Positions 1 to 64,000 of a stretch of DNA of 64,000 nucleotides are shown here, in pieces. This stretch comes from Lepidodermella squamata. Taxonomy: Eukaryota > Animalia > Gastrotricha. The translations under genes and the position numbers were made by a program. The stretch spans positions 1,674,001 to 1,738,000 of the forward strand of contig JBLDXI010000001.1 of the NCBI GenBank assembly GCA_047495785.1, written 5' to 3'. The notes beneath the pieces are model-generated. The model saw only the letters and a program-made list of their open reading frames with translations. It did not search any database and had not been told where the DNA came from. Position 1 is the stretch's first letter; each line of letters begins with the position of its first letter.

Positions 1-906
1 CGATTGCCCTGGAAATGGACGGTATTTGGACCGATTCAGCCGCTGCTCTGAATGTAAAAATCACTGTTTGACATTTGTGAATTCTACATCAAATTGTTTA
101 GATCGGAAATTGCAATTAGGAGATAGGTGTTTCCCGAGAAACGCCGGGCTTCATCCTTGGTTCACGACTAACGAAATTATGGATGACACCATGGAATGCG
201 TCGAGCAGCCGCCCACCTCTTTCGGCATCGTCAAGTGTAAACTGCCCTTAGTCGAAGATATCGACGGTCGATGCGTCCACAACGACGATACTCAGGCCGA
301 ATACGTCCGGCTACCCTACGAATCTCCTTGCGATGACACTAATCTCATCATTCCCATAGCGAGATGCGACGCTTCTCTAGAGCTGTTTTGCACAGCCCAG
401 AACAAGTGCGGGTGCCTGTCGTACATGATTTGGGACGGTAGGAAATGCCGAGTTCGAACCCTGGGCGATCAGTGCAAGGAAACAATCGACTGCCAGAATG
501 AACCCTTCGGCGTTACGGCAATTTGCCTCCTGGGCGTCTGCTCATGCTCGACCGGCTACAGGCGTGTTGATGTCAATTCGATCAATTTGATATCGATCAA
601 TTTCGGCATAGATAAGGCTCTGCGACTTGTCACTTCTTACTGCCTACAATTGGTCAAGGTAGTCGGCAAGGCGTCGATTTGCCACCTGGATCCGTTCAGC
701 ACCGCGTCGACAGTTCAGAGTTTGGTACTGGTTTGCGATGTTGGGCTCTATTGCTTGCGATGTCCGGCTGATTTCAACCCGGACGATACAAATCTCGGCT
801 ATTGTCGTAAGCACTTTTTTGCCTAAGGCTTCCGCTGATGTTTGGCTTTTTTGCAGGAACATTCACCACTCCTGTGCGATCAGCCAGTGAACTTATAGGA
901 GATTAA
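1..906 (+). CDS. Cys-rich EB-module/EGF-like extracellular protein, 3' part (5' end outside window)
   Basis: Open frame 26-806 with repeated Cys patterns (CGCLSYMIWDGRKC...LGDQC...CSCSTGY). Probable intron 807-856 (gtaagc...ttgcag), then a short last exon ending TAA at ~906. AATAAA at ~969. Confidence 0.6.
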
Positions 907-1469
907 TTTGCTGCATATCATTTTTTGAATTCATATGCATATCTTCAGCACTTCTAAATTTTAAGAAATAATAAAGAAAGATGTAAAAAAAGAAGTTGTA
1001 GGGCATCGGTCGAAGGCTATAAGCAGATATCTCTATTTAGCATTTGTCCAAGATGATGCCGAGGAATCTCAGACACACTGAGGGGGCTGAGCGGGACGTA
1101 CGATGGTAGACGAGAGAAAGCTGCAGTAACTTCACTGCTACATTAGCTGAACTGTCGTCACAAGAGACAAGCCAAGGCAGCGATCTGATCGCTTTCATCT
1201 TGAGCAAGGAAAGTGAAGGACGAGTAAACCATAGAGCGAAGTAGGAACTGGTAGGGATTCGCTCTCTGGAGTAAACACATTTTCGTTTTGTTGAGCCGTC
1301 GACTCTGCCGCCGAGAAGGTAGCTGATGAGGGAAAATTCATCGGCTAACAAATACAGGGACTTAGGGGGAACGGGGGACATCACATTGTTTTGGTGTCTT
1401 GGCAGCCCACTCGGCGAGACGGCGGGGCAAACAACAAAGACCATGCAATAGATCGATAAAATAGCTCCT

Positions 1470-1476
1470 TATATAA
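1470..1476 (+). promoter_or_regulatory. Putative TATA box of the small secreted peptide gene
   Basis: TATATAA ~85 nt upstream of ATG 1558. Confidence 0.4.
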
Positions 1477-1557
1477 CAGCTGTTAACAGTCATTTCAATT
1501 AAGCGTTCATCAACTTTTTTAATTATTATACTTCGCACAACTTTCTTATAAAATACC

Positions 1558-1765
1558 ATGAACAAGCTTTTGTCTGTTACCTTGCTTTTGGTTAGTTTAA
1601 ATGATTAAGATGAAGAATCTTGATACATATCAAAACATTTTTCAGGTTTTTGTTGCTGTTTGTTCGAGCACAGATCTGTCAAGCGGAGCTAAGGATGTCG
1701 TCAACAAACCATCCGCGCCTGCGGCATCTATCCCGCCAGCCCAGATAAGCGGAGCTAAGGGCTAA
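1558..1765 (+). CDS. Small secreted Pro/Ala-rich repeat peptide (2 exons)
   Basis: Exon 1558-1590 (MNKLLSVTLLL), intron 1591-1645 (gttagt...tttcag), exon 1646-1765 (VFVAVCSSTDLSSGAKDVVNKPSAPAASIPPAQISGAKG*). Hydrophobic signal peptide. A second repeat copy follows out of frame to 1862. AATAAA at ~1996. Confidence 0.6.
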
Positions 1766-2476
1766 GGACATCGTCAATAAACCAGGCGCGCCTGCTTCCA
1801 TCCCACCAGCCCAGATTAGTGGAATAATGAAGCAACCTCGCAAACCAGTCTCAAGACGATGAAGAATTCAAGTGCAGTTTAAGACTTTGGCGAAGTCTGG
1901 CCACGGTAATGCATAACACTTTGCGGTATTAGGTTTTGGGCAGTATATGAATGCAATTTTACCCTGTGCCTCATGAATTCTGTATATTATAACCAAATAA
2001 AGAGTGATGTGTTGGCATTACTTTCTCGCCTCATTGCCTTAGACTTCGACCCATTGCCCAAGCCTTTGGTTTGGATACATAGATAAAAGTAAACCTTTCC
2101 CTATGTTCGGGTCCATTGAAGGCGAGGACTTTTTTGTGTTACAAATAATTGGGTACCGGAAGAAATAAGTTGAATGACAGCCGATACCATTCCATATCCA
2201 AGGTTCAACATCTCGTTCCTTGCTACAAACCAAGACAGCAATTTTTACAGCGAAAATTTATAGCGAAAATTGGCATTAAGGCAACAAGGCACCGTTCTAC
2301 TTATTCGCTTTTCGCCTTATCTCACAACGCCTTTTGTTTTTTCAAGCTTACATGTTTGATAGTGATACCACAGACCACGGAACGCAGACCATGCCTTTAA
2401 GAGTGAAAAAATTGTCAACAGCGATGCAGTAATTCACCGAGCTTTTGATCATTTAACTTGTAACTCTTTTTGAGAG

Positions 2477-4517
2477 ATGCATTCACTCTTATTTCTGGTG
2501 CTATTGTCGGTTGCAGGTGTCTATTGTCAAGGGAATAGCCCAGTGATACAAACCTCCACTGGTCCTGTTAGGGGCAGGCTAGTCACCACAGAGGGTGGGC
2601 ATCAAGTCTATGAATTTCTTGGTATTCCGTTCGCTGAACCCCCGGTTGGAGACAGACGTTTCCGAAAACCAGTGGCTAAACAGCCATGGACAGATGTCCT
2701 CGATGCAACAAAATGGCCGAATGCTTGTCCTCACATCTGCACTCTAGACCCTGATATGAAAATTGTGCATAAAGTTACTACACCGGTACGTAATTTCAAT
2801 TTCCTAGTTACAGAATTACTAAAAGCTCTTCGCATTAGCTGGCAGAGGTAAAGGATGAAGATTGCTTGTACCTCAACATGTGGGTTCCAGTTGACGCAAT
2901 CATCGAGAAGAAATCATTAGCAGCCCTCACCTGGATCCACGGAGGAGGTTATACTGAGGGTGCATCATCTCTTAGCCTCTTCAACAGTAGCGTCCTAGCT
3001 GGGTACAACCACATAATTGTCGCAGTTCTCCAGTATCGGCTTGGGTCTCTCGGCTTCCTATACGACGGTACTGAAGATATTCCAGGAAACCAAGGCCTGT
3101 GGGATCAATTGGAAGCTATCAAATGGGTGTGCAATAACCTGCCCGCTTTCGGAGGATCCTGTGACAAGCACAGTATTGCTGGGGTTAGCGCCGGGTCTGC
3201 ATCTGTCACGTATCACGTTCTCTCCCCGCATAGCAAGCCGTACTTCACGCGAGCTATAGCCGAGTCTGGTACTGCGATAAATCCATGGGCTATGGGAGAT
3301 GCTGCTCTACTCAAAGGCTTATATTTTGACAAATGGCTCGAGTCCACCCCTTGTCAAGGGAAAGAAAACGTGTTAGACTGCTTGAAGAAAGTCGATGGAA
3401 ACAAATTTCCGCTGCTTGACATTGAGTTGATGCTTAAAGGCATTGTCCTCGCCTTTCGACCTATTGTTGACGGTGATTTTCTACCGAAGCATCCTATGGA
3501 ACTGATCAAAAGCGGCGAGTTCAACCAAGTCCCATTGCTTATTGGCAGTAATCTTCATGAAGGCTCACTCATGGTTCGATGGACAGAACTCGGCAGACAA
3601 CTAGTTCCGACTGTGGCGAACGAGGATGAAATGATAGCGAATCTGACAATGGCTAATCACGCAGATTTATTAAAAGCGACTCTGACGCCTTTCTTAGGCC
3701 AAAGTTTTGTCGATGATCCGATCCTACTCCAATCAGCTGTTCTAAACTATTGGCCGAAAGACAAAAGCGGGGCTGAAGTTCTGGGTTCGGCGATCGATGC
3801 GGCTGGAGATCAAGCGTTCGTCTGCCCAAATTATCTATGGACCCAAATGGTATCGAAAATTGGTGGCATGGGATCGAAGACGTTTTTGTATAGCTATCGC
3901 CATCGCCGAGCTAATTATCCCTTACCAAAATATATGGGCGTCTATCACATTGAAGAAATAGGGTAATAATTATTGCTTTGAATTTAACTCTCATAACTCA
4001 AGTCTATTCCCAAAAGTTTTGTTTTCGGTGAGCCTTTCCAGCCTACTGCGGATGAGTTCGGATATGGGCCGGGTGATAAGGAGGTGAGCTCAATGGTTAT
4101 GAAGCTTTGGACCGATTTCGTAAAATACGGGTATGAAATCGTGAATTTTGTTGTTTAATCTGTTGAACAAGATTCTCGCCCCTAAAGGGACCCGAATGGT
4201 GAGGCGAACACCTGTGATGCGACAAAAAGCTGCACGGTATATAAATTTGAAATTCCTATATGTCCCAAAGTAGCCAATAATCTTGTTAATTAAAGAGGTC
4301 ATGGCCATCATTGGTAAATGCGAATTGCAGAAATCAAGCAGTTGATATCTCGGACCCTGCAGGCCCGAAACCTCTATGCGAATGGAAGGCCCGGGAATGC
4401 CTGGTAAGTTTCTCATAATGAAGTGGTGTTCCATGCTTTCATTTTTGTCGATTTCGCCAGTATTGGAACGAATTTATACCTGAGCTAACCCGCTTGAGCC
4501 TGAAAAATCAGCCTTAA
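2477..4517 (+). CDS. CCE1: secreted carboxylesterase (type B, cholinesterase fold), triad intact
   Basis: Signal peptide; FLGIPFAEPP, EDCLYLN, HGGGY, GVSAG (Ser), NLHEG (Glu), GVYHIEE (His). Six exons (first 2477-2785, second from 2839, last 4461-4517). Confidence 0.93.
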
Positions 4518-4835
4518 TATTGCATCGAGAAAACATTTATTGATTTTCGATTGTGATTGCGATTTTTTGTTCTGTGTGTCTCTATCGCTCTTGATAAATA
4601 AAATGATGAACTATTTTCAAATTATGATCAATGCTCGAAAAAGATACCTTTTGAAGCACGGTCGAATGAGTCATAAAAGTATGGTTGCTATGGCGCGTCG
4701 CTACGACGATATTCGAGTATTGTGTCAGTTCTTTTAAACCCAACTTTCAAAGTCACCTCTGAAGAGTCGATGAAAAAGCCATGGTCAAAATCCATCCACC
4801 ACATGAAGCTACGCCCACAAGCATTTTCAGTTGCC

Positions 4836-6150
4836 AAAATCTTGGTTTTTTTTGCTGTAACACCCCCCAAGGATACCTTAATTACTTATTACTTCTGTTT
4901 TTTCATCAGCTCATACAAAGTAAGGCATTCGTGTGCTCGTTTCAAAAGGCAACGCACCGCAATAATGCCTCCTACATATGCCTCCTACGGCAAAAGCAGC
5001 CTAAAAAGGTTTATAAAAAAGATGTAAAAACGGCCTAGAAAGATCTCGATAATGGATTGACGTAACCATCGTAATTTTCGCCCTATGAGAAACCCAAAAC
5101 AAATTTATTCATGTCTCCGACTTTTGGCAGCGTTCATCTACATTATCCTTATTACCCTGTAAAGGATCACTGAATAAACATAAGATTTCATAAAAGAATT
5201 TCCGTATTTCTGATTACTTCGCCTAATTGTTCAAACAACTGAGAATCAGAGCGGAAAAACCTTGTAAATATTAACCCTATGAAAAAAGTAGGCCACAATC
5301 TTAAGATAAGGGACAATAAAAGAATGTCGCAAAGACAGCTCGCAGAGCCCTCAAAATAATTGCCTGCAAAGCAGCAGCCTTTTTTGAACAAGGCTAGAAA
5401 GTGAAAGTACTTATATTTGAAGGAAAGACCTTGATAACGGATTGACGTATAGCCTCTGTAATTTTCGCCCAAAAAAACCTAAAACAAATTTATTTACGGT
5501 TCCGACTTTCAGCAGCGTTCACTGACTTTTTCCTTACCCTGTAAAAGATCGCTGAATAAACATTAGATTTCATGAAAGAAGTCGTTCCATACTTGTGATG
5601 ACTCGGCCTAATTATTCAAACAACTGAGAATCAGAGCGGAAAGCCTTGTGCTCTTCTAGATAATACTCTTCTAGAAATCGCTGCATGCATTTCAGCTTGA
5701 TTAGCTATTTTTAGCTCACCCAGGTATTATAACGCGAACGTCCTGTATTAACCCTCTGAAGAAAGTCGGTCATCATGATGCGAAGAGTATTGCTGATAAA
5801 AGAATGCCGTAGAGACTGTTTTCATAAGAGCACGAAGTGCCCTCAAAACAATTGTCTACAAAGCAATCGCCTTTTTTGAATTTTCAGTTAATTTTTCGAG
5901 TTGCAATTTCAAGACGTGAAGGCTTGGACAATTTTTGCTTTGGTGGCCAAGAACACCCCCAAGGATTCCTTAATTACTTCAGTTTTTTCAACAGAAAGTA
6001 GGGCAGTCGTGTGCTCGTTTTAAACGTAAGCAACGCGCCAAAATAATGCCTCCTACCTAAGCCTCCTACGGCAAAAATTTATAAAAAATAACAGCCTATA
6101 AAAGATCTGGATAACAGATTGTCGTAGCCTCCGCAATTTTCTCCCTATTA
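4836..6150. repeat. Diverged direct duplications (A-B-B'-A') in the CCE1-ML1 spacer; block B recurs at ~10445-10790
   Basis: Block A: caccccc-aaggat-cct...gcctcctacggcaaaa at ~4860-5090 and ~5952-6150. Block B: cgactttt-gcagcgtt...ctgaataaacat-agattt...ttcaaacaactgaga at ~5118, ~5503 and ~10447. Confidence 0.8.
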
Positions 6151-6215
6151 AAGAAAGCGCTGCTTTCTTCATTTAGCAGAAATTTACTCTCATTCACTAA
6201 AACTATAACTAAAAA

Positions 6216-6893
6216 ATGAACATCTCAGCAGTTTTCATCACGGCTTTACTTTTTGCGGCTTCTAACCAGCAAGTGTACGGCCCTTGTACAGGAGAGTAAG
6301 AAACTGCCTCAAAGTATAGCTACATCACAAGTTGAAATCCCTTCCTTATAGTTTGGCTGGATCGGCAAAAATCAATCAAGTTGTGATTAACAGCTGCAGC
6401 AAAACGGAGGGAAACACGTGTTACCTCCCGCGAAATGTCTCTATCAGTTTCACCATTGAGGTCGTTCCAGGTATAGGCTTGAATTTCGAAAACTTCAAAG
6501 TGGTGTTCAATCGAACACTTTTCCAGCCCAGGATTACGCCAGTAATGAGAACTTTAACGGCGAAATCGTTGGTATCGACGCGGTGACCAAACTGAAGGGT
6601 ACCTTTATGTCTAAAACCACGGGCACGTGCGACAAGTTCTTCAGACCCATCAAAAACATGAGCCAATGCCCGCTGAAAGCTGGCACTGCCGCAGTGGTAT
6701 CGACCAGCATCAAGATCCCTACTAACTGGAGGCAACAGGTGATCTGAGTTGAAGCGTGTTTCTATCATTATATCAACGTAAATTTTGTTATCGACAGGCT
6801 AATGGCAATATCATTTTCCGCCTGTGGAATGTCGCGAACAACAATGTCAATAACGTCGTCTGCGTGAACGTGACGGCTGCTATCGACAACTAA
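6216..6893 (+). CDS. ML1: secreted ML-domain (NPC2/MD-2/Der p 2-like) lipid-binding protein, 4 exons
   Basis: Spliced product MNISAVFITALLFAASNQQVYGPC...INSCSKTEGNTCYLPRN...GTCDKFF...QCPLKAG...IIFRLW...VCVNVTAAIDN*. Signal peptide plus six Cys in ML spacing, including the CPLKxG motif; ~165 aa. Confidence 0.8.
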
Positions 6894-7888
6894 ACGAGTC
6901 GCATGCGAAATGACGTGACATCAAAACTGTCACTTATTCAGAACTCTGAACATTCAAAACACTTCCCCATAAGAGTCGAAAAATTAGAAAATGTAATTTC
7001 TCTACGCAAAATTTAACAGCTTCGACAAAAGCGCATTTTTCCTTATCACCATCAACATGAAACATTTTACCTGCACGCTTGTACCATCTCATTCATCAGC
7101 ACGATCCCCATCCGTGAAAGGCGAAAATCCATTGTAATATTCATAATAAATTTATTTTACTTATAGGGTGATCGAGGCTCTTGAGTACCTTCTATCCGGC
7201 ATTAGAAGTCGCAGCATGAAAATTTCAAGTCACTCATAATTGTCGCCACTATGATAATTACTATCGTGCCGCATTTGATTTTTTTGTATTTCAACAAATT
7301 TCTGCTTGTAATCAAGTGATCGATAGCGGAAAATGCAAACTCTGAGTCTTGAAAATATTTGAATGGGCAATCCTGTCGGGCCAGCTTTTCTACCACAGGT
7401 AGCTCTTAGCTCTTAGGTATGGCTAAAGGCTAAAGCCAGATAAATCGGGTCACAACCCTGAAATAAAAATAAAGAGAATGAACAAGGTTTCGTAAAATTA
7501 GCGCAATCTAGTCCATCGAAATGGCAGAAATACATTTTTATACATTATTTCTGTCAGACTGACGAGAAACTTCGACGAAAAGAGTGACATTTAAACTTAC
7601 ACGAATTACGAATTACCAATATAAAGGTACATCAAGTTTGACGAGTACAAACGCCATTCAACGGAACTATTGCATCTGATTCTTCTCAATCTTCTTAAAC
7701 TGAACTAAGAGATTCTAAGAATTAACATGATGGGATACTAAAAACGAAAAGTAAAGAATGAAGGGCACATTTTAATGAATGAAACGCTATAGCGAAACAC
7801 GTGGCGTCCGCCTTCAATACCAAAGTGGAAACATCACATGTGCACCAAGTGCTTCGATATTCTCCTCATTTATCTCTCCAAACCAATA

Positions 7889-10413
7889 ATGGTTACTTCT
7901 TTCCTCGTTTTAGCCCTGATTTCAGCTTGCGCAAATGCTCAAGAGCCCAGCCCGCTAGTTCACACCACACATGGCCCCGTTAGAGGTAGGCTAATTGCGG
8001 TAGATGGCGGCCGTCAAGTCTATGAACTCCTCGGCATTCCTTTTGCCGAACCTCCAATCGGCGACAGACGTTTCCGAAAACCAGTTGCCAAACAGTCGTG
8101 GTCTGACGTCCTCGATGCAACAACGTGGCCGAATGCGTGTCCCCAAATCAATTTATGGGAACCGGAGTCAATTTTTGGGAAAATGTTCAAGCCGGTGAGT
8201 AATCAATTTTCTAATTAAATCAAACTCCATCTCAATTTCAGCTAGCTGATAAAATGAATGAAGACTGCTTGTACCTCAATCTATGGGTCCCTGCTCACGC
8301 GTTGAACGAAAATCACAGCCGGCCTCATTTATCGGCCTTTACCTGGACCCACGGTGGTGCTTTCTACGAGGGCACTACGTCGCTTCAGTTGTACAATGGC
8401 AGTGTTTTGGCAGCATTTAACGACATTATCGTAGCCTCCGTGCAGTACCGACTCGGCTCTCTCGGCTTCCTCTACAACGGCACTGAAGATTTGCCTGGAA
8501 ATCAAGGCCTCTGGGACCAGCTTGAGGCTATCAAATGGATTTGCCAAAATTTACCTGTTTTCGGTGGCACATGCGAACGGCACACAATAGCTGGGCAAAG
8601 TGCTGGGGCGGCTTCAGTAACCTTTCATTTGATATCAAACCACAGCTGGCCATACTTTTCTCAAGCTATCGCCGAATCTGGATCAGCACTGAGTCCTTGG
8701 GCTATGTCAGATTCGGATCTTCTAAAAGGGCCATATTTCGAGAAATGGCTTGAATCTTCCCCGTGTCAAGGGGTTGAGGATGTTTTAGAGTGTTTGAAAA
8801 AAATCGATGGAAATAATGTTCCCTCGCTCGATTTCCAGCTTATGATGAAGGGCGTAGTCCTACCTTTCCGACCGGTCGTTGACGGCGATTTTATCGCGAA
8901 ACATCCTCTTGAACTCGTCAAAAGTGGCAGTTTTCATAAGGTCCCAATTTTGATCGGAAGCAATCTTCACGAGGGTTCGATAATGACCCGTTACAACCCT
9001 TTAGCCAGGCAATTGATTCCAACAGAGTCTAACGAAGATGAATCAGCAGCAAATTTAACTCTTGCCAATCACGCTGATTTGATGAAAGCGAGTTTAGTTG
9101 CGTTCCTAAGCGAAATTTACACCGATCCATTGCTACTCCAAGCTGTTGTTCTCAATTACTGGCCGGAGGGTCGGAAGGGCAGCGAGGTGATTGGGTCTGT
9201 GATTGATGCAACTGGAGACCTGTCTTTCACCTGTCCAACCTACTCTTGGGCTCGATATTGCGCGAATGTTGGGGATATGGGGTCGAAAATATTCTCATAC
9301 CGATTTAGCCATCGTCGTGCTAACTTATCTTTACCAAAATTCATGGGTGTTATTCATCTGGAGGAGATAGGGTAAACAATTATTTTTATTATTTTCTATT
9401 AAAACTCTGTTAAATGCCGTTCAGATTTGTATTCGGCGAGCCTTTCCAACCGGCAGCGTCGGAATTCGGCTATGGCGAAGGTGATAAAGAAGTCAGCTTG
9501 GCTGTTATGAAACTGTGGAGCAATTTCATTAAGCATGGGTAAGTTGATATAGGACCATTGATGTCATTAGGGTACAAATATTTGCACCTTAAAAGTTAAA
9601 TTTTTCCTATTTCACAATTTCGAAATGTTCATTCCTGATCGATAGTGATCGACCCTGTTACATTGGGTTTTAATTTTAGCTACCTGCTAATACCCTCGGG
9701 AATCTAGAAATATCTTCAAAGTTGGCTTCCAAGACTGTTGATATCTGAAAAATCACTGATTTGTAAAATCGATACATGAAATCGATATCAGCTCGGCAGG
9801 CGAAATTATAATTCGCAAAATGCGTGTAACAGTCAGGTCAGCTAAAAAAACTTGATATTCTGGGGTAATCTAGGGCTGGTAATTTTTTGTTTTTTTCGCC
9901 ATTATAATCCGATTGAACTTGAACTTCAAAACAAAACGTGAATTATTATCAAAAATTTATGCAATTTACAAGCAAAATTTTTTATTCAAATTTATGACGC
10001 AAAATTGGGTCACTTGGGAACTTTTACAGCCAAAATTAAATTGCCTTTCCTAAACTTGATTAATTTAATTTTAAAAAATTGCAGGGACCCGAATGGTTCT
10101 ACTGATACCTGCGACGCGATTACTGGCTGTGATGAGGTAGAATCTTATTGTAAAATTTACCATATAAGCTAATACCAGCTGTTTTCAATAGAATTCATGG
10201 CCCTCCATGGTTAATACGAAATGCGACGATCAGATTGTAGACATTCTTGATGCCTTCAAACCCAAGTCTCTATGCGGTTGGAAGAAAAGAGACTGCTTGG
10301 TGAGTTTGACCTTCAATAATTAGCCAATTTTTCTAGTAATATTTTGCATTTTTAATCCGCAGTTTTGGAGCGAGTTTGTGCCAGAGCTCATGCGGCTAAG
10401 AAAATCTGGCTAA
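7889..10413 (+). CDS. CCE2: secreted carboxylesterase, paralog of CCE1, triad intact
   Basis: Signal peptide MVTSFLVLALISACANA; GQSAG, NLHEG, GVIHLEE. Same intron positions as CCE1; last exon FWSEFVPELMRLRKSG*. Confidence 0.93.
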
Positions 10414-10806
10414 TTGCCTAAATTCTGCATAATTATTTGTGTTTTCGACTTTTAGCAGCGTTATGATTCATATCATCTGTTTCCTTATCCTGTAAAAGAT
10501 CGCTGAATAAACATAAGATTTAATGAAAGAAGTCGTGCCGTATTTCTGATGACTCGGCCTAATTGTTACGCCGTGTTCAAACAACTGAGAGCCATACGAG
10601 AAAAATATTGCAAATAATGTAGTAACCCTGGAAACAATGGAGGTCATAATCTGAAGGGTACTGATGATAAAAGAATGTTGGAGAGGCTTTTTTCGCAATA
10701 CCCTCAAGTGTCCTCAAAGCCTTTGTTTACACAGCAATCAGCCTTATTTTCGAATAAAGCTAGAAAGTGAATTTTCTGACAATTTGTTTAGTTGAAATTT
10801 TAAGCC

Positions 10807-11515
10807 ATGATTGCTTCCACAATTATTGCCGCCCTGGCATTGGTCGCCTGTGCGACTGCTGAACTACAAGATGTTGGAAGATTGAATGACCCGTCACGCT
10901 GGAAACCATGCGATAATGAGTAAATTGACAATATTATCTAAAACAGATTTTGCATAATTTTCCCTCAGAATGAGAGGTTCTGCCGAAATCAAAAGCGTTA
11001 TGATCAACAAGTGCAGCAAGCCGAAGGATCCAGTTTGCTACCTGCAACGAGGTGCCGATATTGCCTTCATCATCACAATTATTCCTGGCAAGTTTCACTC
11101 ATAACTCGTGATTTTTAATAAAAAAAAAATACTTGATCAATCAACAGCCGCAAACATGTCGAACACTACGAAATTAGTAGGCGATGTTGTTGCCATTGAA
11201 GCGTCAACTGGCCGCAACGCCACTCTTCAGCAGAGATTTGTTGGCAAATGCGAACAGTTTTTCCCGCCCTACCAGGGCATCCAGCAAAAATGCCCGTTGG
11301 TAAAAGACACTGCGGTCACAACTTTTACCAGCATCAAAGTTCGAAAGGAATGGCCACAGAACGTAAAACTAAATTACATTATTTTTTTACTGACCATTTT
11401 TTTGTGTTTGAAATAGGCTAAAGGTAACATTTTATTCCGCCTTTGGACCGAGGAAAACAACAAGAAGAACTACATCGGCTGTGTCAACGTGACGGCTGGT
11501 ATCGATGACAAATAA
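10807..11515 (+). CDS. ML2: secreted ML-domain protein, 4 exons
   Basis: MIASTIIAALALVACATAE...WKPC...INKCSKPKDPVCYLQRG...GKCEQFF...KCPLVKD...ILFRLW...IGCVNVTAGIDDK*. Same exon plan as ML1; second intron appears to be GC-AG (11088-11147). Confidence 0.8.
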
Positions 11516-11746
11516 ATTGTTGTATAGCTATCGCAGGCAGAAAATCCAGAGTTGATCTTCTGAATGACATCAGAATCCCCTTTAGGCAAAAACTGGTGTA
11601 ATTAAGCCTATGTAAATATACCCGTCAGACAATGAAAGGAATGCCGAGCCGTTCATAATCTTCTTTCCTAATACCGAATTGTAGATTGTTTCAAAGGCGC
11701 TGTTTCCAATTTCTTATCACTGGTTGCTTTAATAAAGATATTTATC

Positions 11747-12412
11747 ATGATAACTCCAAGTCTTTTGATTCTGTTTATCGTCGGCTATGTTGCAGCTGAT
11801 GATGTTCCCTTCTACCGCGAGTGTGATGCTAAGTATAGGAATCCTCTGTCATCCTTTCATTATTCCTATCCTATTAATCTTACAGGCATAAAGGAACTGC
11901 GAACATTACCAATTTGCTGGTTAACAGCTGTAGCAAAGAAGAAAACGGTGTCTGTTACCTGAAAAGCGGGGCTGAAGTTGTTTTTATTATCGAAGTCATT
12001 TCAGGTTAGATTACAAAGAATAGCCATTTTGTTTAACTTTTTTTTAAATATTATAGGTGAAAACTTGGGCAACACGCAGACGTTGAAGGGTGATGTTATT
12101 GCTGTTGATGTTGACACTAAGGAGAAATTCCCGTTACTACCGGTTTTCACGGGTAAATGTGACCAGTTCTTTCCGGCGAGTCAAGACGGCGTGAAGCAAT
12201 GTCCACTGAAAAAGGGCGCAAAGGCGCATACTGTTACCGGACTGAAAATTGAAGAGGGAGCTGAGAAAAACGTAATTAAAAAACGTAAATCACGTAACAT
12301 GCAATTGAGTTTTTTCCAATTTCAGTCGAAGGCCAACGTCATCTTTCGGCTATGGACCGGTTCAGATAGATACATCATCTGTGTCAATGCAACCATCGCT
12401 ATGGCTGAATAG
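11747..12412 (+). CDS. ML3: secreted ML-domain protein, 4 exons
   Basis: MITPSLLILFIVGYVAADDVPFYREC...VNSCSKEENGVCYLKSG...GKCDQFF...QCPLKKG...VIFRLW...ICVNATIAMAE*. Confidence 0.82.
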
Positions 12413-13824
12413 CTCGCGGCTTTAATATCGGGAAATTCTCATTGGAACCCGCCGCCACTTCAAGTCAGCTATAAAATAGCTGTCAATTTTTCAGACCTTC
12501 TTTCATTCGACGTAAATCTCTGTCCAACAAATGCATGTTTTCATGTTCAAATGTTGTCCTGTGTTTCATTAGTGATTAACAAATAAAAAATACCCGATGT
12601 TTTTCAGATTTCTGGAGGGCGGAATTTTCTCGGGCTTAGCCTAACCTAACGCTAACTTCCTGAAAAAGTCAGACGTTATAATTTCGAGCTCTCTCTCTGA
12701 TATCGATTCAGTTATCTGTTCCAAGCATCGATTTTACAAATCCAATTTCAGCATTCTTGAATTTTATTTAGAGAGTGCCAGGAGAGAGACGTTCAGTCGC
12801 AAGGAATATGAATAAAGCTATTATTTAATTCAAGTACCAGGATGCTGAAGTAAAAATTCCGAGACGATGGATCAAGAAAGAAGTCGAATTAGCAAAATTA
12901 TTATAATTATCAAGCCCCAATATCTTGCAGCAAAACAGAAAAACAGAAAATTTGCAGAAAGGCGTCAAATCAACAAGAAAATTGTTTGGATTGAGTAAGA
13001 AAAATTGAGCTCGAGCGCTGGGTAATAGTTCCTCATACGTTAAAAATATCTTTAACCTTGAAGGCAGTGATTTCGAGTAACAGTGAATAACATCGAAGAA
13101 GCATAGCTTTTTCGATGAGCTGGACACAAAACAGGTATAAGTACGTGACAATACAACTAATTATCAATTTGCGTCATGCCCAGTGTCGGCAACATCTTAT
13201 GACATCAGAGATAGCTCAAGTTCCTGATAATAAGGTCCTAATTTCTTTATTTCAGACAAGATTTGGCGAGAAAGGTTCAAATTCGGTACAGTCATTAAAC
13301 AGTTTTTTAGAAAGAGTGTTGAGGAACAAATACTCAGGAAACTTGATACCTAGCGTCGAATTGCGTCATTCCAAGCTCTGAGTCTCCAAGGTCGAAAGAA
13401 AGACAGCTGGGGTATCTCAGGTTACTGCCCCAGGGGTGATAAGGGTGAGCTCATGGTATATAAGCTGGACTTTGCGGTTGCTACTGTTAAAAGCGGCGAT
13501 AGAAAACCATGCCCACCAGAACCCCCCGAAACAGCCCCATCATTAGAACAGCTTATGAAAAAGTTCATACCCATGAATGCGACAATACGAGTATTCATAA
13601 CGAGGACAAAAACATGCATTAAGGTGCACATTTTCTCACACCTTTAGGCGATCGCCTGTCCGAAATGCTTGTTTTCTTTTGATAGCCGCCAACCCTTGGA
13701 ATAACAATGCCATTAAGCGAGGTTAACGCTACTTAGGCTTGGGTTTTAAAATTTGAGACAAAATCTTCATTTTTCGCCATTCTCATTCCAATAGTTGATG
13801 AAATCCTTTAATTTCGAATCCTTG

Positions 13825-16274
13825 ATGGATTTCATCGCGATATTGGCAATTTCAGGTTTGCTACTTGGTGCTGCAGCCCAGGACAGCCCGGTTATCCGAA
13901 CGAAATCCGGCCCTATTCGAGGCAGGACGATCCGACTAGCCGCCGCTCGGCAGGATGTCTACGAATTCATCGGCATCCCATTCGCCGAACCGCCGGTTGG
14001 AGATCGACGTTTCCGGAAACCTGTACCAATATCGCCATGGTCGTCGACTTTCAACGCCATCAAACCGCCTAACGGTTGCATGCAGCGTACTTCAGGCAAC
14101 ATTTTCCACAACAACACGCGAGACAGACTTCTGGCTGGGGTCACCTTCTCCGAGGACTGTCTCTACCTTAACATCTACGTGCCGAAAGCTGCTATGGACG
14201 ATTACGTCGCTGGGAAGTTGAAGAAACAACTCGCTGTTTTCGTTTTCGTACCAGGCGGAGCTTTCACTGGCGGTGCGACTATGATGACCCTGTACAATGG
14301 CACGATGTTGAGTGGCTACAACAACATCATTTTCGCGACTGTCCAATATCGAACTGGCCCATTCGGGTTTGCCTATATCAACGGCCAGGGTGATGAGGCT
14401 GTGAGTAATCTAGGTCTATGGGACACTCTTGAAGCTCTGAAATGGGTCAGCGAAAACGTCGAGGCATTCGGGGGCGATCCTAACCAACTGACTCTTGGCG
14501 GGAAAAGTTCGGGAGCTTCAATTGTTGGACTGCTGCTCATCTCACCCTACTCTCGAAAGTACTATCAACGCGCGATTCTTCAGTCAAGCTCAGCACTTTC
14601 GCCATACTGCTGCAAAACTGCGAAGCAGGGTGTTGTGATGACTGATATGATTTTGCAGAAATTTGCTAGTTCCGGCAAGTGTACGGGCACTTTTGACGAT
14701 CGAACCTCGGCAGCGGCTAAGTTGCGATGCTTGAGGAGTGTTGCTGCAACCGATTTTATCGATTTCGACATGTTTTTCATAGCTCAGGTAAAGTTGACAT
14801 CAAAGTTTCATTTCGCGTTAATTAGCTCGATTTTTCAGGGTTTTGGATTCGGCTCATCAGCAGTCATTGACGGCGATTTCGTTCCAGAGGATCCTTATGT
14901 AATGATGGCGGCTGGGAACTTCTATAAGGTTCCACTTCTTGTAGGAGCGAATAAGGACGAAGGTTCTTGGCTGATGCTTCTTCGAGATGACGTGAGTCAA
15001 AATAACTTGGAAATTACTAACATTTTTGATAGGGCATCGTAAATCCTAAAGGGTAAGTTCAATTCATCAATCTGACTGAAAAATTTAGAAAATCACATGA
15101 TAAATTTTCGGTTATTGGCAAGTTTTAGAATTCATGAAAAATGGATTATATTGACAATAATATAGAACAAAAATTTTCAGAAAAATATTTTTAAATAATT
15201 ATACTAAAATCGTGGAAAATAAAATAAAACTAAAATAAATTTAATTAAACAAATTTAAAATTTAATAATTTAATACTTCATTTATATAAATAATTGAAAC
15301 GTACAAGAACAAGGGCTGAATTTCCGACGGAAAATTCCATCAGTATGAACCTATTTTTTCGAGGGCCCTTAAAACCTGCCAAACCCGACATATTCATAAT
15401 TTTCAGCTTGGCACCATGGTTCCAGTTCCAGGTAGACCTGATGTAAACATGGATGGCCTGAATATCACGCACTACAACAGTCTGATGCAGTCAGCTTATG
15501 AAATCGGCAGTAACTACAACGTCACTACCGTCAGCCCAATGATCCACGAAACAATCAGACTTCTCTACTGGCCAACGAAGAAAGAAGGAATGCCGTCTGG
15601 GCAAGATGTTATCTACGCAGCCCAGCAAGCAGCCGGTGATTACGCCTTCACGTGCCCAACTCTGAGTTTCATTGAAATGGCAGCTCCGCATCTGCAAAAA
15701 GTTGGCATGAAGTCGTTTGCTTATTTTTACACGCAACGAACCTTCGCCCACCGAAATCCGGCATGGTTCGGCGTTATGCATGGCGATGAAGTTGGCTTCT
15801 TGTTCGGTGATCTCTTCCAGCCTTACAATCAAAACTGGGGCTATACCTATGACGAAAGAGTTCTCAGCAAAGTTATGCTCGACTATTGGGGCAAATTCGT
15901 CAAGTTCGGGTGAGAATTCGATAATTTTGTTAAGGAGGAATTTTGAGAATTTTTTTCAGAGATCCTAACGCTCGCGATCCCTCGTGGGGTTGCGATGCTG
16001 CCTCTCCGCCTATGGGTCCAAGTCCTTGCCTGCGACGCCCTTGGCCCGAATATCTGAACCCTGATTGCCCGGGGCAATACACTGAAATCAACATTCTGAC
16101 TCAAGTTTTCAACTACGGTGATCCTAGAATCTGCAATTTGAAGGCGCGACAATGCAAGGTAAGAATTAGGCTCGCAAAATTCGGATTTTCTTTCATTTTT
16201 CACCATAGTTTTGGTCTCACGTATTGCCGAAAATGGTCTCGGCGATGAGTAATGACGACGACAACAACAAATAA
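13825..16274 (+). CDS. CCE3: secreted carboxylesterase, GKSSG nucleophile motif
   Basis: Signal peptide MDFIAILAISGLLLGAAA; EDCLYLN, PGGAF, GKSSG, NKDEG, GVMHGDE; last exon FWSHVLPKMVSAMSNDDDNNK*. Confidence 0.92.
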
Positions 16275-16778
16275 TTTTTCGCGATAATTATTCTCTCGAA
16301 TTTTGACCTTATAATGTGATTGATGGCGTGTATTATTTTCTATTTTTCCTAAAATAAATATTATTGTGTTGTATTGTTGCAATTAAGAAAACTTTATTTT
16401 CATAGCGGAAGAAAATTGTTTTATACTTAACCTTTCGCCTAAAAAATGAAATAATGAAAAGGTTGGTTGTTCGAGCACCAAAAACCTGGCAGCTAATAAT
16501 GGTAAAAAACAACAAAGGCTGCAGCTAAGCTCTCACACGGCTTGCTATAACGTGCCGCTGTGCCGTCGACACGAGATTATTATTAGGAAACCTGTTGAAA
16601 AAGGTTACAACACACAGCCCAACTAATACTTTCATCAAGGTACGCGTTTTCTCACACCTGAAGCCAATCGTTTTTTGCCCCTAATTGTTTGTTTTTATTT
16701 TGACAGCCGCCAACACATCTGTACAATTCTGTACAATTAATGCTGCTGATACTATAGTATCAATATCAATTATATATA

Positions 16779-18821
16779 ATGAACCTTCTTATTATTCTCG
16801 CTGCTTTTCTACTACCGATTTGCGATGCTCAATTTTCGCCGATTATTACGACAAAAACTGGCAAAATGCGCGGTAAAATTGTGACAATTCAACAATATGA
16901 GGCATATCAATTTACGGCTATTCCTTACGCTGAACCACCTGGTCGGTTCAAAAAGCCTTTCCCATTAAAATCTCAAAATTCGAGTGAAATTTTTGATGCG
17001 ACCGGAGCGCCAAAGCCCTGCATTCAGCTGTCATCACCTTACGACTCGAATCCGGTCGAAATTTCCGAGGATTGCCTATACTTGAATTTATGGGCCCCTA
17101 AATCAGCCTTGGAAAATGCGACAAAGCCCCTGAGTGTCTACATTTTCATCCATGGAGGAGCTTTCGTTGAGGGAACGATCAACACCCAATTACTAAATGG
17201 AGCCCTTTTAGCTGGAATTAATGACATGATTGTCGTCACAATCCAATATAGACTTGGGTCTTTAGGATTTGGTTACTTTGGAAATTCCAGTGTGCCAGGT
17301 AATTTGGGACTCTGGGACCAATTGCAAGCGATTAAATGGGTCAATGAAAATATCGAATTTTTCAATGGAAATGCAAGTGAAATAACAATCGGTGGTGAAA
17401 GTGCTGGAGCTGCGTCAGTCGCCTGTCATCTTGTGTCACCCTACAGCCGGCCCTATTTCCAACGAGCCATCTTACAATCCGGCAGTGCCAACTCAATCTG
17501 GTCGATTCGATCGGCAGAATCTGCGATTAAAACGACGAAAATAGTTTTCAATCAATTATGCAATAAATCCATGACGATGGACTGCTTGCGGCTGGTCGAT
17601 GCGAAAAAATTCCCCGTCGCTGATGATTTTATGCTGCATGATGAATTTCGCGACGACGGCATTTCGCCGGTTATCGACGGCGATTTCATACCCCGTGATC
17701 CGATTTCGATGCTGAAATCTGGTGATTTTAATAAAGTCCCACTTTTGATTGGGACTAATAAGGACGAAGGCTCACTTTTTGTCATGATGTCCGATTCTGC
17801 TCAAACCCTGTTACCGCCCATCTATGGCCAGTCTGATAAAACAGTTGACAATCTTACATATCGCGGCTTCGAAACTTTGCTAACAGATGTTTTTAGTAAT
17901 TTCGGCAAAAATCGCGAAATTATCAGAAAAATTCGCACGCAGTATTTGCCAGATTCGGAAAATTCCAGCTCGACTTACACCGGGATGGAATTGTTTAAAG
18001 CTGCCTCTGATGCTGTTGGGGATTTCGCTTTTGAATGCCCGTCCACATCTTGGGGTCAAATAACGGCTAATTCTGGAATTTCGAATGTGTATTCCTACCA
18101 TTTTACCCATCGCCGGTCCGATCATTGGGCCTTCGATTTCATGGGCGTTGTTCACGGCGATGAGCTGGGATTTGTGTTTGGCGGACCGTTTTTGCCCTAT
18201 GATGGCGAGACGTTAGGATACAATGACGTCGAGCGAGAAATCAGCCGAGTTATGATGGCTTATTGGGGAAATTTCGTCAAGCATGGGTAAGTCGAAAATT
18301 AAATAATTATTTTTTTGATATTTAATGAATCTAAATTCTAGCGATCCCAACGGGGAAAATGCTAGCAAGTTGAAGCATTGGCCAAGCTATACTGGAAACT
18401 CTTCGTCATGCAAATGGGCATCTCTTAAAATTGATCAGCAGATTGTCAGCGACATTTCTTCAGTCGATCCAATTTGTGACTCGAAATCGCGGGAATGTTC
18501 GGTAAATTTAAGCGGCAATTTATCTTTTTTATCGCTAAATCTTTTATTGTATAGTTTTGGGACACGTATACCAATCGCACAGTTGAAACGTCCAGTTCAA
18601 GCTCAACTCGAGCAGGCTCAATGACGACAAGGCTTGAGACTCCACGTCCAACCACTCGACCTGTTGTGGTTGAAAAAAGAACTATGGCTCCATTAGCAAT
18701 GGGTGTAGCAACAACAAGCAATCAATCACCATCATCTTTCGCAAATCACACTACATTTAGAACAACGATAATCGTTCAATTAATAATTTTAAGCACCTTA
18801 AATATGTTCGGGAAAATGTAG
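16779..18821 (+). CDS. CCE4: carboxylesterase with Ser/Thr-rich stalk and hydrophobic C-terminus (GPI-anchor candidate)
   Basis: 1.5-kb first exon with GESAG, NKDEG, GVVHGDE. Last exon runs into TSSSSSTRAGSMTT...SSFANHTTFRTTIIVQLIILSTLNMFGKM*. Confidence 0.93.
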
Positions 18822-18987
18822 CTTATAAAGCCCTAAATAGATAATATTCCTTAAACTTTCATGGTGCTCGATAAAAATAAAAAAATAATTTTTTTAGACA
18901 AAGCCTATAATGTGATGAATGAATTATTGATTGATTTTTTGCGTTAATCATTTCAATTACACGAGAGCTGAGTAATTTCCTAGTTTC

Positions 18988-20992
18988 ATGGCTGTTCAAA
19001 GGAGGAACTGCAAGAAATTGTGTTGCATCGCCGGTTTGATCCTTACTGGCAGTTTCATTATAGTGTATTTCCTCTGCTCGTTTATCGATCTACCCGCCCC
19101 TAGTTTCGAATCACAAGGAAGCGATGTTGTTGTCAAGACTGGTTCAAGAAAAATTCGCGGAAATTCGGTTCAAGTTGAAACACCAACCGGTTTGAAGCTA
19201 GTTTATCAATTCCTAGGAATCCCATTTGCCCAGCCACCTATCGGAAAATTACGATTTAAAAAGCCCCAGCCATTCATTTCTTTTAATGATGAGCTGAATG
19301 CGACAAAACCTCAATCACCCTGTCTCCAAGCGAGTTGGTCGAAGAAACCGAACATCTATGGATCGGAGGATTGTTTATACCTAAATATTTGGGTCCCAGC
19401 TTCTGGTTTAAACAACAGTTATTCCAAGCGATTATCAACTTATGTGTACATTCATGGCGGAAGTTTCCTCTTTGGCTCCGGAGTTGGTGGCCCGGAAGAT
19501 GCCAAGTTCCTATCAGCTTATGGCGAAATAATTACAGTAACTGTTCAATACCGACTCGGCTCGTTAGGTTTCGCCTATCTTAACAACGTCGATGTGCCGG
19601 GAAATATGGGTCTATGGGACCAACTCGAAGCCATGAAATGGGTACATGGAAATATCAAATACTTTGGCGGCGATCCGGCGAAAATTACGATTGGAGGTCA
19701 AAGTGCGGGGGCTGCGTCGGTGGCCGCTCACATTGTGTCACCCTCTAGTAGGCCCTACTTCAGCCGGGCGATTTTACAATCGGGTTCAGCTTTGATGCCA
19801 TGGGCTCAACGGAAACCAAGCGTGGCTTTTGCGACTACGAAACACATTTTCAGCCGAATTTGTAGCCACGAATTGCCGCTGCTAGAGTGTCTACAAAAAG
19901 CTGAAGCGACAAAATTTCCCGAGATGGATCTATCACTTGAAGGCCATAAATTGGTATTTTTCCATAATTAAAATTAAATAATTTCAAATGTATTGAAAAA
20001 AGGTTGCCGAAATTGAGAATCTGGTTCCGGTAATTGACGGCGATTTTATACCGAAAGATCCAACTGAATTGCTTCATAGCGGCGATTTTCACAAGGTCCC
20101 AATTTTAATTGGCTTCAATCAAGACGAAGGTTCAATGTTTTGGTTTCTGCAAGCTCCGCCCACTTACGAAGCAGCGATCAGTGATTTCGACTCGGCGAGA
20201 AATTTGAACGAGCAAGATTTCAAAAGCCTCCTAGCGACTCGCTTCGTTGAATTTCACCGAATTTTCGGGCACGATCGATCGCTGGCCGATCAATCGATAC
20301 AGCCAGCTTTGAAGGCTATTATCGATCATTATCGGCCGAATGGTACCTCGTACTTTCAAGCTTTGTCGGATGCTGAGGGTGATTATACGTTCAAGTGCCC
20401 GGTTCGAGCTTGGGCCATTGCGACGGCTACGAAAGAAATACCTGTTTTCGCCTACGTTTTCAAATACCCGAATTCAGAAAACAACGATATTATCGGCGCT
20501 ACTCACAGTCACGAAATACCGTATATTTTAGAACAAATTCTTGAAATATTCTGAAAAATGTCATTATTCTAGCTTCGTTTTCGGCCATCCGGTGAAAGAA
20601 GCTTCGACTTCGAAAAAATTCAATGAAAATGATAAAGCGAGTCTGAGCTTGAAAATGATCAATTTTTGGATCAATTTCATTAAGCACGGGTAAAATGTCA
20701 GCAAATTGTTCACCCTCTTATGAAGAAATTTCCTGCGTTTTGAAGGAATCCCAACGGCGAGACTCCATCAGGCCGTTCCGAATGGCCGCCGTTTGTTGGC
20801 GATACATGTAAGCCGCAATATCTCACTTTCGATACCGCCCCTCACGGCTTGAAAGTTGAATGCGGATCGGAAAACAAGGACTGTAAGGTTAGGCATTGAA
20901 TTATGATTTTTTTTAAACTGACAATTTTTCCCTATTTCACGCAGTTTTGGAAGAATTTTGTCTATCGATCCACTCTTGCCAATTTAATGTAA
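18988..20992 (+). CDS. CCE5: carboxylesterase with N-terminal signal-anchor-like segment
   Basis: MAVQRRNCKK followed by ~22 hydrophobic residues; GQSAG, NQDEG, GATHSHE; last exon FWKNFVYRSTLANLM*. Confidence 0.92.
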
Positions 20993-21355
20993 AACTTCGA
21001 TGAGCAAATATTTTCAATAAAAAATGTGAAATTGAATATTATTTTTTTAACAAAAAATGATGGAACGTGAGGCCTGGCGAGATCATAACACAGCTATTAT
21101 GTTTCAGGCCATGTTAACACGAGGACCGAACAAACACTCAAGAACACGGAGTTAGCCGCTGAAAAGCGATAAAAAAATCAATGTGTTGTTAACGTGCCGA
21201 GAAAGTAAGTGACCGCACAATGAGTTGATTGTTAATTCACTCGGAAAAAACTGTTTCTCTCCCATTGTTAGCTTAACCTTCAAAGCTGAATCCTTGGTAC
21301 CAGGAGCCAAAGAAGAATAGAACAGGAATTTTCTTATTAAATTATTTTAAACAAA

Positions 21356-23507
21356 ATGTTGCGAGGTTTGCTGGTAATTTCGGCGTTCTTTATAGCTGTT
21401 CAATGCCAAAACAGCCCTATTGTTCGGACGAAATCCGGCCAGATTCGGGGCAGGCTGATCCGATTTCCGGGAGCTAGGCAAGATGTGTACGAATTTACTG
21501 GAATCCCTTTCGCCGAACCTCCAACCGGCGATCGGCGCTTTAAAAAGCCTGTCCCTAAAACAGCCTGGACCACTGTCCTCGATACAAATCGCCCGCCTAA
21601 TGCTTGCATGCAGAAACCAGCTGGAAACGCGTTTTTCAACATGACCCGTGACACCTTGGCGTCGGGCGTTCAAATGTCGGAAGATTGCTTGTATCTCAAC
21701 ATATGGGTGCCAAGGTTGAGGTTGGACGAGGTCGCCGCTGGGAATAGATCAAACCGATCGCTGGCGACTTGCATTTTCATTCATGGCGGTGGTTTCATCA
21801 GTGGGTCTTCAATGATGAATCATTTGAATGCTACCGTCCTGGCTGGGTATAATAACATTATTGTAGCCACCCTGCAATACCGTCTCGGCGTCCTTGGTTT
21901 CGCCTATGTCGGCAAAAATGACGACTCGCCGGGAAATGCCGGGCTCTGGGACCAGGCTGAGGCCGTTAAATGGATCAGCGAGAATATTGCGGTATTTGGA
22001 GGCGACTCCAATCAAATCACCCTAGGAGGTCAAGGTGCTGGTGCTGCCTCAGTTTCGCTGCATATGTTATCTCCAATTTCGAGGCGCTTCTTCCAACGAG
22101 CCATTCTACAATCAGGCAGTGCCCTTTCTCCCTGGGCGATTCAGTCGCAGGTTAATGCCGTGAATATGTCAACCTTAGTGCTGCAGCAACTAGTGTCAAA
22201 TAATCGCTGCAATGGAACTTTCAATAAGGACACGGCCGTGGCGACCAAGCTCAGGTGTCTTCGTTCGGCTGCAACGAGAGACTTAATTGACATGGATGAC
22301 CTTTTAATTCGCAACGTAATTTAAAAAATTCATTTTTCAATTTTAAAATTAAAATTAAAATTTTTCAATTTTCAAAATTTCATTATTTTAATTCTAAATT
22401 GTTCTCCTAATTAAAAGGGATACGGTTTTGGCTCCTCACCAGTCATTGATGGCGAATTGATCCCGGATAGTCCGACCAAAATGCTCCAAGATGGTAATGT
22501 GACGAGAATTCCGATCCTTATCGGGTCAAACGAAGAAGAAGGTTCCTGGCTGCTTATCATGCGGGACGAGGTCAGTTTAATTTCAATTTTGTTGACTTTT
22601 TTTTGAACTTTTTTGGCATATAGATCGGCACTTTTGTTCCTACAACGCTTCGGTCTCGAGTTTCAGTTGATAATTTGAATCTTACCGCTTACAACACAAT
22701 GATTGTCCATGGCTACGATATTCCAAGTCCTGTCGATACGAAGAGCTCAAACCCCACGATTTTCGAAGCAATGGCCGTGCAATACTGGCCGTTGTCCAGC
22801 GCTGATGGCTTCCCTAAAGGACGCGAGATAATCGACAGTATTGTACAACAAAGTGGGGACTACGCAATCACGTGCCCAGCTGTTTCGTTCGCAGAGTTAG
22901 CCTCTGCGCCGGCCTATGTTTACCACTTCACCCAGCCAAGATCCGTTTCGACATTACCCGATTGGTTCGGAACTACCCACTACGCTGAACTGCCGTTTGT
23001 TTTCGGAGAACCCTTCCTGCCATATGCGAGAAATTACAGTTACGACGAAAGGGTATCATTTATTAATTTTTTATTCAATTTTTATTACGGAATTTAACAG
23101 TTGCTGAGTCAAGTTGTCATGGATTACTGGGGAAAATTTATTAAATTTGGGTATTTTTTCGAACTAATTTTTTACTAATTAAAATTCATGAAAATTCTCA
23201 GTAATCCGAACACGAGAGACCAAAATTGGGGTTGCGAAATGTTGAAGTCGAGCCAGTTGGGACCGAACCCTTGCTACCGGCTAAACTGGCCTAGCTACAT
23301 CGACGCGACATGCCCATCGAGAACTTTTGTCATCAACGCTCGAAATCAAGTTTTCAATCAAGAAAATCCGGTGAAATGCGGCTCGAAAGCTCGAAATTGC
23401 CAGGTATTTTTTTATAAGATTTTTTTAATTTTAAAATCGCATTATTTTTCTAGTTTTGGAACGATTTGATGCCGAAACTTGTCGAGGCCTTACCTGCTTC
23501 ATCCTGA
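21356..23507 (+). CDS. CCE6: secreted esterase-fold protein lacking the catalytic Ser (GQGAG)
   Basis: Closest to CCE3 (QDVYEF, GFGSS, DPN/NPN-x-RD...WGC...GPxPC). Nucleophile codon is GGT at 22034; Glu (NEEEG) and His (GTTHYAE) retained; frame intact across 7 exons. Confidence 0.9.
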
Positions 23508-23788
23508 ACTATTTAATCCCTGTGCTATCAGCCATATAGGACCAAATATTCCGTACATAACATAATATATTAGTAAACCTCATGCATGTCTTTATTAAAA
23601 GAGAAAGTGTAGGTAAACACGAATTTCCGGTGTAATGCACCACCTTAAAACTGTTTACCTCAATTAGCAAGGTGTCTAGCCCAGTATCACTTAGACACGA
23701 GTTGCTTCCGGTGCTTTCCATTTTTGCCGGTCCCACGCAGCCGCATCCTTGAACTAGTTACAAAAGCACTTGCGATTTTTGAAAAAAA

Positions 23789-26307
23789 ATGTTATTTTTA
23801 ATCTGGATTTTAGCTATTGCTAATTCCGCCTCAGCTCAATCTGGAGGAACGGTGCAATACTCGCCAGTTATTGCCACGAGGAATGGCCCAGTTCGCGGCT
23901 CTTTGATCAAGGTCGACTCGCCCCTCAAAGATATAGATGTATATCAGTTCCTAGGGATACCCTACGCAACAGCCCCGTTAGGCCAGCTTCGTTTCAAGAA
24001 AACAGTCCCAGCCGGAGTTTGGACATCAACCTTGGACGCTGTGAACCCGCCACCAAGTTGCCCACGCCTCAGCCCCCCTAACGCTGAATCCAGCCAGCAG
24101 TCAGAGAACTGTCTATTCCTTAACATTTGGGTACCTAGGGTTGCCCTAGATACTTGGCTGGCAGGTAACACGGCGAGCCCTTTAAGTGTCTATGCCTTTA
24201 TCCATGGTGGGGCCTTTAAAACCGGGTCGGCTAGTGATGACGGGATTAGAGGCCAAACCTTGGCTGCCTATAATAACATAATCGTTGTAAATATTCAGTA
24301 CCGACTTGGCTCGCTAGGTTTCGCCTATCTCGACACCCCAGATGTGCCGGGTAATATGGGGCTATGGGACCAGTTAGCAGCGTTGCAGTGGGTCAATCAA
24401 AATATCGCTGCCTTCGGGGGCAACAGCCAACAGGTTACATTGGGCGGGCAAAGTGCTGGCGCCGCTGCGGTGACGGCTCATTTGTTGTCACCCTACAGCA
24501 GGCCTTTCTTTCATCGAGCAATAATCCAATCGGGGTCTGCATTAATGACATGGGGCAGGCGGAGTCCGGGTACAGCTGTCGCGACTACTGGGGCGATTTT
24601 CAACAGCATTTGCAACTACACGAACTTGGCTATTATGATGGAATGCCTTCGTGTTGCTGATTACACTGTATTCCCGGCTGTCGATAATTCACCAGCGGCT
24701 CAATCGATAGTAATCGCAATTAATAATTAATAATTAATAAATAATTATTTTTAAATTTTTTATTAATTAATATTATTAATTTTTTAATTTAATTTTTTAA
24801 TTTTTAATTTAATTATCAATTTAAATATTTGATTTCAGATCCCTGTGGACAGCGTCGCTCCTGTTGTAGATGGCGATTTTATACCGGACGAGCCCTTGAA
24901 AATGCTTTTCTATGGCAACTTCTATAAAGTCCCAATTTTGATAGGTTTCAATAAGGACGAAGGATCTTTCCCCCTTGGACTAGCTATCCAGCCTCCACCT
25001 GGCGCTTTTGCTAACAAACAAGGCCTTATGGGCGATTTGGACCTTACAAATTACAGCGCGGTGATGATAGAACGATTCGCGAATAATTATAAAATTTTCG
25101 GAGATTCGACCGATCTGAGAGGTAATCTACTGCCTTTGCTGCTCCAACAATACCAGCCAGCTTCGAATACTGCTGAGGATATATTCAAGGCTGTTGCCGA
25201 GGCGGAGGGTGACTATGTTTTCAAGTGCCCGGTCAAAACATGGGCGGATTATTCCTCCAGAAATGGGGCGATTGTGTTCGCTTACTACTTTACGGAAAGA
25301 AGGGACGTTTCCGAATCACCGGATTACTATGGCGTGTCGCATGGAGATGAGCTGCAGTAAGTCAAGTCACTCCTACGGAATTGTTTCTAGTTGTTCCCTT
25401 ATAGGTTCGTCTTTGGCAAGCCTGTTGAGATAGTTTCTGCTGGAAACACTACGGCTTACTCTATGCAAGAATTGCTACTAAGCATTGGCATGATGGCTTA
25501 TTGGGGAAATTTCGTCAAATATGGGTGAGGAATTATTTCATCTCTAATATGAATAATTCATTAAAATTAAAAATTAAAAATAGAATTTCGACACATTAAA
25601 ATTGAAAATTTAACTGAAATTTTAAAATTTTAAAAATTAAAATTAAATTAACCTAGTTTGAATAATGATTATGCGTGAGACTATGCTGACCTCATTTTTT
25701 CCAACCATTTTTATATTACCGAAATTAGAAACCCAAATGGCATGCCGGCAAGTGAGGCCGATGCGTTGCCTATTTGGCCTGCTTTTCGCGGAATGGACTG
25801 TTCACAGCAGTTTTTAGAGCTAAACGCTGCTGTTCTCGATAATGCAAACAGCACCGATAACGATAGTTCCCCATTAGGCTTATGCGATGTCGAAAGAACG
25901 AACTGCCAGGTCAGGTCAAATTATTTACGAGCGTTTTTTTCATTTTTTGACGAATTATTTTCCAGTTTTGGGATGATTTTAGTGTCAGACTTATCACTGC
26001 TATGAATCAGAGCACTACGACGGTTATGCCAACGCCTTCAACTGTAACGTCAATACCTTGTGTGCCTGCCACAACTCCGCCTCCCGGTGTACCACAGCCA
26101 GTTCCTGCTTACCCAGCCTACTATCCGCCTGTCTATTACTACTATCCTCGATACCCAGTGTATCCAACCAACTATTACTATGTACCGCCTAGGTATCCTG
26201 TTGTTCCGTGGCCATGGCGGAGACGTCCTTATTGGGGTTGGAGATCAGGAAAGGGCAAACACATGACTAAAAGTGGGACAGGCAATCAAAATGACAAGAA
26301 AAATTGA
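23789..26307 (+). CDS. CCE7: secreted carboxylesterase with Pro/Tyr-rich and Arg/Trp-rich C-terminal tail
   Basis: GQSAG, NKDEG, GVSHGDE. Last exon 25966-26307 continues in frame into ORF 26002-26307. Confidence 0.92.
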
Positions 26308-26654
26308 ATCAAACATAGACTGTTTTTTTTATTATAAATTGCTTTTACAGCTTTAGATATATCATTGACAGTAAATCATTCGCAAAGATCGTATAACTAA
26401 GTGATTATAAGGATTTTTTGCTCGTGGCACAAGGGTGTTTATATGTACAAAAACAGAGTGTAAACATCGTGACATTCCCTAGACTGTTTGCTTACTTTGC
26501 AAACCACGCATGTAGGCGTTATAGTGTATATCAGCCTTAAATAAATTGTCTGCAATCTGAAATCGGAGACTTGGGCCTAAATCACACCTACCCGCCGGCA
26601 CGGATGAGTTAAAAGGCGAAAAATATCTGCGATATGCAAAAACAAAGATTAATC

Positions 26655-28750
26655 ATGGCCCTCTTGCCGTTTTTCGTTTTAGCTCTGCTACAAGTTGTAG
26701 CAGCTCAACAGAATTCTCCTGTTGTTAATACAAGATCAGGCCCGGTGAGAGGTAAAATCGTCACTGTGACCTCCAATCCGACCCAAATCGATGTCTACCA
26801 ATTTACTGGCATTCCATTTGCGAAACCTCCAACTGGTGATCTCAGACTGAGGAAAACTCAATCCGTCCAACCCTGGACAGCGATTCTCGATGCAACTAAC
26901 GATCCACCTCAATGCATGCAGAGTGCCATGCAAATTCCCGGTGGTCCTACTGTTGCACCAAAAATGTCCGAAGACTGTCTATACCTCAACATTTGGGCGC
27001 CTAAGGCCGCGGTCGATAGCGCTCTTAGTGGTCAAAATAGCCAAAAATTGAGCGTCTACGTATTCATCCACGGCGGAGCTTTTGTCATGGGTTCAATCAG
27101 CGATAAGACACTCAATGGGGTGTATCTATCAGGACTTACCAATGTCATTGTCGTAACAATCCAATACCGACTCGGATCATTAGGATTTGCCTATCAGGGT
27201 AACATCTACGCCCCGGGTAATATGGGGCTTTGGGACCAACTTGAGGCTCTGAAATGGATAAATGCTAACATCGGTTCATTCGGGGGTGACAATACAGCAG
27301 TAACAATTGGTGGCCAAAGCGCTGGCGGGTCTGCTGTTACCGCTCACTTGCTGTCACCCTACAGCAGGCCCTATTTCCAGCGAGCAATTATCGAATCAGG
27401 CGCGGCAACCATGGTATGGGGTAGGCGAAATTCCTCGATCGTCAGGCGAACTTCGGACATTGTTCTCAGCACGATTTGCATGCCTACTTCAAACATCGAA
27501 ACTTGGATGCAGTGCCTTAGCCGAGCAAATGCTTCGTCATTTCCAGCTACAGATTCGTCCCCGGCTGGTAAGCGAATCGTTAAGGAGGACAATTTCTCAC
27601 CTGTAGTCGATGGCGACTTCATTCCTCGAGATCCGTCGTCAATGCTGGCTTCAGGCAATTTTGCGAAAGTCCCGATTTTAATAGGAATGACTAAGGACGA
27701 AGCTTCCTTCCAACTGGTAATGCCTGATGGCAGTAACCCACCCCTTTTCGGTTTGCAGCCCAGCCAGTTGACAAATGCCCATTACAAAACGCTTATTTCT
27801 GAACGCTTCATCGATTTTCATCAACTACTGCATGACAGCAATAGTACAACTGCGAAGTTGAGGGTTACCTCGGCAATTGAATTTCAATATCAGCCGAAAA
27901 GTCAAGGTTTAGCGATTTTCCAAGCTGTTAGCGATGCTGATAGTGACTACACGTTCAAATGTCCTGTTTTGGCCTGGGCTACAGGTACGGCCAGTGCTAG
28001 GGCTCAGGTCTATGCCTACTTGTTCAGCCATGTAAAGGAAAGTCCTATGAGCTATCTCGGAGCAAAACACGGCGATGAACTTCAGTAAACTGCGAATTTT
28101 AAACAATTTTTAGGCTTATAATTCGATTTTTCAGATTCTTGTTTGGTCAGCCTTTAGCTGGATCCGACAATTCTTACTCCGACACTGAAAAGGTCCTCAG
28201 TGTAACTATGATGGCTTATTGGTCGAATTTTATAAAATACGGGTTAGTATTCAAGATATCTAGCCTCGAAATCGATTTAGCTTAGATTTTCAACAGAAAT
28301 CCTAACGGCATTGGACAGGGTCGTCTTCGTACTTGGCCATCCTATTCCGGCTCTGGTTGTTCGAAACAAGTTTTCGACATAAACATAGCCAGCGTAGTAA
28401 ACAAAACCAGCCCCGACTCGCAGGCCATTATTTGCGACTACAAGAGAAACGACTGTGAGATGGTATGAGTAGTAGTTGATGATCAGCTTTCAGCTATCAT
28501 CCCTCTTTTGTTGTGTTGTTGTTTTTTCATACATGTGAGGTTTGTTTATTAGTTTTGGAATGACTACATGCCGAAACTCGTCGCAGCAGCGTTGAACAAC
28601 CAGCAAACATCAATAACGACAACACAGGCCTACAATAACGATCGCTATAGACCAAGGCCGCCTCACGGGCGCCGACCTCCATACGGAAGAGGAGGCTATA
28701 ATAATAATAATGATGACTCATCGTCGCAGGACGGCGATAGGCGCGGCTGA
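26655..28750 (+). CDS. CCE8: secreted carboxylesterase, triplicate copy 1
   Basis: Signal peptide MALLPFFVLALLQVVAA; GQSAG, TKDEA, GAKHGDE; 4 exons; tail YNNDRYRPRPPHGRRPPYGRGGY...DRRG*. Confidence 0.93.
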
Positions 28751-28864
28751 AAAACAAAACATTTACTTTTCAAAGAAAACAAACTAAAAAACGTTTTCAA
28801 ACACACAATAAAAAGTAGTTGATGTATTACACTGCGTTGTTGTTCAAAATATTTGTTTTATATA

Positions 28865-29905
28865 CCGTAACGGGTCCTAACTTTGGACAAAACACCTTCT
28901 TTTTCAATTTAAAAAAATTCGGTTTTCGTCTAGAAAAATGGAAAAAAATAGCCAAACCTCCGCTCAAGGAATCTGCGTGGACAGGTGAAGTTTGGAAAAT
29001 TTAGAAGCTCACCTTGATTTTTAAAAAATAGGTAAAGAAACCTCTAAATTTGGACACTCGTTCCCAAATTTGGACACCTCATTTGCATATGCTAATTCGA
29101 CCTTACACACATTTTATTCCTTGTTGCGCAATTTTTCTCCTGTTTTTAAAGGCGAAATTTGTAGCACCGAGTCTCATTTAGAACGTAGACGGAGGGATAT
29201 CTGTTTGAGGTTAAACCATGGGTTGAGGTTTGAATGAGTCATGGAGTTTCTTTATCGCTGAACTATTGATATTTTTTACCGAAAGTGAACTGTCCATTTG
29301 TCCCATGGTACCTGCTGTTCACCTGTTTAATTAAAGATTGGGCGCCGTCGGATTTGTATTCGGATTCATTATTATTCTCTATGCTCTCTAGCCAAAATCA
29401 TGAAAGCATAGCCTAGGCCGGGAGTCATTAAGCTAATTCCAAGGTTTCATCAATGCGTTGCCATTCTTTTCAAAACTGACAAAAAGCATACATTTCATTT
29501 GCATATGCATAGAGATAAAAATATCATTAAAAGTGTCCAAATTTAGAGGCTAAATTCAAAGTCACCTGTATCAAAATTGGCTTGTCCTTCTGCCGAGATT
29601 TTTTTACAGAATTTAGTTTAGGTAAATCCCTATGCGCAAACAAAATTTCAGCCCTAACCGTTCACAGGTGAGCATTTGGCAAGGGGGGTCCCAAAACACC
29701 TTTCTGAGTGATCGAGCTTCGGCGATTTTTCGCAAATCGATAGTACATGAAAGTATTGGCAAATTTGGTACCGTTGGAAAGCCCATAAAGGGAGCTATTT
29801 TTCAGTGAACATTTTTAATTTTTATCAGTTATGTACAAATTGATATTTAGGTCTAAAGCTCAAAGTGTCCAAATTTGGGGTGTCCAAATTTAGAGCGCGT
29901 TACGG
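28865..29905. mobile_element. Non-autonomous Tc1/mariner-superfamily (Tc2/pogo-like) element
   Basis: Imperfect TIRs CCGTAACG-G--CTAA--TTGGACA, TA target duplication, and subterminal AAATTTGGACAC repeats. The empty site is visible after CCE10 (ttttatatagcggcgatcg, ~40615-40633). Confidence 0.85.
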
Positions 29906-30126
29906 TAGCGGCGATCGATAAAAACGGCGGGCTTATTGGGCTTGGAGATCAGGAAAAGGAAAACACATGGCTAAAAAGCTAAATTGACTCGATGACAAAA
30001 ATACTAGCTTCATTTTAAAAAAATCATAAATTGCTGTTATAGTTGTATTTAATCATTGGCATATAATTTAATGGCAAAACTCGCGAATAACTGAGTGATT
30101 ATTTGACATTTTTGGCATGTGACGTA

Positions 30127-31537
30127 CAGTTTGGTCTGAAAATAGTAAAGAACGCGCATTTCTTCAAATAATAGCGTTTTCAGCTAATGATCACGAGGCT
30201 AATCAATTTCTTCAATCTATTGATCAGCTTCCTCAATTCAATGGCGCACATCTGATTAGCCAATTTCGAGGGAAAAAAGAAAATCAGTCCTAATTCCGGA
30301 GAGAATTCACCGTGGTCGGAGGATTTGGGCTATCGAACCCATTGTTGCGTCATAAATTATGATAAATCAATAGCAAGAAACAAGCACTCCCCGAAAATCC
30401 AAATTTTCAAAGCCATTCTGACCAGGTCGAAAATAGTGAGAAAAATTTTAAATGACTTGTTAACACGTCATGAAAACGCGTTAACACGTCATAGCAACGG
30501 CAACTCGGGTAAATTTCTTCTGAAAAAGAGGTTCGGCTTTCAATCTAAGGCTAAATTTAAGACTTTCTGCCGACTCAGAATTTGATTTTACCCTCTTCTT
30601 GATTTTCTGGGATTTTCTGAAAGGTGCTCGAGTTAACACGTCATTGCGCCGGCGGCTAAGGGTTAAGAGAGGATATGCCATGTTAAAGAGAAGGATTCTG
30701 GTTGCACCTGCACGCTCAATGAAAGATGACCCAAAATATCAAAGACCTTTCCAATATGTAAATAGTTGGCTCCAATCCCAGACCTGTATAGGTGGAAAAG
30801 CCATATTTAGACTAACCCTCACAGAGTCATCGTTCGTTAAGCGCATGTCCCTACCGCCAATGTCGCCGAATTCACTAATATTTCAATAATAAAAACCATA
30901 TTTTCAGGTCAAGAGATTTTAACAGATAAAGTTTCCCAGGTTCTCAAACTGTAAATAACAAGTTCAACAATACCTTATAAAGGCTCTTTGAATTCGTCTT
31001 CTACCGAAGAATTCCAATTAATTTGAAGTTCAAACCTTTCGTAAATAAATTGTCATTTGCGTGGAATTAGCTCTTTTTTTCCTAGATTGGCATCTACACC
31101 TTCACTTCTACCGCAACTTGATCACTAACTAGGCCAGATAATTGAAGGCAGGAAAAGGCACATTGTTTTTTCTGTCACAAAAATAAGTCCTAATCATTGA
31201 ATTGAAACTTTTAATTTTTTCAAATTTTCTTTCGGGCTTGGACAATGACCCTTCTATTACTGCTTGTCTCCTTCACGGTAATGTAATAAGGTAATTCTAA
31301 ACCGCGTTAATTTATAGCTTCGATAAATTATGTTCTGAATTCTTTTTAATAAAGTCAATTTTCATTTGAAATTATTTTTTTCAAAATGAAGATGAAGAAT
31401 GCTGATAGAGAAAATTAACTTCAACTACTGCGTAGCTACAAGGTCATGTGCCCATCACATGATAACCATCATTCAACTTTTTTCAACTACGATTCGCGAA
31501 TCTTAAGTCGCAGCTTTACTAGTTTTAGACCACACTG
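30127..31537. mobile_element. Tc1-like non-autonomous element nested in the MITE left TIR
   Basis: 24-bp TIRs CAGT(T/G)TGGTCT(G/A)AAA(A/C)TAGTAAAG; TA duplicated at 30125-26 and 31538-39; no intact transposase ORF seen. Confidence 0.8.
30296..30662. mobile_element. piggyBac-like terminal fragment nested in the Tc1-like element
   Basis: Absent from the second copy (~36959-37000). Ends ...GCGGCTAAGGG|TTAA, the piggyBac-type TTAA-CCC terminus; internal TTAACACGTCAT x3; other end missing. Confidence 0.55.
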
Positions 31538-32079
31538 TAGATAGGACGCCGCACTCAGAGCACGCCGGCTGACCAAAAGACGTGTTCGCTTTTTTGCTCA
31601 TGAATTAGCTCGCAAAAATTAGTGTTTTGGCGCGATTTCCGAGACGCTACCAGGATGAGATGCATCTTTGAAGATGAATTCTGATGATGGATGGCAGCAT
31701 CTGCTCAAAATTTGATCAAAAGTCAACAGAAATAGCACGAAATAGGAAAATAATGACATGATTCATCTAATTACATTTGAAACGATGAACTTTGCTCCTT
31801 ATTAGTCTCACTTCAATTTTTCGTGCCCGAAAACCTCTTAGTGCGGCGTCCTATCTACGTCACATGATTTTTGGCACCTGACAGAAGGGTGGTAAATGCA
31901 CACGAACAGAGTGTAAAAATCGTGCTCTCTGTTCCCTAGACTGTTTGCTTGCTCTGCATGTAGGCGTTCTAGTATACTTATATCGGCCTGAACCTGAAAT
32001 TGGAGACATGGCCCTGGTGCCACCTACGTGCTGGCACGGAAATAAAAGGCGAAAAATATTGGGAAAACAAAGATTAATC

Positions 32080-34177
32080 ATGGCTGTGTTGCCATTTTTT
32101 GTTTTAGCTTTGCTACAAGTTGTAGCAGCTCAACAGAGCTCTCCTGTTGTTAATACAAGATCAGGCCCGGTGAGAGGTAAAATCGTTACTGTGGCCTCTA
32201 ATCCGAGCCAAATCGACGTCTACCAATTCACTGGCATTCCATTTGCGAAACCTCCAATCGGTGATCTCAGGCTGAGAAAAACGCAATCCGTCCAACCGTG
32301 GACAACGATTCTCGATGCAACTAACGATCCACCTCAATGCATGCAGAGTGCCATGCAAATTCCCGGTGGTCCTACTCTTGCGTCGAAAATGTCCGAAGAC
32401 TGCCTGTACCTCAACATTTGGGCGCCTAAGGCCGCGGTCGATAGCGCTCTTAGTGGTCAAAATAGCCAAAAATTGAGCGTCTACGTATTCATCCACGGCG
32501 GAGCTTTTGTCATGGGTTCAATCAGCGATAAAACACTCAATGGGGTCTATCTATCAGGACTTACCAATGTCATTGTCGTAACAATCCAATACCGACTCGG
32601 GTCATTAGGATTTGCCTATCAGGGTAACATCTACGCCCCGGGTAATATGGGGCTTTGGGACCAACTTGAGGCTCTGAAATGGATAAATGCTAACATCGGT
32701 TCATTCGGGGGTGACAATACGGCAGTAACAATTGGTGGCCAGAGCGCTGGCGGGTCTGCGGTTACAGCTCACTTGCTGTCACCCTACAGCCGGCCCTATT
32801 TCCAACGCGCGATTATCGAATCAGGCGCCGCAACCATGGTATGGGGTAGGCGAAATTCCTCGATCGTCAGGCGAACTTCGGACATTGTTCTCAGCACGAT
32901 TTGCATGCCTACTTCAAACATCGAAACTTGGATGCAATGCCTCAGCCGAGCAAATGCTTCCTCATTTCCAGCTACAGATTCGTCCCCGGCGGGTAAACGA
33001 ATCGTTAAGGAGGACAATTTCGCCCCAGTTGTCGATGGCGACTTCATTCCTCGAGATCCGTCGTCAATGCTGGCTTCAGGCAATTTTGCGAAAGTCCCGA
33101 TTTTAATAGGAATGACTAAGGACGAAGCTTCCTTTCAACTGGTAATGCCTGATGGCACTAATCCTCCCCTTTTCGGCCTGCAGCCCAGCCAGTTGACGAA
33201 TGCACATTACAAAACGTTAATCTCTAATCGATTCATCGATTTTCATCAGCTGCTATTTGACAGCAATAGTACAACTGCAAGGTTAAGGGTGACCTCGGCA
33301 ATTGAAGCTCAGTATCAGCCTAAAAGCCAGGGTTTAGCGATTTTCCAAGCTGTTAGCGATGCTGATAGCGACTACACGTTCAAATGTCCCGTTTTGGCCT
33401 GGGCTAAAGGTACGGCCAGTGCTAGGGCTCAGGTCTATGCCTACTTGTTCAGCCATGTAAAGGAAAGTCCTATGAGCTATCTTGGAGCAAAACACGGCGA
33501 TGAACTTCAGTAAACTGCGAATTTTAAACAATTTTTAGGCTTATAATTCGATTTTTCAGATTCTTGTTTGGTCAGCCTTTATCTGGATCCGACAATTCTT
33601 ACTCTGACACTGAAAAGGTCCTCAGTGTAACTATGATGGCTTATTGGTCGAATTTTATAAAATACGGGTTAGTATTCAAGATATCTAGCCTCGAAATCGA
33701 TTTAGCTTAGATTTTCAACAGAAATCCTAACGGCATTGGACAGGGTCGTCTTCGTAATTGGCCGTCCTATTCCGGCTCTGGTTGTTCGAAACAAGTTTTC
33801 GACATAACCATAGCCAGCGTAGTAAACAAAACCAGCCCCGACTCGCAGGCCATTATTTGCGACTACAAGAAAAACGACTGTGAGATGGTGGGTATATAGT
33901 AGTTGATGATCAGCTTTCAGCTATCATCCCTATTTTGTTGTGTTGTTGTTTTTTCATACATGTGAGGTTTGTTTATTAGTTTTGGAATGACTACATGCCG
34001 AAACTCGTCGCAGCAGCGTTGAACAACCAGCAAACATCAATAACGACAACACAGGCCTACAATAACGATCGCTATAGACCAAGGCCGCCTCACGGGCGCC
34101 GACCCCCATACGGAAGAGGAGGCTATAATAATAATAATGATGACTCATCGTCGCAGGACGGCGATAGGCGCGGCTGA
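32080..34177 (+). CDS. CCE9: secreted carboxylesterase, triplicate copy 2 (mosaic of CCE10-type 5' and CCE8-type 3')
   Basis: Near-identical to CCE8 and CCE10; triad intact. Real start is the ATG at 32080, not the upstream TTG of the ORF track. Confidence 0.93.
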
Positions 34178-34291
34178 AAAACAAAACATTTACTTTTCAA
34201 AGAAAACAAACTAAAAAACGTTTTCAAACACACAATAAAAAGTAGTTGATGTATTACACTGCGTTGTTGTTCAAAATATTTGTTTTATATA

Positions 34292-34997
34292 CCGTAACGG
34301 GTCCTAACTTTGGACAAAACACCTTTTTTAATTTAAAAAAATTCGGTTTCCGTCTAGAAAAATGGAAAAAAATAGCCAAACCTCCGCCCAAGGAATCTGC
34401 GTGGACAGGTGAAGTTTGGAAAATTTAGAAGCTCACCTTGATTTTTAAAAAATAGGTAAAGAAACCTCTAAATTTGGACACTCGTTCTCAAATTTGGACA
34501 CCTCATTTGCATATGCTAATTCGACCTTACACACATTTTATTCCTTGTTGCGCAATTTTTCTCCTGTTTTTAAAGGCGACATTTGTAGCCACTTGACACT
34601 AAAATATTGCTACCGATAGGATTCACTCATCGTCAGATTTAATGCAGATGTGCGCAATACCAATTATACACCAGGCACCAGGCTCTTAATACCGTTAATG
34701 AACCATGAATCTTCTCAAAACTATGATAAACCAGGTGAAGATGTCTCTAAAGCACCGAGTCTCATTTAGAACGTAGACGTAGGGATATCTGTTTGAGGTT
34801 AAACCATGGGTTGAGGTTTGAATGAGTCATGGAGTTTCTTTATCGCTGAACTATTGATATTTTCTACCGAAAGTGAACTGTCATTTGTCCCATGGTACCT
34901 GCTGTTCACCTGTTTAATTAAAGATTGGGCGCCGTCGGATTTGTATTCGGATTCATTATTAATCTCTATGCTCTCTAGCCAAAATCATGAAAGCATA
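34292..34997. mobile_element. Second, 3'-truncated copy of the Tc2/pogo-like element
   Basis: Same left TIR and insertion site as 28865; retains ~160 bp (34590-34750) missing from copy 1; truncated at ...aagcata. Confidence 0.85.
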
Positions 34998-35919
34998 TGA
35001 AGTGTTGGTTTATTAGGTAAATTAGAAAAACAATTCCTCAGCCCGCAGGCTAAATAGGAGATTACCGGGCTGTTAGTGGCCCCTCAGTGTTAGCAAATTG
35101 AATATACACAGCTACGGCTCCGCGTATTAAGCGAGGTCGACAGAATGACAAATAACTATAAATATACAGTGTTCATTATAATGTTAATACGGGAATACTT
35201 CCAAGCCAACGCCTCGGGCCGCCGCTTTGCGCGTGCCGCCACCCGAGGCCCAACCGCTGCCTGCATCGACGAAAATCTACAGATAGTCCATCAGCCACCA
35301 AAAGGAACCAACCACTCATCGCCTCGGGCCGCCGTTTGGTGCGTACCGCCACCCGAGGCCCAACTGCTACCAGGATCGACGATCCGCAAACTAAGAACAT
35401 GCCTTAAGGACCATGCCTCGGCATTACAATTCAATTTTAAAAAGTCTAAGATCTAGGACAAGAAAACAGAAAACATAGCCGGACTCGAACCGGGGCCTCT
35501 TGCGGCACATAACAAAATACGATTTAACCGGACCCGAACCGATTGCCTTTCACATACATAGAGATTTTGAAAAGATAATTTGAAAAGACCTAGGGGACTA
35601 GAGAAAGAAATAAGATAGAAGAGAGGAACTGAGAGGGAACCTACAGCGCACAGATAGCATCTATCCGCCACTAGTCAGGAACCGGAAAGGTCCGGCCGTG
35701 CAGGGAGCGATGCTCTCATCGCCACCCGCAACGAACCTGCCCTCCCCGCGACAAGCTGCGCTCGGGTCGTTGCTTCCGTGGACCGCCACCCGCCGCTGGC
35801 TTGCCGCCTCTAACACCCGACAACAGCCTAAACTGCTAGGATCGCTGGAAGTCGATCAAAGGACGATCGAACCGAAGGTAGAGGCCCAGCTCCCAATAGA
35901 TGGTCAAGAAAGAAACGCA
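34998..35919 (-). mobile_element. Putative solo LTR (922 bp)
   Basis: Begins TG, ends CA, flanked by CATA on both sides (34994-97 and 35920-23); AATAAA on the minus strand ~12 nt from the end; GC-richer than flanks. Confidence 0.5.
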
Positions 35920-36443
35920 CATAACTTATTTTTTTCCTGCCCCAATATGCATAACTCACGATTTTGACCTGAAAATAACTGGAAAGGGTAAATCGACAAC
36001 GTAGATCACGATTCTGATGTCAGAATGCAGTAGAAATGTACAGAAACCCCGTTTTTGACCAATCGCCCAAAACGGGACATTGGCAGTTGGCAGACTTGAT
36101 AGTGGCTTTTACACTGGCTTTTTTTTGTTGGTTTTTAACCGCTCTGTGAATAACGGGGTGGGTAATTACGTATTATAGACTCACTTAGCTACCCCTTTTG
36201 ACACCAGGCATAAAGAAATCGCGGTTAAAAACCAACAAAAAAAAGCCAGTGTAAAAGCCACTATCAAGTCTGCCAACTGCCAATGTCCCGTTTTGGGCGA
36301 TTGGTCAAAAACGGGGTTTCTGTACATTTCTACTGCATTCTGACATCAGAATCGTGATCTACGTTGTCGATTTACCCTTTCCAGTTATTTTCAGGTCAAA
36401 ATCGTGAGTTATGCATATTGGGGCAGGAAAAAAATAAGTTATG
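35920..36443. repeat. Inverted repeat, 223-bp arms with 78-bp spacer
   Basis: 35920-36142 is the reverse complement of 36221-36443; no mismatch seen by eye. Confidence 0.92.
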
Positions 36444-36781
36444 CATCAAAAGGGCACGGCCCCAATGGTGCATAATCGTGGCTCACTTCGGCTGATCAAC
36501 AATGGCTCATCGGCCATGTGTTGCATAACCGTGAGCTTTTGTGGGGTGATTAAGGGGACCCTAAGACACATCCCAGCGCAAACCGCTTCGAAAAAGACCC
36601 AACGGCTGATGAGAAACAAATTTTCAAAATTTTGACCCCTCATTTATGCATCATTAGGAGACTCTACCCTAGCTTCATTTAAAAAAAAATCATAAATTGC
36701 TGTTATAGTTGTATTTAATCATTGGCATATAATTTAATGGCAAAGCTCGCGAATAACTGAGTGATTATTTGACATTTTTGG

Positions 36782-38209
36782 CATGTGACGTACAGTTTGG
36801 TCTGAAAATAGTAAAGAACGCGCATTTCTTCAAATAATTGCGTTTTCAGATAATGATCACGAGGCTAATCAATTTCTTCAATCTATTGATCAGCTTCAAT
36901 TCAATGGCGCACATCTGATTAGCCAATTTCGAGGGAAAAAAGAAAATCAGTCCTAATTATTTAAAAATCATTAAAACAAAATTGTAATTTGAAATATGGA
37001 TTAAGAGAGGATATGCCATGTTAAAGAGAAGGATTCTGGTTGCACCTGCACGCTCAATGAAAGATGACCCAAAATATCAAAGACCTTTCCAATATGTATA
37101 TAGTTGGCTCCAATCCCAGACCTGTAGGTGGAAAAGCCATATTTAGACTAACCCTCACAGAGTCATCGTTCGTTAAGCGCATGTCCCTACCGCCAATGTC
37201 GCCGAATTCACTAATATTTCAATAATAAAAACCATATTTTCAGGTCAAGAGATTTTAACAGATAATGTTTCCCAGGTTCTCAAACTGTAAATAACAAGTT
37301 CAACAATACCTTATAAAGGCTCTTTGAATTCGTCTTCTACCGAAGAATTCCAATTAATTTGAAGTTCAAACCTTAAATAAATTGCCATTTGCGTGGAATT
37401 AGCTCTTTTTTTCCTAGATTGGCATCTACACCTTCACTTCTACCGCAACTTGATCACTAACTAGGCCAGATAATTGAAGGCAGGAAAAGGCACTTTGTTT
37501 TTTCTGTCACAAAAATAAGTCCTAACCATTGAATTGAAACTTTTAATTTTTTCAAATTTTCTTTGGGGCTTGGATAATGACCCTTCTCTTACTGCTTGTC
37601 TCCTTCACGGTAATGTAATAAGGTAAAACTCTAAACCGCGTTAATTTATAGCTTCGATAAATTATGTTCTGAATTCTTTTTAATAAAGTCAATTTTCAAT
37701 TAAAATCATTTTTTTTCAAAATGAAAAAAGCTGATAGAGAAAATTAACTCCAACTACTGCTACAAGCTACAAGGTCATGTGCCCATCACATGATAACCAT
37801 CATTCAACTTTTTTTCAACTACGATTCGCGAATCTTAAGTCGCAGCTTTACTAGTTTTAGACCACACTGTAGATAGGACGCCGCACTCAGAGCACGCCGG
37901 CTGACCAAAAGACGTGTTCGCTTTTTTGCTCATGAATTTTTTGCTTTTTTGCTCGCAAAAATTAGTGTTTTGGCGCGATTTCCGAGACGCTACCAGGATG
38001 AGATGCATCTTTGAAGATGAATTCTGATGATGGATGGCAGCATCTGCTCAAAATTTGATCAAAAGTCAACAGAAATAGCACGAAATAGGAAAATAATGAC
38101 ATGATTCATCTCATTACATTTGAAACGATGAACTTTGCTCCTTATTAGTCTCACTTCAATTTTTCGTGCCCGAAAACCTCTTAGTGCGGCGTCCTATCTA
38201 CGTCACATG
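36782..38209. mobile_element. Second copy of the 8-bp-TSD MITE with nested Tc1-like element (36793-37869)
   Basis: Same TIRs and TSD ATTTTTGG (36774-81, 38210-17); lacks the piggyBac-like fragment; copied with the gene duplication. Confidence 0.85.
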
Positions 38210-38422
38210 ATTTTTGGCACCTGACAGAAGGGTGGTAAATGCACACGAACAGAGTGTAAAAATCGTGCTCTCTGTTCCCTAGACTGTTTGCTTGCTCTGC
38301 ATGTAGGCGTTCTAGTATACTTATATCGGCCTGAACCTGAAATTGGAGACATGGCCCTGGTGCCACCTACGTGCTGGCACGGAAATAAAAGGCGAAAAAT
38401 ATTGGGAAAACAAAGATTAATC

Positions 38423-40482
38423 ATGGCTGTGTTGCCATTTTTTGTTTTAGCTTTGCTACAAGTTGTAGCAGCTCAACAGAGCTCTCCTGTTGTTAATACA
38501 AGATCAGGCCCGGTGAGAGGTAAAATCGTTACTGTGGCCTCTAATCCGAGCCAAATCGATGTCTACCAATTCACTGGCATTCCATTTGCGAAACCTCCAG
38601 TCGGTGATCTCAGGCTGAGAAAAACGCAATCCGTCCAACCGTGGACAACGATTCTCGATGCAACTAACGATCCACCCCAATGCATGCAGAGTGCCATGCA
38701 AATTCCCGGTGGTCCTACTCTTGCGTCGAAAATGTCCGAAGACTGCCTGTACCTCAACATTTGGGCGCCTAAGGCCGCGGTCGATAGCGCTCTTAGTGGT
38801 CAAAATAGCCAAAAATTGAGCGTTTACGTATTCATCCACGGCGGCGCTTTTGTCATGGGTTCAATCAGCGATAAGACACTCAATGGGGTGTATCTATCAG
38901 GACTTAGCAATGTCATAGTCGTAACAATCCAGTACCGACTCGGGTCATTAGGATTTGCCTATCAGGGTAACATCTACGCCCCGGGTAATATGGGGCTTTG
39001 GGACCAACTTGAGGCTTTAAAATGGATAAATGCTAACATCGGTTCATTCGGGGGTGACAATACGGCAGTAACAATTGGTGGCCAGAGCGCTGGCGGGTCT
39101 GCTGTTACCGCTCACTTGCTGTCACCCTACAGCAGGCCCTATTTCCAGCGAGCAATTATCGAATCAGGCGCCGCAACCATGGTATGGGGTAGGCGAAATT
39201 CCTCGATCGTCAGGCGAACTTCGGACATTGTTCTCAGCACGATTTGCATGCCTACTTCAAACATCGAAACCTGGATGCAATGCCTTAGCCGAGCTAATGC
39301 TTCGTCATTTCCAGCTGCAGATTCGTCCCCGGCTGGTAAACAAATCGTTAAGGAGGACAATTTCTCCCCTGTAGTCGATGGCGACTTCATTCCTCGAGAT
39401 CCGTCGTCAATGCTAGCTTCAGGCGACTTTTCGAAAGTCCCAATTTTGATAGGAATGACTAAGGACGAAGCTTCCTTCCAGCTGGTAATGCCTGATGGCA
39501 GTAATCCTCCCCTTTTCGGCCTGCAACCCAGTCAGTTGACAAATGCCCATTACAAAACGCTTATTTCTGAACGCTTCATCGATTTTCATCAACTACTGCA
39601 TGACAGCAATAGTACAACTGCGAAGTTGAGGGTTACCTCGGCAATTGAATTTCAATATCAGCCGAAAAGTCAAGGTTTAGCGATTTTCCAAGCAGTCAGT
39701 GATGCTGATAGTGACTACACGTTCAAATGTCCCGTTTTGGCTTGGGCTAAAGGTACGGCCAGTGCTAGGGCTCAGGTCTATGCCTTCATGTTCAGCCACG
39801 TGACGGAAAGTTCTATGAGCTATATTGGAGCGAAACACGGCGATGAACTTCAGTAAATTTCGATTTTCAATATTTTTCAAGCTAATAATTCGGTTTTTCA
39901 GATACATGTTTGGTGAGCCTTTGGCTGGATCCAACAACTCTTACTCCGCCACTGAAAAGGTCCTCAGTCTAACTATGATGGCTTACTGGTCGAATTTCAT
40001 AAAATATGGGTTAGTATTCAAGATCTAGCCTTGAAATCGATTGAACTTAGATTTTCACCAGAAATCCTAACGGCATTGGACAAAGCCGTCTTCGAACTTG
40101 GCCGTCCTATTCCGGCTCTGGTTGTTCGAAACAAGTTTTCGACATAACCATAGCCAGCGTAGTAAACAAAACCAGCCCCGACTCGCAGGCCATTATTTGC
40201 GACTACAAGAGAAACGACTGTGAGATGGTGAGTAGTATAGTTGATGATCAGCTTTCAGCTATCATCCCTCTTTTGTTGTGTTGTTGTTTTTTCATACGGG
40301 CGTTTGTTTATTAGTTTTGGAATGACTACATGCCGAAACTCGTCGCAGCAGCGTTGAACAACCAGCAAACATCAATAACGACAACACGCGCCTATAGACC
40401 AAGACCGCCTCACGGAAGAGGAGGCTATAATAATCGAAATAACGATGATGACTCGTCGCGGGACGGCGATAGGCGCGGCTGA
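38423..40482 (+). CDS. CCE10: secreted carboxylesterase, triplicate copy 3
   Basis: Triad intact; shorter tail TTRAYRPRPPHGRGGYNNRNNDDDSSRDGDRRG*. Confidence 0.93.
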
Positions 40483-41006
40483 AAAACAAAACATTTGCTT
40501 TTCAAAGAAAACAAAGTAAAAAACGTTTTCAAACACACAATAAATTGCTTGCTTGCTTGCTCAATAAAAAGTGGTTGATGTATTACACTGATGCGTTGTT
40601 GTTAAAAATATTTGTTTTATATAGCGGCGATCGATAAAAACGGCGGGCTAGGCGTTGTTCAGTTTTTTTGCAATATTTTTCATATAGGTAAGTTTGGCGG
40701 CTAAAAATAATTATTGTTCATTTATTTATTTACTACTCGCACTCTCATAGCAGCTCGTGCGCGCTATTTACGCTGCGATGGTACTGCTTTAATAATAATT
40801 ATTAAACTTTAATTGGTCAACTACTGCCGGCCATCGTCGCGTAGAGATGACGATGAGCTTATAGCATAGCGCTTATTCTAACCTTTATATCACCTATTTG
40901 TGGCCAATATTTCATATATTTTTTTTATCGGACAATTTTTCTCTATTTTCTAATGTCTCAAACATTCCTATTTTATCCTAATTTTTCCCATATTTAGACA
41001 TTTATA

Positions 41007-43189
41007 ATGCGAGACTATCAACTAAATATTTTAATTTTCTTTCAATTTTGCCCGTCTATTTTCGCTCAACTCCTTACGAGTCGAGACAATGGCGCGATTG
41101 TTGCGACAGAATTGGGCCGGGTTAAGGGCAAATTAGTCGGAACGTCACAGCCCGTCTACGAATTTCTAGGCATCCCATACGCCGAGCCGCCCATCGGCGA
41201 ACTTCGATTTAAAAAGCCAGCTCCGAAGCGACCCTGGAAAATAACGTATGATACAACCAACCGGCTGCCAAATTTTTGCATGCAACATCTCGCCGATCAC
41301 GGGCTCAGCCTCAGCATGCAACACAACGCAACTATGAAAGGGTCGAAAATGTCCGAGGACTGTCTCTACCTCAACATATGGGTGCCGAAGAACGCACTGA
41401 CCACGTCTAGTAAGAACAAATCCTTTTCGACCTTAGTCTTCATCCACGGTGGGGCGTTTATCACCGGAGACATCATGCAAGATCTGTACAATGGCACGAT
41501 TTTAGCTGGCTATAATAACATAATTGTCGTGACTATTCAATACCGTCTCGGTTCGCTGGGTTTTGCGTATTTCAATCATAAAGACGCGCCGGGTAACCAG
41601 GGTCTTTGGGACCAACTTGAGGCTTTGAAATGGGTCAAGCAAAATATTGGGTTTTTTGGCGGCAACTCGAGTGACGTCACAATTGTTGGCCAAAACGCTG
41701 GTGCTATTTCAGTTTCTCTTCACATGTTATCACCGTATAGCCGGCCCTATTTCAAACGAGCTATTATTCAATCAGGCTCAGCGCTAGCAGCTTGGGCAGT
41801 TCGGCCGGCGAACGAGGCAGCGAAAATTGCGAATTTACTATTCCAAGCCGTTTCGTCTGAGAAGATTTGCGAGGGTCTAAACGAGGTCAGAGCGGATATG
41901 GAGACAAAGTTGAGGTGTTTACGGGCTGTTAGTGATGCGAATCTGTTCCCGAAAACAGACCTCGAACTTGCATTCTCCGGGCTTGGAATAGCTTTCGCCC
42001 CAGTCATAGACGGCGATTTCATACAGAAAAATCCGATGACGATGTTGGAAAATGGCGATTTCGCGAAAGTTCCGGTTTTGCTGGGTGTTACTAAGGACGA
42101 GGGATCTCAATTCCTTATGCTAAGCCCTCAGGTAAGATATTTATGAAAAATCCTAAAAAAAAGTTTAAGGAGGAATTTTTTAATTTAATTTTTAATTAAT
42201 ATTAATAAATTAACTTTAATCAATTTTTTGTACAGGCTATGCAAATCTTACCGAATTTTGTGAATCCTAACAAGCCGATGTCAAACATCACTATCAATCA
42301 TTTGAAAATGTTACTTCAAAGCGGTAGTTTCAGCATGTTCAGCGATGCTCCGCAGCTGCGAAGCAATCTTCTTCTGAACGCAATCCGAGTCCAATATTGG
42401 CCACCGGATAAGCGAGGCGAAGATGGCTATCCAAAAGGCGGCGATGTCGTAAAAGCAGCCATCGATGCCGGTGGCGATTTTGCCTTCACCTGTCCAACAG
42501 TAACTTGGGGCCAATTGATGGCGACGAATAGATCAAAGGCCAATCAAGTACCTATGTACGCTTATTATTTTACGCATCACCGGCGCGGGTCTCTTCTCCC
42601 CTCTTGGATGGGGACTATGCATGGTTCGTTAAAATAAAAAAATTCAATTCCTTAAAAATTCCTGTATTGATTTTAGGGGATGAAATAGCGTACGTTTTCG
42701 GAGAACCATTCTCACCGAATTCACGCGTAATGTCATATAATTCCGACGACAAAGTGAGTCTAATTATCGAGGTCATGAGTCGAAACCAGTTTTTTTGAAT
42801 TTCAAGGCTCTATCCCGAAAAATGATGGCCTACTGGAGCAATTTTGCAAAAAGCGGGTAATTAATTGCGATTTAATGTGAGAGCTTAATTATTTCGATTT
42901 TTTTGGCAGCGATCCAAACACTGGTGACCAATACAGCAATCAACACTTGAAGCTCCGAACTTGGCCTCGATTTACGGGTGACCAGTGTCCTACTCGGTTT
43001 TTCGAAATCAGCGTGCTCACTCAAGTTTTCGTTTACGGTCACGCGACTTTATGCGGTTTAAAGGCGCGAGAATGCGCGGTAATTTTCACTCCTTAAAAAT
43101 ATTGCCTAGGTCTGCATATTTTTTTTCTCAAGTTCTGGTACGATGTCTTCGAGCCATTATCGCAATTATTCGAGCGAGCTTACTACTGA
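41007..43189 (+). CDS. CCE11: secreted esterase-fold protein lacking the catalytic Ser (GQNAG)
   Basis: Nucleophile codon is AAC at 41694; TKDEG and GTMHGDE retained; last exon FWYDVFEPLSQLFERAYY*. Confidence 0.9.
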
Positions 43190-43516
43190 GTACTTGGCCG
43201 CATTTTTCATTTCGAAATTGATACGCATTAGTTTTTTCGCCGTTGAGTCATCCGTGCTAGAGTATATTAAACTGAAAAAAATATTGATTGTAATATGATC
43301 TTCTCACTTGTATCTTCAACTTTTCGAATCAGATTTATTATACTTGCTAATGAGTTGTAGAAAAGCGCGTGAATTTCGTATTCGAGAGGTGAAGATAAGC
43401 CGCCTTGTGCCTGCAGGCTAGCTCAAAGCAAGGCGAGAAAAGCGAATAAAATCGATAATTTTCTAACGCACTTTGCTTTTTGTTTTGCTAATTTCTCAAC
43501 AATTTGTAATTTCGCC

Positions 43517-46500
43517 ATGGCGCAGCCGGCTGCTTCGGCTACAACAGGTCAAGCGAATCAGAGTTCAACGGCCCAGAACGCCTCATCAAATGCTCGAGCT
43601 CACCAACTCCAACAAGTCTGTTCCAACTCACTACCGAAAAAATTATTCGGCACAGTTAAAAAGTTGATTTAAAATTAAAATAAAATTCGTAAAATTAAGT
43701 TTTCAAATACGAATTTAGATTTCTCTTGACAGCAACTATAAGCCATGACTCGAACACCTATTACGCCTGGCTGTGGATTGTTTCTTGCGCTGTTCTCTAC
43801 AACATCGTAGTTGTACCATTGCGAGCGTCTTTCATCGACGCAAATCTCGATAACATTCAGGGCTGGTTCGTAATCGACTACCTAATCGTCGATGTAATTT
43901 ACCTGATCGATATGATGATAAGAGCCCGCACCACCTTCTTCCACCAAGGCATAACCGTGACGGATACAAAGCTTCTACGACAACGATACATGAAAACATG
44001 GCAGTTCTGGCTCGATGTCTTGAGTCTTCTGCCGACGGATTTGATAATGATTGGCTTAACCCCAGTTTACATTATTGTTCGTATTAATCGGTTGCTCCGT
44101 GTCGGCCGGTTTTTCGAAATGATGACTCGGGTTGAAAGCAGCGCGGCTTATCCTAATGTTTTTCGATTGGCGACAACAGTTCTCGGTGTATTGATTGCCC
44201 TTCACTATACAGCGATTTTCTATCACTCGTACTCGAAAGCAGTCGGTTTCGGTCGGCCTTATGAAGATCCGGGTAGGGATGAGGATTTAGATGCAGACCA
44301 GTATCAAATGCCACTTTGGCGAGCAAGGAAGCCATTCTTTCAGCGGTAGTTCTAAAATTTTTCGATGAGATTCAATTTTTAATTTCTTTTTTATTCCATA
44401 GCTACACTTACAGTCTTTATTGGTCGACTATGCAGGTAACTACAAAGTCTAGTTTTATTTCAAATTTCCTGTTTTCGATAATAATTTAACAGAATTTATC
44501 TTTTAGCGGAACCTAATTTGCCTGTTGTGGAACCAAACTTATGAAAGGTGCCAATTTCGAAAAAAAATTTTTGATCAGGATTTTTTCGAGTTCTGAAAGT
44601 GAGGACAGAAAATGGCCCACAATTTTACCGTAATTTATTTGAATTATTTTAATGAAAAAAAATTATAAATTGGCTGGACGCTACCCCTAGCGGGTTAGCA
44701 ACCAGAGACGGGGGAACGTACGGTTGTTCCTAGGGATGCGGGTTGCGAGTAGGCGAATGAGTCCCACTAAATAATTGCGCTATATCTAAAGTTGCCGGCT
44801 ATAGAAGAGAGCACTTTAGGCTAATATGCAATATTTCATGAATTCTGGCACACACGTGCGACAACCTAACGCTACCTCATCACGGCCGGAACTACCGCGG
44901 CCTAATGAGCGACCGAGTTATAGCGACTAGAGCTATAAGTCAGGCGAAGTCCCGAGGATATTCCACACGGAAACTCTTTCTGCACCATATATTTAGTAGA
45001 TAGAGATGGCGAGACTACGGCCGAGGTACGTTACAGCGGATAAGGGCAAATCAAATGACTCATCGCAATTACTTACCTATATACCGTAAAAACCGAAATT
45101 GGGTCCTAGGTCTATAATAATGCCTTGCCTGGTTTAAGCCCCCAGTCTGAGCGATGATTGAACTAATAATACATCAGGCCTAAATTAGTGTCTTGGTTTC
45201 TTGGTCTTGCGTCTTGGTAAATATTTTGCACTTGTCACATGACTGAAATTACCAATTGCATTTCGGAGTTAGTTTTAGCAAAAATTCGATTAAATTAATG
45301 CGAAGCTCAAATCTGATCTGGCGAGTAAAAATGCCTGTTAGTTGAGATGAGTTTTCATCATTTCCCGTCAAGAACAACCCAAAACATGTCGAGTTTCATT
45401 TTTCTCATTTGTAACTTTTTCATCGCACACTCTCCTCTTCTGTGGAAAGCATTCCCGAAAGCGTCGAAGCTGAAACCTCGTCAAAGAAGAATGTGACTGG
45501 AAGAATTGAAAAAAATGAAAACGATCTCTACGAAGGGGAAATTTCACTGTTGTTTCATTTTTAAACTCTTTTTCAATTCAATTTCAATCTCATCTCATGA
45601 CGATAGATTCAAATAAATATTACCACAGTCTACAATTGTACCCCGCCTGTAATAAACCCTCACTTATTTCTTGGTTTGAAACTATAAAACCACGGCACCG
45701 GTTTTTACGGTAAGTTTCAAAACTCAACTGCAACACCTATATAATAAAATGTAATATTGCATGGATGCAATGACAGGCATTACAAGGAGATATTGCGATC
45801 TTGCACGTTTTTAAGTTGAAAGTTATTTTTTATTTCATCCTGAACATGAACGTAACGAAGTGAATAACCGCCTTTTCACTTTTCATTGTCCTTTCCTTTC
45901 CTTGCTACTATATACTTACATTTATTAAAGATGCTTGCCCATGACCACAATCAGGAACCGGTCCATATTTCGCGAAACAATGCTATCTCCAGCTAGTAAA
46001 TGCCGATATGGTCACTCAGGGTTATTCTAAGAGAATTCCAAGTCCCCGCTCACCTGACTGCTACGTTGCATTGTAAATCGACAAGTCCCGAGGACTTGAG
46101 AAAAATCTCTATCTCCATAAAATTAGATATCGCAGTCGGTCCAACTGCGAGTGAGTGCGATGACTCTCAGACTCTAAGCTTTAAGAGCTTTATGTGTGAG
46201 TACGATGACCCACGAGTGAGCACGATGACTCAATAAATCTACAGCTATTTGAGTAACTAAAATTCAGAAACTAAGTTTTCTACGGTTTTCGGTCCCTTAT
46301 ATAGACCGTCTAAGCTCCGCCCACTGGGTGAGGGCCGACTTTTATTGGCTAAGCAAATAAAATTATTGCTATAGGTGCAATAAAACTGCGCATTATTATA
46401 GTGCGCGAGGTCATGACCGTGAACGGTCAGAGCGTAGCGGTGGCCACCGCGCGGGGGTGGAGCTTACACGACCGAGAGGCCTATATAACGGGACCAAAAC

Positions 46501-48853
46501 CTCAGTTTATTTAGTTTCTGAATTTCAGTTACTCAAATAGCTGTAGATTTATTGAGTCATCGTGCTCACTCGTGGGTCATCGTACTCACACATAAAGCTC
46601 TTAAAGCTTAGAGTCTGAGAGTCATCGCACTCACTCGCAGTTGGACCGACTGCGATATCTAATTTTATAGAGATAGAGATTTTTCTCAAGTCCTCGGGAC
46701 TTGTCGATTATCCCACGCACTCCCAGTATAGCGGAAGCCCCGGACAGCCAGAATATTGAGTCCTCGGAAACTTAGAACATACGAGTCGCTATAATATTAT
46801 AACTCAGCCTCTGACTAGGGATCGGTAGTCGCGCCTTTTATATATTTTTACAAGGCGGACACAGGTTGTCGTAGAAAAACAGAAGTGAGTTGCCGCCGGT
46901 TGCACCTAGGCCCAGTCACATATGCAAATAAGATAACGCATAATAAATTAAAAATTCGAAGACTTAGAAGATTGACAATTTTACATCAAAAGTCTATAGA
47001 CTCGTGGCTACGGAGTAGTTTTCATCACCAAGTTGATGTTATATCATTCGCCAATTTAAAATTAATGCGGATCGAAAACATAATAGAAAACGAATAATAT
47101 ATTAGCTATGGCATTTTCAGCTGATTTCCGACTTGGGCATTGGCAAATTCATGAGAAGCTTAATTAGAAGACAAAAATTTAACTATCGCTAGGTAATAAA
47201 AGTGCGCGCAATAAAATTGCGCGAGTTAACGATGGAGCGCGACGTTGGCCACCGTGCGCAAAACGGGTGCGGACACCAGGACAAACAAAAAGTAAAACAC
47301 TAACGGTGGAACGCTTTACGTTCCCCCGTCATTCCAGAAAATTTAGAAAAGGCTGTTTTGCGGTTTTGGGAGAACTAATGAATTTAAATTTATTTCCCCT
47401 AAAATTAAGACCCGTAGTATCAATGCTGTTTAATTCAATTTTTTCAAGCTTTGCTTCATCGGAGAAATGCCTCATGGAAAGGCGCCGCATGAACGAATAA
47501 TTCAGGTAAATTTAATCCAAAATCCAATCTTTTCGAATCGATTCGCCTATTATTTTAATCTTTATTCATAGGCAACAATTTGGCTACTTGGTCTCATGGT
47601 ATGATTGATAGAAAATTACCCGTGGGAAAATTACCGAAAATATTATTCATAGATGTTCGGTGCTATCGTCGGTCGTATTGGATTGATTTTAAATAACGTT
47701 GGGGCTTCATCAAACCAATATCAGCTTCAAATCGACTCCATTCGAATCTACCTCAACCTACAAAAGGTTAATTTCAGGCCAAAAATAGGGAACAATTAAT
47801 AACTGCCTTACTTTTTAGGTGTCTCATGGCTTATACGAGAAAGTGATGCTTTGGTTCGGTTATGCGCACGAAAATCGAGTCCTAGGCGGGGAGGAGAAGG
47901 TTCTGAAGAAGTTGCCCGATAAAATGAAAGCTGAAATAGCTTCAGATCAACATTTAGCCGCGCTTAGGAAAGTCCAACTTTTCGCCGAATTGGATTCAAA
48001 TGTCCTCGTAGATCTCGTCACCTCATTCAAGCTGCAAGTCTTCTCACCAGGGGATTTCGTTTGCAAAAAAGGTCCCTATCGAATCATTCATCAAATCGTT
48101 TAAATTTGATTTTTTTATTGATAATAACAGGCGACATTGGTCGAGAAATGTATGTCGTTAAACGAGGCAATTTGGAAGTGGTCTCGGATGACTGCACTAA
48201 GGTTTTTGTAACCTTGAAAGCTGGATCAGTTTTTGGTGAAATTAGCCTCCTTAATATTCCAGGTTTCGACTAAAGGATTCTATTTTATTTAATTCGAATA
48301 ATCTTTTTTCATTTCAGGTAGTAAAACTGGAAATAGGCGAACAGCAAATGTTCGAAGCAAGGGTTACTCGGATTTATTTTCGCTGTCCAAGGACGATTTA
48401 TACACGTGTTTACAAGACTATCCAGACGCCATGCAGAAGCTGGTTGATAAGGGTCTCGAGATTCTGCGGAAGGAGAACAAAATCGACGAAGATGCGATTA
48501 TCATCAAACAACAAGCTGAGGAGGCGATGCGAAATCGCATGGCGGCCATTGAGCGCGGCATCGAAGAGGCGGAGACGCGTTTCGCTCGGCTGATTGCTGA
48601 CATTGGGGCTTCGCGCAAATCGGCATCTCGGCGGTTAGAGTTGCTCGAGCTGCGTATGGACATACCGCCGGTTGATCTGGCTCATGAGGATGGGCAGCCG
48701 ACCGAGGCGGGGGTTACAGCGCCTACGTCTATGTCTGTTACGCCGGCGTCGAAGGGCGTGTTGGTACGGGGCTTAGGGGCGATTCCGACTGTTCAGCTTT
48801 ACCCTGCCACGCCTACTCAACCAACTGTTGCAAGCCCTATCCAGGAGGAATAA
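43517..48853 (+). CDS. Cyclic nucleotide-gated cation channel, alpha (CNGA/TAX-4-like) subunit
   Basis: S1-S5 in exon ~43719-44346 (S4 [14 protein letters not shown]); pore helix [11 protein letters not shown] (44402-44435); filter exon 47449-47505; micro-exon 47572-47598; S6/C-linker from 47653; CNBD with GDIGREMY and FGEISLL...[10 protein letters not shown]; CLZ coiled coil [10 protein letters not shown]. Confidence 0.93.
45084..45710. mobile_element. Tc2/pogo-like MITE (627 bp) in the channel intron
   Basis: 12-bp TIRs CCGTAAAAACCG flanked by TA on both sides. Confidence 0.7.
46076..46709. repeat. Inverted repeat, 199-bp arms, around a 236-bp core
   Basis: 46076-46274 vs reverse complement of 46511-46709; two mismatches seen. 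Confidence 0.92.
46275..46510. promoter_or_regulatory. Putative bidirectional Pol II promoter
   Basis: Outward-facing TATATAA at 46303-46297 (-) and 46482-46488 (+), each starting exactly 29 nt before a TTAGTT Inr-like start. Each is preceded by GGG(C/T)GGAGCTTA GC-box-like sequence; CCAAT on - at ~46344-46348. Confidence 0.6.
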
Positions 48854-49561
48854 TTGACATGGTTAATTGTATGCTTAAATGACGTGATGGTGTCGTAAAA
48901 TTAAACTGTTCATTCTTTGTGCGGTTTGACAGGGTGTCTCATGCGCAGAGCACTTTTATCGAAAATTCTCTTTTCCGCGGCCATTTTTTGTTAAATTAAT
49001 ACTACTATAAAAGTATTTTATATCCTTTCTCAATACCATTTCGCGGGCCAACTCTGCATTTTGAGCCCGGATTCAGAAGAAGCATCGAATTCTGAGTCGG
49101 TTAGGCATAATTGTAGGCTAGTGTTATGGTTAGGATTAGGATTAGAGTTAGGCTTAAGTAGGCTTCGGACATTTCTACATTTCTTTGTTTAGTGTGATTT
49201 GAAGGCCTAATTCTTTTATTTTATTCTATTTTTATACCTTAATGGCGGTTTTTCACCGAAGAAAGGTCAAATTCCTCGCGCGTGGAAAGGATTAGTTACA
49301 ATTTACTGGCAGTAAAGCATCACTCAAGAAGATCGAATAAAAAAAGAGCACCTCGGCGTGGGATTTTTATATTATACTCATTTAACATGAACAAAATCCA
49401 ATCCTATAACATCTGCAAAAAAGGCGAAATTGTCCTAACTCAGTGCATTTTTCATCAACTAGTCTGGCGAAAAAAAACGACTGGAAAAGGTGCGGTTTCA
49501 GTCTTGTTATCCCGAGTTTTACAGAAAGTGTAACAAAAATCTGGGGTTTTAGGTGAAAAGA

Positions 49562-51893
49562 ATGTGGTCGATTTTCGGTTTCCTAACTTTGGCCGCGGCA
49601 GTTCTGGCCGACGAAGACGCTGCCCCGGCAGTACCACCGGGACTGGTTACTACTAACTACGGCCAGTTGCAAGGGCGAGAAATAAAACTAGACGACGACA
49701 CTTCAGTCTACGAATTCACCTCAGTGCCATTCGCTAAGCCACCGGTTGGCGAGAACAGATTCCGAAAAACTGTACCAATCACACCTTGGACTGGAATCCT
49801 GGATGCAACAAAACCAACACCGCCCTGTATTCAAAGCACAGATAAAAGGTCCAATGACGTCCTTGCCCTACCGACCAAGGGTCAGGAAGATTGTCTCTAC
49901 CTTAATATTTACGTTCCTAAGACCGCGCTTGATGCCTACTCGAGTGCAGCTCCAGGTTTCTCGCCTCTCAACACCTTTGTCTGGATTCATGGCGGCAGTT
50001 TCACTGGGGGCTCAGCTAATTCCTATAATGGGACCGTCTTCGCGGCGGTTAATAACGTTATTGTCGTCCTGATTCAGTACCGTCTCGGTTCACTAGGTTT
50101 CGCCTATTTGAACTCGACCGATATGCCTGGTAACCAGGCAATGTGGGACCAGTTAGAGGCGTTGAAATTCGTCAGCGAGACAATCGGAGCTTTCGGCGGC
50201 AATTCGAGCTCGGTCACGCTGGGTGGGCAAAGTGCGGGTTCGGTTGCCGTGACCTATCATTTGCTGTCACCCTACAGCCGCAAGTACTTTCAACGCGCCA
50301 TTGTCGCATCAGGCGCCGCCTTTGCACCCTGGGCGATCCATACACCTCAAATTGCAACGCTGTCGACCCAAACTATTCTGCAGGCCATTCAAACAGCTAC
50401 AAAAGCTTGCAATACAACAAATGCGAAATCACCGGCGGCTGATAAGATCAAGTGCCTTAAAGGTGTCGATGCGTCGATTTTCCCACGATTTGACATGGCG
50501 CCGGCTTTACTGGTAAAATTTGATTGGCGATTCTCACTGATTAAAAAGCGGAGCGCTTTCCTAAATTTCTACCTCAAATTCTATTTTCGCGCTCATTTTC
50601 AAATAAATTTATGAAAATTCGATGAATTGAGTTGTTTTAAATTAGGGACTTGCCATGGCTCATACACCTGTGATTGATGGTGACTTTGTCCCCCGCGATC
50701 CTATGGATATGTTGAAAAAGGGTGACTTCTACAACTGCCCGCTTTTGATTGGCGCCACCAGCGACGAAGGTTCCTATTTCCTGCAAGTCACCCCTGAAGG
50801 AAGCACCCTGCTATCGACGACCTCCAATCCTAACAAATCTATCGACTATTTGAATACAACCCACTTCAACAAGCTGCTGGAAGGCGCGTGGAAGGTGTTC
50901 AACGGCGCCCTGTTGCCCATGCACCCAGTGACTCTTGGGGCTCTGTACGCGCATTACTGGCCTGAAAATATGACTAGAAATTCCTGGGGCCTGGACATCA
51001 CTAATGCGGCTAATGCAGCGCTGGGCGACTACGGGCTTCTATGCCCGACTTACGCCTTGGCAGAAAAGGCTGGAACTACCAATCGGAATGTAAAAAAAAA
51101 TTCCAGCATTTATTCAACATTAATTCTGAACCATTTTCAGGTCTATGCCTATTATTACACTCACAGAAGCGAAAATGTAGGTCACGCAGTTTTTATAATT
51201 TAAAAAATATTTTTTTTTAAATTTTTTTTAATTAAATAGAAAAATTTAATTTAATTAAAAAACAAATAAATAAATACAAATTTAATTTAATTAAAAATTT
51301 TTGATTTAATAACAGTCACCTCTGCCGCTATGGATGGGTGTTGCCCATAGCGATGACATGCCCATTGCCTTTGGCCGTCCAGCCGAGAAGAACTGGGGCG
51401 TGGTTAGTTCGAACTATGACGCCGATACTTCACTAAGCTACGTCCTCATGAATTACTGGGCCAATTTCATCAAGCATAGTGACCCGAATGACGACGGCGC
51501 GGGTGTCGCGGCAACTAAGGGCCTCAACTTGCTAGCGTGGCCGACTTTGACGGGTGACAGCAATTGTGACAACCGCTATTTTAACATCAATCACGACAGC
51601 TTGGTGCTGAAAGACGACGAAAGCCAGATTTGCAACATCAAGCTCAAAGATTGCTATGTAAGCAAATTTTGTATATTCCGAGTTCCGAGAAAAATCGAGT
51701 TTTTTCGTAATTTTTAGTTTTGGAATAAATTCTTCCCGACTTTGGCGCAAACGGTTCAAATCACCATGAACGCCATGAAATCAGGTAATTAATGCAGTAA
51801 ATAATTAGGTGAAATATTTAGACTCCTTAATGATTTTCAGCCGCCGAACAATCTAGCACAGCGGCGCCATCAACAACAGCCAAGCCGAATTAG
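49562..51893 (+). CDS. CCE12: secreted carboxylesterase, triad intact
   Basis: Signal peptide MWSIFGFLTLAAAVLA; GQSAG, TSDEG, GVAHSDD; extra small last exon AAEQSSTAAPSTTAKPN*. Confidence 0.92.
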
Positions 51894-52269
51894 TCATCGC
51901 CAAATTAAGCCGAAATAAATGGCCGATAAGAATATGAGATATTTTCTAATACCTATTTATTTTAATGCTGAGAATTATTCCATTTTCTAATTGGGTCAAA
52001 ATTTGAAGCAGTAATTTTTGGAATTATCTGGTTACTAATAAAATTTTAATTTTTGCTGCCGTAATTGATTACTTGTTTTTTATTACATTTCAATGAATTT
52101 GGCGCTGAAATCGAATTATCTAGAATCTCATCAAACTGAGCACCTTAATTTTACATTTTTTCCATATTTTTCCGCCGTTGACTGCTAGGCTCGTGCTCAG
52201 GGCGCGTGCAACAATTTACTCGAGCTTAAGATTACAATCTCAGCATTTTTTATGCACCTCAAATAAAAA

Positions 52270-54618
52270 ATGAACCCTTTAACCTTCATTTCGGTGATTT
52301 TCTTGGCTCATCTATTCGGCGATTCTTCCGCCCAGCAACTTTCACCTGTTATCACTACGAAATTAGGCCGAGTTCGAGGCCGGTTGGTTGAAGTTCGCGG
52401 AAATTTCCCTGTCTATGAGTTCAGCGGTATTCCATTCGCTGAGCCTCCGATCGGTCGACTTCGTTTTGCTAAACCGGTCGATAAGAAGCCTTGGACCGGG
52501 GTATTAAACGCAACTGAGGCCCCACCTCTATGTCCTCAGACTGATTTTCGTGTTCGGCTTGACATTCCGGACAGTCCTGATCTTCAAAAGGACAAACAGA
52601 TTTCTGAAGATTGCTTATTTCTCTCGATCTGGGTGCCGAAAGTAATATTGGAAGCTGCTAGTAAAAATTCGACGAATAAACAGCTGAGAATCCCAGTTTT
52701 TGTCGCTTTCCATGGCGGGAGCTTTGTCCAGGGTGGAATTGTTTCATCAATCCCTGGCGCCCATTTAGCCGGTTATTCAAACGCCATTGTAATCCACGTT
52801 CAAAGCCGCCTTGGCCTTGTCGGTTTCGCGAATTTCGGCGGTAAAGAGCTGAATTTCGGTCTTTGGGATCAAGTTACAGCCCTGAAATGGATAAACCAAA
52901 ACATAGCCGCATTCGGTGGTGATGCGACTCGGGTGACTATCAACGGCTGGAGCAGTGGCGCCACTACGGTGACCATCCACATTCTGTCACCCTATAGTAC
53001 CAAGTACTACCAACGGGCTATGGTTGAATCTGGTTCGGCTCTTGCAGTTTGGGGGTTCCGTAGTGTTAACGATTCGCGGCAGGTCGGACGAGCGGTTTTC
53101 AATGGAATATCAGCAATGGCTTGCCCTTCAGTCAGCTTCAACTCGCCGCTAGGGGCTAAACTTACCTGCCTCAGAGGCATTCCATTAGCTGGTCTAATGG
53201 CAGCTCAACGATTGGCAATCGCAACATTGGTAAAAAAAAATTGTCAATTATCTTAAGACTGGTTCTTCTACAGCTAACAAATTTTTTTCTTATTCTTTGA
53301 AATTAATCTATCAAAAATGAATTAATTAAGAGAAAATCTAACCGTGGTACAAAATTTCATCAATTTCAATAACTAACCATTTTATTCGGTTATTTGTAAC
53401 TGGTTAGAGTTAGGTTTACCTTAGGGTCAGGGTTACGTTTAATGGGTCTTGAAATTGGGGACTTTCAGGGGACAGATTGGAACTTGGGGAAACTTGGGGA
53501 AACTTGGGGGGAAGTGGGGGGAAGTGAGGAACTGATGGGAAACTTTATATTGGGGACCTGATTGGAATAATTTGGTACTGAATTCACTATCACTTAATCA
53601 ATTAATTAATTAATTAATTTTTTATTTATATTAGGGTGGAAATTTCGCATTCGCTCCAATAATCGACAACGATTTGATTCCTGGAAATCCCGTGGAGTTG
53701 CTGAAAACCGGCAAATTCAACAAGGTGCCACTGCTGATTGGCGCTAATAAGGACGACGGTGCTACAGTTGCCGCTAGTGTCCCAGAAATCGCGAAGATCC
53801 TACCCGTCCCTCGCGGCGATAATCGCGGCAAAAACGTCAATGCTCTGCGGCGCGCTCAGTTCGACACAATGACCCTTGGAGCAGCCAAGTATTTCATTCA
53901 AGTGCTCGGCGGCGATTTGCCAAGCCTGTTGAAAGAGGTGAAGGCCTTTTATTGGCCGCGAGGTTCTAATTTCAAAGGCATCGAAATCGCTCGGTTGATT
54001 TCTGATATAATTGGCGATGTTGGCTTGATTTGCCCCACCTACGACTGGGCTAAGGCTACGGCTGTGTTATCGACTGACGTGTGGGCGTATTATTGGACGT
54101 ACAGGCGGCCGAAAATTGCCTCCCCGCTGTGGATGGGTGCTAATCACGTGACTGAACAGCCGTTTTTCGTTGGAGAGCCGTTCATGGATGTCGCGGATAC
54201 CTATGGCTACACCAGGACTGACCGCCTAGTTAGCAGATCTCTAATCGTCTATGTCACAAATTTCCTTTATTTTGGGTAAAAAAGTCTTTAAATTTTAACT
54301 AAATGCCCTTGAATAACTTTCGCCAGCAATCCAAACGGCAAAACTGCGTCGAATAGGGATATTCCGTTTTCGAAATCGGGTAAAAAGCTGCCGATTTGGC
54401 CGCGCTTGTCTAATCCGAAGAACCAAGACTGCCAGCTCAATTATATGGTTCTCAACGATAACACTATTATCGATCAGCCGTCTATGGCCAGCAACGTCAC
54501 AATTTGCAACTTGAAAGAAAAAGCTTGCCAGGTTCGATTTTTTTGCTGATTTTCGGAGGTCATCATCTTCGTTATCGTGTTTTTTCTTTTTCAGTTCTGG
54601 CGCAACATTTTAGAATAA
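52270..54618 (+). CDS. CCE13: secreted carboxylesterase, GWSSG, Asp at the catalytic-acid position
   Basis: Signal peptide; HGGSF, GWSSG, NKDDG, GANHVTE; ends FWRNILE*. Confidence 0.92.
53401..53530 (+). repeat. Intronic G-rich low-complexity tract with G-quadruplex potential
   Basis: GTTAGG-like units, then (AACTTGGGGA)x2-AACTTGGGGGGAAGTGGGGGG: four runs of at least 4 G at 53486-53521. Confidence 0.6.
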
Positions 54619-55463
54619 CGTGGAACTTCGTCAATAAATTTTGCTCTATTTTCTTTAGATGAAAAATTGCTCACCCTGAAATCGATATTTTTATGTTGTA
54701 AAATACCTGTGCTATATTGAAATGAATGGAATAAAATATGCTTTTGGTCTGGATGGCAAGCTTTTTTCATAAACTAGAATTCACAAAATACACGGAAAAA
54801 GGATCAGAAAGTCTAAAATGAGAGTCGAAGTCGAATCTCATACTGGCCAGGAAAATTGGAAATACCATTTGAGAATGGTAATTAGTAATTACTGAACAAT
54901 GAGTGGCAATAATGTCAATGCGGCGAATAAAGGAGTGAGGAGCAATTTGGTCGAACCGGGAAAAATACCGAGATTCACCGAATACCAATCGGTTTCCTCG
55001 GGTTTTCTCCGGTAAATTATCTTATTGCGAAATCGAGGAATCAACGAGTTTTGCGAAAAATCTTGTAACGAAGGTCAACTGGAGGAAAAAGTAAGCACGG
55101 TTCCGATCGGGATGGGATATTGCTGGAAATCTTAGTTCGCAAAATATGTTTTCCGTAGATACTTCCAGCTTCATTGAGCCGATTCATTGAAATTGGGTCA
55201 AATTCGGTGATGACAGCGGCAAAATTTGGGGCAATTCGTTTCAAGCACGTTTTATCTAGAAATGAGAAATGATGAGAAAAATAAGCGCCAAAATTGAAAC
55301 CCGGTACGAAAAAATCCATCCATGCCCCATTATTTTTGTAATTTGAAATATGTTACCATATTTTTATTTCGCTGCGCCTGTGTCTTTGTAGGCACGCGCC
55401 AGAAATCTTGAGAAACTTACTTAGGCCGAGCAGTAATTTGTATTTTATTTTAGAAAATTGGAA

Positions 55464-57971
55464 ATGATTTCATCTTCTTTTTCTGGCCTGGTTTTCGGGT
55501 TAACTCTGCTTCTCACTGAATCGACGGCTACGTACTATGACAAACTATCACCTGTTATCTTGACAAAGACAGGGCGTCTTCGTGGTAGATTAATAGAAAT
55601 ACGGAAAAGGTCGCCGGTTTACGAGTTTAGCGGCGTCCCATTCGCCGAGCCGCCGATTGGTGAACTTCGCTTCGCAAAGGCTGTCGATAAGAAACCATGG
55701 AAAGGAGTGCTAAACGCCACTACCAAGCCTCCTCTTTGTCCTCAAACTGGCTTCCGCTGGCGGCGAGATGTCCCAGATAGTCCTGAGCTTCAAAGGAACA
55801 ACGTAATCTCAGAGGACTGTCTCCTTCTAACAATATGGGCACCGAGGCAAGCTATCATCGAAGCGAAGAATAGCCAATCGAATAAGATCCCGGTTATGGT
55901 CCATTTTCATGGCGGCGGGTTCAGCCAGGGTGGTATCGTATCGTCGATTCCAGGCAGTCATCTCGCAGCTTTCTCCAACTCGATCGTCATCCACGTCCAA
56001 AGTCGCCTGGGTTTGATGGGGTTCGCTTATTTCGGCGGCGGTGATATCAACGTCGGAATTTGGGATCAAATTACAGCCCTGAAATGGATTAATGAAAACG
56101 TGGCCGCGTTTGGTGGCGATAACAAGCGCGTCACTATAAATGGCTTGAGCAGTGGAGCTACGGCTGTAACTATCCATCTACTGTCACCATATAGTGCCAA
56201 GTACTACAAGCATGCGATGGTTGAGTCTGGAACAGCGTTGGCAACTTGGGGTTTCCGAACTATGACTGTTGCGAATTTGATTGGCAAGGCTGTTTTCACG
56301 GCGATTGCAGCTCAGGCTTGCCCGTCGCTGAGTTACGACTCGTCGCCGATTGCTGCGAAATTAGCTTGTCTCAGGGCGATCCCAATCGCAGGGCTGATGA
56401 TTGCTCAAAAATCAGCTTTCGATAGCCTTGTAAGTTAAAGAGTCTTTTGAGAAAGAAAAAGATAGACTTGGGAATAGACTAGAAAAAATAGAAAATTTAA
56501 AAAGGCGAAAATTAACCGTTCAATGAGTTTCCGTTCCAGCCAAACTTTGGAAAATTTTCAGCAATTTCATATTCCAGAACCTTTGAATACTTCAATTTTT
56601 GTTTAAATAATTTATCTAAAAATGCACCTGAATAATTTTGTAAAAATATTTTTGGTACATTCTAGCTTTGCTCCAACTGGTCATTTTTTCTTTAATTCTA
56701 CGTCTCTGGAATAAGACTATCATGGTTTCAAGATAAGTTTTTTCAAAGTGTCCTAATTTCATCCGAACTGTTTTGGGACACGTGAGGTAAGACGCCACTC
56801 TGGTCCGGTTTCAAACGAAAATTTAACCTCACTTTGCAGGAGCGCTGTGACTTTTCACCGGTGTCTGTAATTCATTTCGATTCGAAGCAACCTATTTTTA
56901 CAAAAACTTAGATCTAGAGAATATAACTTTGAATTTGAAACCATTTTTATTCAATTTTCCGAATTATTATTTTAAACTTGTAATTAATTATAGGGTGGGC
57001 CTTATGTTTTCGCGCCTATTCTTGACAACGATTTGATCCCTGGAAACCCGGCTGATCTATTGAAAGATGGAAAATTCAGCAGGGTCTCGCTGTTGATAGG
57101 AGCTAACAAGGACGAGGGCGGCAGTGCAGCGTATGAGGTACCTGAAATCGCCAAACTTCTACCGGTGCCTCTTGCTAACAACAGCGGGAAAGACATCAAT
57201 GCCCTAGGCAGGGCTGAGTTCGATTCAATGCTTCTTGGCGCTGCCAAATATTTCATTCAAGTCATCGGAGGGAATATTTTAAAACTAGTCGAAGCTTTGA
57301 AAGCTTTCTACTGGCCACCTGGAGCTAACTACAAAGGTATCGAAGTTGCTAGGGTGATTACAGACATCATCGGCGATGCTAGCCTGATATGCCCGACCTA
57401 CGACTGGGCCAAGGCAACGTCGGAATACTCCCCCGATGTTTGGACGTACTACTGGACCTACAGGCGGCCGAACATCGCTTCGCCTGAATGGATGGGGGCT
57501 GATCACGTGAGCGAGCAGGCGTTTTTCCTAGGTGAGCCGTTCATGGATGTTGCCGATGCGGATGGCTACACGAAGATGGACCGGAAAGTCAGCCGAGGTT
57601 TGATGACCTATCTAACCAATTTTCTCTACTACGGGTTCGCCTCTTCGAATTTTAAATGCTATCTATGTTGAATCTATATTAATATAGGAATCCTAATGGA
57701 TTGATAAAGGAACACAGGATTGTCCCGTCATCTAAATCGAGAAGATTTGTTCCTTTCTGGCCTCGAATGCCAGATTTCACGAATAAGCAGTGCGCTCTTA
57801 GATATTTCGCCTTGAATGACAAGACAGTGGTACAAAACGTGGGCAATACGACGCTGTGTAACCTGAAGGAGAACGCGTGCCAGGTACCGATTATTTTTTC
57901 GGTAAAATTCTTTTATTTTTTATATTTGATTTAAACAGTTTTGGCGAATCGCGCTTTCGGCTAACAATTAA
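55464..57971 (+). CDS. CCE14: secreted carboxylesterase, paralog of CCE13
   Basis: GLSSG, NKDEG, GADHVSE; same intron plan as CCE13; ends FWRIALSANN*. Confidence 0.92.
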
Positions 57972-58283
57972 TTCGACTTGAATGATGAGAAATTTCAATT
58001 ATTATTATTATTCCTAATAATATTATCGCTTACTGATTTTATTTTGATGATTTGCAATGCGCATTGTACCAGAATTAATGTTTCAGTAACTGCCATTTTC
58101 TTCGAAATAAATCGCTATTTTTCTGGTCTAATTCAACACCTTTTTACCTCCTTTTTCCCAAAGCCGGACAGATTATAATAGTAGACTCATATGTGGATTG
58201 AATACGGAATTGGGAGATGAGTCATGCAGAGCCAGACAACATTTGATTTGAAATGCAAGAATTTTGCAAGAATTCCAACCAGC

Positions 58284-61200
58284 ATGAATCTTCTCTACTA
58301 CCTAGTTGGCATCGCCTTGTTATGTCTAGCCTTGGCCGTTTCAGAAGATTCGATCACAGATGAGCCAGCTTCAACTACTTCAAGATCCGCATCGACGGTA
58401 GCCAATCGAAAGGCACTCGCGACCAAGACAAGGCCGAGAACCAGCACTAAAAAATCGTTTCGATTGATTGTTTCGAAAAAGGTTACCAAGAAACCGGGGA
58501 AATCGAATCTTAAATTAACGAGATCCACAAAATCGAAGCAAAATCGTTCAGGGAAACTTCGAACTACTACGGGAAAGCTCCGATCAACAACTCGCGGCAA
58601 GAAGGCTAAATCGAAGCTAGCCACTCAAAAGTCGCGAAAACTCTCCAATAAAAGCGACGAAAAAGATGGAATTGTCATTCAATCGCCTGCCGGTGATATT
58701 CGCGGTCAATTCGTCCCGGTTGAAGGTAAGGCAGGGGCTTACGAATTCACTGGAATACCCTATGCTGAGCCACCAATCGGTTCCCTGAGATTCCGGAAGC
58801 CTGTCGATAAGAAGCGATGGCATGGCATTTTCGATGCGAGAAAAACGCCTAAAACCTGCCCGCAAATTGTGTTCCCAAACCGTGACGATCTTGATATATC
58901 TGAAACCCGATACAAGGTATGTTGAGCCCTTTCTCGGTAATGAAAAAAACATTTATTTTCAAGGTGCCCATCTCCGAAGATTGCCTCCTTCTGTCAGTTT
59001 TCGCGCCAAAAAAAGCGATTGATGCTAGGAAGAAAAAGGAAAGCAAGTTTATGCCGGTTTTGGTCTTCTTTTTCGGCAGCGGATTCTATGAAGGCTCGAT
59101 CAGGCCTTCCCAGACGGAAATTTAAGACCAAAATCTCGGCTTAATGTTTCGGCTGTTTATTTGATACCCCCAAACTGTCCAAAAATTTTACTCGAAAATT
59201 GTGGCCAAATGGTCGAACGTTAAATTTGGGCCAATTTTTCGCCAAAAGTATTTCTGAAATTGTCATATTTCGGTGTAATCGATAGGTGAAAATTTCGGCG
59301 AAACTGCTATCCGAGTTAATAGATGGGCCAAATATATCATGCATTAGTTCCGATTCTTATATGCTGGGGTATTTACTCCATCGGCCGGCTTCGTGTTCCT
59401 CTGTTCTTTTAGTCATCTCAGATCCCATCAGCTTCTCAATTATATCGTATTTTCAATTTTAATTTGATTATAAATTTTTCATTTTAACATCACTATATAA
59501 TTGCCTGCTTGGGAATGAACGCAGGTCATGTCGAACTTGGCACTTATTTTTTCCGAAGCGCCGAAAAGATACTGTCAATATTTCCATAGGCTTTGAGGTT
59601 TATATAGGAAAAAATAACTCTCACTTTTGAGACCGAAAAAAATCAAATGAGAACTCTACTGGAGAAATTTGCCATTCCAATCTCTGCTGTGACGTGTGTG
59701 ACGCAACACAGCTTTGAGTTGCACAACAATCGCGCGGAATGAGGGCATGTCTCATTACGACTTTTTTCACTCTCATTTTAGATTGATTTGATTGCGATTC
59801 TGAATTGGGTTCTTCGCAAGAATAAGCCTGACCCTAAATTCAAGGGCAATTTCATCCGATCTTAAAATTGATAAAACGCGAAGCTTTCCCGCTAGAGCGG
59901 AGATTTTTTACTATTCCTTTCGGGGCTGAAATCGAACGGAAATTGATGGTCATGCACCCATGAATCGAATCGAAATCATTTAGTTTAACTTGGTTAATTT
60001 TATACCGTAGAAAAACAGATGAGCTATAAATTCTTGCTGCTGTGTCGCGAAAGTGAGGAAAGTAAGTCAATCCCTAATCCCTCGAAAAGAAGTGTTTCAC
60101 AGCCTTAATAAATATTGAAACGTCTGCTGCCGGCTATATGTAAGCCATATAATTCTTAATATTAAATTCCAATCAATGCCCAAAATGTCAGCGAACTGTG
60201 GAGAAATAGCTACGGTCGACAATTCGACAGTTAATTACAACGAAAATCAGTTCGCCTAAACTTACTCGCTCAAATAATCGAAAAATAGTTTTCAGCATAA
60301 GATTTCGTTAAGCTTTTTGTCCAACAGGTAAAAACTCAATTTTTGCTGAAAATCGTCAATGAAACCATGGTAGAAATTCTTAAAAGTGAAGTTGCCAAAA
60401 ATTAACGCTACATTTGAAGAATTTTATGGGGGAAATCTTACACCGAAAAATTTGGCCGAAGATTTGGTCCTAACGCCCTCTTGGCCACACGAATTTCCGT
60501 CTGGGTTACCACCCATCCCCTCTCGCAGCCTACGGCGAAATCATCATCGTAACAGCTCAATACCGAGTTGGCGTGCTTGGTTTCGCATATTTTGGCGAAA
60601 AATCAGAATTTCCAGCGAATGTCGGCCTCTGGGACCAAGTCGCTGCTTTGAAATGGGTCCACACGAACATTGCATCGTTCGGCGGTGATAAAACTTCAGT
60701 CACCCTGGGCGGGCATGGCGCAGGAGCCGCTTCGGTCGCGCTTCATTTGTTTTCACAGAACAGCCGTCAATTTTTCAATCGCGCCATTCTTCAGTCCGGA
60801 TCACCCCTATCGACATGGGCTACTAGATCACCGGATTTAGCGTTGAATAAAACTCAGAGCCTATTCACAAAATTGGCTCTTGGCCAGCAAAATTGCTCTT
60901 CATCGAGGAAAAACGCAACTCAAGATACGATGATTATCGAATGCTTGCAATCAGCTCATTTCGCGAATTTTCTCGATGCTTCTTCAAGGACTGAACAAAA
61001 TGTTAGTTTTTATTTATTTTATATTTAATTTAATTTTTTTACAAATTTAGAAACATTTTCCCGACTTCATTCCAGTGTTAGATGGCGATTTCATCCCGAA
61101 AAATTTGCATAAACTATTGAAATCCGGGCAGATAATCGACAAAATTCCGCTGTTAATCGGAATAAATCGCGACGAAGGGACAGATTTTATTAATGTCTCG

Positions 61201-62136
61201 CCGGCAATCGAGCGAATTCTACCACTAAATGGAAAAAATAATACGAATAAAAAAGATGTTAGTGACCTGGATAAACTCGACTACACCAGCATGCTGGCCG
61301 AGGGTGTCCTAACACTGTACCCTGACGAAAAGTTCTCCGATATTCCGTCCGCAGCTCAGGCGATGAAATACACGGCTGGTAAGACTATTATGGGACATTA
61401 CTTACGAGGAAAGGACGAGATTCATGGCCTGGCAGTTGCTAAAGCTGTTTCTGATGTATTTGGTGACATTGGCGTAACGTGCCCAGCGATTTGGTACGCA
61501 GAACGGGTTGCCGAAGATGATAGTAGCAATCATGTATTTGCATATTATTTCTCGCATCGGCGGAAAAATTCCAAGGCGCCGGCGTGGATGGGTGTGCCTC
61601 ATGCCGCTGAGTTGCCATTTGTCTTCGGCGAGCCTTTTTCGAAAAATTCGACTTTGTACGGCTACACAGCGGCGGATAAGCAACTCAGTCAAGCTATGAT
61701 GACGTACTGGGGCAATTTTATCAAAACCGGGTAAAATAATTGGGGAAAATTTTTAACTTTTATAGTAATTATAAGCTGATAGAAATCCGAACAAAAAAGG
61801 TCAGAAAATCGTCAGTTGGCCGGATTTTAGAGGCAAAGCCAGTGAATCATGCCGTCATCAATATCTAAATATCACCCAGGAAACGGTTGTTGGTTCGAAG
61901 CGTAGTAATGCGGTAATATGCGGCCTGAAAAATGAAGACTGCCAGGTTTGATAACTCCCGAAATGTATTTAATGATTATTATTTATTTATTTTCGCTTCA
62001 GTTTTGGAAGACTTTGCAAAACACTCAGGGGACGATTCAACTTCAGCTAAGAAAATTGGCTGATCTCGAGAAGGAGTCTAAGCAACCGGCAAGTCTCAGA
62101 AGTCGTAGCCTTATGTCAATGCTATTTAAAGGTTGA
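58284..62136 (+). pseudogene. CCE15: non-catalytic esterase-fold gene (GHGAG) with polybasic N-terminal extension, disrupted by an in-exon transposon
   Basis: Signal peptide, Lys/Arg-rich region, then esterase domain with FGSGF, GHGAG, NRDEG, GVPHAAE. Frame is intact except for the 59109-60505 insertion, which brings an in-frame TAA at 59123-59125. Confidence 0.75.
59109..60505. mobile_element. 1.4-kb non-autonomous TIR transposon with 2-bp TSD (CMC/EnSpm-like)
   Basis: 14-bp TIRs CCCAGACGGAAATT; TT duplicated at 59107-08 and 60506-07. Removal restores the frame GSIRPYHPSPLAAYGEII. Confidence 0.85.
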
Positions 62137-63695
62137 TAAAACTGGCAATACAAATTTTATTCATCAATCAAAAGTCCGGTGCATTTTTAAATTTAATATA
62201 ATGATATTCACGTTCGAAATGAAAATAAACCTTGATGAATCAGAGCGAATCGGTCATGTTTCGTCTACATCTACGGCTTCGGATTAGACTTCTACAGTAA
62301 CTGAGCAGCCTTCGAAATTTTAATCTATTCATTTATTATTTATTTATTATTTTATTTTAAAGCTGTTACCTACACGAGAGGGCAGCTCGACAATCTTAGA
62401 GAAAACAACATATAGCAGGACAGACTAAGTTAGGATACTTCAGGCTATGATTTCTGAAAAGTTTGATGCTCGGCTGGGTTAGATAATAAACAGACGAAAG
62501 CCAGTTGACGAAAATGCGCGCTTCTCATTTATTGCCCATGATTTATTGCGCGCACTAGCAGAGTCTAAAATTTCAACAAATTTTGGAGCGCGCGCACTGA
62601 TGTCAAAGGGCTACTTTCGAATAATTGGGCGGCTTTAGTACCAGAATAAAATTCCGATAAGATTCTCTATCGATTGAGTCGATTGGTCCTCGGGCAAAAA
62701 TGTCCCAACATTTCCAAAATTCGTTTTTCTGCGAACAAGCAGAATTTATTGCACCCTAATAAAATTCAAAATTTTGAATTCTATATTGCGCACCTGTCAA
62801 CCCTGTCTGGCGGCGTCGGTGGTCTACATCAAATAACCCATGGCCCATGTGTTATATAATACATAATTCTTTTCGAAGCAAAAACATTTGATTGGCTCTA
62901 ATTTAATTAAAATACCCGCCATCATCATATGTGTAAATTGAGCACGAGCCGCTGGTCTTTCGCCTGTCAAGGTTTGAAGGGGTCTGAATTTATTTTAACA
63001 TTATCGAGCAACTTCGATATGTGCGCTCTTCGCAGTTCTAGACTCAGACCATTCTAAATTTCAAGTGTGACTTTGACGGCGGTTTCATCCCCGTCTTTTG
63101 CCTTGGGGCGCCAAGGTGTCTTCGAATTTGCCTCAGAAATCTCAGAAATGTTTCGCCTTTCGAACATGTATCGAGCAATGCGCAGCTCAATTGGTTTCGG
63201 GAAATAGATCGGTATCTATATACTGCGGTCCAATGCATTATCAATTTGTTAAGATAAGGTTTAGATATTTCGACTTTTTCGATGCTTTTTTGGCGAGAAT
63301 TTAGAAAATCGGAAAAAATTATGAAGAAACCACGATCGAAGTTGCATTTTATATTTTATTTTTTTCAATATTTTGTTATTTAATTATAAGTGTTTTAATC
63401 TACAATTTGAATCGATCAAAAAATGGAAAATGGTAACCCAATTTACGTAGCTTCAGGTCTTTTGGACGATATCTGTCCGATTCGGTGCTAATTACTAAGC
63501 TGACACATCATAGCACAGAAAAAGCTTTGTTTTCGAAGTGAAAACCGTAAAAATAGCCTCGTTTGCTTGTTCACGCGGCGTTAATTTTTACAGCTGCTTT
63601 GCAATTTGACATGAGAAGACATGTAGTATAATATCTACTGACGTGAATATAATAATGTTTTTTTAGTTTTTCACAAAAAGCCTCGCCTCAAAAAA

Positions 63696-64000
63696 ATGAG
63701 CTTTCATGCCAGGCGGCCATCCGGTGCAACTTTGAAGAACATCGCCAAAGTTGCATGTTTCCTCGCGTTATTATTCTTCCTGGTCGTCTTTCAAATACCA
63801 TCAAACCCGGGACAAACCCTATCATCTCCTATTATCGAAACTGAATCTGGCTTAGTGCAAGGAAGCCTGGTCAACCTGGGCCCGGCAATGCAGGAGGTTT
63901 ATCAATTCACCGCAATACCTTACGCTGATGCGCCGGTGGGTGCGAGAAGGTTCCGCCGAGCCGAGCCCAGGGCGCCGTGGGAAGATGTCCTCGAAGCTGT
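63696..64000 (+). CDS. CCE16: carboxylesterase-family gene, 5' part (runs off window)
   Basis: MSFHARRPSGATLKNIAKVACFLALLFFLVVFQ...SPIIETESGLVQG...EVYQFTAIPYADAPVGARRFRRAEPRAPW; not in the ORF track because no stop is reached. Confidence 0.88.
   Translation, partial: MSFHARRPSGATLKNIAKVACFLALLFFLVVFQIPSNPGQTLSSPIIETESGLVQGSLVNLGPAMQEVYQFTAIPYADAPVGARRFRRAEPRAPWEDVLEA

Follow-up and report, generated by a model that had tools for sequence, protein, structure and literature searches.

An intronic TATA-containing palindrome of Lepidodermella squamata is probably an internal inverted duplication in a low-copy Helitron-like transposon

The window analyzed here, a 64,000-nucleotide stretch of contig JBLDXI010000001.1 from the gastrotrich Lepidodermella squamata, contains 634 bases of mirror-image sequence (46076-46709) within an intron of a cyclic-nucleotide-gated (CNG)-type channel gene. 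We consider it likely (probability about 0.8) that this palindrome is an internal inverted duplication in a low-copy, non-coding group-2 Helitron-like transposon (Helitron2/Helentron, HINE/DINE-1-like) lying antisense in the intron. Copy comparison identifies the segment from 47330 to 44670 as the mobile unit, not the palindrome, which is confined to the element. An earlier note on this DNA had proposed a paired non-coding RNA (ncRNA) gene or a novel non-autonomous element; the palindrome, as that note had argued, is not a classical MITE and does form part of a non-autonomous mobile element, but the 634-bp unit itself is neither an element nor a free-standing gene. The features of the locus are as follows.

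43726-44435, plus strand: channel exon 5' of the intron, with an Ion_trans match, ending ...YSLYWSTMQ/GT
44670-47330, minus strand: probable HINE-like element, non-autonomous and of Helitron-like group 2; its 2661 bp include the nested MITE
44680-44699, minus strand: 3' stem-loop GCTAACCC-GCTA-GGGGTAGC, 7 of 8 positions paired, 10 nt from the 3' end
44707-44720, minus strand: 3'-subterminal inverted repeat TACGTTCCCCCGTC, 14 nt, 37 nt from the 3' end
45084-45710, no strand assigned: nested MITE, 627 bp, 12-nt terminal inverted repeat (TIR) CCGTAAAAACCG, TA duplication at 45082-45083 and 45711-45712
46041-46467, minus strand: unit U, comprising an upstream region, TATA, a leader-like arm of ~200 nt and a splice-donor-like CAG/GTGAGC (46048-46056)
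46076-46307, minus strand: left arm, the original copy, contiguous with the core in directional unit U
46308-46477, minus strand: core, forming the upstream region of unit U; it holds an inverted GC-box-like pair and a CCAAT-like ATTGGC (46344-46349)
46478-46709, plus strand: right arm, inverted partial duplicate of TATA plus arm
47175-47258, minus strand: block in the 5' region of the element with weak, same-orientation similarity to the core's upstream half (66% across 99 columns)
47308-47324, minus strand: 5' hairpin GGAACG-TAAAG-CGTTCC; as in DINE-1, the 5' half of the hairpin lies within the subTIR
47317-47330, minus strand: 5'-terminal inverted repeat (subTIR) GACGGGGGAACGTA, 14 nt
47449-47505, plus strand: channel exon 3' of the intron, LCFIGEMP..., 19 residues, putative selectivity filter

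The host gene was assigned to the CNG-type channels from Ion_trans and cNMP_binding matches on different exons, each exon being scanned on its own. The Helitron-like element occupies 88% of the 3-kb intron (44436-47448) in antisense orientation, and the next exon begins 740 nt past the right arm, in agreement with the distance of ~740 nt given earlier for the filter exon.

On the minus strand the element runs from 47330 (5' end) to 44670 (3' end), and the full palindrome copies lie in elements of ~2 kb. Identical sharp ends with unrelated flanks were found in five clean copies (C1, C7a, C7b, C20 and C24) and in two variants, and the 3' stem-loop is retained, with loop changes, in all element copies. 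The junctions read T/GACGGGGGAACGTA...GTCCAGCCAA/T, with a T before the 5' end in all 5 copies compared and a T after the 3' end in all 7. Comparison of the copies revealed no target-site duplication (TSD) in the element flanks. A search for empty sites, made with flanking sequence from the copies in the window, C32a and C7a, recovered none, so that the apparent T-T insertion without duplication is read from the copy comparison. The 5' flank of C7a is a different repeat, whose own copies stop exactly at the junction. In C7 and C24 the host element lacks the nested MITE.

These ends have the organization described for HLE2, HINE and DINE-1 elements, which carry a pair of inverted repeats of 12-16 nt: the first is at or close to the 5' terminus, and the second, 20-60 nt short of the 3' end, is followed by a stem-loop (PMC11417382, PMC5148889, PMC4067079). 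HINE and DINE-1 elements insert between T and T without duplication, are non-coding and contain internal short repeats (PMC4067079, PMC11417382, PMC5148889), and in DINE-1 the 5' inverted repeat is nested in the 5' subTIR (PMC4067079). The window element shares this end architecture, including defined ends common to its copies, as well as the internal short repeats and the lack of coding capacity, and its junctions suggest T-T insertion. In contrast to DINE-1, which is present in thousands of copies, the family comprises ~8-10 copies. It also differs from HINE in bearing a 634-bp TATA-containing palindrome, a feature that was not found in the HINE descriptions consulted. Canonical Helitrons (HLE1) start with 5' TC, end with 3' CTRR preceded by a hairpin ~11 nt from the 3' end, and insert between A and T. 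The ends GACGG... and ...GCCAA and the T-T flanks of the window element do not fit this class.

No helicase coding remnants were detected in the element by tblastn, and the sole coding content of the long C20 copy is a nested non-LTR reverse-transcriptase fragment. The genome contains at least 41 Helitron_like_N matches, at least five of which adjoin the HLE2 marker DUF6570. Loci with DUF6570 and Helitron_like_N include C23:307092, C29:1971746, C9:371253 and C54:3273238. A search with the exact 14-nt end, which would miss a diverged partner, found no autonomous element with the same ends: 10 of the 11 matches are in known non-coding copies, the other lies at C32:4091033, and none of the 11 is near a Rep match. 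Terminal patterns of 27-30 nt occur just 7-8 times genome-wide, all in non-coding copies, and two additional element ends were located at C32:2875751 and C24:2973204. The element is presumably moved in trans by the RepHel transposase of a genome-resident autonomous group-2 element.

The palindrome was delimited by a repeat search as two inverted arms of 232 nt each (46076-46307 and 46478-46709), which are 94% complementary and separated by a 170-nt spacer. TATATAA boxes are located at 46482-46488 (plus strand) and 46297-46303 (minus strand) and the TTAGTTTCTGAATTT motifs start at 46511 (plus) and 46274 (minus), which places the start of each TATA box 29 nt from the predicted start on both sides. 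GC-box-like motifs are present at 46456-46463 (GGTGGAGC) and 46314-46321 (GGCGGAGC, minus strand), each arm holds three 19-nt repeats, and the hairpin halves TCGCAGT/ACTGCGA and CAAGTCC-TCG-GGACTTG were found in the palindrome. No outward open reading frame (ORF) of at least 35 aa starts from it. The TATA boxes with their spacing, the GC-box-like motifs, the repeats, the hairpin halves and the lack of an outward ORF had been listed in the earlier note and were confirmed in the sequence. As a single RNA the whole palindrome is predicted to fold into a ~200-bp duplex (-479 kcal/mol, z = -43). The statement in that note that the arms become identical right at the predicted start sites holds for the window copy, but in the C24, C7 and C20 copies near-identity reaches ~9 nt further inward (CAGAAAAC); an AAAAC>TTTAT change in the right arm is private to the window copy.

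What does not stand is the symmetry of the promoter. By sequence comparison, the core and the left arm are one directional unit, U, and the apparently symmetric promoter is this unit plus an inverted partial duplicate. A homologue of U (L052, 3471-3871; 67% identical) is single-armed and located upstream of an intact helicase ORF; it spans the core, the left TATA, the left arm and ~35 nt past the arm end, and this helicase-linked copy is at C1:4092621. The upstream core is 76% identical between the two, the arm 57% with many indels, and the hairpin halves are kept in this divergent arm. No U-like DNA was found upstream of the helicase paralogues. The TATA module looks promoter-like because its homologue occupies the promoter position before an intact ORF; to this extent the earlier promoter claim survives, and the left half may plausibly act as a promoter. 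U may represent a promoter, leader and splice-donor module, possibly still firing from the left side, which would have been captured from a gene or be intrinsic to the transposon family.

The duplication of TATA plus arm predates the last four copies. In C20 the right arm extends by a further 65 nt or more, in which the left flank seen in the window is copied in inverted orientation, and positions 46076 and 46709 are therefore duplication breakpoints, not termini. The TATA and arm of U were copied in inverted orientation, with the inner breakpoint beside GC-box-like motifs that already formed an inverted pair. L-type and R-type TATA-proximal sequences are each common to several copies, C20 has derived changes common to both arms, and the right arm of C7a is partly converted to the L type. 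These patterns indicate that arm-to-arm conversion keeps the arms alike.

A related case is HelibatN3, a bat Helitron that captured the promoter, first codons and splice donor of NUBPL and spreads this promoter-first exon-splice donor module, which can impose transcription from introns (PMC4778049). U resembles it in having a TATA box, a ~230-nt leader, CAG/GTGAGC and a homologue upstream of an intact ORF. However, HelibatN3 is a group 1 canonical Helitron with a proven donor gene and transcripts, whereas U is known from sequence alone, and the module in the window element is duplicated in inverted orientation. It is unlikely that U is an active mobile promoter/first-exon/splice-donor cassette of a group-2 Helitron-like element that was made bidirectional by the inverted duplication, launches antisense and sense transcripts into host genes (here the CNG channel) and was also recruited as a host helicase promoter.

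Three other explanations of the palindrome were weighed against a transposon-internal duplication. A dedicated symmetric divergent Pol II promoter driving two near-identical structured ncRNA genes of ~200 nt would account for the two TATATAA boxes 29 nt from the same TTAGTT motif, for the GC-box-like motifs, for the hairpin halves persisting even in the 57%-identical helicase-linked homologue and for the promoter position of the left-half homologue. Nevertheless, the unit was found solely as transposon cargo, single-armed copies exist, and the Rfam search suggested earlier, performed with the Rfam 15 covariance models over 44300-47600 on both strands, returned no match at E ≤ 1. Divergence between copies is a uniform 1-2% over the arms, core and adjoining transposon DNA, so that the arms are conserved no better than their surroundings. 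Variation among the copies is greatest in the inner 33 nt of the right arm and in the right TATA-to-start interval, which differs by 18-27%. Relative to the helicase-linked homologue, the core is better conserved than the supposedly transcribed arm. The arm copies are too similar for hairpin covariation, and the two divergent copies show conservation or mismatch and no compensation, with C32b carrying a mismatch in the hairpin stems. We regard a pair of ncRNA genes as quite improbable; with no sign of a dedicated RNA gene pair, the palindrome is therefore an ordinary kind of feature. The earlier note had stated that its proposal would fall if neither side were transcribed and the unit matched a transposon interior; the latter is what was found, every full copy being inside a Helitron-like element.

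A transposon origin would also allow the palindrome to act as a functional hairpin RNA (endo-siRNA) or editing substrate, either to regulate the channel or to silence the transposon family; the near-perfect ~200-bp duplex, if co-transcribed with the intron, and the conversion that keeps the arms alike would suit such a role. As in hairpin RNA (hpRNA) and proto-miRNA inverted-duplication loci, a long near-perfect hairpin would form on transcription through the repeat, but here the hairpin is predicted and its target would be the transposon family itself; the only candidate target outside the family is 57-76% identical. The same properties are expected of any young intronic inverted duplication, and we consider this function very unlikely. 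The least probable possibility, with only a slight chance of being correct, is an origin of the 634-bp unit as an independent foldback or MITE-type element, inserted in the Helitron-like element before the latter amplified. The unit has long inverted repeats at its ends, is non-coding and intronic like such elements, and arm fragments are dispersed at C11, C24b and C3. In MITE and foldback elements the TIRs form the extreme ends of a unit that inserted on its own and is flanked by a TSD. The palindrome has neither a TSD, as the earlier note had also observed, nor independent copies: there are four full copies in the 121-Mb genome, 4/4 within the larger dispersed element, and none of the 12 scored candidates is free-standing. 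Its arm ends are not termini, since the inverted homology of C20 passes them, and the helicase-linked homologue, consisting of the core and one arm, continues beyond the arm end. A true TA-flanked MITE (45084-45710) adjoins the palindrome.

Thus, the eye-catching symmetric promoter is explained as the cargo of a rolling-circle transposon, which removes the case for a new class of ncRNA genes, and a low-copy HINE-like family with exact ends is documented in an animal whose genome has many Helitron-like elements. The locus illustrates how two short inverted motifs can give rise to a long palindrome, which is then maintained by conversion. Real transcription from the unit is still conceivable, given the TATA, GC-box-like and CCAAT-like motifs, the exact 29-nt spacing on each side and a homologue that occupies a promoter position. 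In the channel pre-mRNA, a ~200-bp duplex could arise from the intronic palindrome as a side effect. Should the left module be transcribed, the channel gene could acquire antisense transcription or a long intronic duplex at a point that separates its pore-helix exon from its filter exon, an effect that the sequence alone does not indicate.

The 634-nt palindrome in the channel intron arose when one side of a directional unit was duplicated in inverted orientation; conversion has homogenised it, and it is carried as passive cargo by a larger HINE-like element. The host gene encodes a CNG-type channel on the plus strand, its domains being assigned by a scan in which each exon was analyzed on its own.

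43726-44346 (+): Ion_trans domain of the channel
44436-47448: channel intron
44670-47330 (-): larger element
45084-45710: nested MITE (627 bp, 12-nt TIR CCGTAAAAACCG, TA duplication)
46041-46467 (-): directional unit U (upstream core, left TATA, left arm, splice-donor-like end)
46048-46056 (-): splice-donor-like terminus of U, CAG/GTGAGC
46076-46307: left arm, 232 nt
46274 (-): beginning of TTAGTTTCTGAATTT, left side
46297-46303 (-): left TATATAA
46478-46709: right arm, 232 nt
46482-46488 (+): right TATATAA
46511 (+): beginning of TTAGTTTCTGAATTT, right side
47449-47505: channel exon 3' of the intron, encoding 19 residues
48061-48270 (+): cNMP_binding domain of the channel

A repeat search gave arms with 94% complementarity and 170-nt spacing, a genuine inverted repeat far above chance expectation. 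The following features described in the earlier note were located: the inverted arms, a start-to-start distance of 29 nt from TATATAA to TTAGTTTCTGAATTT on both sides, GC-box-like motifs, three 19-nt repeats per arm, both hairpins, and the next channel exon 740 nt beyond the right arm. When the 634 nt were folded as a single transcript, they formed a duplex of ~200 bp with an energy of -479 kcal/mol, versus -171 +/- 7 for shuffled sequences. These features had been interpreted as a symmetric divergent promoter with a paired ncRNA gene or a novel non-autonomous element.

Searching all 121 Mb of the assembly (12/12 candidates scored) revealed four full palindrome copies, on contigs C1 (the window), C24 (98% identity), C7 (97%) and C20 (90%), and the DNA flanking the palindrome is homologous in all of them. 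Comparison of the intron with other loci delineated a larger dispersed repeat with a constant start at window position 44669/70 and an end at ~47330, beyond which the DNA is unrelated from copy to copy. One copy of this element on C32 (C32a, 0.8 kb) has no palindrome at all, and others are single-armed (C7b, an inverted counterpart of C7b at the end of the contig, and C32b). The mobile unit is the larger element, not the palindrome. The right arm of the C20 copy is extended by at least 65 nt of sequence that matches the window's left flank in inverted orientation. Positions 46076 and 46709 thus mark breakpoints of a duplication or deletion, and this explains why a target-site duplication is absent. 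The left arm of the C20 copy is truncated by a nested reverse-transcriptase fragment of a non-LTR retrotransposon (C20:1180054-1182243; L045 7055-9244). Two single-armed copies (C7:4636945-4640069, L047, and C7:4653881-4655880, L008) lie face to face ~14 kb apart at the extreme end of contig C7, through a large inverted segmental duplication or an error of assembly.

The nested MITE is missing from the C7 and C24 copies and belongs to an abundant family (at least 25 matches on many contigs, 76-87% identity). Elsewhere in the window, ~15 carboxylesterase (COesterase-type) genes form a tandem array (~2600-62000) with recent duplications of 5.4-6.3-kb units at 26639-40300 (93-99% identity). Between these genes lies a second, unrelated palindrome (35920-36443; 223-nt arms, 100% complementary, 78-nt gap, CATAACTTATTTTTTTCCTGCCCC...), which has the appearance of a foldback or MITE-like element inserted very recently.

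On the window minus strand, the larger element reads 5'-T/GACGGGGGAACGTAAAGCGTTCC ... TACGTTCCCCCGTC-TCTGGTT-GCTAACCC-GCTA-GGGGTAGC-GTCCAGCCAA/T-3', where slashes mark its ends. Its 14-nt 5'-terminal repeat has its complement 37 nt from the 3' end, in a subterminal repeat that is followed by an imperfect 8-bp stem-loop 10 nt from that end, and the first half of a 5' hairpin is nested within the 5' repeat. Copy comparison revealed a T abutting the 5' end in 5/5 clean copies and the 3' end in 7/7, with no target duplication seen; a search for an empty insertion site recovered none. These features are those published for group-2 Helitron-like elements (Helitron2/Helentron) and their non-autonomous HINE/DINE-1 derivatives (PMC11417382, PMC5148889, PMC4067079), whereas canonical Helitrons have TC...CTRR ends and insert between A and T. 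The earlier proposal was correct as to a non-autonomous element, but not as to a novel type. The genome contains at least 41 Helitron_like_N matches, many within long open frames, and at least five adjoin DUF6570, the Pfam marker for group 2 (PMC11417382). A group-2 RepHel would move the element in trans by rolling-circle transposition. Among 11 exact genome matches to the 14-mer, none was in a RepHel locus, ten being in known non-coding copies (the exception is C32:4091033). The 5' flank of another copy, C7a (C7:2492274-2492624; L048 3275-3625), is a different repeat, whose copies on C73, C30, C29 and C54 stop exactly at the junction, so this element seems to have inserted end-to-end with it.

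The origin of the palindrome is indicated by C1:4092470-4092870, which aligns with the window minus strand from 46467 to 46041 (67% identity, 439 columns) over the entire core, left TATA, left arm and ~35 nt past the arm, and has no second arm. Core and left arm therefore form a single directional unit, U, and the right TATA and arm are an inverted partial duplicate. Its inner breakpoint adjoins a pre-existing motif pair, GC-box-like and inverted (TAAGCTCCNCCC / GGGNGGAGCTTA), that the single-armed homologue shares; we infer that fold-back or template switch at this short pair produced the duplicate. In the homologue, the counterpart of the splice-donor-like terminus is GTAAGG. A 424-aa ResIII/Helicase_C ORF, intact and intronless, follows the homologue ~190 nt downstream and is oriented alike. 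This helicase gene (C1:4093027-4094298; L052 4028-5302) has a DEAH box, and in the Atlas its closest clusters are chiefly bacterial or viral, with one eukaryotic. Its truncated paralogue without DEAH (C29:1977515-1978117; L054 1447-2103; 52% identity) lies ~4.4 kb upstream, on the same strand, of a DUF6570 + Helitron_like_N (group-2 RepHel) ORF (C29:1971746-1973116), and may be transposon cargo. Another repeat, 2.4 kb or longer, is present in three copies (C19:3278258, C26:285285, C19:13636; L055/L056/L057 1-2401; 99.8% identity, alignments all ending at one point) and contains a kinase-like fragment, a TBP-like ORF (215 aa) and a truncated ResIII-like ORF (203 aa). Fragments of U occur inside a serine-protease gene (C16) and on C11, C24b and C3, and ~85 nt of the element's 5' region are weakly core-like (66% over 99 columns, E ~1e-5 in a small comparison). 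U may come from a captured gene segment or may be native to the transposon family.

Between-copy divergence by region (C1, C24 and C7 copies)
Neighbouring transposon DNA (45711-46075): 1.4-1.9%
Left arm: 1.5-2.5%
Core: 1.2-1.8%
Right arm: 0.5-1%
33 nt from right TATA to its 'start': 18-27%

No part of the unit varies more than the right 33-nt interval, which contains a window-private change and a left-type conversion in C7. The TATA-proximal L-type and R-type sequences are common to several copies, so the duplication is older than their amplification. The two C20 arms have derived substitutions in common (98.5% identity to each other versus ~95-96% to other copies), which demonstrates arm-to-arm conversion; conversion tracts account for the abrupt start of arm identity with no need for selection on a transcript. 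Identity to the helicase-linked homologue is 76% in the upstream core and 77% from TATA to start, but 57% with many indels in the arm, a profile typical of a promoter region and not of a structured RNA. This profile argues against a structured paired ncRNA gene, and an Rfam scan of the palindrome-bearing intron gave zero matches. Selection on the arms is not indicated by these sequence comparisons. The proposed promoter is plausible as a promoter-like module, given the homologue upstream of an intact ORF, but it consists of one directional unit plus an inverted partial duplicate, and a mobile bidirectional promoter cassette appears improbable.

The inverted duplicate of U would leave an intronic duplex as a by-product, which could undergo editing or dicing. 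U itself may be a promoter/leader/splice-donor module, comparable to the one from NUBPL that HelibatN3 has spread and that drives chimeric transcripts (PMC4778049). Activity of the left side of U would yield transcripts antisense to the channel gene.
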